From positions 1-43,946 of the IMG/VR virus record IMGVR_UViG_3300005263_000077: a stretch of 43,946 nucleotides of DNA; one strand, written 5' to 3'. How positions within the stretch are numbered: position 1 is the stretch's first letter; every line of letters begins with the position of its first letter. The position numbers and the translations under genes are program-made. Positions 1 through 43,946 of this stretch are shown here, in pieces. The notes beneath the pieces are model-generated. The model searched no databases and had not been told where the DNA came from. It saw only the letters and a list, made by a program, of their open reading frames with translations. Source of the stretch: a virus. Lineage: Duplodnaviria; Caudoviricetes.

Positions 1-456
1 CTACTGACAGTTTGGGTCGAATTTTTCGCTCAATAACCCGGTCAGCTTTACCTTATAGCAGTCGATGAGGTCTTGCAGTTCCGCGCCTGAAAGGTCCTTT
101 CCACCCCCGGTTGCGATGCTGTAGTAGTGGTCGAGCCCCTTCAGCCCATAGCGCCTAATCATCTCAACTGTGTAGAGGATCAAGGCTCCATGCTGGTACT
201 TGTTGCAGCGGATACACTGTCCATTGATATTCCATTCAGAGAATCGTACCGCCGGATATGTCCCGGCAGGGAAGAAATGTCCGGCAGTCGATTCTTTGAA
301 AGGAAGCCTCTCACCACAGGTCACGCACTTTACCCACCACTGGCCATCCTCATAGTACGCATCCCGAAGGCGGATATACTTATGGAGGATTACCCTTAAC
401 TTTCGCTTGAGCGCCGCTTTTGTCTCAGGCTTCTTCTTTGCTACAGCCTTAGCCAT
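1..456 (-). CDS. ninG: NinG/Rap-family recombination endonuclease
   Basis: YIRLRD, CVTCG, AGHF, RFxEWNINGQCIRCN motifs typical of lambda NinG family. Confidence 0.85.
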   Translation of the reverse strand: MAKAVAKKKPETKAALKRKLRVILHKYIRLRDAYYEDGQWWVKCVTCGERLPFKESTAGHFFPAGTYPAVRFSEWNINGQCIRCNKYQHGALILYTVEMIRRYGLKGLDHYYSIATGGGKDLSGAELQDLIDCYKVKLTGLLSEKFDPNCQ

Positions 457-1312
457 GAGCGCTCACAACCTTCGATCGATCCGATACCTTCCTCTTTATC
501 ATCTCCATGAGGCTATCCGGGTTGATATGGATGAACTGCTTTTCATACTCCTTCTTGTGCGCTTCGACTCTCGCCCTATTCCCAATATCGCTCAAGGCAA
601 ATCCGCACTCGAAACAGGACGTCGCCGTTCCGAGGGGGATTACCGCGTCGCATACCGGGCAATGAGAGACTTTCGGCTTTTCTGCGACGACCAAGGATTT
701 CCGATCAGGCTTTACATGTTCCAGCCATCGTTGGCTTGGGCCTAAGAAGGTTGCGGGCATGAGGGTGTACTGCATATCTTCCCCCTCTCTAGCCTTAGCG
801 TAATTTCTGGCAGCAGCCATCATGTCAGCAGTCGAGCAACCATTCTTCACGTTGATCATGTATTGCTCATATGCTTTGACTTTCCCCTCCCTGCGGGGAT
901 ACGCAGCCCAAAACTCTTCGAAGTCTCGCGGGTACTCTTTTTCACCTCCTCGCTTCACTGTATCTGCGATTCGCTCTTGCGGTTTTCGCCTCTTCATCGG
1001 CATTGCCGCCAAGGAATTCCCTATTCGTTTATTAAGCTCCTCGCACCAAAATCCTTCGCCGTCCTCCTGGAAAAGGTTTGCCTCCACCGCCGAAGCGATG
1101 AAGGCTTTCACCTTTTCAGGAGTTGAAAAACACTGATGTGCGATCCCTTTGAGCTGAGAGTAGGAAAGGCGATGGTCAGGAGCATCCCCAAGCATTTCAA
1201 AAAGGAGCCACATGAAGCCGTAATACTCAGGGCCGCCATCGAGAAGCGGCCCCTGGAACTCAAGAGAGGTCCGATCATTGAGGTAATGCGCTATGAATAT
1301 GCCGCTTCCCAT
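449..1312 (-). CDS. Phage replication initiator (N-terminal DUF4373/Lin1244-like region, C-terminal FEEFWAAYPR domain, Zn ribbon)
   Basis: YGFMWLLFEML N-terminus; FEEFWAAYPRREGK...A and PATFL motifs; CPVC...CFEC. Confidence 0.7.
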   Translation of the reverse strand: MGSGIFIAHYLNDRTSLEFQGPLLDGGPEYYGFMWLLFEMLGDAPDHRLSYSQLKGIAHQCFSTPEKVKAFIASAVEANLFQEDGEGFWCEELNKRIGNSLAAMPMKRRKPQERIADTVKRGGEKEYPRDFEEFWAAYPRREGKVKAYEQYMINVKNGCSTADMMAAARNYAKAREGEDMQYTLMPATFLGPSQRWLEHVKPDRKSLVVAEKPKVSHCPVCDAVIPLGTATSCFECGFALSDIGNRARVEAHKKEYEKQFIHINPDSLMEMIKRKVSDRSKVVSAHG

Positions 1313-1331
1313 CGTTTCATCCTCCTTGCGG

Positions 1332-1823
1332 TCAGCTCACCTTCAGGTATTCGTTCGGGACTAGGGCGGCACCGGGGATTTCACCACCGCCTGAGAGGAC
1401 TTCGAATATTCTGCCCTTGTCCGGGCTCAAGACTTCTTTTCTCACAATGTAGTCGCCGGGAATGATCGCTTCATTGGAGATAAGGACCGAGGGCTTTGAA
1501 TTAACCCGCATGAGTTTGAAGATTCCCGCCTGGCAGACTTTCGTCTCGGTCATCTGCATATTCCGGCGAAGGTACTCTTTTAGCCATTCGACTTTCTTCT
1601 CCTTCGCTTTCCTCGCCTTATAAAGCCGTTCCTCCTCCTGCTTGTATGTCGTCACCTCCCCTTCTGTCATCTTCACGATCTTCATAACGCCCTCGGCCTT
1701 ATCCTCGAAGCGGGCTTTCACTTCCTCCAAAAGCTGCACCATCGCCTCGGCGTCGTCGGCGCTTTCAATGTCCATATCGAGCACTTCCTGGAAGTCGTTC
1801 GTGATTTCATAGAGTTTCGCCAT
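1332..1823 (-). CDS. Siphovirus Gp157-family protein
   Basis: MAKLYEITND start with GGAGG RBS; coiled coil then DKGRIFEVLSGGGEIPGAAL C-terminus. Confidence 0.85.
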   Translation of the reverse strand: MAKLYEITNDFQEVLDMDIESADDAEAMVQLLEEVKARFEDKAEGVMKIVKMTEGEVTTYKQEEERLYKARKAKEKKVEWLKEYLRRNMQMTETKVCQAGIFKLMRVNSKPSVLISNEAIIPGDYIVRKEVLSPDKGRIFEVLSGGGEIPGAALVPNEYLKVS

Positions 1824-2026
1824 TATTTGTCCTCCTTCAGGTCTACCTTGCATGATTCAAAGAACTGCGTGACATCCTCAGGGGTAAGCACTACCCGGCG
1901 TCCAATCTTGTGATGCGGAAGCTTCCCTTCACGCTTTTTTCTGTTGATCGTTGATACCGACACCCCAGCCTTCTTTGCGAGTTCTTTAATACTCATGAGC
2001 TTTGTTTCCATCCGATGCCTCGCCAC
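1823..2026 (-). CDS. Excisionase-like HTH (HTH_17) DNA-binding protein
   Basis: LMSIKELAKKAGVSVSTINR...GKLPHHKIGRRV pattern. Confidence 0.8.
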   Translation of the reverse strand: MARHRMETKLMSIKELAKKAGVSVSTINRKKREGKLPHHKIGRRVVLTPEDVTQFFESCKVDLKEDK

Positions 2027-2037
2027 CCTCTTTAATA

Positions 2038-2072
2038 GAAGAAATAGGCGCTCCTATTGCAGAAGCGCCTTT
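2038..2072 (-). terminator. Intrinsic terminator/attenuator after ssb
   Basis: Minus-strand hairpin GGCGCUUCU-GCAAU-AGGAGCGCC followed by U-rich UAUUUCUUC. Confidence 0.55.
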
Positions 2073-2086
2073 TACATTCATGATCC

Positions 2087-2590
2087 TCAAAATGGGATAT
2101 CATCATCGAAGCCATCCGAAAGCGGTTTCTGGGGGTTAGGGCTTACCGTCACCCCAATACCGCTTTGCGCCCTTGCTTCCCTGGAACCGAATACCGCCGC
2201 GACTTGCGCATCTACCGTGCTCCGATAGCCGGGAGGTACCGAATCCGCGCCGTAAGTCTCGCCCTCTTCCTGCTTTCTCGAATCCAGAAGGCTCACATCA
2301 GCGACATCGAGCTTGAATCGGGTTTTCTTCTGCCCATCCGTTCCTATCCATGACTCCTGTTTTAGGGTGCCATGGAAGCCGACCTTGCAGCCCTTCTTGA
2401 GATACATGGACAGCTTAGGCCCCCGGTCCCCCCAGAGCTGGCAATCCATGAAAAGTGCGGGATCTTCCTTATTCCAGGAGGGATTCGAGGCCACCGTAAA
2501 CTGCGTTACCGCCTTCCCGGTGGGAGTCGTTTTCACCTCCGCATCCCTCGTGAGCCGCCCTATGCCGATGAAAAGGCTCATATCTGCCAT
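2087..2590 (-). CDS. ssb: Single-stranded DNA-binding protein
   Basis: IGRLTRDAEV OB-fold start; acidic DDDIPF C-terminal tail. Confidence 0.95.
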   Translation of the reverse strand: MADMSLFIGIGRLTRDAEVKTTPTGKAVTQFTVASNPSWNKEDPALFMDCQLWGDRGPKLSMYLKKGCKVGFHGTLKQESWIGTDGQKKTRFKLDVADVSLLDSRKQEEGETYGADSVPPGYRSTVDAQVAAVFGSREARAQSGIGVTVSPNPQKPLSDGFDDDIPF

Positions 2591-3499
2591 TTACGCCACC
2601 TCTTCGGTAGTGTTGCATGTTACAGAAGTATTGTTAGGTATAGCATTAAGGATTTTCATGTAGAGCCTGGAAAACCACTCAGGCGCATGATCCTTGCGAA
2701 TCTCGGCTTCCGCGAAGTCTTTGATGTTCTTCTCAAGGACATCGCCATACTTCTCAAGGGTCGCTTTTATCTCGATCACCTCAGGCATCGCTTCAAGCTT
2801 CTTCTGCAACATGATCGTTTCATCGAGCCCGGTATTGAGCCAGGCAACAAGCTCTTTCCCGAACTCCATGCCGGGCTTCGTAAGCAGTTTGTCCTGGAAC
2901 ATTCCTGTACGGTCCTTAATGACGTTCGCGATGTGCTCGGTCGAAAGCTCAAGGAGCATATCGAACTCGTACTCGATGCCCTTTCCCTGCTCGGGAGCCA
3001 GGCCGACACGGACAGGCCGGGACTTGCCGCGATCATCCTGAGTAGTCTGCCACTCGGTCTTGCTGCGCATCGTGGCCATGATATGGCAGGGGCAGGAGAG
3101 AATGGCGTTCACCAAGGCTCGTTGTTTCGGCGTCCCTTCAGACCAGGCCGACCAGGTATTCCCCCTATACTTGGCATTCGCAAGCTTCTCGACCTCCTCC
3201 AAAAGGTCCTGCCATGCGTGAGTCAGGGAATCGATGATGAGAACGGAGTATCCGGCTTCCCCCGCTTCCTGGATGAACTGCACGTACTCTTCTATCGATT
3301 TCTTCTCCAAATCCACGACATCGAACTCGAACTTGTCAGCGTACTTCGATGCCGATCCTCGTTCCGAGTCGATGACAGCTACCTTCCCGCCGATGCCCTT
3401 AGCAATCGAAAGCGCTGAGTAAGTCTTTCCTGCCCCGGAAGGACCAAAGAGCGCACAGCGAAGCTTTGATTTGGACTTTACCGCTTTTTGAAAACCCAT
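2591..3499 (-). CDS. AAA_24 / Sak4-like ATPase (ssDNA annealing recombinase)
   Basis: Walker A GPSGAGKT, IDSERGS, Walker B LIIDSLTHAW, EYEFD; next to ssb and Gp157. Confidence 0.85.
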   Translation of the reverse strand: MGFQKAVKSKSKLRCALFGPSGAGKTYSALSIAKGIGGKVAVIDSERGSASKYADKFEFDVVDLEKKSIEEYVQFIQEAGEAGYSVLIIDSLTHAWQDLLEEVEKLANAKYRGNTWSAWSEGTPKQRALVNAILSCPCHIMATMRSKTEWQTTQDDRGKSRPVRVGLAPEQGKGIEYEFDMLLELSTEHIANVIKDRTGMFQDKLLTKPGMEFGKELVAWLNTGLDETIMLQKKLEAMPEVIEIKATLEKYGDVLEKNIKDFAEAEIRKDHAPEWFSRLYMKILNAIPNNTSVTCNTTEEVA

Positions 3500-3515
3500 C
3501 TATACCTCCCCAGAA

Positions 3516-3773
3516 TTACGCCGCAACATCGAGCTTGCGGTATCGTTTTGCGAGCGCTGAATCATCCATTGTGATCCATTCCCGCACTGTCTCAGGCCGC
3601 CATGCCCTGCGGCCATTCAAGATTCCATCCTCCTTTCCCCCATTGGGCTGTTTCCAGGCATCCCGAGGCCTGGCGATCGAGTTGTACTTGACCCCTTTCA
3701 GGCGGCAAGCTTCTGGCAGATAGATCCACGCATCCGGCCATTCATTGGTCTTTACTCCTTCATTTTTCTTCAT
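3516..3773 (-). CDS. Small DNA-binding (Xis/AlpA-like) hypothetical protein
   Basis: WIYLPEACRLKG...RAWRPETVREWI resembles winged-helix Xis-like proteins; in the early operon. Confidence 0.5.
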   Translation of the reverse strand: MKKNEGVKTNEWPDAWIYLPEACRLKGVKYNSIARPRDAWKQPNGGKEDGILNGRRAWRPETVREWITMDDSALAKRYRKLDVAA

Positions 3774-3930
3774 AAGGAATTACCTTCAAGTTTCCATTCT
3801 CAAGATAAAGCGCCACTTTTACACCTTCCTCCTTTTCAATTGCTCTCATGAAGACTTCTGGTACCCTAAGGGTATATTTAGGCTTTCCGTTCACGCGCGA
3901 ACAAAGAATTTTTGCATCCGTCAGCCACAT
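3760..3930 (-). CDS. Small AbrB/MazE-like protein in the cro position
   Basis: YTLRVPEVFMRAIEKEEGVKVALYLENGNLKVIP swapped-hairpin pattern; ATG at 3930; divergent from repressor. Confidence 0.5.
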   Translation of the reverse strand: MWLTDAKILCSRVNGKPKYTLRVPEVFMRAIEKEEGVKVALYLENGNLKVIPYEEK

Positions 3931-4135
3931 GCTATTCACGTATGTATCTCCTCGACACACGTTTGTATAGTAAACATGAATCAAAGACAAGTGATTTTTT
4001 ATAGTTTTTGAAGCAAGGTGAAAATAATATATGAAAATTTTTATATTGTATTACCATATGGATTTATAATGTTTTAACCCATTAATGGCTCTATAATGGT
4101 TCTTGGTTGGCTCTATTTTAGCATTAATCTTGAAC

Positions 4136-4175
4136 TACTTATGTATTGACATCACATTACTTTTGTATGTATTGT
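4136..4175 (+). promoter_or_regulatory. Repressor promoter (TTGACA-N18-TATTGT) overlapping a repeated TACTTATGTATTG box
   Basis: TTGACA 4146-4151, TATTGT 4170-4175; the same 13-mer occurs at 8984-8996 and 11217-11229. Confidence 0.55.
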
Positions 4176-4211
4176 ATTTCAGCATCATTAAATGTATCTA
4201 AGGGGTATACT

Positions 4212-4577
4212 ATGGTAAAAGATGAAGCGCTAAACCCATACCTAAAGAACCTCGAAGTAGCACTTGAGCGTATCGGTAGAACGAAGAAATGGCTTTCTCT
4301 TGAGTGTGGCTTATCTGGCTCAGCAGTCGGGAACTTGTTCTTGAGGAATCAATACCCTTCTGTTAATACTGCAGCGATCATATCAACGGTCTTAGGCTAC
4401 CCCATCGAACAGATGTTGAAAGGCGATGTTAAGCACTATCAGCCTGCCGGAAAGTCAAAACGAGAGCTGATGACCAATAAGATTGTTGGAATTTGCCAGG
4501 AACTTGACGAGGATGAGCTGGAATCGATTCAGTCTATTATGAGAGGTATTGTTGACTTCCGACGTCTTGCGAAATAG
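4212..4577 (+). CDS. XRE-family HTH repressor (CI-like, no peptidase domain)
   Basis: KWLSLECGLSGSAVGNLF...PSVNTAAIISTVLGYPIEQML HTH; AGGGG RBS before ATG 4212; divergent from the early operon. Confidence 0.85.
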   Translation: MVKDEALNPYLKNLEVALERIGRTKKWLSLECGLSGSAVGNLFLRNQYPSVNTAAIISTVLGYPIEQMLKGDVKHYQPAGKSKRELMTNKIVGICQELDEDELESIQSIMRGIVDFRRLAK

Positions 4578-4627
4578 GATATGTATAGCAGTGTTAGGCT
4601 TGTCCAATACTCTGCCCCTGTTTTGCT

Positions 4628-4660
4628 GCCCTCCAGTGCGTCCAGCTGGAGGGCTTTTTT
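4628..4660 (+). terminator. Intrinsic terminator after repressor
   Basis: GCCCTCCAG-N9-CTGGAGGGC then T6. Confidence 0.8.
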
Positions 4661-4664
4661 ATGC

Positions 4665-7493
4665 TTAACTTTTCCGCTTTTTTCGCATCGGTTTTAGCGC
4701 ATCTGCAACCAGCCCAATAGTCATTTTCTCATACAAATCAAATAAATACTGAACTCTATCAAGCTCATTTGTAAAAGGTTCTTTTCGATAGCATTTATCT
4801 ACGGCAGCATCAAGTACCTTATGGGCCTTACGCAGGATCGCAGGCATTGTCAGTGGATCATAAAGAGTAGCTAATGAAGATCCAGAGAACTGTGCGCGTA
4901 TATTAAGAACGCTCTGTGCAGCTACCTCTACTGCTTCTTGATGTGCCTTCGTAAGTTCGGCAGGCCAAGGGTAATTATTATAGACTAATCCATTAGAGTA
5001 CCGGTAATCACTTTTTAGGCGCCCACATACTTGCCGCATCCAAGCCATATGCATATGTGATTGAAGTATTCCAAAATGATAATATGTTGCTCCAGGTATA
5101 ATAAGGTTTAGATTACTTGCTATTACATCTGGTTTCATAAAGCCTATAGGGATATAATCTCGCCTTTCAGATGAAACCGATGGAATCAACAAATATTCAG
5201 TTTCTTCGTGGCTAATGAATGCAAATAGGTATGGAATTTGTGCTAACTGTCTCGTTACTTCTCGTTTACTTGACAACCGGAACTGCCTTACTTCTTCAAG
5301 TCGCTTTCTTATAAAGCTTGATTTTAAAATTTTTTCAGGATCAGCATCGAGAAGCCATAAGCAATATCGTGTTTTATTATTAATAAACTCATCTGCTCCA
5401 ATATAAGGCCTAATATACTTGCTTATTGATGGCTCATCTTGTAATACCTTCTCACATTCTTCCTCAGATAAAATCAATCCTCCACCATCAATTGGTTGAT
5501 TCCCAAATTTAATCTGCGGCACTTTACATATTGGTGAATTTGCATTTCTTATAATAAGATTTCGTGAATCTACAAGATAAGGATTAATGTTTTTTGCTGA
5601 ACGAGCAATAGCCTCGCCTTTTATATCTGGATAATCATAAATAACCTTACTTTGTCTATCATAAATAGCGAATCCTATGATTACACAATATACAGCGGCA
5701 ACACCTCGCGCTTCATTCATCCATTTGAATGTTCTATGCGCAAAATTTATTCGAGAACCTTTTACGAGAAGATAACTCCACAGAATTCCAACCTGTTCAC
5801 CTTGTGTAATAGAATTTGTAGATACAAAGGCACATTCAATAGTTGTTCCTTGTATATAATCAATTGCTTTTACATACCATGCAGATACAAGATCAAGAAG
5901 CGCATAATTTTGAACATGCCCCATTGCGTATTCAACATCTGAGCGCTGATCCAGAGTCAGCATTTTTGAACCTACAAAAGGCGGATTTCCAATAATGTAA
6001 TTAAGCTTTTCAGGAGAGATTATCTCTTTCCAGTCAAGGCGTAAAGCATTTCCACATATTATATGTGGTGTAGAAGTCAATGGAAGATGGACAAAATATT
6101 CAACAAATTCTTCAGAAAGACGTACGTTCATCAAGTGGTCCATAATCCAAAGCGCCGTTCGGGCTATTTGCGCAGGGAATTCTTCTATTTCGATTCCATA
6201 CATATTTTCAACATCAATACCTCGATAACGATCAAGATCCAAATACTTCTGCTTTTCAAGCCGTTGAATTTCCTTATGTGCTTCAATTTCTAAAATTCTT
6301 AGTTCTCGATATGCGAGTATAAGGAAGTTGCCACATCCACATGCAGGATCGAGAATACGTGTAGTTCTAATCAGCTCAAGAAAAGAGTTCAATTTCCCAA
6401 CATTTCCACGAGCCTTTTTTAATATTTCTATATATTCATCAAGAAAAAGTCCATGAATTGTCTTCATGATGTTCTTTTCACTTGTGTAATGAGCCCCCAA
6501 ATTTCGCCGTGCTTCAGCATCCATGACTGATTGAAAAAGACTACCAAATATTGCTGGCGATACACGACTCCAATCAAAATGACAACATTTCATAAAAATT
6601 GCTGCCATTTCCTTATTAAAAGCTGGAAGCGGTAATATCTCTGCGAATAGTCCACCATTAACATATGGAAGTAAGGAGATTTCTGTATCGAGGGTCTTCA
6701 TCCTTCGCTCATAAGGAGTATTCAATATTTGGAATACCTGAGCGAGAAGCGGTCCTAAATCTCTTCCATCCTCATGCGTATGAGCCTCAAGAAGCCATGA
6801 AAATTGATCCCTTGGAAAAATACCAGTGTCATCAGCGAAGAAGCAGAACATTATGCGAACAAGGAAAAGCTCAAGCTCATGCCCTATATAGCCGGCATCT
6901 TTCAACTCATCATGCAAGGCTCCCATGAGTTCCGCCGCTTCTATGTTTACAGGGTCTTCTGTCTTATATAATTTTTGTTCATATCCAAGTATAAAATTGA
7001 ACCTATGAAGATTTTCATAAAGCGCTTCAAGAGGAAACTCTGTGTAAAGCGGAGTTTCACGGGCTTGATCAATTCTCATTTCAACAAAATCAAGTTGTGC
7101 TCCAGCTGCCCGATATGCAACTAAATCCATGATCCTAAATCGAGCAAAATCAGAAACAATTATAAACCTTGGAAGTTCATCTTCTTTTAAGCTACCAGAA
7201 ACACAATAATCAAGAGCTTGCGTTAATGCCTTGTCAAGGTTTTCTCCACGGCTTTTATGTTCAACAAGAAGAGTGCCAGGCCAAAAATAATCAATAAATC
7301 CAACAGTATCCCGCAAAGTTTTTGCTCTTGCTTCAAATGCTCCTATGCGTTTAGAGGAAAGTCCAAAAATTGCAAAAAAGTCATTCCAAAATATTTGTTT
7401 TTCACTATTCTCACTCGAATCGTTTGCATGTTCATGAGAAAACTCTATTGCACGATGTTTTAATTCATTAGGAGTAAACAATTTGTCCTCCAA
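4665..7493 (-). CDS. MmeI-family Type IIL restriction-modification enzyme (nuclease + N6-adenine MTase + TRD)
   Basis: EKQIFWNDFF / FIDYFWPGTLLVEHKS nuclease domain; GAHYTS, LDPACGCGNFL, GNPPF; CGRLKSDYRYS...YNNYPWP C-terminus; AT-rich. Confidence 0.92.
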   Translation of the reverse strand: MEDKLFTPNELKHRAIEFSHEHANDSSENSEKQIFWNDFFAIFGLSSKRIGAFEARAKTLRDTVGFIDYFWPGTLLVEHKSRGENLDKALTQALDYCVSGSLKEDELPRFIIVSDFARFRIMDLVAYRAAGAQLDFVEMRIDQARETPLYTEFPLEALYENLHRFNFILGYEQKLYKTEDPVNIEAAELMGALHDELKDAGYIGHELELFLVRIMFCFFADDTGIFPRDQFSWLLEAHTHEDGRDLGPLLAQVFQILNTPYERRMKTLDTEISLLPYVNGGLFAEILPLPAFNKEMAAIFMKCCHFDWSRVSPAIFGSLFQSVMDAEARRNLGAHYTSEKNIMKTIHGLFLDEYIEILKKARGNVGKLNSFLELIRTTRILDPACGCGNFLILAYRELRILEIEAHKEIQRLEKQKYLDLDRYRGIDVENMYGIEIEEFPAQIARTALWIMDHLMNVRLSEEFVEYFVHLPLTSTPHIICGNALRLDWKEIISPEKLNYIIGNPPFVGSKMLTLDQRSDVEYAMGHVQNYALLDLVSAWYVKAIDYIQGTTIECAFVSTNSITQGEQVGILWSYLLVKGSRINFAHRTFKWMNEARGVAAVYCVIIGFAIYDRQSKVIYDYPDIKGEAIARSAKNINPYLVDSRNLIIRNANSPICKVPQIKFGNQPIDGGGLILSEEECEKVLQDEPSISKYIRPYIGADEFINNKTRYCLWLLDADPEKILKSSFIRKRLEEVRQFRLSSKREVTRQLAQIPYLFAFISHEETEYLLIPSVSSERRDYIPIGFMKPDVIASNLNLIIPGATYYHFGILQSHMHMAWMRQVCGRLKSDYRYSNGLVYNNYPWPAELTKAHQEAVEVAAQSVLNIRAQFSGSSLATLYDPLTMPAILRKAHKVLDAAVDKCYRKEPFTNELDRVQYLFDLYEKMTIGLVADALKPMRKKRKS

Positions 7494-7629
7494 TAGTGTA
7501 TTTATATTAATCTTGTAATTGCGCTATTTAGAATTTAGTCTCCCTATACACGATCGCACTATTCAACAGACATCGCTTTTTGCTACGTAGACTTTAGCAT
7601 ACTGGTGTCAGACTCGCTAGTAAAAATGC

Positions 7630-8430
7630 CTATTTTGCATTTATACCGATATTATCGGTATAATCTAATATAGAAATTACTCTATCAATTGCATGAGATA
7701 GAGTAAATGCAACATGGGCTTTCCCATTATACTCTTTGATATACGCCTTCGTATGCTCCAAATGGCCTGGATAGCCCATAGTCTTGCAGAGCACCGAGCT
7801 AGTCAACTCTGCCACAATTTCACTAAAGGCGTAATCTTCGTTCTTCCCAGGTATCTCGTTGTCAATAGCATGCCCAAGCTCATGGAACCATGTTGTTACA
7901 TCATCGGTCCCTAATACAATTTCCTTAGAATCTGGCTTGAAGAATCCATAGGCATCAACGGTTAGCCCTGGGCATACCTTCACTCCCAAGTGGTCGGCAA
8001 CCGCCTTCAACGGCAGTTTATCAATTTCGAACCTCTTCCCTTCCATCCCTTCATACGGTAATGGCTCTCCTTCTGTCTGGTCAGATGCGAAAACTGGGCA
8101 GCATCGAAAGCCTACAAGCTTTGATTCCATCTCTTCGCCTTCCTCTTCAGTTGGTTTCTTTGCCATGACTGGTACAAGGATAAAAGCCGATTTCGCCCCC
8201 TTCTTCACCCTCCTCCCTACCTTGTTCCACTGATCAAACCCCCGGCAATCGAGGTTCATGGTTCGGGAAAGTACTGCCATCTTATTGAGCGACGACCATC
8301 TCATCGCCGGGACTTCAATGTTCATAGACTTATAGAACATGTTCTTCTCGACGAATTGAGCCAAGCCATCGCCTTCGATGTACTTCACCACACTATCCAG
8401 GGTGAGCCTGGCATTTTCAGTGAGTCCCAT
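7630..8430 (-). CDS. ArdC-like ssDNA-binding antirestriction protein with zincin (HELGH) domain
   Basis: WSSLNKM, RGFDQWNKVGRRVKKGAKSAFILVP, VFASDQTEG, HELGH, EIVAE. Confidence 0.8.
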   Translation of the reverse strand: MGLTENARLTLDSVVKYIEGDGLAQFVEKNMFYKSMNIEVPAMRWSSLNKMAVLSRTMNLDCRGFDQWNKVGRRVKKGAKSAFILVPVMAKKPTEEEGEEMESKLVGFRCCPVFASDQTEGEPLPYEGMEGKRFEIDKLPLKAVADHLGVKVCPGLTVDAYGFFKPDSKEIVLGTDDVTTWFHELGHAIDNEIPGKNEDYAFSEIVAELTSSVLCKTMGYPGHLEHTKAYIKEYNGKAHVAFTLSHAIDRVISILDYTDNIGINAK

Positions 8431-8468
8431 AGTATGTCTCCTTGAAGTGTTCTGATGTCAGAGGATAG

Positions 8469-8502
8469 AAAAGCCCGGCATGCCGCATGACATACCGGGC
8501 TT
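8469..8502 (-). terminator. Intrinsic terminator in the ardC leader
   Basis: Minus strand AAGCCCGGUAUGUC-AUGC-GGCAUGCCGGGCUUUU; G-U pairs form only on the minus strand. Confidence 0.75.
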
Positions 8503-8535
8503 GCACATCCTATTTGCACAGGAAGTAGCTATTTC

Positions 8536-8564
8536 TTGACGGTAGGCATCATCACTGCTAGTCT
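8536..8564 (+). promoter_or_regulatory. sigma70-like promoter for an antisense sRNA
   Basis: TTGACG-N17-TAGTCT with extended TGn; predicted start about 8570-8571, the first base of the structured RNA. Confidence 0.6.
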
Positions 8565-8570
8565 TATTAA

Positions 8571-8645
8571 GCCCGCTGATTCCTGAGGCGATTCCCCAGG
8601 CTCGAAGGAGCGAAAGCCTATCGACGTTGCTCCTGTCGGCGGGCC
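8571..8645 (+). ncRNA. Candidate ~75-nt three-way-junction antisense sRNA
   Basis: Closing stem GCCCGCUGA/UCGGCGGGC; hairpins CCUGAGG..CCCCAGG and GGAGCGA..UUGCUCC; promoter directly upstream. Confidence 0.55.
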
Positions 8646-8653
8646 CTTCATTA

Positions 8654-8779
8654 TCAATATCCAAACATTCTTAGTCCGAGCGTCCCCAAAGAAACCCCGG
8701 CTCCAACCGTAAGTCCCAGATAGAGTCCCATCCAGAAACGGTTATCTTTGCTTGCCCAGGTTAATCTCTTGCCAAGCAC
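8654..8779 (-). CDS. 41-aa single-pass membrane peptide (not in ORF track)
   Basis: AGGAGG-N6-GTG; MLGKRLTWASKDNRFWMGLYLGLTVGAGVSLGTLGLRMFGY. Confidence 0.6.
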   Translation of the reverse strand: MLGKRLTWASKDNRFWMGLYLGLTVGAGVSLGTLGLRMFGY

Positions 8780-8948
8780 CAAATTCCTCCTTATCACAGC
8801 TGAATGACACATCCGAAGCCTCACAAAGGGCTACGAAAGGCCCCGGCATATGGAATACACAATCCTGACAGAGATTGAGCGTTTTACGTTTCACCCATTG
8901 AAACTCATGCCCAATCACCCTAAAAACACGCCTGTAGTTGCTCATCAA
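8742..8948 (-). CDS. Small Cys-rich hypothetical protein
   Basis: AGGAG RBS; CQDCVF...C...C. Confidence 0.6.
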   Translation of the reverse strand: MMSNYRRVFRVIGHEFQWVKRKTLNLCQDCVFHMPGPFVALCEASDVSFSCDKEEFGAWQEINLGKQR

Positions 8949-9022
8949 CTCTCCTGTATAATACCGTTGTATTGTTAGTACACTACTTATGTATTGTCAA
9001 CAGGAAAATGAGCGCTGGTACG

Positions 9023-9304
9023 TTATTTACAGGGAACCCACCGAATCTTAGGAGGCCTATAGAGGTCGTCGGCATCATCGAAGGGAGTGCCGAAGGGCTT
9101 CTCAGGATCGGCGGTATAGGTTTCCTGCTGTACAGGAAAGAGCTTTTTAGCTGTCACCTTGACGACCTTCATATTCGGTTCCCACTTCTTTGAAGCCTCA
9201 CTCCCGAGCCATTTGGCGATCCCGGCATTCGGAGCGATGATCGGGTAAATGCCTGTCCCGCCGCCTTTATAGTAGACTTCCACTTCGTACTTCATCATAA
9301 GCAA
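9023..9304 (-). CDS. Hypothetical early protein
   Basis: GAGGGAGGG RBS; co-oriented with neighbouring early genes. Confidence 0.6.
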   Translation of the reverse strand: MLMMKYEVEVYYKGGGTGIYPIIAPNAGIAKWLGSEASKKWEPNMKVVKVTAKKLFPVQQETYTADPEKPFGTPFDDADDLYRPPKIRWVPCK

Positions 9305-9543
9305 ATTCCCTCCCTCTTTGGCTTAGTACATTAAATGTGCTTCTATTCTCGGAATAAAAAATCATCCATCATTGATATGACAGCATATCCTCTTAGCCTA
9401 TTTAGGCTCAAAATAATTTTTAGGAGGTAATAGAAATTATTGCCGTATATTTTTTTCTTGCCTATGCATCGAATGTTGATGAGCCATTTAGATAATAAAG
9501 TGAGGATACGAAATACCGTATAGCTTTGAATGATATACAATTT

Positions 9544-9571
9544 TAAGGGGGAGTATAATTCTCCCCCTTTA
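9544..9571. terminator. Hairpin terminator, probably bidirectional
   Basis: AAGGGGGAG-TATAATT-CTCCCCCTT with T-rich flank. Confidence 0.6.
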
Positions 9572-9588
9572 TTGCTCCCTAATTACTA

Positions 9589-9993
9589 CTATAGCATGGC
9601 ATCTTCATCGACCTTCTTGTAGAAATAGAAGGTGGGCATTAGGATAAAGCCTGATACATTCTTTGAGTAGTACCTAGGATCAGACGCAAAGTTGCGCTCT
9701 TGAAGCTCTTTGTAAATTTGCTGAGCCTCACTTATAGAATAAGTACGCCTTAGTAAAAAGCCACAATTAGCTTGTTTTATGTCTTTAGGAGTGAAATACT
9801 CAATGATTTCATCTATTCTTTCCTCTGGAAGCAACATTACAAGCCATTTTGAGTAATCACCCTTCTGGGCGCTAATCATAGCATCATATGTCTTGTCATG
9901 CCAAAAATCCTTGCTTACGATATTCCCTTTGACATATTCAACTAAAGAATCAACTTCATTCAAATAGTCATTTTTTAATACACTTTCAGTCAT
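9589..9993 (-). CDS. Hypothetical protein (AT-rich)
   Basis: 134-aa ORF with AGGAG RBS. Confidence 0.65.
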   Translation of the reverse strand: MTESVLKNDYLNEVDSLVEYVKGNIVSKDFWHDKTYDAMISAQKGDYSKWLVMLLPEERIDEIIEYFTPKDIKQANCGFLLRRTYSISEAQQIYKELQERNFASDPRYYSKNVSGFILMPTFYFYKKVDEDAML

Positions 9994-10216
9994 AAATTCT
10001 CTCCTATTGCCTAGAATTAGTTTCGAAAAAGTAGCCCCAACTAAAAATTAACCCTGAACTAAGTGAATCCCATAATGAAGCCTCCTTAAGGTGAATTTCA
10101 AACGTTCCCCTCTAGAGTGGTAGACGTTCGACATACATTATATAAAAATCACCCTCGGTAGAAAACGTCTCTAATATTGACTACACTGCTCTCGAAAAGC
10201 GTGCTATTAGGCTAGT

Positions 10217-10408
10217 TCACGCTTCTTCCTCCTCGCTTCGGTGTTCATTGAACTGATGGGCGATTATCATTCTTGGCTCTTTCCCTATCTGGCTATTTGG
10301 ATCTGTATTTGACTTTTTATTTATTGTCTTTTCTTCTTCTCTCTTCTTATCTCTAATCTCTTGAGCCTTCCTCAAGAATCCACTCCGAAACGCAATGACC
10401 GTACTCAT
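10217..10408 (-). CDS. Hypothetical protein
   Basis: Coupled (ATGA overlap) to upstream ORF; GAGGAGG RBS. Confidence 0.55.
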   Translation of the reverse strand: MSTVIAFRSGFLRKAQEIRDKKREEEKTINKKSNTDPNSQIGKEPRMIIAHQFNEHRSEEEEA

Positions 10409-10968
10409 GCCGCCGCCTCCTCAGTTTCAAGCTTTCTCATTTCGGAAACGTACTTTTCACATTCCTGGTACGTCCCCGATGCTTCGACATCCCCCTCCTC
10501 ATTGAATACGTTGTAGGTGTCACCTTCCAGGTAGGCTTTCCAGGCCTGAAACTCTTGTTCGAGATAGCCTTTCAGGAGCTCTGCCCGATCCTTGTTGATC
10601 CTCTTCCAGCCCATGAGCTTTACAACGCTTTCAGGCTTTATGTAGATGAAGCCAAGCTTGCCGCAATCCCACTGTCGGTCAGGCCAGTTGCCATAGCCGC
10701 CTAGGGATACGGTGATGCCTGAGTGGTCATACATATAGATTTCCTTGAAGATTCCCCACTTCATCGCCCAAAGAAGATCCTTTCGGTAATCTTCGATGTA
10801 GCCTGTAAGCCTGTCGGGGTTTGAAAAGTTCTCATCCCCAAGGCAATACCGCCTATGGCCTGTCACGATAGTCGTTAGGTTGTCACATTCTCGCCTTCCC
10901 AGAGGGTCCTGATCCTGGATGATCCTGTAGGTTTTGATTCCGGCCTTATCCATCATGGCATCCTTCAT
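10405..10968 (-). CDS. Conserved phage/MGE hypothetical protein (YMYDHSG...WDCG.LG family)
   Basis: IYMYDHSGITVS, WDCGKLGFIY, YLEGDTY motifs seen in MGE early/leading-region genes. Confidence 0.7.
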   Translation of the reverse strand: MKDAMMDKAGIKTYRIIQDQDPLGRRECDNLTTIVTGHRRYCLGDENFSNPDRLTGYIEDYRKDLLWAMKWGIFKEIYMYDHSGITVSLGGYGNWPDRQWDCGKLGFIYIKPESVVKLMGWKRINKDRAELLKGYLEQEFQAWKAYLEGDTYNVFNEEGDVEASGTYQECEKYVSEMRKLETEEAAA

Positions 10969-11189
10969 GAGTGAAAGCTGTAGTGCGATAAAGCTTGGTC
11001 ATCGAAGATCGCACCCATGACGAATGGACTTCTCCCCTCGCCCCGCCAGAATACGAGCGTGTAGTTTCGCTCACCCCATCCATCTTTGCTGATTGTTACC
11101 TTCTCGGCGTTGATCTGCTGCCCATACCGATGCGCCTTTAAGAGAACGACATCGGGGATGTCCTGTAATCCTTGTGTATCGACGATCAT
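10965..11189 (-). CDS. Hypothetical protein
   Basis: GAGG RBS; ATGA overlap with next gene; ends YSFHS. Confidence 0.6.
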   Translation of the reverse strand: MIVDTQGLQDIPDVVLLKAHRYGQQINAEKVTISKDGWGERNYTLVFWRGEGRSPFVMGAIFDDQALSHYSFHS

Positions 11190-11255
11190 ATATACCTCAT
11201 TTGTAGCTTTATAGAATACTTATGTATTGCTTATGATATAAAAACAGTACCCTCT

Positions 11256-11729
11256 TCAACTTCCAGGGGAAGCGGCGATCTTTCCATGTTCAACAAAGCT
11301 GTAGGAGCCATACTTCCCGATGATGAGGTGATCCAGGATCGGGATTCCCATGACATCACCTGCATCTCTTAAGCGTTTGGTGATTTCAATATCTTCCATA
11401 GAAGGTTCCACCGAGCCTGATGGATGGTTATGGGCAATGATGATCGCCACGGCATTATCCTTGATCGCTGCCCGGTACACTTCCCTGGGATGGATTAGGG
11501 TCTTGTTTACCAACCCTTTCGTTACCGTATGTGTCTTGATAGCCTTATGGGCTCCATCGAGGCTTATCACGATGAAATGCTCCTGGTTTCGCCTTGCGAA
11601 TGATGCCAGGAGCTTCACGACATCCTTAGGCTGCTTCACCTGTACTTCCGAGACAATCCTTGAGATTGCCCCGCCGTAGTTACCCTTTTCGAGCATCGAC
11701 AGGACTTCCGATTTGTCAGACTCGTTCAA
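11256..11729 (-). CDS. radC: RadC-like JAB domain protein
   Basis: QEHFIVISLD, HPREVYRAAI, AHNHPSG...PSMED, ILDHLIIG; TTG start after GGAGG. Confidence 0.9.
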   Translation of the reverse strand: MNESDKSEVLSMLEKGNYGGAISRIVSEVQVKQPKDVVKLLASFARRNQEHFIVISLDGAHKAIKTHTVTKGLVNKTLIHPREVYRAAIKDNAVAIIIAHNHPSGSVEPSMEDIEITKRLRDAGDVMGIPILDHLIIGKYGSYSFVEHGKIAASPGS

Positions 11730-11893
11730 TTCTCCACCTCCCATACATCTAACACTCTTTTAAGAGCCTTTAGCTTCAAAACTGACCCAAGAAACTCTCT
11801 TGTACCTCCTGGCGTGACGCCATAAACCTGTTGCCCTTCGACCAGCATCATGAAGATGCCAAGGCCGAACCTGTAGTACATGCCGACTACCAT
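11726..11893 (-). CDS. 55-aa hypothetical protein (not in ORF track)
   Basis: AGGAGG RBS, ATG 11893; stop overlaps radC TTG start. Confidence 0.55.
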   Translation of the reverse strand: MVVGMYYRFGLGIFMMLVEGQQVYGVTPGGTREFLGSVLKLKALKRVLDVWEVEN

Positions 11894-12011
11894 TGGTGAG
11901 ACCTCCTAATTCCTTTCATTAAAAGATTTTTCGCAAAACAGTAAAAGAAAGTAAGCTTAATTCATTATTTGATTATGAAATAATGCAGATTCGAATCTAA
12001 CATTTTTACTA

Positions 12012-12040
12012 TTGTCAATATGGCTTTTATTGATTACACT
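12012..12040 (+). promoter_or_regulatory. sigma70-like promoter for sRNA
   Basis: TTGTCA-N17-TACACT. Confidence 0.6.
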
Positions 12041-12046
12041 TATCTC

Positions 12047-12113
12047 AGCTTATCTACCTGGTGTAGACGGAGTATTCGGAGCCGCCCCTTAAAAGGCGGC
12101 TCTAGCTATTTTT
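12047..12113 (+). ncRNA. Candidate ~65-nt sRNA convergent with the DUF3800 pair
   Basis: AGCU/AGCU closing stem; hairpins UCUAC-CUGGU-GUAGA and GAGCCGCC-N8-GGCGGCUC; U tract at 12109-12113. Confidence 0.55.
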
Positions 12114-12584
12114 ATGCATATAATCTAAATATTCTTGTTGAAGCCTCTCATGGCGATGCGACTCTTCAATGCAATAAGCAGTACAAAGCATATAGTAATC
12201 TCGTCGAATCCCTAAAACGACTAAATACCTTAGTTCAGGGATGTATATCAGTATACGTTCTTCACTCTTTCTATGGTTCTTCCAGATCCAAAGGCCATCC
12301 GAATCATCATGCTCAATGATAGGTCTTGGCCACCTAATTCTTTCACAGCGACTAATTTCAATATTTCTACTTTCTTCAATATCGCCTGAAGAAACCAGAT
12401 GCCAAAATGACTTCTCCTTCCCTTCTGATATCGGTTCTCGTCTTCGATGAACAGGAACATCTCGAAACCTTACTTCATTAAAAATAAAATCATCTTGATA
12501 ATAGCCATAAACGATTTCAAGAAATGTTTCCCAAATTCCACAAGCATCTTCCAAGAGGACCAATTCTGGTAGCCAGTCAATCAT
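12102..12584 (-). CDS. P1 RlfB-like protein (predicted RelE/PBECR-like RNase fold)
   Basis: FWHLVS, RCERIRWPRPIIE, YLVVL...LCTAY motifs; coupled to the DUF3800 gene. Confidence 0.65.
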   Translation of the reverse strand: MIDWLPELVLLEDACGIWETFLEIVYGYYQDDFIFNEVRFRDVPVHRRREPISEGKEKSFWHLVSSGDIEESRNIEISRCERIRWPRPIIEHDDSDGLWIWKNHRKSEERILIYIPELRYLVVLGIRRDYYMLCTAYCIEESHRHERLQQEYLDYMHKNS

Positions 12585-13287
12585 CTAAATCTGCCTTTTT
12601 AGAGCGCCATATTAGAAGATTTATTTTTTTTGCTTTATAGAGGGTATTATTCATTAAAGTGTATCCTGAACGCTCTCTTATTCGTTCAACTATTTCAAGC
12701 TTCCCAGAGTTGCTACTGAGCTGTCGATGTAAATAGCTTAATGCTCCTGTAAGCACATCGGTAAGCTGAATAATGGCAACCTGTTTAGAATTAACTAGCT
12801 GTATATCTTTGATAATGTCCCGAGAAAAATCATAATAGCTATTGCAAAGCACTTCATGAAGTTTCTGAACCCTCTCGCCGCCTCTAGTATCTTTATAATC
12901 GAGGAAAATTTTATAATCTGAATCTGGTTCAAGGATATTTTTTAGCAATGTGAAAAGCATTTTGTAATACCATTCATCATGAGTTTGATGAAACTCAGTA
13001 TGATTCAATATCTTTTTGTCGGGAATAATGACTCCACGAAAATGTAAATCGTCATTATCAAAGAAATAATCGATGATATCGTAGTAGAGTTTATAATGGT
13101 TTGCGGAAATTTTAGTCCACTTCAGCTCATAATCCACACCTAGTCCGTACTTAGCTTTAATCTCTTTTATTCGACGATTTACTTCTTTCACTTCCCCAGC
13201 CGAACACCAGACTGCTCCGAGGACCATAACATCTATACCATCATGTTCAAGATGACAACTTTCATCACAATAAATATTATAACTCAT
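12577..13287 (-). CDS. DUF3800 family protein (P1 RlfA-like, RNase H-like acidic motifs)
   Basis: IYCDESCHL, ELKWTK, IQLTDVLTGA. Confidence 0.85.
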   Translation of the reverse strand: MSYNIYCDESCHLEHDGIDVMVLGAVWCSAGEVKEVNRRIKEIKAKYGLGVDYELKWTKISANHYKLYYDIIDYFFDNDDLHFRGVIIPDKKILNHTEFHQTHDEWYYKMLFTLLKNILEPDSDYKIFLDYKDTRGGERVQKLHEVLCNSYYDFSRDIIKDIQLVNSKQVAIIQLTDVLTGALSYLHRQLSSNSGKLEIVERIRERSGYTLMNNTLYKAKKINLLIWRSKKADLDD

Positions 13288-13293
13288 CGACGT

Positions 13294-13322
13294 ATTTTAT
13301 AGCCGCAGGCCCCTTCAAGCAA
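13294..13322 (-). promoter_or_regulatory. Promoter giving a probably leaderless DUF3800 mRNA
   Basis: TTGCTT-N17-TAAAAT ends 7 nt before the ATG; no Shine-Dalgarno. Confidence 0.55.
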
Positions 13323-13344
13323 GCGAAAACGCTACTTACTGATA

Positions 13345-14655
13345 ATGCTACAGCCCCGGACTCGAACCGAGCGACAACCCTATGCTGTAGCACGGACTAA
13401 TCCTATCTGGATGATAGGCAAGCCCATTGAAGCTATTTGTGGCCTAACGACTGGCCCATTCGACCCACTATGGCTCTTTGGTACTCCCCTCTTCGTATGG
13501 TGTCCCAGGCTAGAAGTTTCCTGCATCCTCTAGACGTGGACTGACCCTACAATTCGCCTTCGCGCAAGGTGAATCGGCACTTAAGCGCCTGACCCATTCC
13601 GACTACATAGCGCCACAAAGTGGCTGCCCCGTCGGCTCGGATCGCCCACTACCCCTAGCAACCGCAGGATACTTCCAGCCTGTTCTACCATACAAAGCTC
13701 TCAACGCTCATCGCGCATATCAAGGACGCTAACCTATTACGGGTATGAAGAGACTTACCCTATTGCATGGTGACAACACTACAACTGTATCCCTATGGAG
13801 CAAGATCCATGCCTATAATGGGAGACTACGGGCTTGCCGATGGCGTGCCAGTCTACGCGAAAGCATGAGCCATGCCAATTTATGGGAATTGTAGCTATAC
13901 AATCCGAAAGCCTATGAATACATAGTGCTTTCTATATATCGATTGCCCGTAAAATTGCCCTATTGAGTGAAAGAAAAAATCGAGACTACGCCCTATAATT
14001 CAAGACTTTCTGAGCTTCCTTGTGCAGCGTGTTTTTTGCCGTTGCCGATGCTTTCAATACGTCGTCAAGCGTTGAGTGTTCCGTGATATGCCTATAGCAG
14101 GTCAAGAAAGGCCCTTTCGCTATCTTTCCGGCTTTCCTGTCGAGTACATAGCCTTTCACGACGTTGAAGGCTTCTATATCACTTCCCGCGGATTTTATGA
14201 GATTCACGGCTTTCCTAGTGCTCGCCTTCCTGCTTCCATATCGTGCCGCGCTTTGCGCTACGGCTTCCGGCTTTCCTGCCTGTATGCTTGCCATGAGAGC
14301 GGGAAGCATTGCTTTCATAGTATCTGCGACGATTGAAGAAATAAGCTTTTCCATTGCGATATTGTCCATATATATGCCCCTTTGTGTTGATTTTTAGGGC
14401 AATTATATAGGCAATCGATAAACTTCCTTCCTTAGTGGTGGCGGGTCAAGCTTTCAAGGTTCGGCAAGCATGGCGCGGGCTTTCTATAAAGCCCCTTGAT
14501 TGAACGCATTTCACTGCGCGGGAAAGATAGGACACTTCCCTTTCTACGGTCGCCCTTGCGTACTAGACTGCAAGACTATCCGCAACGTGTCACGGCTTTA
14601 CGTGACGGCTTGTAAAAGAACATATATCGTGAATCTTTCTCTATCGTTTCACGAT
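13345..14655 (-). ncRNA. Large ornate structured RNA (GOLLD/ROOL-like size and context) with embedded ORF and 3' tRNA-like T-arm
   Basis: More than 12 stems found by eye, including 13495-13524/13664-13693 (25 bp), 13937-13962/14395-14420 and 13832-13840/14461-14469. Terminal 9-bp stem encloses GGUUCGAGUCC. Promoter at the 5' end. Confidence 0.7.
13986..14369 (-). CDS. 127-aa Ala/Lys-rich basic protein embedded in the structured RNA
   Basis: AAAGGGG RBS; ORF bracketed by 26-nt inverted repeats. Confidence 0.7.
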   Translation of the reverse strand: MDNIAMEKLISSIVADTMKAMLPALMASIQAGKPEAVAQSAARYGSRKASTRKAVNLIKSAGSDIEAFNVVKGYVLDRKAGKIAKGPFLTCYRHITEHSTLDDVLKASATAKNTLHKEAQKVLNYRA

Positions 14656-14712
14656 AATATTACCTTATCAGCCATTTAGAATCATGTCAAATGATTTGTA
14701 TCGTTTTACGAT
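14643..14712 (-). promoter_or_regulatory. Leftward sigma70 promoter (TTGACA-N17-TAAGGT) flanked by two ATCGT-N3-ACGAT palindromes
   Basis: -35 at 14690-14685, -10 at 14667-14662; palindromes at 14643-14655 and 14700-14712. Confidence 0.7.
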
Positions 14713-14913
14713 GATTATTGTGAAATATATATCGCCTTGAATTAGTGCAACTGGCATACTATTTGCTCGTATTGATAGAAACTAAATGCAATAGAATTGC
14801 AGAATAACAGGTATAGAACTGCCTTAGATGAAGCAGAAAGAAGCCCCAGGGGGGACTAAGCCACTTGCTCGTGTAGGAATGACCTCTAGAATTATCTGCA
14901 ATATAAAAAGGTC

Positions 14914-14941
14914 TTGACTATTAACGTGAAACGATTAATAT
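14914..14941 (+). promoter_or_regulatory. Rightward promoter with a third operator copy in the spacer
   Basis: TTGACT-N16-TAATAT; AACGTGAAACGAT at 14923-14935. Confidence 0.6.
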
Positions 14942-14965
14942 AGTATAACGCATGCGGAGGAAGGG

Positions 14966-15187
14966 ATGGCATATAAAGCTTCGAGCGATAAAGTGTACGT
15001 AGGTCTCAAGCTTCCAGAAAAAAACTTCACCCTATTGGATACCTTAGTAAAAACTGATGGTGGGTCTCTTTCTGGTTATATCAATGAAGCTATCTTTGAT
15101 TGGCTAAAGGCAAAAGGACTAGAGCCGGAGGCCTTTGTAGATGGCCGTACAGGGAAATGGCTAGTGAAGAGGGAGAAAGCCGAGTGA
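14966..15187 (+). CDS. Ribbon-helix-helix (CopG/Arc-like) regulator
   Basis: VYVGLKLP alternating beta strand, then two helices (SLSGYINEAIFDWL); GGAGG RBS. Confidence 0.75.
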   Translation: MAYKASSDKVYVGLKLPEKNFTLLDTLVKTDGGSLSGYINEAIFDWLKAKGLEPEAFVDGRTGKWLVKREKAE

Positions 15188-15729
15188 GCGCAACACCGGA
15201 AGCCAGTAAAGGCAACTTTGATGAACGTGCAGCAGCTTTCGTTGTTGAGATAACCGATCCAGATTCTCCCAACTTCGGCAATGCCTTAGGTTCAGCTGTA
15301 TCGGCTATGGATGTCACCTATGAAACAGCTCATAAGCAATCTTACAAGCTCATGCGCCAGGACCGAATCAGGAATGAGATAGAACGCATCCTTGAAGAGC
15401 GAGGAATGGGTAAGGAACATCGTTCTAGCGTTCTTATTGAGCTTATCACCCAGAAGATGACCAGGAAGACAGAACGATACAATGCAGATGGTGAGCTTGT
15501 AGAGGTTGTTAAGTCAGGTCCTACCTTCTCTGACATTATCAAAGCAGTAGATACGCTAAATCGGATGGACGGTACTTATACAGATCAGAAGAAAGTGTCA
15601 GATCAAGAACGAGATGTACATAGAATACTAATTAAAGAAGTTATGCGGGAAGCAAGGGATAAGGCTAACGGAAAGAGAATAAAGGATAGTAATAGTATTG
15701 ACGTCGAATTTATTCGGGATCATCATTAA
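15184..15729 (+). CDS. terS: Terminase small subunit
   Basis: FGNALGSAVSA...AHKQSYKLMRQDRIRNEI HTH and IKAVDTLNRMDG pattern; GTG start overlapping the RHH stop. Confidence 0.7.
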   Translation: MSATPEASKGNFDERAAAFVVEITDPDSPNFGNALGSAVSAMDVTYETAHKQSYKLMRQDRIRNEIERILEERGMGKEHRSSVLIELITQKMTRKTERYNADGELVEVVKSGPTFSDIIKAVDTLNRMDGTYTDQKKVSDQERDVHRILIKEVMREARDKANGKRIKDSNSIDVEFIRDHH

Positions 15730-15765
15730 TAATATTAGAATTAATAATGATAATACGGAGGATTT

Positions 15766-16419
15766 ATGAAAAAGAGTGTATACTATATTCTTATAATTTT
15801 ATCTACTATTATCATTCAATCATGTGCAACACTTGTTAGTTCTGAGATAACAGTTTTTCATGATATTGATAATTATCAAAAAGATAAGGTTTTCTGTATA
15901 TTCCCTGTTCAAGAGCAAAAAGGATCTCTCGAATTTAATTATTATGCAAATATAATAAAAAGTGGGTTAACTGAAAGAGGCATGACATTCACAGATAATA
16001 TTGATAATGCAAATATTATATTACTTTTTAGCTATGGTATTACTGATGGAAAAGAAAAGACAGGATCATTACCAGTTTTTGGGCAAACAGGAATATCAAG
16101 TTCATCTTCAACATTTAATTTTTATAATAGAGGTGGAAATACTACAGGTAATATTTCAACGATCAATAATCCATCTTATGGTATTATAGGCACAAGACAA
16201 TATAGCTATACAGAATATGGAAGATATTTATGGATTGGAATGTTTGACAAACAGTCTCTTGTTGATAATAATGTAAAGCAACTATACAACGCAACAATAA
16301 TCAGTGTTGGTAGTGCAAGTAATATTAAAGAAGTATTGCCAACAATGATAAAGTCATTTTTTACAGTATATCCTGGTATAAATGGGAAAGTTGAGAATAT
16401 TACATTAGAAAAAGAGTAG
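15766..16419 (+). CDS. DUF4136-like lipoprotein (moron)
   Basis: MKK + hydrophobic stretch + IQSC lipobox; very AT-rich. Confidence 0.7.
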   Translation: MKKSVYYILIILSTIIIQSCATLVSSEITVFHDIDNYQKDKVFCIFPVQEQKGSLEFNYYANIIKSGLTERGMTFTDNIDNANIILLFSYGITDGKEKTGSLPVFGQTGISSSSSTFNFYNRGGNTTGNISTINNPSYGIIGTRQYSYTEYGRYLWIGMFDKQSLVDNNVKQLYNATIISVGSASNIKEVLPTMIKSFFTVYPGINGKVENITLEKE

Positions 16420-16541
16420 CCATAGTAAGATTTATTGTTCAACCAATTATTAGGATTTAACTTGTTTTTGCATTAGTTTTGCATTCTATGTTAAAAGTGC
16501 ATTAAATATAATTAGCGCATTATTCAAGGAGGCATTATCCA

Positions 16542-17021
16542 ATGGAAACTAAAACTGGAGTAAAAATATTTTTTATAATTCTCGTATTGTTATGGATAAT
16601 TTTTGCACTTCCTCCATTATATAGTAGTGGTGGTGAAAGTATAGGTGGTGATCTGGCAATCTTAGTATTAGGAATCATCACACCAATTGGCCTTACTGTT
16701 GCTTTAACTATATCAATAATAAATGATATAAAACATAATAACGAAAAAGCAAAGGAAAAAACAAAAAAAGAAGAACATGCTGAAAGGCAAATATCTTTAA
16801 CAAGAAATATTCTAAACATTGTTGCGAAAAGTTCAAAACCTTTATCTGTTTATGATTTTATGATGCAGATTCAAGAGACAGAAGATAATATTGAGTCAGA
16901 ACTGGAGCATTTTGTAGAAAAAGGATTAGCAGAGAAAATAGCGAATGAAAAAGGCCTTACCTTATATAAATTTTTATTTGCCTCTTCTGACATCGAACAA
17001 AACGATGAAAAGAATAATTAG
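16542..17021 (+). CDS. Membrane protein, 2 TM + C-terminal winged helix (moron)
   Basis: Two hydrophobic segments; ILNIVAKS..LSVYDF...ELEHFVEKGLA wHTH pattern. Confidence 0.65.
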   Translation: METKTGVKIFFIILVLLWIIFALPPLYSSGGESIGGDLAILVLGIITPIGLTVALTISIINDIKHNNEKAKEKTKKEEHAERQISLTRNILNIVAKSSKPLSVYDFMMQIQETEDNIESELEHFVEKGLAEKIANEKGLTLYKFLFASSDIEQNDEKNN

Positions 17022-17030
17022 GGGGTATTA

Positions 17031-17504
17031 ATGCCTATAAAGTTTAGTGCCTCGGAAAAACTAGCTAGAATAGAGTATATTTATAAGAAGCTGAAACAGC
17101 TAGAAGTAAATAATGGCAATACAATTTCGACATCTGAAGCAAAAGACTTAGCTGAAGAGTTTTTTACTCATTGTTATCATCTTAAAGATTGGATTAAAAA
17201 AGAAAGACCTGATTTACATAAAAGTGTAGAAAAGTATGTAAGTAGCTGCAAAGCACTTTCAATAAGTGCTGATTATTGCAATACTTTCAAGCATGCAGGC
17301 TTAAATAGGAAAATGAGATCGGATTCTCCCATTGAAAAAGTGAATCAGCATACAAAGATTGACCTAACCCCAAGTGGTTTTATTACTTCTGCCGAAGCAA
17401 CTGTCACAATTGGCGATATTACTTTTCGAATATCCGATTTAGCGCTTGAGTGTATAGAAGCCTGGAAAGTGTATTTCATAGATAATCATATAGACATATT
17501 GTAG
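17031..17504 (+). CDS. Hypothetical protein, HEPN-like helical fold (moron)
   Basis: FFTHCYHLKDWI...DYCNTFKH motif. Confidence 0.55.
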   Translation: MPIKFSASEKLARIEYIYKKLKQLEVNNGNTISTSEAKDLAEEFFTHCYHLKDWIKKERPDLHKSVEKYVSSCKALSISADYCNTFKHAGLNRKMRSDSPIEKVNQHTKIDLTPSGFITSAEATVTIGDITFRISDLALECIEAWKVYFIDNHIDIL

Positions 17505-17906
17505 TCTTTAACTTTTAACCTGGTCATTTATCTTGCTTATAAGTTACCCAAAGCAAGATTAAGTCGTATTCCCTCGATTTATACTCGCAATTCCTTAGGT
17601 GCCTTTGTCCGATCGAAAACTTATCAAAAGTGAATTGACACGTTCAGCAGATTAACGCTCTTATATACACCGAGAACCTACATGTGTATTTTACTTATAC
17701 TACATAAGAGACGAATCGATAACTTTCCTCCGTCTCCAGAGGGCTTCGCTAGCGCTCAGCACGACTACGGAAAGAAAGATAGCCAGATTATCTTTAGATA
17801 GAGGAACAAAAGGCCTTTAAGCACCAAGAAGTGGTCAGGTCCACTTTCTCCATGCTCAAGGAGGTAGAGTATACATTTGTGTTGCATTGCAACACATCGG
17901 AGTATA

Positions 17907-19469
17907 ATGACTTATGTTAAAACTCCCGCTGAGAAGCGGAAGTATAAAGAGTTCTTCGAAAAAACAGGGAAGGAGGAGTTAGCGGCAGAGCTGTACCTTC
18001 AATGGAAAGCTCTTACCGATTTGTACTTCTTGGGTGCCGTCATCCTTGGGATGGACAAGATCGAAGATGGGGGGCGTCCCCGCCTCGATCCAATCCTTCA
18101 TGGATGGCTTTCGGGCATCATGGAAAGGAATGACGACACCCTTATCTTGATCCCACGCGGACATATGAAGTCTGCCTGGACCAAGGTAAAGATCGTCCAG
18201 CTCATCTTACAGAATCCGAATATCCGCATCGGGCTATTCTCCCGCACCTCAAGCCTCGTTGAATCTCAGTTGGGAGAGATCAAGCAGCTCTTTTGTACGC
18301 CTATGCTCATGCGCCTCTTCCCTGACCGTATTCCTGAGCCGGGGAAGCGCTTTGTTAATTGGAAGCGCTCTGTTGCGAATGAGCTTACTATTTACCGCTC
18401 TTCTGAATGGGGCCGAATCCCGCAGGAGAACCAGATTGAGGCCTGGGGCGTCGGAGCAACGATTGTTGGCCGCCATTACGACGTCATTATCATGGACGAC
18501 ATTATCAACGAGCAGTCATGTTCGACACCTGAGCAAATCAGGAAGGTGCGTGACTGGTATTCCTATATCCAATCCATCAAGGACCCCGAAGGTTTCGAGC
18601 TGATGATAGGCACCCGCTATCATTTCTCAGACATCTACGGAACGGTCATCAAGGAAGGCTGGTACAAGGATCGCGTCTACATTCGCCGGGCGGTGGAGGA
18701 TGGGAAACCTATCTATCGCTTCTTCACGCTCTCGATGCTCGCGAAGATCAAGCAACGCCAGGGAGCCTACGAATACTCATGCCAGTACGATAATAACCCG
18801 GTACCGAGGGATGACCAGATTTTCCCTCCCCCACAGCCAACATATGCGGTTCTCGCTCCGGGTGCCTACAGCTACTACATGACGGTGGACCCTGCCGCGA
18901 CGGCAGAAACCTACTCTGATGACACTGGCGTGATCATCGGCGCGATCAACTCGGAAGGATTCTTGTATGTCGTCGAGGCAAAGAAGATCCACTTAAAGCC
19001 TGACAAGATGGTGGATGAGCTAATTAGGCTCATCGTGCAATACCGCCCTAAGGTCGTTGGGATAGAGCTGGGGCTTCAGGCAGGGATTCAATACCTCCTC
19101 GACATCAAAAAGCGAGAGTATGAGGAGATCACTGGGAAACCACTACGTTTCAAGATGAAAGAGATTGACGCCCCGCGATCAATGTCCAAAGAAGACAAGA
19201 TCAACCGGGTGCTAGGCGGTGTCGTCCGGGCTGGCAGGGTGTTCATCCATGAATCCTTAACCGACTTACTCCTCCAAATGGAATTCTTCCCCAAAGGGGA
19301 GCATGACGATCTCGTGGATGCGCTCACGATGATGGTCCAAATCATATCGGAATTCACCTCAGGGAATTCCGGGGATGCGCTTAGGCAGGCTGCTTATAGG
19401 CCTGATTCATTATTCGGGATGTTCAAGAAACGGCTTCGTTCGTCATGGGAGGCGAAATTTGTTGCGTAA
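17907..19469 (+). CDS. terL: Terminase large subunit
   Basis: PRGHMKS Walker A, VIIMDD Walker B, GTRY, VDPA nuclease motif, FPKGEHDDLVDA. Confidence 0.95.
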   Translation: MTYVKTPAEKRKYKEFFEKTGKEELAAELYLQWKALTDLYFLGAVILGMDKIEDGGRPRLDPILHGWLSGIMERNDDTLILIPRGHMKSAWTKVKIVQLILQNPNIRIGLFSRTSSLVESQLGEIKQLFCTPMLMRLFPDRIPEPGKRFVNWKRSVANELTIYRSSEWGRIPQENQIEAWGVGATIVGRHYDVIIMDDIINEQSCSTPEQIRKVRDWYSYIQSIKDPEGFELMIGTRYHFSDIYGTVIKEGWYKDRVYIRRAVEDGKPIYRFFTLSMLAKIKQRQGAYEYSCQYDNNPVPRDDQIFPPPQPTYAVLAPGAYSYYMTVDPAATAETYSDDTGVIIGAINSEGFLYVVEAKKIHLKPDKMVDELIRLIVQYRPKVVGIELGLQAGIQYLLDIKKREYEEITGKPLRFKMKEIDAPRSMSKEDKINRVLGGVVRAGRVFIHESLTDLLLQMEFFPKGEHDDLVDALTMMVQIISEFTSGNSGDALRQAAYRPDSLFGMFKKRLRSSWEAKFVA

Positions 19470-19644
19470 TGGTGGACAGGTAGCTCAAGCCTCATTCTCG
19501 AACCTGCCGGAGAACTACCTGGAACGCCTCATTGCGATGGAAGAACGCATAAAGAAAGCACCCAAGTACGCCTCAGGAACGAGGAGAACCGACGGAACCG
19601 CCATGCAGGATTTTCGTACAGGAGCCTATGGAGTGCAGCGGTGA
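19459..19644 (+). CDS. Small hypothetical protein
   Basis: GGAGG-N6-TTG; overlaps terL stop and next start. Confidence 0.45.
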   Translation: MLRNGGQVAQASFSNLPENYLERLIAMEERIKKAPKYASGTRRTDGTAMQDFRTGAYGVQR

Positions 19645-19889
19645 TCACCTACGACTTTAAGTGCGATTCATGCACTTTTGTGCAAACTCACTTCGAGGAG
19701 CCTGAGAAAGTTAGCGATACTGAACATTTTTGCCCTCACTGCAAGGGGAAAATGCGCCGCCTCTTCGCATCTCCTTCAATAAGGGTTGCGTTCAGGGCGG
19801 GGCATGACCCCTATACCGGGCAGAATTTCGATAGCCAGAGGCAACGGGAAAACTACATGGCCGAGAACGGCATCATGAAGGGGAACTAA
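19641..19889 (+). CDS. FmdB-like zinc-ribbon protein
   Basis: YDFKCDSC...CPHCKGKMRRLF. Confidence 0.8.
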   Translation: MITYDFKCDSCTFVQTHFEEPEKVSDTEHFCPHCKGKMRRLFASPSIRVAFRAGHDPYTGQNFDSQRQRENYMAENGIMKGN

Positions 19890-19890
19890 T

Positions 19891-21747
19891 CTGACATTTT
19901 CTGAATTGAAAGATGCCGTCGATGCCGCCTACGGAAGCCCCGAGCATGAGGAGCGCCGCAAGAAGTGGCAGCGCTTCATTAAGGAATTTACCGGGAAGTG
20001 GTGGAATGAAGCCGAACTCACCCCCGAGGATTCGCGTGTATTCTGCAACTTCATCTTCTCGACGATCCAGACTACCGCCCCGCTTCTCACCGACAACAGG
20101 CCTATTTGGACGGTCCTTCCGAGGCGTTATTTCTTTCAGCGCGTCGCTGACCTCTACAACGATGCTCTCAAGTTCGTCTGGGAAATGACCAGAATGGATG
20201 AAAAGCTCCTCGATGCCGTGTATGACTCTCTCCTCCACGGCACGGCGCTTTTCAAAGTCTACTTTGACCCCGATGCCTCGAATGGTCTTGGCGACATCGC
20301 TATCGATGTTATAGACCCTTTCGATTTCGTTATTGCTCCCGGCTACGACGATCCCTGGAATGCTTCATGGTGCGGGATGCGAAAGCTTATGCCCGTCGAG
20401 GATGTGAAGCGCCTCTATCCGAGCGCTGAAAAGCAGCTCACCCCTGAGGAATATGCTACCGAGCATGACCAGAAGCAGGATCGCCTTTCTGAACATGATC
20501 TCATCGGTGACTACATCTTGGTCTATGAAATCTGGCTCAGGGACAACGCGACCGAGGAGGCTATCGAAGAGCAGTATGCCGGGAAGGATGCCGACGGCAA
20601 TGATGTCATGGACTCGAAGAAGGTCACGAAGGCGAAGTATCCCAATGGGCGAATCCTCACCTTCACAGGTGGCAATGCAATCCTCCTCGATGACCGCCCA
20701 TCGCCATTCAAACATGGAAGGCCGCCTTACGTCGCCCTCCACGACTACAAGGTGCCTCACCAGTTTTGGGGAATCGGGGAACCCGACCAGATTGAAAACC
20801 TAAATCGGGAGTTCAATGTCCGCTTGCAGCAGATCGTGGAGCATGCCCGGAAGTACACGAAGCGGAATATCGTCGTCGATGAATCGGCTGGCATCACGAC
20901 CGAACAGGTGAAGGAGGCGATTCAGAAAGGCGATCAGGTTTTGCTGTCGAAGGCAGGCTTCGCAAAAGATGTCGTCGCCACCCTCGATGTCCCCGACCTT
21001 CCCCCGGTGATCACGCAGATCATGTCCACCCTTCCGCAGCTCATCGAGGAGGTTTCGGGCGTCACCGATGTCACGAAGGGCGTCACAGGAAAGCGACAGC
21101 GCCAGACTGCCACCGAGATGTCGATGCTTCTTGAGTCGTCCTATACCCGCACCAGGCAGCGAGTACGAAACCTGGAATCCTCCATTAAGCGGCTCGCCAC
21201 CCTCATCGTAGAGCTCATGATGCAGTTTTACACCGAGCCGAGGAACTTCTATATCCGCAAGGATGACGAGGTTCAGTACGGCGTCATTTCGAATCAGAGC
21301 AGTTTCCTAAAGGAAGCGATGAAGCCGCAAGAGAATGCCGGCCTCATGGATGATGACCTTTCGGAAGAGGAGAAAGAGGACATCGAGGACTATGAAAAGC
21401 TCATCGATGCCATAGCGGAAACGGATGAAGTCTATTTCGATTTCAACATCGAGATTCAGACCAATTCGACGCTTCCCTTGGATCGCCAGTCCTTAGCGAA
21501 CCTCATGCTTCGGCTCGCCGAAATGAAGATCGTCGATGCCCAGGCTGTCCTTGAAACGTTGCGCGTTCCCGGAACCGATAAGATCCTCGCCCGGCTGGCT
21601 GAGCAGCGCCAGAAGGAAGAGGAGATGGCGAAGGCTGAAAATCAAGATGGCGACAATCCGCAGGAAACCCAGGATAAGGCGATGGTGCAGAGCCTTTTGA
21701 ATGACCTAAGCGATCAGCAAGTGAAGGAGGAAGCGGGTGCCTATTAG
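19891..21747 (+). CDS. Portal protein (P22-like); start at CTG 19891 or TTG 19906
   Basis: Position after TerL; ~615 aa; VIDPFDF, KYPNGR, FWGIGE, EEVSGV..VTKG, TATEMSML motifs. Confidence 0.88.
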   Translation: MTFSELKDAVDAAYGSPEHEERRKKWQRFIKEFTGKWWNEAELTPEDSRVFCNFIFSTIQTTAPLLTDNRPIWTVLPRRYFFQRVADLYNDALKFVWEMTRMDEKLLDAVYDSLLHGTALFKVYFDPDASNGLGDIAIDVIDPFDFVIAPGYDDPWNASWCGMRKLMPVEDVKRLYPSAEKQLTPEEYATEHDQKQDRLSEHDLIGDYILVYEIWLRDNATEEAIEEQYAGKDADGNDVMDSKKVTKAKYPNGRILTFTGGNAILLDDRPSPFKHGRPPYVALHDYKVPHQFWGIGEPDQIENLNREFNVRLQQIVEHARKYTKRNIVVDESAGITTEQVKEAIQKGDQVLLSKAGFAKDVVATLDVPDLPPVITQIMSTLPQLIEEVSGVTDVTKGVTGKRQRQTATEMSMLLESSYTRTRQRVRNLESSIKRLATLIVELMMQFYTEPRNFYIRKDDEVQYGVISNQSSFLKEAMKPQENAGLMDDDLSEEEKEDIEDYEKLIDAIAETDEVYFDFNIEIQTNSTLPLDRQSLANLMLRLAEMKIVDAQAVLETLRVPGTDKILARLAEQRQKEEEMAKAENQDGDNPQETQDKAMVQSLLNDLSDQQVKEEAGAY

Positions 21748-22105
21748 CCCAATGCCCGACATGGCGGCCCCGATGCAAAAAGACGTGGGGCAAGCGATGG
21801 ATGAAAGTCTCTCTGTCATGAACCCTCAGGACGCCTTTCTCATGGCCGAGAAGGGGATGCTCAGGAAGGACATGAGTATTAGAGAACTATTCTCAAGCCT
21901 TGGCGTCGATGTCGAAGGTCCTGTCGTGCAGCTTGCCGATATGGTCCAGCGGGAAACGCAGAAAGCAAATCCCTTGAACAAGATGAAGGCAGTCGCTGGC
22001 GCTAGCCAGATGACCGATCCTGTGGCTGCAAAAATGGGAGGCGGTGACGCTGCCCCTCAAGCGGGCGGTTCGCTCGAAGATTTAATCGGAATGGGAGGCA
22101 TGTAA
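21737..22105 (+). CDS. Hypothetical protein (head module)
   Basis: GGAGG RBS; between portal and scaffold. Confidence 0.65.
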   Translation: MPISPMPDMAAPMQKDVGQAMDESLSVMNPQDAFLMAEKGMLRKDMSIRELFSSLGVDVEGPVVQLADMVQRETQKANPLNKMKAVAGASQMTDPVAAKMGGGDAAPQAGGSLEDLIGMGGM

Positions 22106-22109
22106 GCTT

Positions 22110-22940
22110 ATGACCGTTCGTACCTATTTCAGCCCCGATGGCGCAGAAGGCGGGAGTCCCGGCGTTTCCACCGACACGGCTCCTATCTCATCCGCTCCCG
22201 GACAAGCTGAAAGCACCCCTGCCCCGGCAGGACAAGTCGATACGGGTACTTTTCTCGACCTCGAAGACGAGAAGGGCGCGAAGAAGTCTTATCGAACCAA
22301 GGATGACTTTCTAAAAGAATGGAAGAACATGGGCATGATGCGCTCGGACTATACCCGGAAGACCGCGGAGATCGCGAAACTTCGGGATGAGCATGAGCGC
22401 CAGAAAGCCGATTGGGATTCCAAACGGAAAGAAGAATCCTCCAAGTTCGACAAGTACAACCAATTCCTGCGCGACAACCCGGATATCTACCGACAGCTTC
22501 AGGAAGCCGTAAAAAACGGCCCCTCCACGCGAGGCGTTCTCGACGGCGCACGACAGTACGCAGATGAGAAGTACGCCGCGCTTGAAAAGAAGCTTGAGGA
22601 CATGGAAGGGTGGAAGAAGGGACGCGAGCAGGAAGAGGCGAAGCGAAAACTCTTCGATTCCTTCAAGGCTAAGTATGAGGATTTCGATGAGCCCTCCATC
22701 GAGGATGCCTTAAAGGTGCTCTCGGAAGGCGACTCGGAAGCCATTCTTGACCTTCTCTACCACTCGATAAAAGGTCGCAGGTTGGAAAGCCCTCTCGAAG
22801 TGGAAAAGAGAATCGTAGATAGGATTCAGGCTAAAGGATCGGCCCGAGTCCTTCCCGGCAATGGTCCAGTCCCGAAAGCCCCCACGGCATATAAAAGCCT
22901 GGATGAGGCTGAGCAGGCCGCACTCGCGGGCTTGCATTAA
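22110..22940 (+). CDS. Capsid scaffolding protein
   Basis: Disordered N-terminus, DYTRKT motif, coiled coils; directly before capsid. Confidence 0.75.
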   Translation: MTVRTYFSPDGAEGGSPGVSTDTAPISSAPGQAESTPAPAGQVDTGTFLDLEDEKGAKKSYRTKDDFLKEWKNMGMMRSDYTRKTAEIAKLRDEHERQKADWDSKRKEESSKFDKYNQFLRDNPDIYRQLQEAVKNGPSTRGVLDGARQYADEKYAALEKKLEDMEGWKKGREQEEAKRKLFDSFKAKYEDFDEPSIEDALKVLSEGDSEAILDLLYHSIKGRRLESPLEVEKRIVDRIQAKGSARVLPGNGPVPKAPTAYKSLDEAEQAALAGLH

Positions 22941-22964
22941 CAACAAATAAGGAAGGCCTAAAGG

Positions 22965-23963
22965 ATGGCTCTAGAAATCTCTCAGGCGAATGCTGTCAGC
23001 CGCCAGTATTTCGAGAAAGCGCTTCTCAACATCGCCTACGACAACTCCCCCTTTTATAAGAAGCTGAAGAAGGGGAATCAGGTAAAGGTAAAAGGCGGCA
23101 CCCACATCCAGTGGCCCATCCGCTATACCGCGATGTCCGGGAACGGCGCAGTAAAGGGCGTCGATCCCGCCGCGCCCGTGACCTACGGCGTCGGGGAAAG
23201 CCGCACTGCCGCCAAATCTTCGTGGAAGTACTATTTCGGTTCTACGCAGATCAACTGGCAGGAGCGCGTTGAGAACGTCGGTGAAGCTCAGATCGTATCG
23301 CTTCTCAAGGATAAATACGTCGAGCTTCAGGAGGATTATGAGGACAAGATGGCGAAGGACCTCTATTCCACCGCCCTCTACGATGAGAGCTGCCTGGATA
23401 TGATTTCCCCGCTCACGTTCCTCGTTTCGGGTCAGAAGTATGCTGGAATAGACCCTGCCGATGCTCCCAACTGGAAATCGAAGGTCTACGCTGGTACCGA
23501 CTGGACCGTACTTGACCTCTATTCCGATGATGCCGCTAAGGGTAAGAAGTCGCTCTACAAGGCGATTGTCGCTTCAACGTTCGGCGGGAAGAAACCCAAG
23601 TTCATCCTCACGACCGAGGATATCCTTGCGACCCTCAAAGAAAAGATTTGGCTCGCAACCAAGTACGAGGGAACCACGGATAAAGAAACCGCCGACATGG
23701 GCTTCACCAACGTGACCTTTGAAGGAACGACGATCCTTGCCGATCCCTTCTGCCCCTCGGGCTATCTCTTCGGCCTCGACATGAACGCCTTCGAATTTCA
23801 GATCCACCCGGATTTCAACTTCAAGACGGATGACTGGACGCCGCTCGAGAACTACCCCAACAACCTGGTGAAGAAGATGTCCTTCTCCGGCAACACCGTG
23901 ATGAAGTACCGCCACACGAGCTTTGTGTTCAATGGCCTCACCGGGATCGAGAAGGCGGCGTAA
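22965..23963 (+). CDS. Major capsid protein
   Basis: 332 aa after scaffold; strongly biased codons; GGTHIQWPIRY, YAGID, MGFTNVTFEG..ILADPFCPSG motifs. Confidence 0.85.
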   Translation: MALEISQANAVSRQYFEKALLNIAYDNSPFYKKLKKGNQVKVKGGTHIQWPIRYTAMSGNGAVKGVDPAAPVTYGVGESRTAAKSSWKYYFGSTQINWQERVENVGEAQIVSLLKDKYVELQEDYEDKMAKDLYSTALYDESCLDMISPLTFLVSGQKYAGIDPADAPNWKSKVYAGTDWTVLDLYSDDAAKGKKSLYKAIVASTFGGKKPKFILTTEDILATLKEKIWLATKYEGTTDKETADMGFTNVTFEGTTILADPFCPSGYLFGLDMNAFEFQIHPDFNFKTDDWTPLENYPNNLVKKMSFSGNTVMKYRHTSFVFNGLTGIEKAA

Positions 23964-23968
23964 CAGAA

Positions 23969-24382
23969 ATGACCGGACTCGTTCGCAATGGTTCTGCTCC
24001 CTGGTTCGCCCCGCTCTACGGCGCGGACGGGTCCGTTTTTTTGACGGTGAAGGCGCAAGGCTACCTTCCGCAATGCACGTTCTTCTTAGTGACCTATGCG
24101 CCTTCAGGTTTCATTGCCGTGCCTTTTGGTACAGAACTCGATGAGTTCTACGTTGGGTGGGCTCCTCAGCCCATGAGGGAGGGACAAGAACGGACAGTAC
24201 AGATTGGCGGGTTTATCGGGCCTGTCCTCACTAATAGCGAGGATGGCGCTTGGCTTAAGCGAGTGGGCGGGGAGACTATAGGAGTAGCCTCCCCATATCG
24301 CCCTAAAGACTCTTTCGGCTACGCACTCAATAACGACCGGGCAATGCTCTTCCCTGTCATGATCAGAAAGGATGATAGATAG
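23969..24382 (+). CDS. Putative capsid decoration protein
   Basis: Position after capsid; beta-rich with VQIGG motif. Confidence 0.45.
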   Translation: MTGLVRNGSAPWFAPLYGADGSVFLTVKAQGYLPQCTFFLVTYAPSGFIAVPFGTELDEFYVGWAPQPMREGQERTVQIGGFIGPVLTNSEDGAWLKRVGGETIGVASPYRPKDSFGYALNNDRAMLFPVMIRKDDR

Positions 24383-24952
24383 ATGACGCTAAAGGCCATG
24401 ATTGAAAAGGCACGTCGGCTCTCAAGGACTGGCGCTTCCGTCAGTGATGAAGTCGTAAAAGACTGGATAAACGAGGCCTTGCGTCAATTTGTCATCGATG
24501 CGGGGGGCATTACCGACGTTGCAGAAATAAATCTTGTCGGGAACTCGGTCGCTGCCCCTGAACATTTTTTCAGCCTTTATCACCTTTTCATCGGAAGGAC
24601 CGAGCTTCGGCGCGGCTCGATGCAGATTCTTGCCAATGCGGATATCGAAGGCACGCCTTCTTTGTACTTTCTATCAGCGAGCAAAATCCTCTTTGATAGA
24701 AAGTGTCCGGCATCCGGGCTTCCGTGCAGGATCATCTATGACCGCTTCCCATTAGAACTTGTAAACGATACTGATGTCCCTGAACTGCCTGAAAAGGCGC
24801 ATCTAGCCCTTGTCTACCTCGCTTCCTCGAAACTCTCGGAAGAGAATTTCGAATACGATGAAGCCACGCGGGCGCTCGCCAACTATCGCAATGAGATCCA
24901 GCGATACGCCCAGGACCAGGCGAACGCCAACCCCTCCATATTCGGAAAATAG
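24383..24952 (+). CDS. Head-tail adaptor (tail tubular A-like)
   Basis: MTLKAMI...WINEA..., GTPSLY, DTDVPELPEKAHLALVY pattern. Confidence 0.75.
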   Translation: MTLKAMIEKARRLSRTGASVSDEVVKDWINEALRQFVIDAGGITDVAEINLVGNSVAAPEHFFSLYHLFIGRTELRRGSMQILANADIEGTPSLYFLSASKILFDRKCPASGLPCRIIYDRFPLELVNDTDVPELPEKAHLALVYLASSKLSEENFEYDEATRALANYRNEIQRYAQDQANANPSIFGK

Positions 24953-24955
24953 AAC

Positions 24956-26779
24956 ATGCCCGGAACCATTAAAACCTACCTGGATTTCTCAGGAGGCTTC
25001 CACACCGATACACCCTCCTCATTCATGGCGGATTCAGACCTCGCTATGGCGGAGAACTGCTATTGGAAGGACGGCCTTCGCATACGAAAGGGATTCACCG
25101 TCAAGGCAACCTTTCCGGGTGAGACAATCTTAGGATTCCTGCGCTCAAGCATTTCAGGCGTGATGCGTGATTACATTGTAGCGAAAATGGAAGTAGGCGT
25201 TGTCCTTCATATAGAAAAGGATGAAGGCTATACCACACTGCCGCTTTCGCTGATCTCGCCCCAGGAGTCCTTTGTCCGCATGGTCGAATACTCAGGCCTC
25301 ATCGTGATCGTTGGGCAAGGAGGCCATTCAAGAGCATCGATCATTCAATACCTGGATGGAACGTACCAAGAGACTTCCATCGATGCCCTCGATACGAGGA
25401 CGAGGGAATACTACGACTGGAACGCAGGGAGGGTATCGGGAGGCGTCTATACCGATGATACGCTCGCAGCGCAAGCCGGGCTCTGGACGCTCTGCCCCGC
25501 TTCCGGCGAAGGCTTCTATATAGCCTCTGACCTTGTTTTCAACCGCATAGAGATCGCTGATTTAAGCGGTTCAATTGCAGGGATTACGGTTCGAATCTCC
25601 ACGAAAGACGGCTGGAAGACCGTCTCGCCGCGAATAACCATAACGGCCAATCGGCTTGAAATCGAGTTCGACCTTGAGTTCGAAGGTCCTGAGATCGTAT
25701 TCGCGCCCTCTCCGCTTGAAACCAAGTTCAAGGATCAATACGCCGTCGAAGTATCCTTTCTAATAGAGAGCGCTTCACTCACTGGCAGTATAGAAAAGGT
25801 CCAGCACACGCAGTACTTCAGGCAGATCACGGGAAATGAGAATCCTCAAGATGCTGCTATCTACCGCTCGATGCTCTGCCTCGCTGCCGGAAACGTCGTC
25901 AACTTCTCTCCCCCCGATGCCATCTCAGGCTGGCGTGGCGATGATGTCGAGATATTCGTCGAGGGCGGAAACGGCATTAAGAGAATAATCAACTTCAAGG
26001 ATTCGATGCTCGTCTTCAAGGAAAGGGCGCTCTACGGCTTTTCGGGGAACTCGCTCAATAGCCCCACGGTGACGAGGATAGCCGATGTCGGTACGGATCA
26101 GCCTGAGTCCGTCGTTTCGCTTGAAAGCGAGGTCATGTTCACCTCGAAAGATAAGGTCATCCTGTACGACGGCTCGACTACGGCGGTTGTAAGCGACCAC
26201 ATAGCCAGGGAGCTATCCGGGAAGCTTCAGCCTGGTGCGTGTGCCGTCTCCGACCGGGAAGGGCGGTACTTTGTTCAAGGCCTGAACGCTGGCTACCTCT
26301 TTCATCCTGCCACCTTGCGCCGCAATACCGCCGGGGCCTTCATCATCTCGGTTTTCAAATTCACCAATCATGCCTTCTCAGGCCTTGCGAGTCGTACCGA
26401 TGTCGATGAAATCGCAGGGTGGAAGACTGACACTCTCTACACACTTTTCTCCAGTACAACCGACGATGGCGCACCGATCGCCTTTGACATCCGAACCAAG
26501 GACATGGATTTCGGATTCCCGGGCTCCCAAAAGCGGTTTTTCCGCTTAAAGCCCATCGGAATGTACAACGCCGATGAAGAGGCGGAATTCTTGGTCCAAT
26601 TCACCGCAGACAAAGTACGCACTCATGAAGCCTGGATTAGCGAGAGCGGATTTTCAGGTTTCTTAAGCATCCCCTATGAGATGGATGGCTTTCTCCTCTC
26701 GGTGCGGCTTGCTTCGTACTCACACACCGACGCAGGGATTCAGGGCTTCGCCCTCGACATGAAGGGAGGAACATTCTAG
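24956..26779 (+). CDS. Tail nozzle / DNA stabilisation protein (tail tubular B, P22 gp10-like beta-propeller)
   Basis: DFSGG N-terminus, LVFKERALY, TKDMDFG...KRF motifs; follows adaptor. Confidence 0.75.
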   Translation: MPGTIKTYLDFSGGFHTDTPSSFMADSDLAMAENCYWKDGLRIRKGFTVKATFPGETILGFLRSSISGVMRDYIVAKMEVGVVLHIEKDEGYTTLPLSLISPQESFVRMVEYSGLIVIVGQGGHSRASIIQYLDGTYQETSIDALDTRTREYYDWNAGRVSGGVYTDDTLAAQAGLWTLCPASGEGFYIASDLVFNRIEIADLSGSIAGITVRISTKDGWKTVSPRITITANRLEIEFDLEFEGPEIVFAPSPLETKFKDQYAVEVSFLIESASLTGSIEKVQHTQYFRQITGNENPQDAAIYRSMLCLAAGNVVNFSPPDAISGWRGDDVEIFVEGGNGIKRIINFKDSMLVFKERALYGFSGNSLNSPTVTRIADVGTDQPESVVSLESEVMFTSKDKVILYDGSTTAVVSDHIARELSGKLQPGACAVSDREGRYFVQGLNAGYLFHPATLRRNTAGAFIISVFKFTNHAFSGLASRTDVDEIAGWKTDTLYTLFSSTTDDGAPIAFDIRTKDMDFGFPGSQKRFFRLKPIGMYNADEEAEFLVQFTADKVRTHEAWISESGFSGFLSIPYEMDGFLLSVRLASYSHTDAGIQGFALDMKGGTF

Positions 26780-28107
26780 TGGCAAAATTTAGGCGTGATG
26801 GCGAGAAAGACCCTCTCGACATCCTCATTGGGGATGATACCCTTGCAGAATCACTGCCAGATGAACCTCTTATCGATTACGATCCGTATGTACCCTTCGT
26901 CTTCGATGAGGCTTCTGTCGTCGATGATTCACGAACCACGCAAGAACGAGCAAGAGGCAGGCGAGGAAGAGATGAAAGCGACATCGAAGGCGGATTTACC
27001 CCCGAGCCTGCGAGCCAAGAATCGACGCAGCAGAATGCTCAAACGCTCCCCAATGGGCAACCTAAGAAAACCACACCTGAGCTCTTGAACATCATAAAGT
27101 CGAATCCCAATGCCATAAAATTGGAGGATATCGACTTTTCCGACGCATCCCAGGTCGATGCCGTCATTGCCGAATTAAAACAGGCGATGCAAAACGGCTC
27201 AGGCGAGATGCGCTACGAAACCGTCCTTCCGGGAGATGCAAGCGGTAGAGCCCCCGGCATCTATGACAAGACAACGGGGCAGCTCGTTCAAGCCTATGGC
27301 GATACCTCCGCCCTTGAAGCGCAGAATTCAGGGATTACTGCCAAGATCGCCGCCCTCTCGAATGGCCAGAGCCCTGAGTACACGGACGCTCTTGCGGCGA
27401 TGCAAAGCGCTCAATCGAAGGTCGCTGGCGGCATTACAAGCTCCGACACGGAAGCAGGGTATGACCGCCTCGATACCCTCATGGGCGGCGACTATAAAGG
27501 CACGATCGATAGCCTCTCTCAAGGCGTTGGCGGCGGGATAACAGGACAGGAAGGCCTTTCCAGTGAAGAAAAGGCTCTCTATCAGCGAGCGAATGAAAAG
27601 GCATTAGCCCAGGAGACTTCGAGCGCTCAGCGCACCTTGAACTCTGTCCGTGCCTCAACTGGCTCCACGATGGCCTTCCTCGCCTCGGCTGATGAAGTGC
27701 GCTCGAAGATCAGCGACCTTAGGACGCAGCAGGAAGTGGGACTCTTGAATGCCGACATGGCCCGGAAGGAAAAGAACTATCAGAATAAGGCCGAGCAATA
27801 CTACGGGCTTCTGGAACAAGGCAGGATTAGCCTTCAGGAATACGAAGAGGGGCTTAGGGCTGAACGGTACAACGCTTTCCAGACGACCGCCGCAACCCTA
27901 ACGCAGATAGCATCGCGAGACTCCGCGGAAATCCAAAACCTCACGCAGCTTGCCGATGTCATCTACACGCAGATCAATGCGCAGAGCGTCAAGAATAAGG
28001 AAGCGTACCAGAACTGGATTGATCGTGCGAATCAGCAAGTCGCCCCGATCAAGAACCTCCTCGATGCCATTCTGGCTCAGGATGCGCTTGTCACGAGCCG
28101 GGATTAG
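26779..28107 (+). CDS. Putative internal virion / ejection protein
   Basis: Helical, A/Q/S-rich; position after nozzle. Confidence 0.55.
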   Translation: MAKFRRDGEKDPLDILIGDDTLAESLPDEPLIDYDPYVPFVFDEASVVDDSRTTQERARGRRGRDESDIEGGFTPEPASQESTQQNAQTLPNGQPKKTTPELLNIIKSNPNAIKLEDIDFSDASQVDAVIAELKQAMQNGSGEMRYETVLPGDASGRAPGIYDKTTGQLVQAYGDTSALEAQNSGITAKIAALSNGQSPEYTDALAAMQSAQSKVAGGITSSDTEAGYDRLDTLMGGDYKGTIDSLSQGVGGGITGQEGLSSEEKALYQRANEKALAQETSSAQRTLNSVRASTGSTMAFLASADEVRSKISDLRTQQEVGLLNADMARKEKNYQNKAEQYYGLLEQGRISLQEYEEGLRAERYNAFQTTAATLTQIASRDSAEIQNLTQLADVIYTQINAQSVKNKEAYQNWIDRANQQVAPIKNLLDAILAQDALVTSRD

Positions 28108-28119
28108 GGAGGAATACCG

Positions 28120-28398
28120 ATGTCGCTTTTCGGGAATAGCTTCACGCAAGAGAGCCAGAACAACGATCTCTTTGGATCCCTAGCATCGAGCCAGGATGCG
28201 CTCATTCAGGCGCGAAAAGATGCCGTCTCCCGAAAGGAAGCCCAAGCTGAAAAGGAGAAAACAGCCAAGGGCGGCTTCGCATCGGGGGCAGCGGGGACTT
28301 TGGGGGCTTTAGGAGGCCTTGCCGCCGTGATCCCTGGGGGCCAGGTGATCGGGGCAGGGCTTGGCGTATTAGGGGCAATCGTAAGCCTTTTCAAATGA
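28120..28398 (+). CDS. Small Gly/Ala-rich ejection/pilot-like protein
   Basis: GAAGTLGALGGLAAVIPGGQVIGAGLGVLGAIVSLF hydrophobic glycine zipper. Confidence 0.6.
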   Translation: MSLFGNSFTQESQNNDLFGSLASSQDALIQARKDAVSRKEAQAEKEKTAKGGFASGAAGTLGALGGLAAVIPGGQVIGAGLGVLGAIVSLFK

Positions 28399-28402
28399 GG
28401 GA

Positions 28403-30211
28403 ATGATGGGAATTTTCGACTCGAATAATGCTTCTCTGCAAATGTTAATCGGCGCACGTCAGAAGAAGAAGGAAGATGATCGCGCGCAAACAGAGCTTGC
28501 CATACAGAAGCGCCAAAACCTCTTCAATAACATTACAGGCGCAGTCTCTGGCATCGCGGGACTCGCAAAAACTGGCTTCGATGCCTACAACACCTTAAAG
28601 CTGCAACCTGAGCGTGAGGCGCTTGCGTTCGGTAGGGAAAAGGAACTCGAAGGGATTAGACATGAGAACGCCCTATCGCAGGATAAGCAGAGGATCGATT
28701 ACGAAACCTGGGCGAAGCGGTTTGACGCCGATTCCACTGCCGCGCTCTCGAAAGCCGGCATCGACCAGGACACCTGGAAAACCATGTACACCACGGCGGC
28801 CTCATCCTCTGAAGCTGACAAAGTGAGAGTCTTTGAAGGGGAACTCACGCGTTATGGCATAGACCAGACAATGGCGCGGCAACTTGCTTCACAAGCCTTC
28901 CAGACCTCGGAGCGTATCGCCTCAGAAGGTTTCCAGACTGCATTCGCACAGCTCGGTTCACAGCTTAAAAAAGGCGAGATGTCCTATAGCGCAGACCTCG
29001 AAGCGAAGGCAGCAGAGAAGGCGAATGAGTATGCCGTTGCGCTTTCAGGAGCGAACACCAAGAACGCGATGCAGATTGCGAAGGCTCAATCGGAGCTTGA
29101 CCTTGCTCGGGATATCGCGCTTCAGGCTGCGAAAACCGATGACCAGAAACAGCTCATTGAACTCGAATATCAGAAGCGCAGCGAAGAGAACGCGCAGAAA
29201 TTCGGCTATGATGTTGAACTCTTAAAACGGCAGACCGAAAGCACCAAAGAAATCGAGACGGTAAAAAACACACTCGGAATCCAGCGCGATTCAGCCGGAT
29301 ATGATTACCAGACTCGCAGGGACGAAATACTTCACGGCTTTGAAATGGAAGGCAAGAAGTTCGACGCCGCGACGCAGAAGGAAATCGTCGATACCCAAAC
29401 CGCCGCCGAGCAAGCTTTGGTAAAAGCCAAAGCCGACTACGATATGGTGATGGCGCTCTTCCAGGCGGGGGATGCTAAAGAATCCGATATGCGCCTCTTC
29501 GAGCAGCAGCTGAAGCTTGCGCAAACGAACCACGCCAATACGATGCTGCAACTTGAAGCCGAGTACGGCTATAAAGCAACGCTTCAGGATGACGAGCAAG
29601 CCGCCGCGATCGAACAAATAAGGGAGCGGGGGGCTATTGATTCCGCGATCAATAAGGCCAACAACCAGAACTCCCTATCGGTCGCAAATCTCAATAAGTC
29701 AGCAGATATCGCGAGCTTGCAGACAAGATATTCTCAGGAGAAAGAATCCTCGATCCTTGAAGGCTACTCTACGCCGTCGGTTGCTCTTGGGATCGCGCAA
29801 ACGAATGCCCGGGAAAACCTCATGGCTTTCAGTAAGCGCGAGCCGACGCAGCTAGAAATCAACCAGGAAGCGGCAAAGGTATTGCGAAGCGACCTCGGCT
29901 TCTTCGAGGGAAAAGGCTATACGGAAGCCGCCGATGTCGCTAGGCGAGCTATACAGACCATAACAGGCGGCCTTGAGCAAAGCCCCCCTCCTCAATCCCA
30001 AGCCACGCCCGGTTCGCATCCCTATATCCCCGGCGCTCCCCCAGGAATGCCCCAGGCGGGAAGCCTTTCTTTCTCACTGAGCCCCGGGGCAACCAGCCTC
30101 ATGAAAGCCCCGGAGGCATGGGTTGATAACGGCGACGGAACCGAAGGACGGCTCGTGCCTAACGGGATAGGCGGCTACAGAATCGAAACACGCCAGAAGG
30201 CCAAGAAATAG
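28403..30211 (+). CDS. Putative ejection protein (long coiled coil)
   Basis: 602 aa A/Q/E/K-rich helical protein in the ejection-protein position. Confidence 0.55.
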   Translation: MMGIFDSNNASLQMLIGARQKKKEDDRAQTELAIQKRQNLFNNITGAVSGIAGLAKTGFDAYNTLKLQPEREALAFGREKELEGIRHENALSQDKQRIDYETWAKRFDADSTAALSKAGIDQDTWKTMYTTAASSSEADKVRVFEGELTRYGIDQTMARQLASQAFQTSERIASEGFQTAFAQLGSQLKKGEMSYSADLEAKAAEKANEYAVALSGANTKNAMQIAKAQSELDLARDIALQAAKTDDQKQLIELEYQKRSEENAQKFGYDVELLKRQTESTKEIETVKNTLGIQRDSAGYDYQTRRDEILHGFEMEGKKFDAATQKEIVDTQTAAEQALVKAKADYDMVMALFQAGDAKESDMRLFEQQLKLAQTNHANTMLQLEAEYGYKATLQDDEQAAAIEQIRERGAIDSAINKANNQNSLSVANLNKSADIASLQTRYSQEKESSILEGYSTPSVALGIAQTNARENLMAFSKREPTQLEINQEAAKVLRSDLGFFEGKGYTEAADVARRAIQTITGGLEQSPPPQSQATPGSHPYIPGAPPGMPQAGSLSFSLSPGATSLMKAPEAWVDNGDGTEGRLVPNGIGGYRIETRQKAKK

Positions 30212-30221
30212 GAATTCCTCA

Positions 30222-33200
30222 ATGACGCCGAAAGAATACCGCAACAAGATTTATGGCCGTACATCCTCGACCATGAGCCCCGAGACCCAAAGCTATGTCG
30301 CCTGGTCGAAAGAAAAGCGGGAGAAGGATGAGAGCCGCCATACGCCGTTGGAATGGGCGCTCAATCTTCTCTCCGTCGGAAACAACATCACGGCGAACAC
30401 AACGGAGAATGTGATGCAATCCCTACAAGGACAGCATGTCCCTTTCTCGGAATACATGGGAGACCTCTTCAAAAGCTTCACGCCGGAAGGCGAGAAGAGC
30501 TTTCGGCAAGTGTTTTGGGGTGATGAGAATGATCCCGGATACCAGGGGATGTTCGGGACTGGTGGGGTGAAAGGAGGCTCGGGCAGTTTCGGAGACAAGG
30601 CCTTCAGGTGGGCTTCCGGGACATTGGCCGATATCGTACTTGATCCTTCGAACTATATCTCCTTCGGCGCGACGAATGCCGCGAAAGCCGCAGCCCAGAA
30701 CGCCGCAGAGCTCAAGATGGTGTCCCGAGCTGCAAATCCTGTCATCGATACGACGCTCTTCAGGGAAGGCTTTAATCGGGACTTCCTTGCGAAGCTTCAG
30801 GATGCCGGAAGGTCGAAGGAAGCCATCGAGTACGCGCAGAAATGGGCGAAGGACGGAACGTTCGCCAAAGAGTACACGCGCTACTATAAAGAGGCGTTAC
30901 GCAAATCGAAGGATGAGTTGAAAGCTGACTTCCTAAAGACGCTCGATAACAAGCCGTACAATCCTCAGGAAGAACTCATTTCATCCAGAATAAAGGGATG
31001 GGCTGAGAGCTATGACGCCTCGCTAAAGAAGCGTATCGATGATCTTGTTGCCAAGGGCGACTACTCCCGCTATAGGGGGGTGAAGGGCGCGAAAACCGAG
31101 CGCGGATTATCTACCGTCGTCGGCAATGAGTCAGAAACCTTGCGAAAGGCGCTCATTGAAAAGACGAATGCGAAGCGCACCTTCTTAAGGGAGAACGCCG
31201 ACGAGATTAATGCCGATGCCTTGAAAGCGGTTAGGTCCAAGCTTCGCGGAGAGAAGGATATTCTCGCAGGCGTAAATAATCCTGCAGTGCGTGAGCTTTT
31301 TGCAGGGGACAAGGGGCTCCTAGCTCACCTTGAGAACTCCGACCTCTTTTCGAAAGTGAACCTCGCTGAATGGGAGAATCCCCTTCTTGGGCTTAATCAT
31401 GCGGGGGAATCGGCGTTTAGGCTCTTTAGGAAAGAACTCAATACTGGCACCCATGAAGGCTTCAACAATGCCGCTAAGCAATGGGACGCATTCAAATCCT
31501 CGATCGGAAACAAGCAAGCAGCTTTCAGTAAAAAAGGAACTACCTATTCCGATGCCTGGTGGTCGCTCATGAACAATTCAGTCGTGGGGCGTACCCGAAG
31601 GCTGTTGGGATTCTCAAACCCCTACGAAACGATGTTGAAGATCAAAGAGCGTGATGCCTCTGAAGCAATGGAATACTCCATCCAGAAATCGGTAAAGGAC
31701 TTCCAGAAAAGGCTTTCAGGATTCTCCGATGAAGAGAAGCTTGAGTACGTGTACCTGAAAAGCCTAAAAGAGAAAATCGGCCAGAAGGAAAAGTATGCCG
31801 GAATGGATTTCAAGACGTTTATTAGGGCAGCGCATGAAAAGGTCAAAGCCGCAACGGGGCAAGCGATCGATGTCAGTGATGAATCCCTAGACTCCCTTTC
31901 ACGGATCGATCAGGAAGTATCGGGCATTTTTAGAAACCTGAAGGAATCTGAAGATGTATGGGCGGCGCTCGGCTACTCGAATGAGATTCAGGAGCTTCCC
32001 GATTATCTCACCTTCATCTCGCAAGGCAAGTCCGCGGCCCCTGTCGGACCTGGGAGGAAGCTAGGGACACAAGCCCAAACGTTCACCAAGACCAAGAAGA
32101 AAGGACTCTTCCAATCAATCTCCGAAACTTCGACCGCCTTGCGCGACATCGTAGATATGCCCGATGACCAGATAGCTGACCTTTTCAAAGACAATGTGAC
32201 ATCGACGAATCTCAATCTCGATGAGATCCTTGCAAGCCGCGTCATCCAGCACTATAGGCTTTCAAAGCGCGTTGACATGATCGAGGCTTTCAAGCCCTTC
32301 GGAATAAAGCTCGACGAGATCACCGTCCCAAGCCAGCATCAGGACCCTTTCAGTCTCCCCCACACCAAAGGCGAAGGCTTTATAGCCTTCTCAGATGAAG
32401 CGGCGGAAAGCCTAAACGCAGCCCGCAAGGAAGGCCGAGCCATGCAGGGGAACATGGCTTCAAATGAGTATGCTGGCCTCATGGGGCTTGAGAGCGTCGA
32501 TGATCCCTACTTCGATGGGTATCTCTTCGATGAGAATGTCGCCTCGATCATCGATAGGACCCTAAAATTCTCATCCAATGACCCGGATATTCAGGCGCTG
32601 CAGAATGTCTTCTCAGGATTCACGCACCTTTGGAAAACCACCGTTACCTCGAATCCCGGATTCCACTTGAGGAATTTCTATTCAAACATGGTCACGCTCT
32701 TCCAGCAGCACGGCCTCGATGCGATCGATGGGGATACGGCGAGGGATGCCGCGATCGCAATAATATCGAGCTTGAATGGCGTTGAAAAAGCAGCAAGCCA
32801 ACTTGGACTTTCTCAAGAAGTGATTCGGTCGGCTCTCGCGAAATCGTATGGGGGACACACTCTTGGTGAATTAGCCGAATATGCAAGGAAGAAAGGCATC
32901 ATCTCCATGACCTTCGGAGGCCGCGATACCAAGGAAGCAGTTGTAGACCTCTTGGGAACGGGGAAGACGGGAGCGATCGAATCGATCGGGAAAGTCTCTC
33001 GCGATGTCGGCTCCCACATCGAAAGCTTTGCCAAAATGGACTCGTTTTTGATTGGCGCTAAGAAGATGCTGAAAGAGGGAGAGAGTATAACGCCAACCAT
33101 GCTCGAATATGCGAAGAACGAGGCAAAGAAATGGTTCATCGATTATGAGGACTTAACCGAGTTCGAAAAAGGCACCATGAAAAAGGTGTTCCCCTTCTAT

Positions 33201-34067
33201 ACCTGGCTACGCCGCAATATCGCCAATCAGGTAGGGCAGATTGTCGCCATCGAAAACTGGCCGACTATGGCGCTTCCTCAGAAACTAATTGGCAGCTTCA
33301 AGGACCAATCAGTGGATATGTCGAAGCTGCCAAGCTATATGCGGGAGGAAGGGGCGGTTCCCGTTGGCCGAGACGATGATGACAATATCATCTTCCTCTA
33401 TCCGCAGCTTCCCATGAATGACCTCAATAAGATTCCTTTCCGTTCAGGTTCCACGCTCAAGGAAACCTTAGGGAATAGCTTCGACGCCTTCATGAATTCG
33501 ATGATCGATGCCGCTCATCCTTTCGTGAAGGCAGGGCTTTCGCTCTATGACTATGTAAATAAGGACGACCGGAATAAGCAGAAGAAAGAGACTTCAGGAA
33601 CCGCCGAGGATATGGCGTTAGCCGTCACTGATTCGGTATTGAGGCTCTTTGGAGAAGCCGCCACGGAGCGCGGTGAGAACGGTAGGCTTATGGTGGATTC
33701 GGATGTGCTCGAAGTCATCCGGGCGCTGGCTCCGCAAATCAAAACCATAGACCGCTTGCTCTCCGGTCCTAAAAGTGTTACAAAAGTATTGCAACTCGAT
33801 ACAGATGTATTGATCTCTGAAGTAGCAGCACGTGACTCAAAGGCCGATAAGACAAGGGCTTTGTGGAACGCGCTCTCTTTTTATGCAGGCATACGTGGAA
33901 CGAACGTCGATGAAAATGAGGAACGTTATAGGCGGGCTCAAGGCGTCTACTACAACGCCCTCGATGCGAAGAACAAGGCAGAGAAAAAGACTTCTGGCTA
34001 TACGTCCAGGTCATTGAAGAGTAGAAGGCAGATGGAGAAAACCTATAGGAGGTTGGGGATTCTGTGA
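30222..34067 (+). CDS. Large internal virion / DNA ejection protein
   Basis: 1281 aa; DIVLDPSNYI, NPGFHLRN, DYEDLTEFE...FPFYTWLRRNI motifs common in large podophage virion proteins. Confidence 0.65.
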   Translation: MTPKEYRNKIYGRTSSTMSPETQSYVAWSKEKREKDESRHTPLEWALNLLSVGNNITANTTENVMQSLQGQHVPFSEYMGDLFKSFTPEGEKSFRQVFWGDENDPGYQGMFGTGGVKGGSGSFGDKAFRWASGTLADIVLDPSNYISFGATNAAKAAAQNAAELKMVSRAANPVIDTTLFREGFNRDFLAKLQDAGRSKEAIEYAQKWAKDGTFAKEYTRYYKEALRKSKDELKADFLKTLDNKPYNPQEELISSRIKGWAESYDASLKKRIDDLVAKGDYSRYRGVKGAKTERGLSTVVGNESETLRKALIEKTNAKRTFLRENADEINADALKAVRSKLRGEKDILAGVNNPAVRELFAGDKGLLAHLENSDLFSKVNLAEWENPLLGLNHAGESAFRLFRKELNTGTHEGFNNAAKQWDAFKSSIGNKQAAFSKKGTTYSDAWWSLMNNSVVGRTRRLLGFSNPYETMLKIKERDASEAMEYSIQKSVKDFQKRLSGFSDEEKLEYVYLKSLKEKIGQKEKYAGMDFKTFIRAAHEKVKAATGQAIDVSDESLDSLSRIDQEVSGIFRNLKESEDVWAALGYSNEIQELPDYLTFISQGKSAAPVGPGRKLGTQAQTFTKTKKKGLFQSISETSTALRDIVDMPDDQIADLFKDNVTSTNLNLDEILASRVIQHYRLSKRVDMIEAFKPFGIKLDEITVPSQHQDPFSLPHTKGEGFIAFSDEAAESLNAARKEGRAMQGNMASNEYAGLMGLESVDDPYFDGYLFDENVASIIDRTLKFSSNDPDIQALQNVFSGFTHLWKTTVTSNPGFHLRNFYSNMVTLFQQHGLDAIDGDTARDAAIAIISSLNGVEKAASQLGLSQEVIRSALAKSYGGHTLGELAEYARKKGIISMTFGGRDTKEAVVDLLGTGKTGAIESIGKVSRDVGSHIESFAKMDSFLIGAKKMLKEGESITPTMLEYAKNEAKKWFIDYEDLTEFEKGTMKKVFPFYTWLRRNIANQVGQIVAIENWPTMALPQKLIGSFKDQSVDMSKLPSYMREEGAVPVGRDDDDNIIFLYPQLPMNDLNKIPFRSGSTLKETLGNSFDAFMNSMIDAAHPFVKAGLSLYDYVNKDDRNKQKKETSGTAEDMALAVTDSVLRLFGEAATERGENGRLMVDSDVLEVIRALAPQIKTIDRLLSGPKSVTKVLQLDTDVLISEVAARDSKADKTRALWNALSFYAGIRGTNVDENEERYRRAQGVYYNALDAKNKAEKKTSGYTSRSLKSRRQMEKTYRRLGIL

Positions 34068-35239
34068 GGACGTTATCAGACGTCGAAAAGATCAAGCAAG
34101 TCGAAGCGCAGAGAAGGCAGGAATCAGCCGTAACGGGGCTTCCTCCGGGCTATATCTTCGGGCTTGAACTCTCCATCCGCAACAATACTCCCTTCCTCTC
34201 CCCTGGGGTTGCTTCCATACGCGGCGCGCTCGTCACCGTCACGAAAGAACAGCTCATTTCAAGCGATTATTGGGAAGTCAGCCGGAAAGCTTCATCGAGC
34301 TACTTTATCTACTTGAGCATCGCAGGGAAGATAACCGTCGAGCGGGCATCTCCGGTACTCGAGCCGGGGCAGTACTACTACAAGAATCCGGTGACAGGCT
34401 CCCGCCATCTTGGCGGCCTACAGACCAATGATGCCGGGCTTCTCATGCGTGTCGTAGCCCGCGATCCAATTTACATAGGCGCGTCCACAACCTTCGAGAA
34501 TGGGTACGATCCTGCAAAGAAGTTAGATTCCTTGGGAGGCCGTTATGCGACTTCCGATGGCGACCGATCGAAACTTGAAATCTTCCCCGATGGAGAACAT
34601 GCGCTGCGGGTCCGCCGATGGGATAGCCTTTCATCCTCCTATAAGGATGTCCTTAAAGTCCTCGTCGATGGGCAGAATGAAGGGGATATCATCATTGGCC
34701 GCTACGATGCAGGCTTTTCAGGAGCCCAATGGGATGAAAGCGAATCGACTTTAAAGCTTCGCGGGAAGATGTTTCAGGAAGATGGTGAAGCCTACCCGAC
34801 GACCGATACCATTAGCCGTTTCTTCTACGGAGAGCGCCCCTTGGGACCGTACAACGCTGATGATTTTTGGGTTTCTGAAGGCTCAATATTCCGTGCAACG
34901 GTGAATAGGAACCAGGGGGAAGGCCTCGAAACCGATTGGCTCTGGTATATAAAGCCGAATCTCGTTTCGGACATTCAATCTTCGAACGGAGATAAATTTC
35001 GCCCCGGCCAATCGGTATCGACGGTGCTATCGGCTCGGGTCTTTAGAAACGGCCAGGAAGTCACCGATTCCTTACCCGATTCTGCATTCAAATGGACGCG
35101 AAAATCCGCGCTCGCCCAAGCGCCTCCCAACGATGATGTCACCTGGAACTACAATCATCAATCGGGCTATCGAACCGTAGAGGTTACGACGGATAGCATC
35201 TATGCCCGAGCCACCTACACGCTGGAAATACTAGAATGA
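34064..35239 (+). CDS. Tail-associated protein
   Basis: C-terminal SSNGDKF...LSARVFRNGQEVTD...FKWTRKS Ig-like tail domain. Confidence 0.6.
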   Translation: MRTLSDVEKIKQVEAQRRQESAVTGLPPGYIFGLELSIRNNTPFLSPGVASIRGALVTVTKEQLISSDYWEVSRKASSSYFIYLSIAGKITVERASPVLEPGQYYYKNPVTGSRHLGGLQTNDAGLLMRVVARDPIYIGASTTFENGYDPAKKLDSLGGRYATSDGDRSKLEIFPDGEHALRVRRWDSLSSSYKDVLKVLVDGQNEGDIIIGRYDAGFSGAQWDESESTLKLRGKMFQEDGEAYPTTDTISRFFYGERPLGPYNADDFWVSEGSIFRATVNRNQGEGLETDWLWYIKPNLVSDIQSSNGDKFRPGQSVSTVLSARVFRNGQEVTDSLPDSAFKWTRKSALAQAPPNDDVTWNYNHQSGYRTVEVTTDSIYARATYTLEILE

Positions 35240-35249
35240 GGAGTACATC

Positions 35250-36590
35250 TTGGGTGTCGTTTCAACAAGTCAGTTTACGCTCTATGATCATAATGATGCG
35301 GCTCCCGTAACCGCCTTCCTTTCGGCCTCGAAAGGCCTTTCCCAGGTCTACACCAAGGATGAATCCGTTACCTCCTATGTGCCTGACTACGCATCGACAG
35401 CCAACGTCCTGACTGCCTATGTGTATGTCAACGGCGTGAATGTTGCGGGAGGCCTTTCAAACCGGAAGTGGGGAACTTCACTTGGGGCATCCGATCTTGG
35501 AACGAATACCGCCACAATCAACAAGGCGACGAATATAGATCCAGCAAGTCCGATCTATCAGGTGTTTTTCGAAGGCGACTACACCGATCCTGTCACTTCC
35601 CTCGTCACGCATGTGAATTCTTCAATCTCGCTTTCCTGCGTAAAGTCAGGCTCGAATGCCGTCTTTGTCCAGGTGAACGGTCAGCTTGTCATTGAGAATG
35701 CCCCCTATGGCAGCAAGAATACGGCGACGGTCACTGCTGATCTCATGCGGGCAGCGGGCGTGGACAACACCAATGTGACCTATAAATGGTTCGTAAGCCC
35801 CTTTGCCGCGAATAACCAGATCGATGCGAATCATGCGGATATCGCTAAGTACAGCTTCAAGACGACGGCAGGAAGCGCCGCGACCATTCCCGCCGACGGA
35901 ACCTGGGCTGATGTCAAATCCATCGTGATTCGAGAAGATGCCGTTACCGATATTGGCCTCTTCATGGTCCAGGCGAAGGATAACGATGGCAATATCTATT
36001 CTGCCTATTTTCAGGTCTATGATGTCTCCGACCCCTACGATGTGAAGATAAATGCCTCGAATGGCAACGTCTTTCAGAACGGGACGGGAACAAAGAACCT
36101 TGTCCCTGAAGTATGGTACGGAGGCTCGAAGGTTGCCGACACTTCAGCCTATACCTATCAGTGGCGGCTCTACGACAAGAACGGCAAGAAATCCGGCTTC
36201 ATCGATACTTCGAAGACTTCTGCTGCGAAGATCATTTCCGCCCATACCACGGGCTCCGCTGCTGCCTTCACCATCCCTGCCCTCGCTTCCGCCCCGATTG
36301 CCGGAGATGTCGTGCGTGTCATCAGCGCTGACGGCCTTTCCATCGAGTCATTCGAAGTAGGTTCCGGCTCAACCACGACCTCGGTAGTCATCAGGGCGGC
36401 CATCAACGGCTTCTCGACCAACTACCCAACAGCATCGCAGTACGTAGGAGGAAAGCTCTGGCTCTATACAGGGACAGGGGCGACCGCTGGCGAAAAATCC
36501 ACGACAGGTACAGTGGCATGCGCCGTGACCGGCGATGATATCGATGGAATGGGCGTCGTGTACGTGGACGCCAATAACCCCAATTACTAA
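35250..36590 (+). CDS. Tail fibre/shaft protein with Ig-like repeats
   Basis: T/S/A/G-rich beta protein; DVSDPY...SNGNVFQNG, YKW/YQW motifs. Confidence 0.65.
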   Translation: MGVVSTSQFTLYDHNDAAPVTAFLSASKGLSQVYTKDESVTSYVPDYASTANVLTAYVYVNGVNVAGGLSNRKWGTSLGASDLGTNTATINKATNIDPASPIYQVFFEGDYTDPVTSLVTHVNSSISLSCVKSGSNAVFVQVNGQLVIENAPYGSKNTATVTADLMRAAGVDNTNVTYKWFVSPFAANNQIDANHADIAKYSFKTTAGSAATIPADGTWADVKSIVIREDAVTDIGLFMVQAKDNDGNIYSAYFQVYDVSDPYDVKINASNGNVFQNGTGTKNLVPEVWYGGSKVADTSAYTYQWRLYDKNGKKSGFIDTSKTSAAKIISAHTTGSAAAFTIPALASAPIAGDVVRVISADGLSIESFEVGSGSTTTSVVIRAAINGFSTNYPTASQYVGGKLWLYTGTGATAGEKSTTGTVACAVTGDDIDGMGVVYVDANNPNY

Positions 36591-36598
36591 GGCTTTCG

Positions 36599-38224
36599 AT
36601 GGGCATAGTCGCGATCGGAAAAGAAACGCTATACGACTCTAATGACTCACCCATCGCTATGCTCTCTCAGGATAGGTGTTCCCTTCCTGCCGATGCTTCG
36701 GGGAATGTCACGACCTTCTCCGGGGCAGTATCAACGTTGAGCGTTCTCATATCCGGCATCGATGATTCTGCCAATTGGACAGTGACCGTTGCGGTATCCG
36801 GGCTTTCGGGTTCGCTCTCTGGAAAGACCTATACTGTCACCTCCATGACTTCTGATTCTGGCTATGTCGATTTCACTGCGAAAAGGCCTGGGTATGCTGA
36901 CCTTATAAAAAGGTTCCATGTAGCGAAGGTGAGGCAAGGTACTCAAGGCGGTCCCGGACCTGCCGGACAGGATGCTCCCCGCTGCCGTGGGCTATTTCCC
37001 TACCTCTCAGCTCCGGCAAGCCCCGCCGTCAGTGACCTTGTTGTATGGTTCTCAGCAACGCAAGCCTACCGCGGAATCTACAGCTATTCCGGCGCTGACT
37101 GGGTAAGGCTGACCTCCCCGACCCCCGATCAAGTCTCACGGTGCTTCCTCTATATTCTCGATGCGACGAGACAAGGGTATGGATCTTCGAGCGACTATGC
37201 ACCCGGATCAGTTGCCTTTGAATCAATCTTTGCCAGCTTCATTGCAGCCTTGCAGATCGCCATTGCATCAGGCGGAAGTATTCGCGGAGGTTCAAGGTTT
37301 GACGAATATGGTAATGTCGTCAATGGAAGCGCGAAAGGTTTCTGGCTCGGTGCCGATGGCAATCTCTATATCGATTCTGCCTACCTTACCAATGTCTCTC
37401 TCATGGGGGGCGGAGAGTTTGGAGGATCGATTAACACACCGCTCCTAGAAGCGATCCCGGCTGTGGATGTTCCTGTTTGGACTGCTCCAACGGCTCCTTG
37501 GAGCGGTGCAACGTTCTGCGATTATTTTAATCTCTACTCCTTGCCTGTTGGTGTGAACCTGTCATGGACCGGAACCTTCGGCAACCTTCAGTATCATACC
37601 ATTCGTAAAATCAGCGGTGATGCATATTCATTGATAAATGGCTCTGGATGGATCACCATCGAAAGAGCAGGAACCTATAGCTACAGCGGAACTATCGATA
37701 TCGTGACTCTCGCAGGCTCCTTAAAGCTAAAAGGAACAACCAGTGTCACCGGAAATCTTCTTCCAAATGGCTCGAATTCTTTTGATATTGGGGATGCTGG
37801 ATCGAATAAATGGCGGTACGGCTATTTTTCAGCGTTGTACGGAGCTGTTGGGAATGATTTCGCTGATGCGCTCGATATGCCCACTGACGAAATCGAACCC
37901 GGATTTGTCGCATCGTTCCATAAGGGTGTTATCAGGAAAACTGCTCATCGGAATGATCCGGCAGCATTAGGAATTATCTCGGATACCTACTCTTTCCGGG
38001 CAGGCGTAGAAAACAAGGGAGCGCCTATTGCTGTTGCCGGGTATGTCCTTGCACATGTTGATACCGCCTACAAGGCTGGGACGAAGCTCACTGCATCGAG
38101 AGATGGATGCCTTACACGTGCCTATCCTTGGGAAAGAACGCTCGCATTGTTCATCGCCACGCCAATAGCTTCTCACTGGAATGATGTGCAAGTACGAGGG
38201 CGTTCAATTGTGAAGGTGGCCTAA
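36599..38224 (+). CDS. Tail fibre / receptor-binding protein with C-terminal chaperone-like domain
   Basis: Short collagen-like GTQGGPGPAGQD; LLPNGSNSFDIG; GNDFAD...GIISD...PIAVAGYV C-terminus. Confidence 0.7.
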   Translation: MGIVAIGKETLYDSNDSPIAMLSQDRCSLPADASGNVTTFSGAVSTLSVLISGIDDSANWTVTVAVSGLSGSLSGKTYTVTSMTSDSGYVDFTAKRPGYADLIKRFHVAKVRQGTQGGPGPAGQDAPRCRGLFPYLSAPASPAVSDLVVWFSATQAYRGIYSYSGADWVRLTSPTPDQVSRCFLYILDATRQGYGSSSDYAPGSVAFESIFASFIAALQIAIASGGSIRGGSRFDEYGNVVNGSAKGFWLGADGNLYIDSAYLTNVSLMGGGEFGGSINTPLLEAIPAVDVPVWTAPTAPWSGATFCDYFNLYSLPVGVNLSWTGTFGNLQYHTIRKISGDAYSLINGSGWITIERAGTYSYSGTIDIVTLAGSLKLKGTTSVTGNLLPNGSNSFDIGDAGSNKWRYGYFSALYGAVGNDFADALDMPTDEIEPGFVASFHKGVIRKTAHRNDPAALGIISDTYSFRAGVENKGAPIAVAGYVLAHVDTAYKAGTKLTASRDGCLTRAYPWERTLALFIATPIASHWNDVQVRGRSIVKVA

Positions 38225-38306
38225 AACGTCAGGCGAAATCCTCGTTACGAATGCCGCCTTTTCAAAGACGAGCGGGTGGCAATACTACAATTCGAGCAGA
38301 GTCACC

Positions 38307-38759
38307 ATGGGGCCTGATGTTGTAACCCGGTACATAAACGGGCATCGATGCGGAGCAAATGCAAGGCTCTATGACACGATCTTCACCGACAACAACCTGA
38401 CCATGACCATCTATTACGCAAGCGTAGATGGAGGAACCTGGTACGCAAGCAACTCGGTCAGTTGGGAAGCCGTAAATGGTACTGCTATCCAGGAAATCTA
38501 CTGTGCAAATGCTCATGCAGGGTTCTTGCGTTGGCGTGTTGATTGGCAAGCTACTGGTGGTGATAGCAAGACCTATGTTGATTATTCATGCCTAACCGCT
38601 TTCGCTGCTTATGATGCAGATCGCGTTACCTCTCCTCGGCACTCGATAGGCAAGAAACTCTATGAGCTTGCCTCATGGAATTTTTCAAGTTCATTTCCAA
38701 ATCTCAATACAGTCGCAGGGAACCTGCTCACAACGGCAAGAGTCATCATCGCAGCCTAG
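38307..38759 (+). CDS. Tail-associated hypothetical protein (true start probably upstream)
   Basis: Frame is open from 38214; first ATG at 38307. Confidence 0.6.
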   Translation: MGPDVVTRYINGHRCGANARLYDTIFTDNNLTMTIYYASVDGGTWYASNSVSWEAVNGTAIQEIYCANAHAGFLRWRVDWQATGGDSKTYVDYSCLTAFAAYDADRVTSPRHSIGKKLYELASWNFSSSFPNLNTVAGNLLTTARVIIAA

Positions 38760-38768
38760 GAGGTTAAA

Positions 38769-39215
38769 TTGGGCATTTTCGCAGACATCGACGGAGCTTT
38801 CACGACAACTCGAGTCCCGATGAAGGACGTGTACCTTCGCATTAACCAGGTTTCGGTAAACCCGAAATTCCAAGTAGTCCGTATCTCATTATTCGGATAC
38901 GTGAATAAAGACTCAGGGCAGCTTCTTAGAAATGAAGAGTATGAAATGGCGCGATATATCGATTCAGTATATCAAACCACCGGGATAAGCCTCACGAATG
39001 ATGCTCAGATTACGATGGGCTTTCTGATCAACCGCGACGCTTCAATTCCGCCAGCGCAAAGCCCTATGGAGCCAACCCCTATATTCCGGGATGTCTACAC
39101 GGTGAAGTTGTCTGAACTAAACGCTAGCGCGATGACAGTCTCGGCTCTGTATCCCCACCTTTATACAGCCCTTAAAGCCGATCCGAGGTTTCAAAATATT
39201 CGAGACGATCTCTAG
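38769..39215 (+). CDS. Putative tail fibre assembly protein
   Basis: GGAGG-TTG start; C-terminal LYTALKADPRFQNIRD pattern. Confidence 0.5.
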   Translation: MGIFADIDGAFTTTRVPMKDVYLRINQVSVNPKFQVVRISLFGYVNKDSGQLLRNEEYEMARYIDSVYQTTGISLTNDAQITMGFLINRDASIPPAQSPMEPTPIFRDVYTVKLSELNASAMTVSALYPHLYTALKADPRFQNIRDDL

Positions 39216-39223
39216 GAGAGTCG

Positions 39224-39514
39224 ATGGATCAGAATATCCCTGTCGTTCTCGCCATAGCTTCATTACTTGGGAGCCTCATTGTTATTGAACGTTTTCGTAG
39301 CGATAAGAGGGCCGTCGCCGTGAATGATGGAAGAAAAGAACAAGTAAACATGCAAGTCCGCGAAGATATCGTGGATCTTAAAAAGCGAGTGAACGTTCTT
39401 GAGGAGAAATTCAACGCGAACAACATAGACCTAGCTGAGATTAAGCGAGATATGAAATACGTTCTTGAAGCCTTAGGGAAGATAGAAAAGAAGCTTGATA
39501 AGGAAGGTGCATGA
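39224..39514 (+). CDS. Holin-like / XhlA-like membrane protein
   Basis: N-terminal TM plus coiled coil; directly before endolysin. Confidence 0.55.
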   Translation: MDQNIPVVLAIASLLGSLIVIERFRSDKRAVAVNDGRKEQVNMQVREDIVDLKKRVNVLEEKFNANNIDLAEIKRDMKYVLEALGKIEKKLDKEGA

Positions 39515-39996
39515 GCCGATCGCTTAGCGACCTAAAGGAACCTTTTCGTACCAAGGCGACGGCTTTCCTGGCCGACCTCAATAGTGATCCGCGTTTTCAG
39601 GCGCTCGGAGTCGTTTGCTTCATCACGGTTGAGACGCTTCGAGAGTTGGATGTCCAGCTTGCCTATGGGGCAAGGCTCCTCGCCAAGTATGCCTCTGCCG
39701 AATACCCCATCATGGCGGTCGAATTCGTGCAGAAGATGTACAAGCGAGCCGGGCTCTATGAGATCAGCACCAAGGAAGCGCTTATCCCGAATACCTGGAC
39801 CTTGAAGAGTAAGCACCTGGAAGGCCTTGCGATCGATGTAGCCCCTTCCCGCGATGGTAAGTCCTTCTGGTGGGCTCCGCCAACCTGGCCGGGATGGGAC
39901 TTCATGGGGGAAATCGCTATAAAACATGGAATCGAGCCGGGTTCCAGGTGGAAGGGCAACAAGGATTGTCCTCATTTCGAGGAGCGGGCTGCATGA
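39511..39996 (+). CDS. Endolysin, M15 family peptidase
   Basis: ETLR...Q, SKHLEGLAIDV, DCPHFE Zn-peptidase motifs. Confidence 0.88.
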   Translation: MSRSLSDLKEPFRTKATAFLADLNSDPRFQALGVVCFITVETLRELDVQLAYGARLLAKYASAEYPIMAVEFVQKMYKRAGLYEISTKEALIPNTWTLKSKHLEGLAIDVAPSRDGKSFWWAPPTWPGWDFMGEIAIKHGIEPGSRWKGNKDCPHFEERAA

Positions 39997-40229
39997 AAGC
40001 AGTTAAGAAAGGCGAGTCATGGAGGACAGGAATCTTTATCCTCACTGGGCTCTATCTCGTAACGCTTTTCGTCTCCCCGCAAGCACTTGAAGTCGTGGGT
40101 GGGCCGATAGTCTATGCCATCAGCTTCGCTACGGTGGGGTATATCGGCGGGAATGTCGCTGATAACGCGGTAAAGGGGCGGTTTTACCGTCAGGAATTGG
40201 ATCAGGAGTCAGGATGTGTCGAAAGGTAG
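39993..40229 (+). CDS. Holin (2 TM)
   Basis: ATGA overlap with endolysin; two hydrophobic segments; YIGGN motif. Confidence 0.65.
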   Translation: MKAVKKGESWRTGIFILTGLYLVTLFVSPQALEVVGGPIVYAISFATVGYIGGNVADNAVKGRFYRQELDQESGCVER

Positions 40230-40645
40230 TATCCGTAGTCATGCTATTGCTTGCTTGCTCGGTGTCTTGTTGGGGGGAGGCGCGGTTTTTGGGTTATACA
40301 GATCAACGCTCAGCAACCAGCGAGCAGCCTTCGCAACCACTCTCGACGCTTTGGCAGAAAGCCGACGAATCGCTGAGGATTATCGAAGAGAGCTTGATAG
40401 CGCAAGGCGAGCCAGTACAGAACTTGTCGAAAGACTTGCCAGTACTTTACCAGAAATCTCAAGAATTGCAGGAGAGCGTGAACGCGCTCTCGCAGCGGTT
40501 CGAATCCTTCGAGAGAACCTTCAACAAATTAAGCCATGATTTCAATAAGGTAGTATTTCTATCTATTACAGAAATATTGCTATTCATTAGTGTCGGGTCA
40601 GCAGTCGCTGTTATAAATCGATTAAGAAGCCAAGAGTCTCAATAA
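40214..40645 (+). CDS. Spanin-like protein: signal peptide with Cys, coiled coil, C-terminal TM
   Basis: MCRKVVSVVMLLLAC signal; heptad repeats; VVFLSITEILLFISVGSAVAVI TM. Confidence 0.55.
   Translation: MCRKVVSVVMLLLACSVSCWGEARFLGYTDQRSATSEQPSQPLSTLWQKADESLRIIEESLIAQGEPVQNLSKDLPVLYQKSQELQESVNALSQRFESFERTFNKLSHDFNKVVFLSITEILLFISVGSAVAVINRLRSQESQ
40216..40539 (+). CDS. i-spanin-like protein: N-terminal TM + coiled coil, nested in another frame
   Basis: AIACLLGVLLGGGAVFGLY TM; R/E/A/L-rich coiled coil. Confidence 0.55.
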   Translation: MSKGSIRSHAIACLLGVLLGGGAVFGLYRSTLSNQRAAFATTLDALAESRRIAEDYRRELDSARRASTELVERLASTLPEISRIAGERERALAAVRILRENLQQIKP

Positions 40646-40660
40646 ATGATGTGATTTTTA

Positions 40661-40689
40661 TTGACGTTCAGATTACGGAGGAATAATAT
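40661..40689 (+). promoter_or_regulatory. sigma70 promoter for right-hand moron
   Basis: TTGACG-N17-TAATAT. Confidence 0.6.
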
Positions 40690-40732
40690 CAAGATAATAT
40701 TATAAAATCTCAAGAAAGTGAGGGCCTTGACT

Positions 40733-41332
40733 ATGATGCTTTCTATAGAAGCGTTCTTAAAAGCATTTCAAATTGTATGGCAAAATGAGCTAAAAAACCC
40801 AGATTCATTGGCACAAAAAAATCCATGGAATATTGACAACCGAGGGGATTGGACCAAGTACATTTTAAGTAAGAAGAATGGGCTGCTCTCCAAGATGGTA
40901 CCTAATCTGCAAGAGGTTGATCCGAACCTTGCATATACTAGTGAATGGTATACTGTTGATGGCTTATTTATCGGTGGTGTTGACCTCTTTCGGGAAGATT
41001 TAAGTTACCCTTCAGCTATCTATACACTGATTGAACATGAGCTTGACAGTAATATAGAAGAAGAAATCTGGAAATTACTACATTGGCGATGTCCGTTAAA
41101 AGTACTTTTCTTTTATGATTGGGCAGAAGATGATAAAGGTACAGCTGCGCGAAAAGATTTTATAAAAGAAAAAGTAAATACAGCAATATTTATGAAAAAC
41201 AAAGTCTCTGAGTTTTGGACTGAGAATAGTAGTACCCAATATTTGTTCTTAATCGGAAAACGAAAAACACTAAATAGTCAAATTACATGGAATTACTGTA
41301 CTAACTCCGACCTTCAAATTAAGCCACTTTAA
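40733..41332 (+). CDS. Hypothetical protein, possible PD-(D/E)xK-like nuclease
   Basis: EWYTVD...LIEHE...EIWKL pattern; AT-rich. Confidence 0.55.
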   Translation: MMLSIEAFLKAFQIVWQNELKNPDSLAQKNPWNIDNRGDWTKYILSKKNGLLSKMVPNLQEVDPNLAYTSEWYTVDGLFIGGVDLFREDLSYPSAIYTLIEHELDSNIEEEIWKLLHWRCPLKVLFFYDWAEDDKGTAARKDFIKEKVNTAIFMKNKVSEFWTENSSTQYLFLIGKRKTLNSQITWNYCTNSDLQIKPL

Positions 41333-41358
41333 CATAGTCTCAAAATGGAGGCACTTCG

Positions 41359-41676
41359 ATGTCAAACAAGGTAAGTCTTCCGAGTGATTGGATATGGGAC
41401 GGGAAATTACTAAAGCCGAAATATGGTGCAACAGCGTCGAATTCATGGCTGTTCGACGGGAAGAAATTTAAGCCATATACCGGAGCGACATCATCAAATA
41501 CTTGGGAGTTTGATGGACGCAGGATTAAGCCTGCCTACGGCGCTACCTCCTCTAATACATGGGAAGTGACCGCAACACAATTAAAGCCAGCTTATGGAGC
41601 CACGAGTTCGAATACTTGGGATAGGAATAATCAACCGATTGCAGTGCTTATAGGGAAAGTTATCGGGCTGTTTTAA
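41359..41676 (+). CDS. Small protein made of 19-aa tandem repeats
   Basis: Four copies of W-x-(F/W)-DG-x-x-(L/I/F)KP-x-YGATSSN(T/S); GGAGG RBS. Confidence 0.75.
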   Translation: MSNKVSLPSDWIWDGKLLKPKYGATASNSWLFDGKKFKPYTGATSSNTWEFDGRRIKPAYGATSSNTWEVTATQLKPAYGATSSNTWDRNNQPIAVLIGKVIGLF

Positions 41677-41740
41677 AGGCTTACTTCTATTACGAGCAAC
41701 AACCTGAACTGATTCTCTGCATATTCTCAAGGAGTAGCAA

Positions 41741-42433
41741 ATGTTTTATATACAATCACTGAGTCCCGAGGACTGGCGAAAACTACTAGCGCAACCAGAG
41801 AAACAGTGGAAAGATGGATATTCTGCAAAAGAATTAGCAGAAGCGTGGCAAAATTCATCAGGTTTCCCTGAATGTGTGAAGTCGGTGTTGATAAAAAGTG
41901 GTTTAGCTGGTGAAGAAAAAATTGAGTTCATTCAAGGCTTGCCAGAATTCAAGGTAGCATTGCCTGGCGGGAATCGTGCCTCACAGACTGATTTATTTGT
42001 ACTTGCAAAGCTGAATGATGAATTGGTTACAATCATGGTTGAAGGTAAGCATAATGAGCCATTTGGTCCTACGGTCAGGGCTTGGAATACAGAAAATCCC
42101 AAAAGCGTTGGTAAAGAAAAACGCCTAGCATTCTTACGATCACTTATTGGGCTAGATGATATAGATATTGATGACCTTCGATACCAGCTATTTCATCGAA
42201 CAGCCTCAGCAATCCTCACAGCAAAGAAGTACAATACTAAAAAGGCTATCATGATGGTGCATTCATTTAGTCTAGCAAATGATTCCTATCTTGATTTTGC
42301 AGATTTTGCGAATCGACTTGGCTACGCAGCTGGAATAAATAACTTCACAGATTATAAAGAGAAGTCCGGTGTACAGCTATCCTTGGGGTGGGTTAATGAT
42401 ATGCAAATTAACGAATACACTGCGGTATTTTGA
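41741..42433 (+). CDS. DUF6946-like PD-(D/E)xK nuclease-fold protein
   Basis: WKDGYSAKELAEAW, PEFKV, SQTDL, MVEGK..EPFG, RYQLFHRTASA, VHSF. Confidence 0.7.
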   Translation: MFYIQSLSPEDWRKLLAQPEKQWKDGYSAKELAEAWQNSSGFPECVKSVLIKSGLAGEEKIEFIQGLPEFKVALPGGNRASQTDLFVLAKLNDELVTIMVEGKHNEPFGPTVRAWNTENPKSVGKEKRLAFLRSLIGLDDIDIDDLRYQLFHRTASAILTAKKYNTKKAIMMVHSFSLANDSYLDFADFANRLGYAAGINNFTDYKEKSGVQLSLGWVNDMQINEYTAVF

Positions 42434-42506
42434 GTCTCACAGAATAGGATAATGCAGTTGTTTTATCACTTTCACTCTCGATTTCTAATATATTTGGAAC
42501 CATGAT

Positions 42507-42558
42507 AACCACTCTAGCTAAGACTTGAGTTGTCACCCAAGTCTTGGCTAGAGTGGTT
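42507..42558. repeat. 21-bp inverted repeat between convergent genes
   Basis: AACCACTCTAGCTAAGACTTG-N10-CAAGTCTTGGCTAGAGTGGTT, one mismatch (G-U compatible). Confidence 0.85.
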
Positions 42559-42593
42559 CTAAAGTCGAATTAGAACTGCTATCGAGAAAAATA

Positions 42594-43946
42594 TTACGCA
42601 CTCTTCTTCTTGAAATTGATTACTTGTCCAAAAGCTTCATCTGCCGCCTGATTCAATGTCTTCAATTGCCCTTCCAGCTCATGATTCGCATAATGTTCGA
42701 GCATTTCAGTTGTTGAATGGCCGGTCGCATGTGCAACAATCCTTGCATCAAGCTTAGCAGCAAGCTGAGCGGTAAAATAGTGCCGCCAAGAATGAAAGCA
42801 GAGTCCTCGTTCTTTTCGTTCTTCTTCCTTGATCCCAATCTTATCTAGAGCATCATAGAATCCATCTAGCAATACATTCCCTACCATCGGCTTATCCGGT
42901 AAAAGCCCATAAAAGACAAAGCCTTTGCGTCCATGTGGATTAGAATCAACCAGAGCAATCAGCTCTTTCCGAATCGAAGGAATAAGAGGAGCTATTCGCT
43001 CCTTCGAGGTTTTCGTACACTTTAGCCCGTCTTCCACTGACCATGAATGCCGGACATATATGCGATCTTCTCCGATGTCTTCACGCTGCAATGCCAACAC
43101 TTCCCCAGCTCTTAGCCCGGAAGTCATGGATAGTTTAGAGGCTAGCTTTGCCCTTTCATCTTTCCATTCAACTTCAAAAAGCCGCTTTGCCTCTGATTCC
43201 GTCAGGATTCCACGCTTTTTTGCTTCACCTGAGAACCGCATAAGCCCTTTTGTTGGATCAGTGGTGATTTCATCATGCATGTATGCCCATTTGAGCGGGA
43301 GGCATCCCGCATTCATGATTCCATTGATTGTCGCAACCGATATACGCTTCTTCGATAGTGATTTTTTAGGCTTCTTTCCCTTATTCCCGCCGACTTGCTT
43401 TTCAGCCAGCCATAAAGAGAAATCACGAATCTTCTGTTTGGTGACCTCCCCGATCATGAGTTCCCTTCCAAAGTACTCTTCCCAATAGTGGATACGATGC
43501 TGACAATCGAGGGCATGATAACGGCCAATTCTTTGACCGTGGAGAAGTTTTTCCTTGATATAGGGTGATTTATCGAAATCCCAGAAGGTTTCCTGATATT
43601 CAATAAGCTTCGCTGTTGAGCTTGAGTTCGCAAGCAAAGCAGATTCGAGATACTTAGCACTCTTCAATGTGACAAGAAGGGTATCAAGCTGCGCTTCTGA
43701 AAGCTTCTTGGTCCGGATAATCTGGACAACCGAGTTGACGGCAATATCATTCTGGATCGATTGTGTAGCAGCCTCTTCATCTTTAGAAAACCCATTACTC
43801 ATCCATTCTATAACGACGCGATAGGCATCCTTCTGGTTCTTCTTCTTTGTTGAACGCTGGATACCGGGCATACCAGTAATAGGGTCCTTGAACTGAACGT
43901 AATAGACTCCGTTCCTAAGGTAGAGTGAGAATTCTTGATTGTTCAT
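42594..43946 (-). CDS. int: Tyrosine recombinase / integrase
   Basis: SGLRAGE (R), TKTSK (K), FHSWRH (HxxR), TGH...HY catalytic residues. Confidence 0.95.
   Translation of the reverse strand: MNNQEFSLYLRNGVYYVQFKDPITGMPGIQRSTKKKNQKDAYRVVIEWMSNGFSKDEEAATQSIQNDIAVNSVVQIIRTKKLSEAQLDTLLVTLKSAKYLESALLANSSSTAKLIEYQETFWDFDKSPYIKEKLLHGQRIGRYHALDCQHRIHYWEEYFGRELMIGEVTKQKIRDFSLWLAEKQVGGNKGKKPKKSLSKKRISVATINGIMNAGCLPLKWAYMHDEITTDPTKGLMRFSGEAKKRGILTESEAKRLFEVEWKDERAKLASKLSMTSGLRAGEVLALQREDIGEDRIYVRHSWSVEDGLKCTKTSKERIAPLIPSIRKELIALVDSNPHGRKGFVFYGLLPDKPMVGNVLLDGFYDALDKIGIKEEERKERGLCFHSWRHYFTAQLAAKLDARIVAHATGHSTTEMLEHYANHELEGQLKTLNQAADEAFGQVINFKKKSA

Follow-up and report, generated by a model that had tools for sequence, protein, structure and literature searches.

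What the large ornate RNAs of phages do is a question of long standing. GOLLD and ROOL occur in prophages and consist of a 5′ and a 3′ region joined by a variable linker, GOLLD being reported to rise on lysis (PMC12286853); the accounts in PMC12286853, PMC12990946 and PMC5737381 describe two domains, optional helices and assembly into cages, which in the description given in PMC12286853 are empty but for the disordered linker, with no protein partner named as known for ROOL. The locus considered here raises the question of whether a stem-rich stretch of phage DNA encodes an RNA of this kind, and what a gene lying within that RNA might be doing there. The window, by which we mean the whole stretch of 43,946 nt that was analysed, is a complete provirus (43.9 kb) whose genes include, according to family searches, those for a P22-like portal, a terminase and an integrase. 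An earlier note, made from the letters alone, had placed on its minus strand a large RNA that was either a divergent member of GOLLD or ROOL in a probable spirochaete phage or a new class. The host assignment is borne out: homologues of the embedded open reading frame (ORF) carry the labels uncultured Spirochaetota or Spirochaetales, and a terminase 95% identical to that of the window is found on a Spirochaetia genome contig. Our verdict on the element itself is that it represents a real, uncatalogued RNA family of the ornate phage kind, with an embedded, probably gated gene and optional modules (Table 1).

Table 1. Features of the RNA element and its surroundings, in positions of the window.
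Feature	Position	Strand	Basis or detail
Exchangeable cargo, DUF3800 / PDC-M04A-B candidate defence pair	12102..13287	-	outside the RNA element
Minimal tRNA mimic, 47 nt	13346..13392	-	acceptor-like stem, 12-nt linker with conserved GG, T-stem, UUCRA loop
Variable-sequence hairpin just before the tRNA mimic	13393..13427	-	64% identity, pairing kept
3′ domain II, long stem, multibranch domain and candidate pseudoknots	13440..13760	-	homologue alignment
Eight empty module sites	13452..13989	-	after 13989, 13785, 13757, 13666, ~13650, 13603, 13476, 13452
3′ domain I, multibranch, near-invariant capping hairpin 13823-13854	13762..13932	-	helices 1-8, 97-100% paired
3′ arm of the ORF-enclosing stem	13937..13962	-	404/407 cells paired over 24 pairs
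127-aa basic protein without known family, in the loop of a 26-bp stem	13986..14369	-	19 homologous clusters
Switch arm, pairs with the ORF RBS and AUG or with 13937-13962	14395..14420	-	both pairings across loci
5′ RNA domain, conserved core and closing helices round a variable middle	14424..14621	-	covarying helices
Second operator (14643-14655), at the predicted start site, within the first hairpin of the earlier note	14625..14656	-	
Sigma-70-type promoter, TTGACA, 17 nt, TAAGGT, TG before -10	14662..14690	-	kept across loci
Upstream operator-like palindrome ATCG-N5-CGAT	14700..14712		exact copy
73-aa divergent gene, likely ribbon-helix-helix (RHH) repressor of the RNA promoter	14966..15187	+	Atlas and Pfam

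Homologues were collected with ORF queries, which gave 10, 17 and 11 loci in three scans. The resulting alignment holds 18 distinct sequences including the window, with re-fetched contigs, identical copies and one recombinant (L014) left out, and 15 of the 18 span the 3′ domains. A block from about 14690 to 13341 is conserved as a unit in these 18 distinct loci, all of one Spirochaetota-infecting phage family; indeed in one relative (L002) conservation covers exactly 14690-13341, at 91% identity, the DNA being unrelated on both flanks. Compared with the window, the 5′ core (14560-14621) has a mean identity of 88%, the variable middle (14450-14559) 59%, the tRNA mimic 93% and the promoter region 55%, and the non-coding 3′ domains (81-85%) are better conserved than the ORF (75%). 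The recombinant that was set aside has a 3′ part identical to L003 and a promoter region like that of L004. Searches further afield returned little: blastn against phage and plasmid collections gave no matches to the element, GTDB contigs searched by the ORF gave none, and 122 genomes of a candidate host order yielded three weak matches only, short and by chance. Scans with 17-mers and 19-mers brought up 4 and 20 new contigs, respectively, all of them chance matches, whilst a pattern scan for the tRNA mimic matched only seven contigs, all previously known. One distant homologue of the ORF protein was found (P0051, E 6e-18). Nine terL contigs and one genome contig carry at most 2.7 kb of upstream DNA, too short to score presence or absence. 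As far as these searches reach, the known range of the RNA is a single phage family, those for distant members having given chance matches only.

Every stem drawn in the earlier note occurs on the minus strand of the window sequence, including 25 of the 30 pairs of the long stem 13664-13693/13495-13524. The 3′ stems had been taken from the window alone, before any homologue comparison, and in the 15 homologues their 89 pairs are 86% paired, with 23 changed on both sides, a result reached in 0/500 shuffles. A curated structure is 97.5% paired, with compensatory changes in 31 of its 138 pairs (again 0/500 shuffles), although the 15 sequences are related and fall into two clades, and the structure was picked on the same alignment, so that the counts lean towards it; slid controls pair at 34-42% for this structure and at 30-42% over both sets of stems. 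Two of the proposed hairpins are present in the window but less well kept elsewhere, 13795-13810 being 71% paired in homologues and not upheld as conserved, and 13551-13575 having an outer stem that is 59% paired. The same holds for the long-range pairs on which a kissing or pseudoknot interaction had been proposed: the 9-bp pair (14461-14469/13832-13840) is paired in 55/99 cells and stays mostly intact in no more than 4 of 11 loci, whilst the 7-bp pair (14468-14474/13869-13875) is paired in 49/77 cells across loci. Judged on this alignment both pairs are lineage-specific, and the interaction is not conserved. An advantage in folding energy over shuffled sequence was found for the 3′ part (621 nt; -244.5 kcal/mol, z -5.7, 20 shuffles) but is weak for the 5′ part taken alone (276 nt; z -1.7, with 13/200 shuffles equally good). 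As to strand, G-U outnumbers A-C by 144 to 17 cells in the homologues, which favours the minus strand as had been claimed, in a count that shares its bias with the choice of the curated structure, but folding energy in the window is strand-neutral (z -4.1 sense and -4.4 antisense, 15 shuffles). A T-loop and the exchange of GNRA and GAAG tetraloops among homologues also point to RNA. The structured element is real, and is predicted to be an ornate folded RNA of about 1.3 kb.

Within this fold, 3′ domain I shows compensatory changes in 13903-13895/13770-13762, and the variable hairpin that precedes the tRNA mimic shows them in 5 of its 15 pairs. Apart from the ORF stem, no helix between the 5′ and 3′ domains shows covariation in the homologue alignment, and one such pair (14593-88/13775-70) was rejected as it is broken without compensation in homologues. 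Three pseudoknots (13753-47/13494-88, 13577-69/13468-60 and 13853-47/13455-49) are compatible with 97-100% of cells, and they remain unproven candidates because no pair has changed on both sides. Four near-repeats of TGGGYC (13597-13590, 13469-13460, 13459-13452 and 13429-13422) can compete for the strand 13577-13569, where local and long-range pairing both fit all variants; they may constitute a second switch or a means of intermolecular pairing.

The element had been described as a non-coding RNA flanking one small ORF. That ORF is a genuine gene and belongs to the structure: it is found, with a conserved RBS, in every locus, and dN/dS of 0.10-0.35 in 10/10 pairs indicates purifying selection. 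The protein has a pI of 9.8, and its homologues fall at 63-100% identity. It has no Pfam, PHROG or NCBIfam family, no match in the Atlas or among PDB sequences and none in the viral structure library at E<=0.001, and a fold search of 48,161 chains gave no clear match (best Z 4.4). Sequence changes in the 26-bp stem that encloses the gene mostly preserve pairing through G-U. The 5′ arm of this stem can also form a local hairpin covering the RBS, which is found in 18/18 loci at -12.7 to -17.9 kcal/mol (z -2.6 to -5.6 when the RBS side is shuffled) and shows matching changes in two pairs of loci (L009/L010 and L023/L026). The long-range duplex of the ORF stem, at -30 to -39 kcal/mol in the 16/16 loci having both arms, is the stronger form by 13-26 kcal/mol, a figure that sets a hairpin energy against a duplex energy. 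The arm is predicted to be a folding switch over the ORF translation start, under which the ORF would likely be translated only after polymerase has passed it.

The promoter proposed for the RNA (TTGACA-N17-TAAGGT, 14690-14662) keeps its spacing in 18/18 loci: TTGAC[AG] is present in all of them, followed after 17 nt by a -10-like hexamer (displaced by one base in L017), whilst the sequence of the spacer drifts. Only two exact copies of ATCG-N5-CGAT occur in the 43.9-kb window, where 1.26 are expected by chance, and both flank this promoter. The second is an inverted repeat in some loci and a direct repeat in others, with a lineage-specific spacer. It overlaps 14625-14656, which had been drawn as the first hairpin of the RNA; the hairpin is present in the window but is better read as a DNA operator, and we infer that the RNA is a repressed early transcript. 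The divergent 73-aa gene gives an Atlas feature match of 0.94 to a cluster with 38% RHH_1 members, and its homologues give weak Pfam RHH matches (E 0.05-0.24). Its allele tracks the spacer type of the operators, in seven matching groups over 17 loci (14643-14712; grouped by eye). This may be a natural series from which a repressor-operator code could be read, though simple linkage may also account for it.

At the other end of the element, the 9-bp terminal stem and T-arm recognised in the earlier note were confirmed. The mimic, which has neither D arm nor anticodon arm, is present in 11/14 loci that reach that point, with compensatory changes in both stems, and conservation ends directly after it; no terminator-like site was seen at the mimic or the element's 3′ end. 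ARAGORN called 0 tRNA or tmRNA genes in the window and did not call the mimic, and a tRNA or tmRNA gene was rejected on this result and on the presence of only acceptor-like and T arms. The element also holds a GAAAGUCC-like word, which we take to resemble a motif of RNase P RNA; an RNase P-like RNA was rejected, the word not being conserved among homologues. The closest counterpart is found in mascRNA and menRNA, where a tRNA-like element with a T-loop and a conserved GG for the elbow lies at the 3′ end of a long RNA, and the elbow of mascRNA is described as recognised by RNase P and RNase Z (PMC11693755). Stacked acceptor and T stems, a T-loop and a conserved GG for the elbow are likewise found here in 11/14 loci, and on this analogy the mimic is likely to be a processing signal. 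It differs from mascRNA and menRNA in belonging to a phage of bacteria, in being smaller, with neither a D stem nor an anticodon-equivalent stem, and in having a hairpin, not a triple helix, in front of it, and its cleavage is a prediction. That it is missing from L005, L007 and L010 shows the mimic to be dispensable or replaceable.

Relatives of the window carry inserts of 30-43 nt at eight fixed sites, all after the ORF, each insert made of two triloop-rich hairpins that are usually joined by one C, and all in the same orientation. The window and L013 have none of these modules, whilst L004 and L017 have six each. Close sisters differ by the precise presence or absence of modules (the window and L002; L017 and L024), and one module type occurs at sites 1 and 3 and another at sites 1 and 2, with at least 90% identity over the aligned part. 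Triloops account for 44/55 predicted module loops (29 distinct but related strings), many being GNA or TTT with C-G closure, and several match GCGNAGC, a DNA mini-hairpin of phage origins and promoters whose tetraloop form is described as much less stable as RNA (PMC13037366). AG stands immediately 5′ of the insert at 6/8 sites (null P ~6e-4, in a post hoc test); the junctions are uneven, with 2/8 sites lacking AG and 3′ ends that vary. TAG density at the element is the highest among 542 stretches compared. Modules were seen nowhere else in 148 kb of phage loci or in the viral collection, and in 0/122 genomes of the candidate host order, a set to which the true host genome does not belong; a Y1 transposase (PF01797) and a reverse transcriptase (RVT_1) were lacking in 5/5 phage records. 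REP elements and other miniature palindromic elements derived from IS200-IS605 are short hairpin units with clean ends and often GTAG or TAG at the foot. The modules resemble them as short hairpin units present or absent with clean ends, but have no copies outside the RNA and no Y1 transposase in the phage records, and consist of two hairpins joined by one nucleotide and starting at the junction. Slippage between short direct repeats at the hairpin feet explains their loss. The natural series from none to six maps the surface sites at which additions are tolerated, and the origin of the modules could reveal a new insertion mechanism.

Comparison with known families began from Infernal searches against Rfam, in which nothing reached gathering score over the window and nothing meaningful appeared to E 10, either over the region, its 3′ half or the homologue L012. 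The GOLLD model (RF02032) matched 0/5 phage records at E<=1 (its control found 1/14 genomes, below the cut-off), the ROOL model (RF03087) matched 0/5 at E up to 1 (a search that had no positive control), and neither matched to E 10 when two homologues were scanned whole or in parts. Hairpin 13823-13854 holds a GACUG/UAGUC pair that we take to be P7-like; a group I intron was rejected on the lack of an Rfam match and of an upstream P3 partner, and a group II intron on the lack of an Rfam domain match and of RVT_1 in 5/5 records. The idea of a divergent GOLLD or ROOL is thus unsupported, since neither model matched and the window holds no tRNA gene, whereas that of a new class agrees with the absence of an Rfam match and of any description in the open-access papers searched. 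The likeness to GOLLD and ROOL is nevertheless considerable: a large prophage RNA with a multi-junction fold of >500 nt, a conserved 3′ and a more variable 5′ domain, a variable linker between them, and optional helices that differ between members. A provirus location is shared with GOLLD, but GOLLD lies near or contains tRNA genes, against 0 tRNA genes in the window. Unlike in either RNA, a protein gene under selection and under a predicted folding switch here forms the linker, the element ends in a minimal tRNA mimic and lies in no tRNA island, its range is one phage family, and stereotyped modules that recur at several sites make up its optional helices. A gene within a larger structured RNA is also known from the intervening sequences of 23S rRNA in Coxiella and Leptospira, in which an S23p ORF of similar size lies in the loop of a 26-28-bp stem with 1-2 imperfections, the 28-bp form being an RNase III stem (PMC4990558); excision by RNase III is plausible here too. 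There, however, the host RNA is rRNA, of which the window gave no Rfam match, and the present protein, which has no Pfam family, has no S23p/IVP match, whilst its ORF evolves under purifying selection, keeps its RBS and is missing from none of the loci found. In the type I toxin mRNAs hok and aapA1, a nascent hairpin hides the RBS and is later replaced by a long-range pair (PMC5416894); the switch is similar, but the predicted effect of the long-range pair is here to expose the RBS, not to maintain its occlusion; the encoded protein also differs from a small membrane peptide, and no antisense RNA was seen.

With a selected protein gene sitting where GOLLD and ROOL have their linker, the reading that we prefer, at a probability of about 45% and by analogy with those RNAs, is that of an early phage RNA-protein scaffold, in which the RNA would assemble with the basic protein that it encodes and play a part like that of GOLLD and ROOL. 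It is supported by the block being kept as a unit while its flanks turn over, by the covariation, by the switch in 18/18 loci and by a basic protein under purifying selection. The promoter, the operator pair and the RHH-like gene would keep the RNA repressed in the lysogen and turn it on at induction. The arm 14420-14395, which comparison shows can cover the RBS and AUG, would do so while the RNA is nascent and would exchange this pairing for the stronger 26-bp stem after polymerase has moved beyond 13937, so that protein would be made only from a transcript completed past the ORF, uncoupled from transcription and loading in cis. Cleavage by RNase P at the 5′ foot of the mimic would release the large RNA from the downstream cargo and early genes, with hairpin 13393-13427 as a predicted protective stem capping its new 3′ end. 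By analogy, the strands compatible with pseudoknots could let the 5′ and 3′ domains pack together or oligomerise, the ORF loop taking the place of the variable linker of GOLLD and ROOL. The optional modules would enlarge the surface, with recombination spreading them and slippage between short direct repeats removing them. Conservation, fold, gene and a switch-capable sequence are observed, and expression, processing, binding and assembly are what the scheme would add to them. Against the scaffold stand the 3/14 loci that lack the tRNA mimic, module loops that resemble DNA mini-hairpins rather than RNA loops, the position of the RNA as first unit of an operon that has no further conserved promoter, which fits a role in cis equally well, and an analogy to RNAs whose own function is unknown. 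The switch, the promoter with its operators and the candidate processing signal offer handles on binding, translation, cleavage and assembly.

Its main rival is a leader acting in cis on the early operon, in which RNA and basic protein modify polymerase for read-through over the cargo into radC and anti-restriction genes. What gives it this place is that the conserved genes downstream have an RBS at their start but no conserved promoter, the conserved block beginning exactly at that RBS in 9/9 aligned loci. Lambda N/nut and HK022 put provide models of antitermination, and the element is indeed the first unit behind a repressed promoter, encodes a protein that is small and basic, and is separated from the next genes by 0.3-3.5 kb of cargo, sometimes antisense. 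We nonetheless consider a cis leader unlikely: the RNA antiterminators known to us are far smaller than this element, 600 nt of conserved fold come after the ORF, a cut of the RNase P type would detach the RNA from polymerase, and a scan of the window's cargo found no strong minus-strand terminator. The layout of an ORF in a stem loop is also intron-like, and a catalytic RNA that cuts and joins RNA or DNA at AG, excising the ORF loop or moving modules with a maturase-like protein, would account for the precise empty alleles, the AG 5′ of the inserts at 6/8 sites (a post hoc count), their single orientation, the same module at two sites and the extreme TAG density; moreover, several sites carry AGUC, which could pair with the near-invariant GACUGG at 13853. 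Such an activity is distinctly doubtful, given the lack of any Rfam intron or ribozyme match and of a reverse transcriptase or Y1 transposase in 5/5 phage records, the uneven junctions (2/8 without AG, variable 3′ ends), and direct repeats at the hairpin feet that give precise loss without an enzyme. Held in the same low regard is the bolder form of this idea, a self-remodelling RNP gene that would make its partner protein only after folding, be cut free by the mimic and, as RNA plus protein, insert and excise the two-hairpin cassettes at AG sites within its own gene; if true, it would leave phage lineages with different combinations of arms.

The preponderance of triloops (44/55), many with C-G closure, and the GCGNAGC mini-hairpin of phage origins and promoters (PMC13037366) would suit a reading in which much of the structure is a signal in single-stranded DNA, acting in priming, recombination or insertion, with the modules as non-autonomous HUH/REP-type mini-elements in a tolerant region. 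GTAG at the hairpin foot is reminiscent of REP elements. This we hold to be improbable, since the T-loop mimic, the tetraloop exchange and the RBS switch make sense only as RNA, and modules were seen nowhere else in the DNA surveyed. A metastable RBS hairpin that is replaced by a long-range pair can prevent early translation (PMC5416894), and the element might simply be an mRNA with delayed translation, as for type I toxins, whose product is harmful or sets timing, the remaining fold serving stability and processing only; this is very improbable for a soluble, basic protein of 127 aa rather than a short hydrophobic peptide, with no antisense gene seen and ~900 nt of conserved fold, far beyond what is needed. 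Finally, size, prophage location and two-domain layout would fit a very divergent, ORF-interrupted GOLLD or ROOL, a proposal made barely credible by the lack of a model match (Rfam to E 10; the two models to E 1, that for ROOL without a positive control) and of tRNA genes nearby.

The RNA element, whether scaffold or not, lies between the divergent RHH-like gene and terS on one side and, on the other, cargo followed by radC and early genes. The DUF3800 cargo next to it is swapped for unrelated genes, or missing, in the homologues examined, and a DUF3800-associated RNA was rejected since that gene is exchangeable in relatives; a reading as attP was rejected with the integrase 29 kb off, at the provirus end. 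Two cargo hot spots are apparent, one (11917-13340) between the RNA and radC, which in relatives holds unrelated, often defence-like genes (PDC-M04, an Old/AriA-like ATPase, HEC-06), and a second (15730-17700) between terS and terL. A GC-rich hairpin (12078-12103) directly after the DUF3800/PDC-M04B pair has no Rfam match and could represent either a terminator or a small RNA of the DUF3800 type. Further along, a 55-aa ORF (11726-11893, minus strand) overlaps the start of radC, its DNA being strongly conserved from the RBS onward in 9/9 aligned loci, and the early operon includes an MmeI-type (type IIG) restriction-modification gene (4665-7493, minus strand). In the cargo-free locus L012 (4060-4330), some 300 nt with repeated GAAA-loop inverted repeats lie between the tRNA mimic and the next RBS.

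Follow-up and report, generated by a model that had tools for sequence, protein, structure and literature searches.

Why is a protein-coding gene held between the two arms of a long inverted repeat, in the middle of what appears to be a large structured phage RNA? The window, which is the whole 43,946-nucleotide stretch of DNA that we analysed, is a complete 44-kb provirus in which two gene blocks diverge at this RNA/ORF locus. The plus strand carries P22-like portal, terminase and structural genes, and the minus strand carries radC, ArdC, MmeI-type enzyme, Sak4, SSB, Gam-like, replication and integrase genes. The original prediction was that the gene is looped out of the RNA on a 26-bp stem, either as a self-encoded binding partner or as exchangeable cargo. 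The parts of the locus, from 5' to 3' on the minus strand, are as follows.

14435-14618, minus strand: 5' RNA domain, with a conserved first hairpin and a closing helix around a variable interior, in three main types (two-sided changes in the closing helix and first hairpin)
14395-14420, minus strand: arm 1, with two alternative pairing partners: arm 2, or the ribosome-binding site plus start codon of the ORF
14377-14381, minus strand: ribosome-binding site AGGGG (from the sequence; G-rich in 17/17 aligned loci)
13986-14369, minus strand: ORF for a 127-aa basic protein with no family match, modeled as an N-terminal helix, a variable linker and a compact helical C-terminal domain
13937-13962, minus strand: arm 2, located 23 nt 3' of the stop codon
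13346-13932, minus strand: multi-branched 3' RNA domain of ~590 nt with seven optional-module sites (folding z of -5.7 and covariation)
13346-13392, minus strand: tRNA-like 3' end, with an acceptor-like stem and a T-arm with a TTCRA loop, and no anticodon arm (helices of the covarying domain)

Since the annotation of an uncultured Spirochaetota genome includes a homologue of the 127-aa protein and the sole chromosomal piece of the RNA (locus L067) sits in a Spirochaetes MAG, the host group of the provirus is likely Spirochaetota. Using the 127-aa protein as the query for the metagenome search, we found 17 metagenome loci; the protein also matched 10 viral loci, and RNA motifs added one viral contig. 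The arms were counted in 26 loci, a set without L001, which is identical to the window, and L006, whose matches are those of L005. Many of the 26 loci are near-duplicates, and there are 17 distinct intact ORFs including that of the window.

As had been noted, the two arms match at 23 of 26 positions and are separated by 432 nt. When positions 11001-18000 were dinucleotide-shuffled 100 times, the highest score for a 26-nt inverted match was 21/26, and in the whole window only one other 23/26 pair within 1 kb was found, at 42505-42560, where it forms a local hairpin. The 26-bp inverted repeat is thus far above chance. Read as minus-strand RNA, the three mismatched positions become U-G, A-C and U-U, so that 24/26 positions can pair. 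Arm 1 was present in 26/26 loci and arm 2 in 25/26, the remaining locus coming from a contig that stops within the ORF, and all 26 loci were colinear and in the same orientation. The arms were 96% identical among homologues, compared with 59% at third codon positions. Two-sided changes were found at 6/30 stem pairs, a number reached by 0/500 shuffles; five of the six came from one locus (L044), in the outer stem. The variation includes a 5-bp compensatory block. Eighteen of the 30 pairs never varied, and three inner pairs varied through G-U on the minus strand. At the A-C position, which would be G-U on the other strand, the arms kept distinct letters in 17/17 loci. Because the arm variation keeps minus-strand pairing through G-U wobbles and one compensatory block, the inverted repeat is best read, from its pattern of change, as an RNA stem and not as an inversion site. 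The check that accompanied the original prediction, conservation and covariation of the repeat, came out in its favor, with the arms kept in every complete locus and covariation beyond 500 shuffles.

The 3' domain gave a folding z similar in size on its other strand (-5.3), and the ORF gave +0.9. Two-sided changes were found at 25 of its 132 consensus pairs, and G-U cells outnumbered A-C cells on the minus strand (335 vs 38), compared with 132 vs 128 on the plus strand. The window copy of the 5' domain alone folded no better than shuffles (z of -0.55). The central claim, in which an RNA stem loops out the gene and has a structured RNA domain on either side, was supported by covariation in the stem and its flanks. 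A further claim, that pairing continues across the ORF between 14461-14474 and 13832-13875, did not generalize: the helix forms in the window but in only 4/15 homologues (-13 to -17 kcal/mol, against -2 to -6 kcal/mol in the other 11), and its occurrence goes with a single type of 5' domain. Besides the stem, the 5' and 3' flanks were linked by no conserved helix of more than 6 bp, a length to be expected by chance. Since only the stem joins the two domains by conserved pairing, they may not be one folded RNA.

The Rfam search, with families including introns and rRNA, gave no match for the RNA element, and no description of it was found in the article text covered by the literature search. 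Likenesses to group I/II intron, RNase P, SRP, 23S rRNA and sigma-54 motifs, compared by eye, were rejected, as the matching words vary among homologues or are without partners. Each of the seven module sites in the 3' domain is occupied in 1 to 8 loci by an optional module of 30 to 44 nt, which is made of two adjacent hairpins and often led by TAG or GTAG; a module also follows the stop codon in 10/17 loci, the window has none, and nearly the same module can occupy two sites of one RNA. These modules may resemble GTAG-type REP elements.

On the 3' side, the RNA is followed by a slot for other genes.

12102-13287, minus strand: variable cargo slot after the RNA, holding DUF3800 and a 160-aa gene in the window; not a fixed part of the element

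In other loci the slot holds an OLD-like ATPase, GmrSD, HATPase, DUF6119 or other genes, and in L034 it holds no ORF of at least 70 aa. The genes in this slot are often defence-like. A DUF3800-associated RNA motif was rejected as an identity for the element, since other genes fill the slot in homologues and no Rfam match was obtained. After the DUF3800 cassette, a GC-rich hairpin at 12078-12103 looks like a terminator on the plus strand but not on the minus strand. A second variable slot, which is AT-rich, lies at 15766-17504, between the small and large terminase genes, and contains a DUF4136-like gene and two others. The tRNA-like end of the RNA, which received no ARAGORN call, adjoins the cargo slot and is replaced by other sequence in L005, L007 and L010; in L067, two such hairpins (4030-4070 and 4468-4550) bracket a 111-aa gene. 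Their position beside the slot, their loss in three loci and their placement around the L067 gene suggest that these hairpins are an insertion hotspot or a processing signal.

The ORF was as Lys/Ala-rich as described (14 Lys, 21 Ala, pI 9.8), and both the ORF and its ribosome-binding site lie inside the inverted repeat. Among the 17 distinct intact ORFs, window included, that were left after near-duplicates were set aside, the median dN/dS was 0.16 over 135/136 pairs, indicating purifying selection; the L049 ORF has a 10-nt frameshifting deletion. The homologues share an invariant RK-G-x-GPF-x-CYRH core, and the pI was 9.6-9.9 in the six that were checked. The protein model contained a long helix, a disordered linker and a confident helical domain of 72 residues. 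In agreement with the original prediction, the ORF had no family match to a reverse transcriptase, endonuclease or transposase. Pfam gave no S23p match for the 19 protein members at E<=1, and fold searches gave nothing above noise (best Z 4.4); the structure-prediction check that had been suggested thus yielded no clear fold match and no known RNA-binding family or fold. No longer fusion of the protein was found, which is a weak test. The protein was found only at this position among the loci searched. A second in-frame ATG at codon 6 (14352-14354) is the start used in two database homologues, and the first codons of the ORF are unusually conserved at the DNA level. The word AAGCCG occurs six times in the unit (14134-14611, minus strand) against ~0.5 expected, twice in the first hairpin and four times in the ORF, and TAGTCT occurs three times on the minus strand of 14134-14611.

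A second complementarity of arm 1, absent from the original prediction and new here, extends over the ORF's ribosome-binding site, start codon and first codons. In 18/18 loci folded, the predicted nascent leader placed arm 1 on this start region, which was the best partner of arm 1 within the loop in 13/17 loci. The pairing beat shuffled arms at p<0.05 in 16/17 loci, which are not independent of each other. The duplex energy of arm 1 was -14 to -21 kcal/mol with the start region and -29 to -37 kcal/mol with arm 2. In the window, the predicted openness of the start region rose from 0.30 to 0.63 when arm 2 was present; with the whole ORF included, the gain was negligible in 4/18 loci. Since no two-sided change was found in a fixed register, the case for the start-covering hairpin is one of energy and conservation, and the AT-rich arm may pair with the AT-rich start by composition. 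A triple pairing duty would explain the near-lack of change in the arms.

Our preferred interpretation, which we hold tentatively and place a little short of probable, is that the stem is both a translation switch and a processing site acting on the looped-out gene in a predicted 1.3-kb phage transcript. In the nascent transcript, arm 1 would cover the ribosome-binding site and start codon. Arm 2, transcribed after the stop codon, would then capture arm 1, and the translation start would be freed; this folding order, first on the start region and then on arm 2, is the one that the modeled energies point to. Host RNase III would cut the finished stem and release the message. The cut would fall near the central A-C and U-U mismatches: ~10 bp would close the released message, and ~14 bp would hold the 5' and 3' domains together as a two-piece RNA. 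The suggestion that the stem could be an RNase III site is in keeping with its size and with the enzyme being encoded by the likely host group (5/5 spirochaete genomes checked).

It is possible, if doubtful, that the protein is a dedicated partner of the RNA that encodes it, the stem keeping both on one transcript to yield a ribonucleoprotein, a reading compatible with the switch and processing roles of the stem. The basic pI and the invariant core described above are consistent with such a partner, as is the confinement of the protein to this position and its co-inheritance with the 3' domain (Spearman 0.82 for the ORF and 0.18 for the promoter module). However, any neighboring gene would show linkage, DNA or RNA polymerase would be just as plausible a target for a basic phage protein, and there was no similarity to a known RNA-binding family or fold. 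The full combination, a new class of large phage RNA in which the gene for the RNA's protein partner would sit in a removable loop, with translation licensed by the complete gene, release by RNase III and a two-piece RNA plus protein particle, we consider unlikely.

The proposed switch presupposes a transcript that runs through the whole unit, and upstream of the 5' domain we found the following.

14662-14690, minus strand: predicted sigma-70 promoter (from the sequence), with TTGACA at 14690-14685, a 17-nt spacer and TAAGGT at 14667-14662
14643-14655, no strand assigned: operator-like palindrome over the predicted transcription start (from the sequence)
14700-14712, no strand assigned: upstream operator-like palindrome ATCG-N5-CGAT; the 44-kb window has two occurrences of this pattern, both at the promoter above
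14966-15187, plus strand: divergent 73-aa gene, likely for a ribbon-helix-helix repressor (RHH_1 as the lead in 38% of one cluster, score 0.94)

The TTGAC word was invariant in 17/17 aligned loci, and the -10 element kept A2 and T6 at a spacer of 17 or 18 nt. The consensus promoter scan did not report the promoter at 14662-14690. The sequence of the N-terminal strand of the 73-aa protein tracks the operator type among homologues, and the 73-aa protein is likely a ribbon-helix-helix repressor of this promoter. Much like an immunity module, the repressor and operator types (14643-15187) change in step with each other and are exchanged independently of the RNA. Within the RNA/ORF unit we found no terminator-like site, nor did we find a minus-strand terminator between the promoter and position 11800. 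We infer that one transcript, from ~14655 to 13346, would be made when the divergent repressor is lifted.

The same arrangement could be that of an early lytic operon leader with antitermination, in which the protein takes the place of lambda N and the two-hairpin modules act like HK022 put; we regard this as decidedly unlikely. The gene is the first after the repressor-controlled promoter and lies upstream of the same-strand radC, ArdC, methyltransferase, Sak4, SSB, Gam-like and replication genes. The lambda N leader has an RNase III stem, which we counted for antitermination. In the available text of PMC8632103, put is a double hairpin of ~65 nt. The lambda pL-N leader and HK022 put resemble the present locus in having a repressed early promoter ahead of recombination genes, with RNA structure and a basic first gene behind it. 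However, the modules here are optional, shorter (30 to 44 nt) and missing from the window, the protein has no arginine-rich motif, there was no minus-strand terminator as far as 11800, and TTGACA sites precede the downstream genes. Unlike the lambda and HK022 elements, the RNA is far larger, with 590 nt of conserved branched structure that exceeds known put or nut elements, its stem encloses the whole ORF, and there is no sequence or family similarity.

The arms could also act as DNA, either as facing protein-binding sites or as -10 elements, with arm 1 serving as an internal promoter for the ORF and arm 2 as an antisense promoter. Each arm contains a TAnAAT hexamer with variation at position 3, the hexamer of arm 1 stands 7 nt before a leader of 22 to 30 nt, and near-invariance would suit a binding site. 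On the other hand, no -35 element stands at the right distance, the promoter scan gave no match, and the variation of the arms prefers G-U on one strand and includes the 5-bp compensatory block, which makes a DNA role improbable.

We consider it very improbable that the ORF is an intervening sequence that moves or can be exchanged, with ORF-free forms of the RNA existing alongside. The architecture is like that of a 23S intervening sequence, the ORF of L049 is frameshifted, and L067 has a piece of ~200 nt of the 3' domain without the ORF; however, in L067 the 5' domain and the arms are missing too, along with much of the 3' domain, selection on the ORF is strongly purifying, and the scans turned up no intact RNA that was ORF-free or had different cargo. 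The IMG/VR motif scans for ORF-free or other-cargo alleles returned the same 11 contigs and chance matches, and a profile test of 151 loci among the matches listed revealed no new homologue, the list of one scan, which covered 13 of 64 parts, being mostly portal genes. Of 34 matches in GTDB, only L067 was homologous. The repressor alignment search gave the same 11 contigs and one weak match (L274), and 401 phylum, 69 family and 301 order genomes yielded only G001. Annotated phages and plasmids gave no match. One protein, P0020, is a distant homologue (48%), and P0021 was discarded as a repeat artefact. The exchangeable cargo of the original prediction was therefore not supported by comparison across homologous loci: the same ORF was found wherever both arms were present, and it was co-inherited with the 3' domain. 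Within the sequences searched, the unit of RNA and protein gene is known so far from one phage clade.

An invertible DNA switch between the repeats, the alternative named originally, has repeats of invertase-site size (26 bp) in its favor but is exceedingly improbable, given one orientation in 26/26 loci examined, distinct arm letters at the A-C position in 17/17, no strand-changing joint in contigs of six DNA-type runs (contigs drop rare forms), and no invertase, only an integrase, among the 51 distinct window ORFs scanned.

The preferred interpretation, a stem that switches and processes the looped-out gene, can be compared with known systems. The nearest design to the predicted processing stem is the Coxiella 23S intervening sequence, which in the available text of PMC4990558 has 428 nt, a 28-bp terminal stem and an RNase III cut in mid-stem. 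As in the 23S intervening sequences with an S23p ORF described there for Coxiella and Leptospira, the phage locus has an ORF loop of ~430 nt on a near-perfect stem of 26 to 28 bp within a larger structured RNA, and what is left of the stem after an RNase III cut could keep the RNA pieces joined. A stem of ~28 bp made by terminal inverted repeats, by which 23S intervening sequences are recognized, was present here. Unlike those sequences, the locus lies in a phage RNA with no rRNA match, and the protein does not match the S23p family, its model being a long helix, a linker and a small helical domain, not a four-helix bundle. It also differs in the good ribosome-binding site within the loop, the purifying selection, the lack of a known ORF-free allele and the predicted second role of arm 1 as an anti-start element.

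In overall build the element is closer to GOLLD and ROOL, which, as far as the available texts of 10.1101/2024.12.08.627333, PMC12990946 and PMC5737381 describe them, are likewise large multi-branched prophage RNAs with optional peripheral stems, a variable 5' domain, a conserved 3' domain and a linker that can carry another gene; according to the same texts, the variable linker of GOLLD can hold tRNAs. Unlike in GOLLD and ROOL, the linker here encodes a protein and the domain sizes differ. GOLLD RNAs are located in prophages, often near tRNA genes; the element here lies in a provirus, and no tRNA gene was found in the window (ARAGORN) or in 12 loci. GOLLD (RF02032) gave no 3'-domain model match at E<=10 in the window genome, and the ROOL (RF03087) covariance model gave no match in the searches, one of which was run without a positive control. 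The type I toxin mRNA AapA3, in the available text of 10.1101/615682, also forms a co-transcriptional start-covering hairpin that is later replaced by long-range 5'-3' pairing, as is predicted here. The outcome is opposite, since the long-range pairing here is predicted to free the start, and no antisense RNA or small membrane toxin of the type I kind was seen. A group I/II intron with an encoded protein was rejected, there being no Rfam intron match and no reverse transcriptase or homing-endonuclease family in the ORF, and a by-eye motif comparison with the consensus failed to find a group I/II catalytic core. In sum, the element would resemble an intervening sequence in its working and resembles GOLLD in its build, but it does not qualify as a member of either.

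To our knowledge, GOLLD and ROOL rank with the largest RNAs of bacteria, and neither is known to have a function. For ROOL, no protein partner is known according to the available text of 10.1101/2024.12.08.627333. What is new here, as judged from the sequence comparisons, is a large RNA of prophages whose linker contains a protein gene under selection. Such a gene, built into the linker of the RNA, provides a direct handle: a candidate partner, a defined predicted promoter with its repressor and a testable processing site. If the proposed mechanism is true, the design of the intervening sequence would extend beyond rRNA, and the unlocking of the start by arm 2 only after the stop codon has been transcribed would be an unusual full-length checkpoint for translation.
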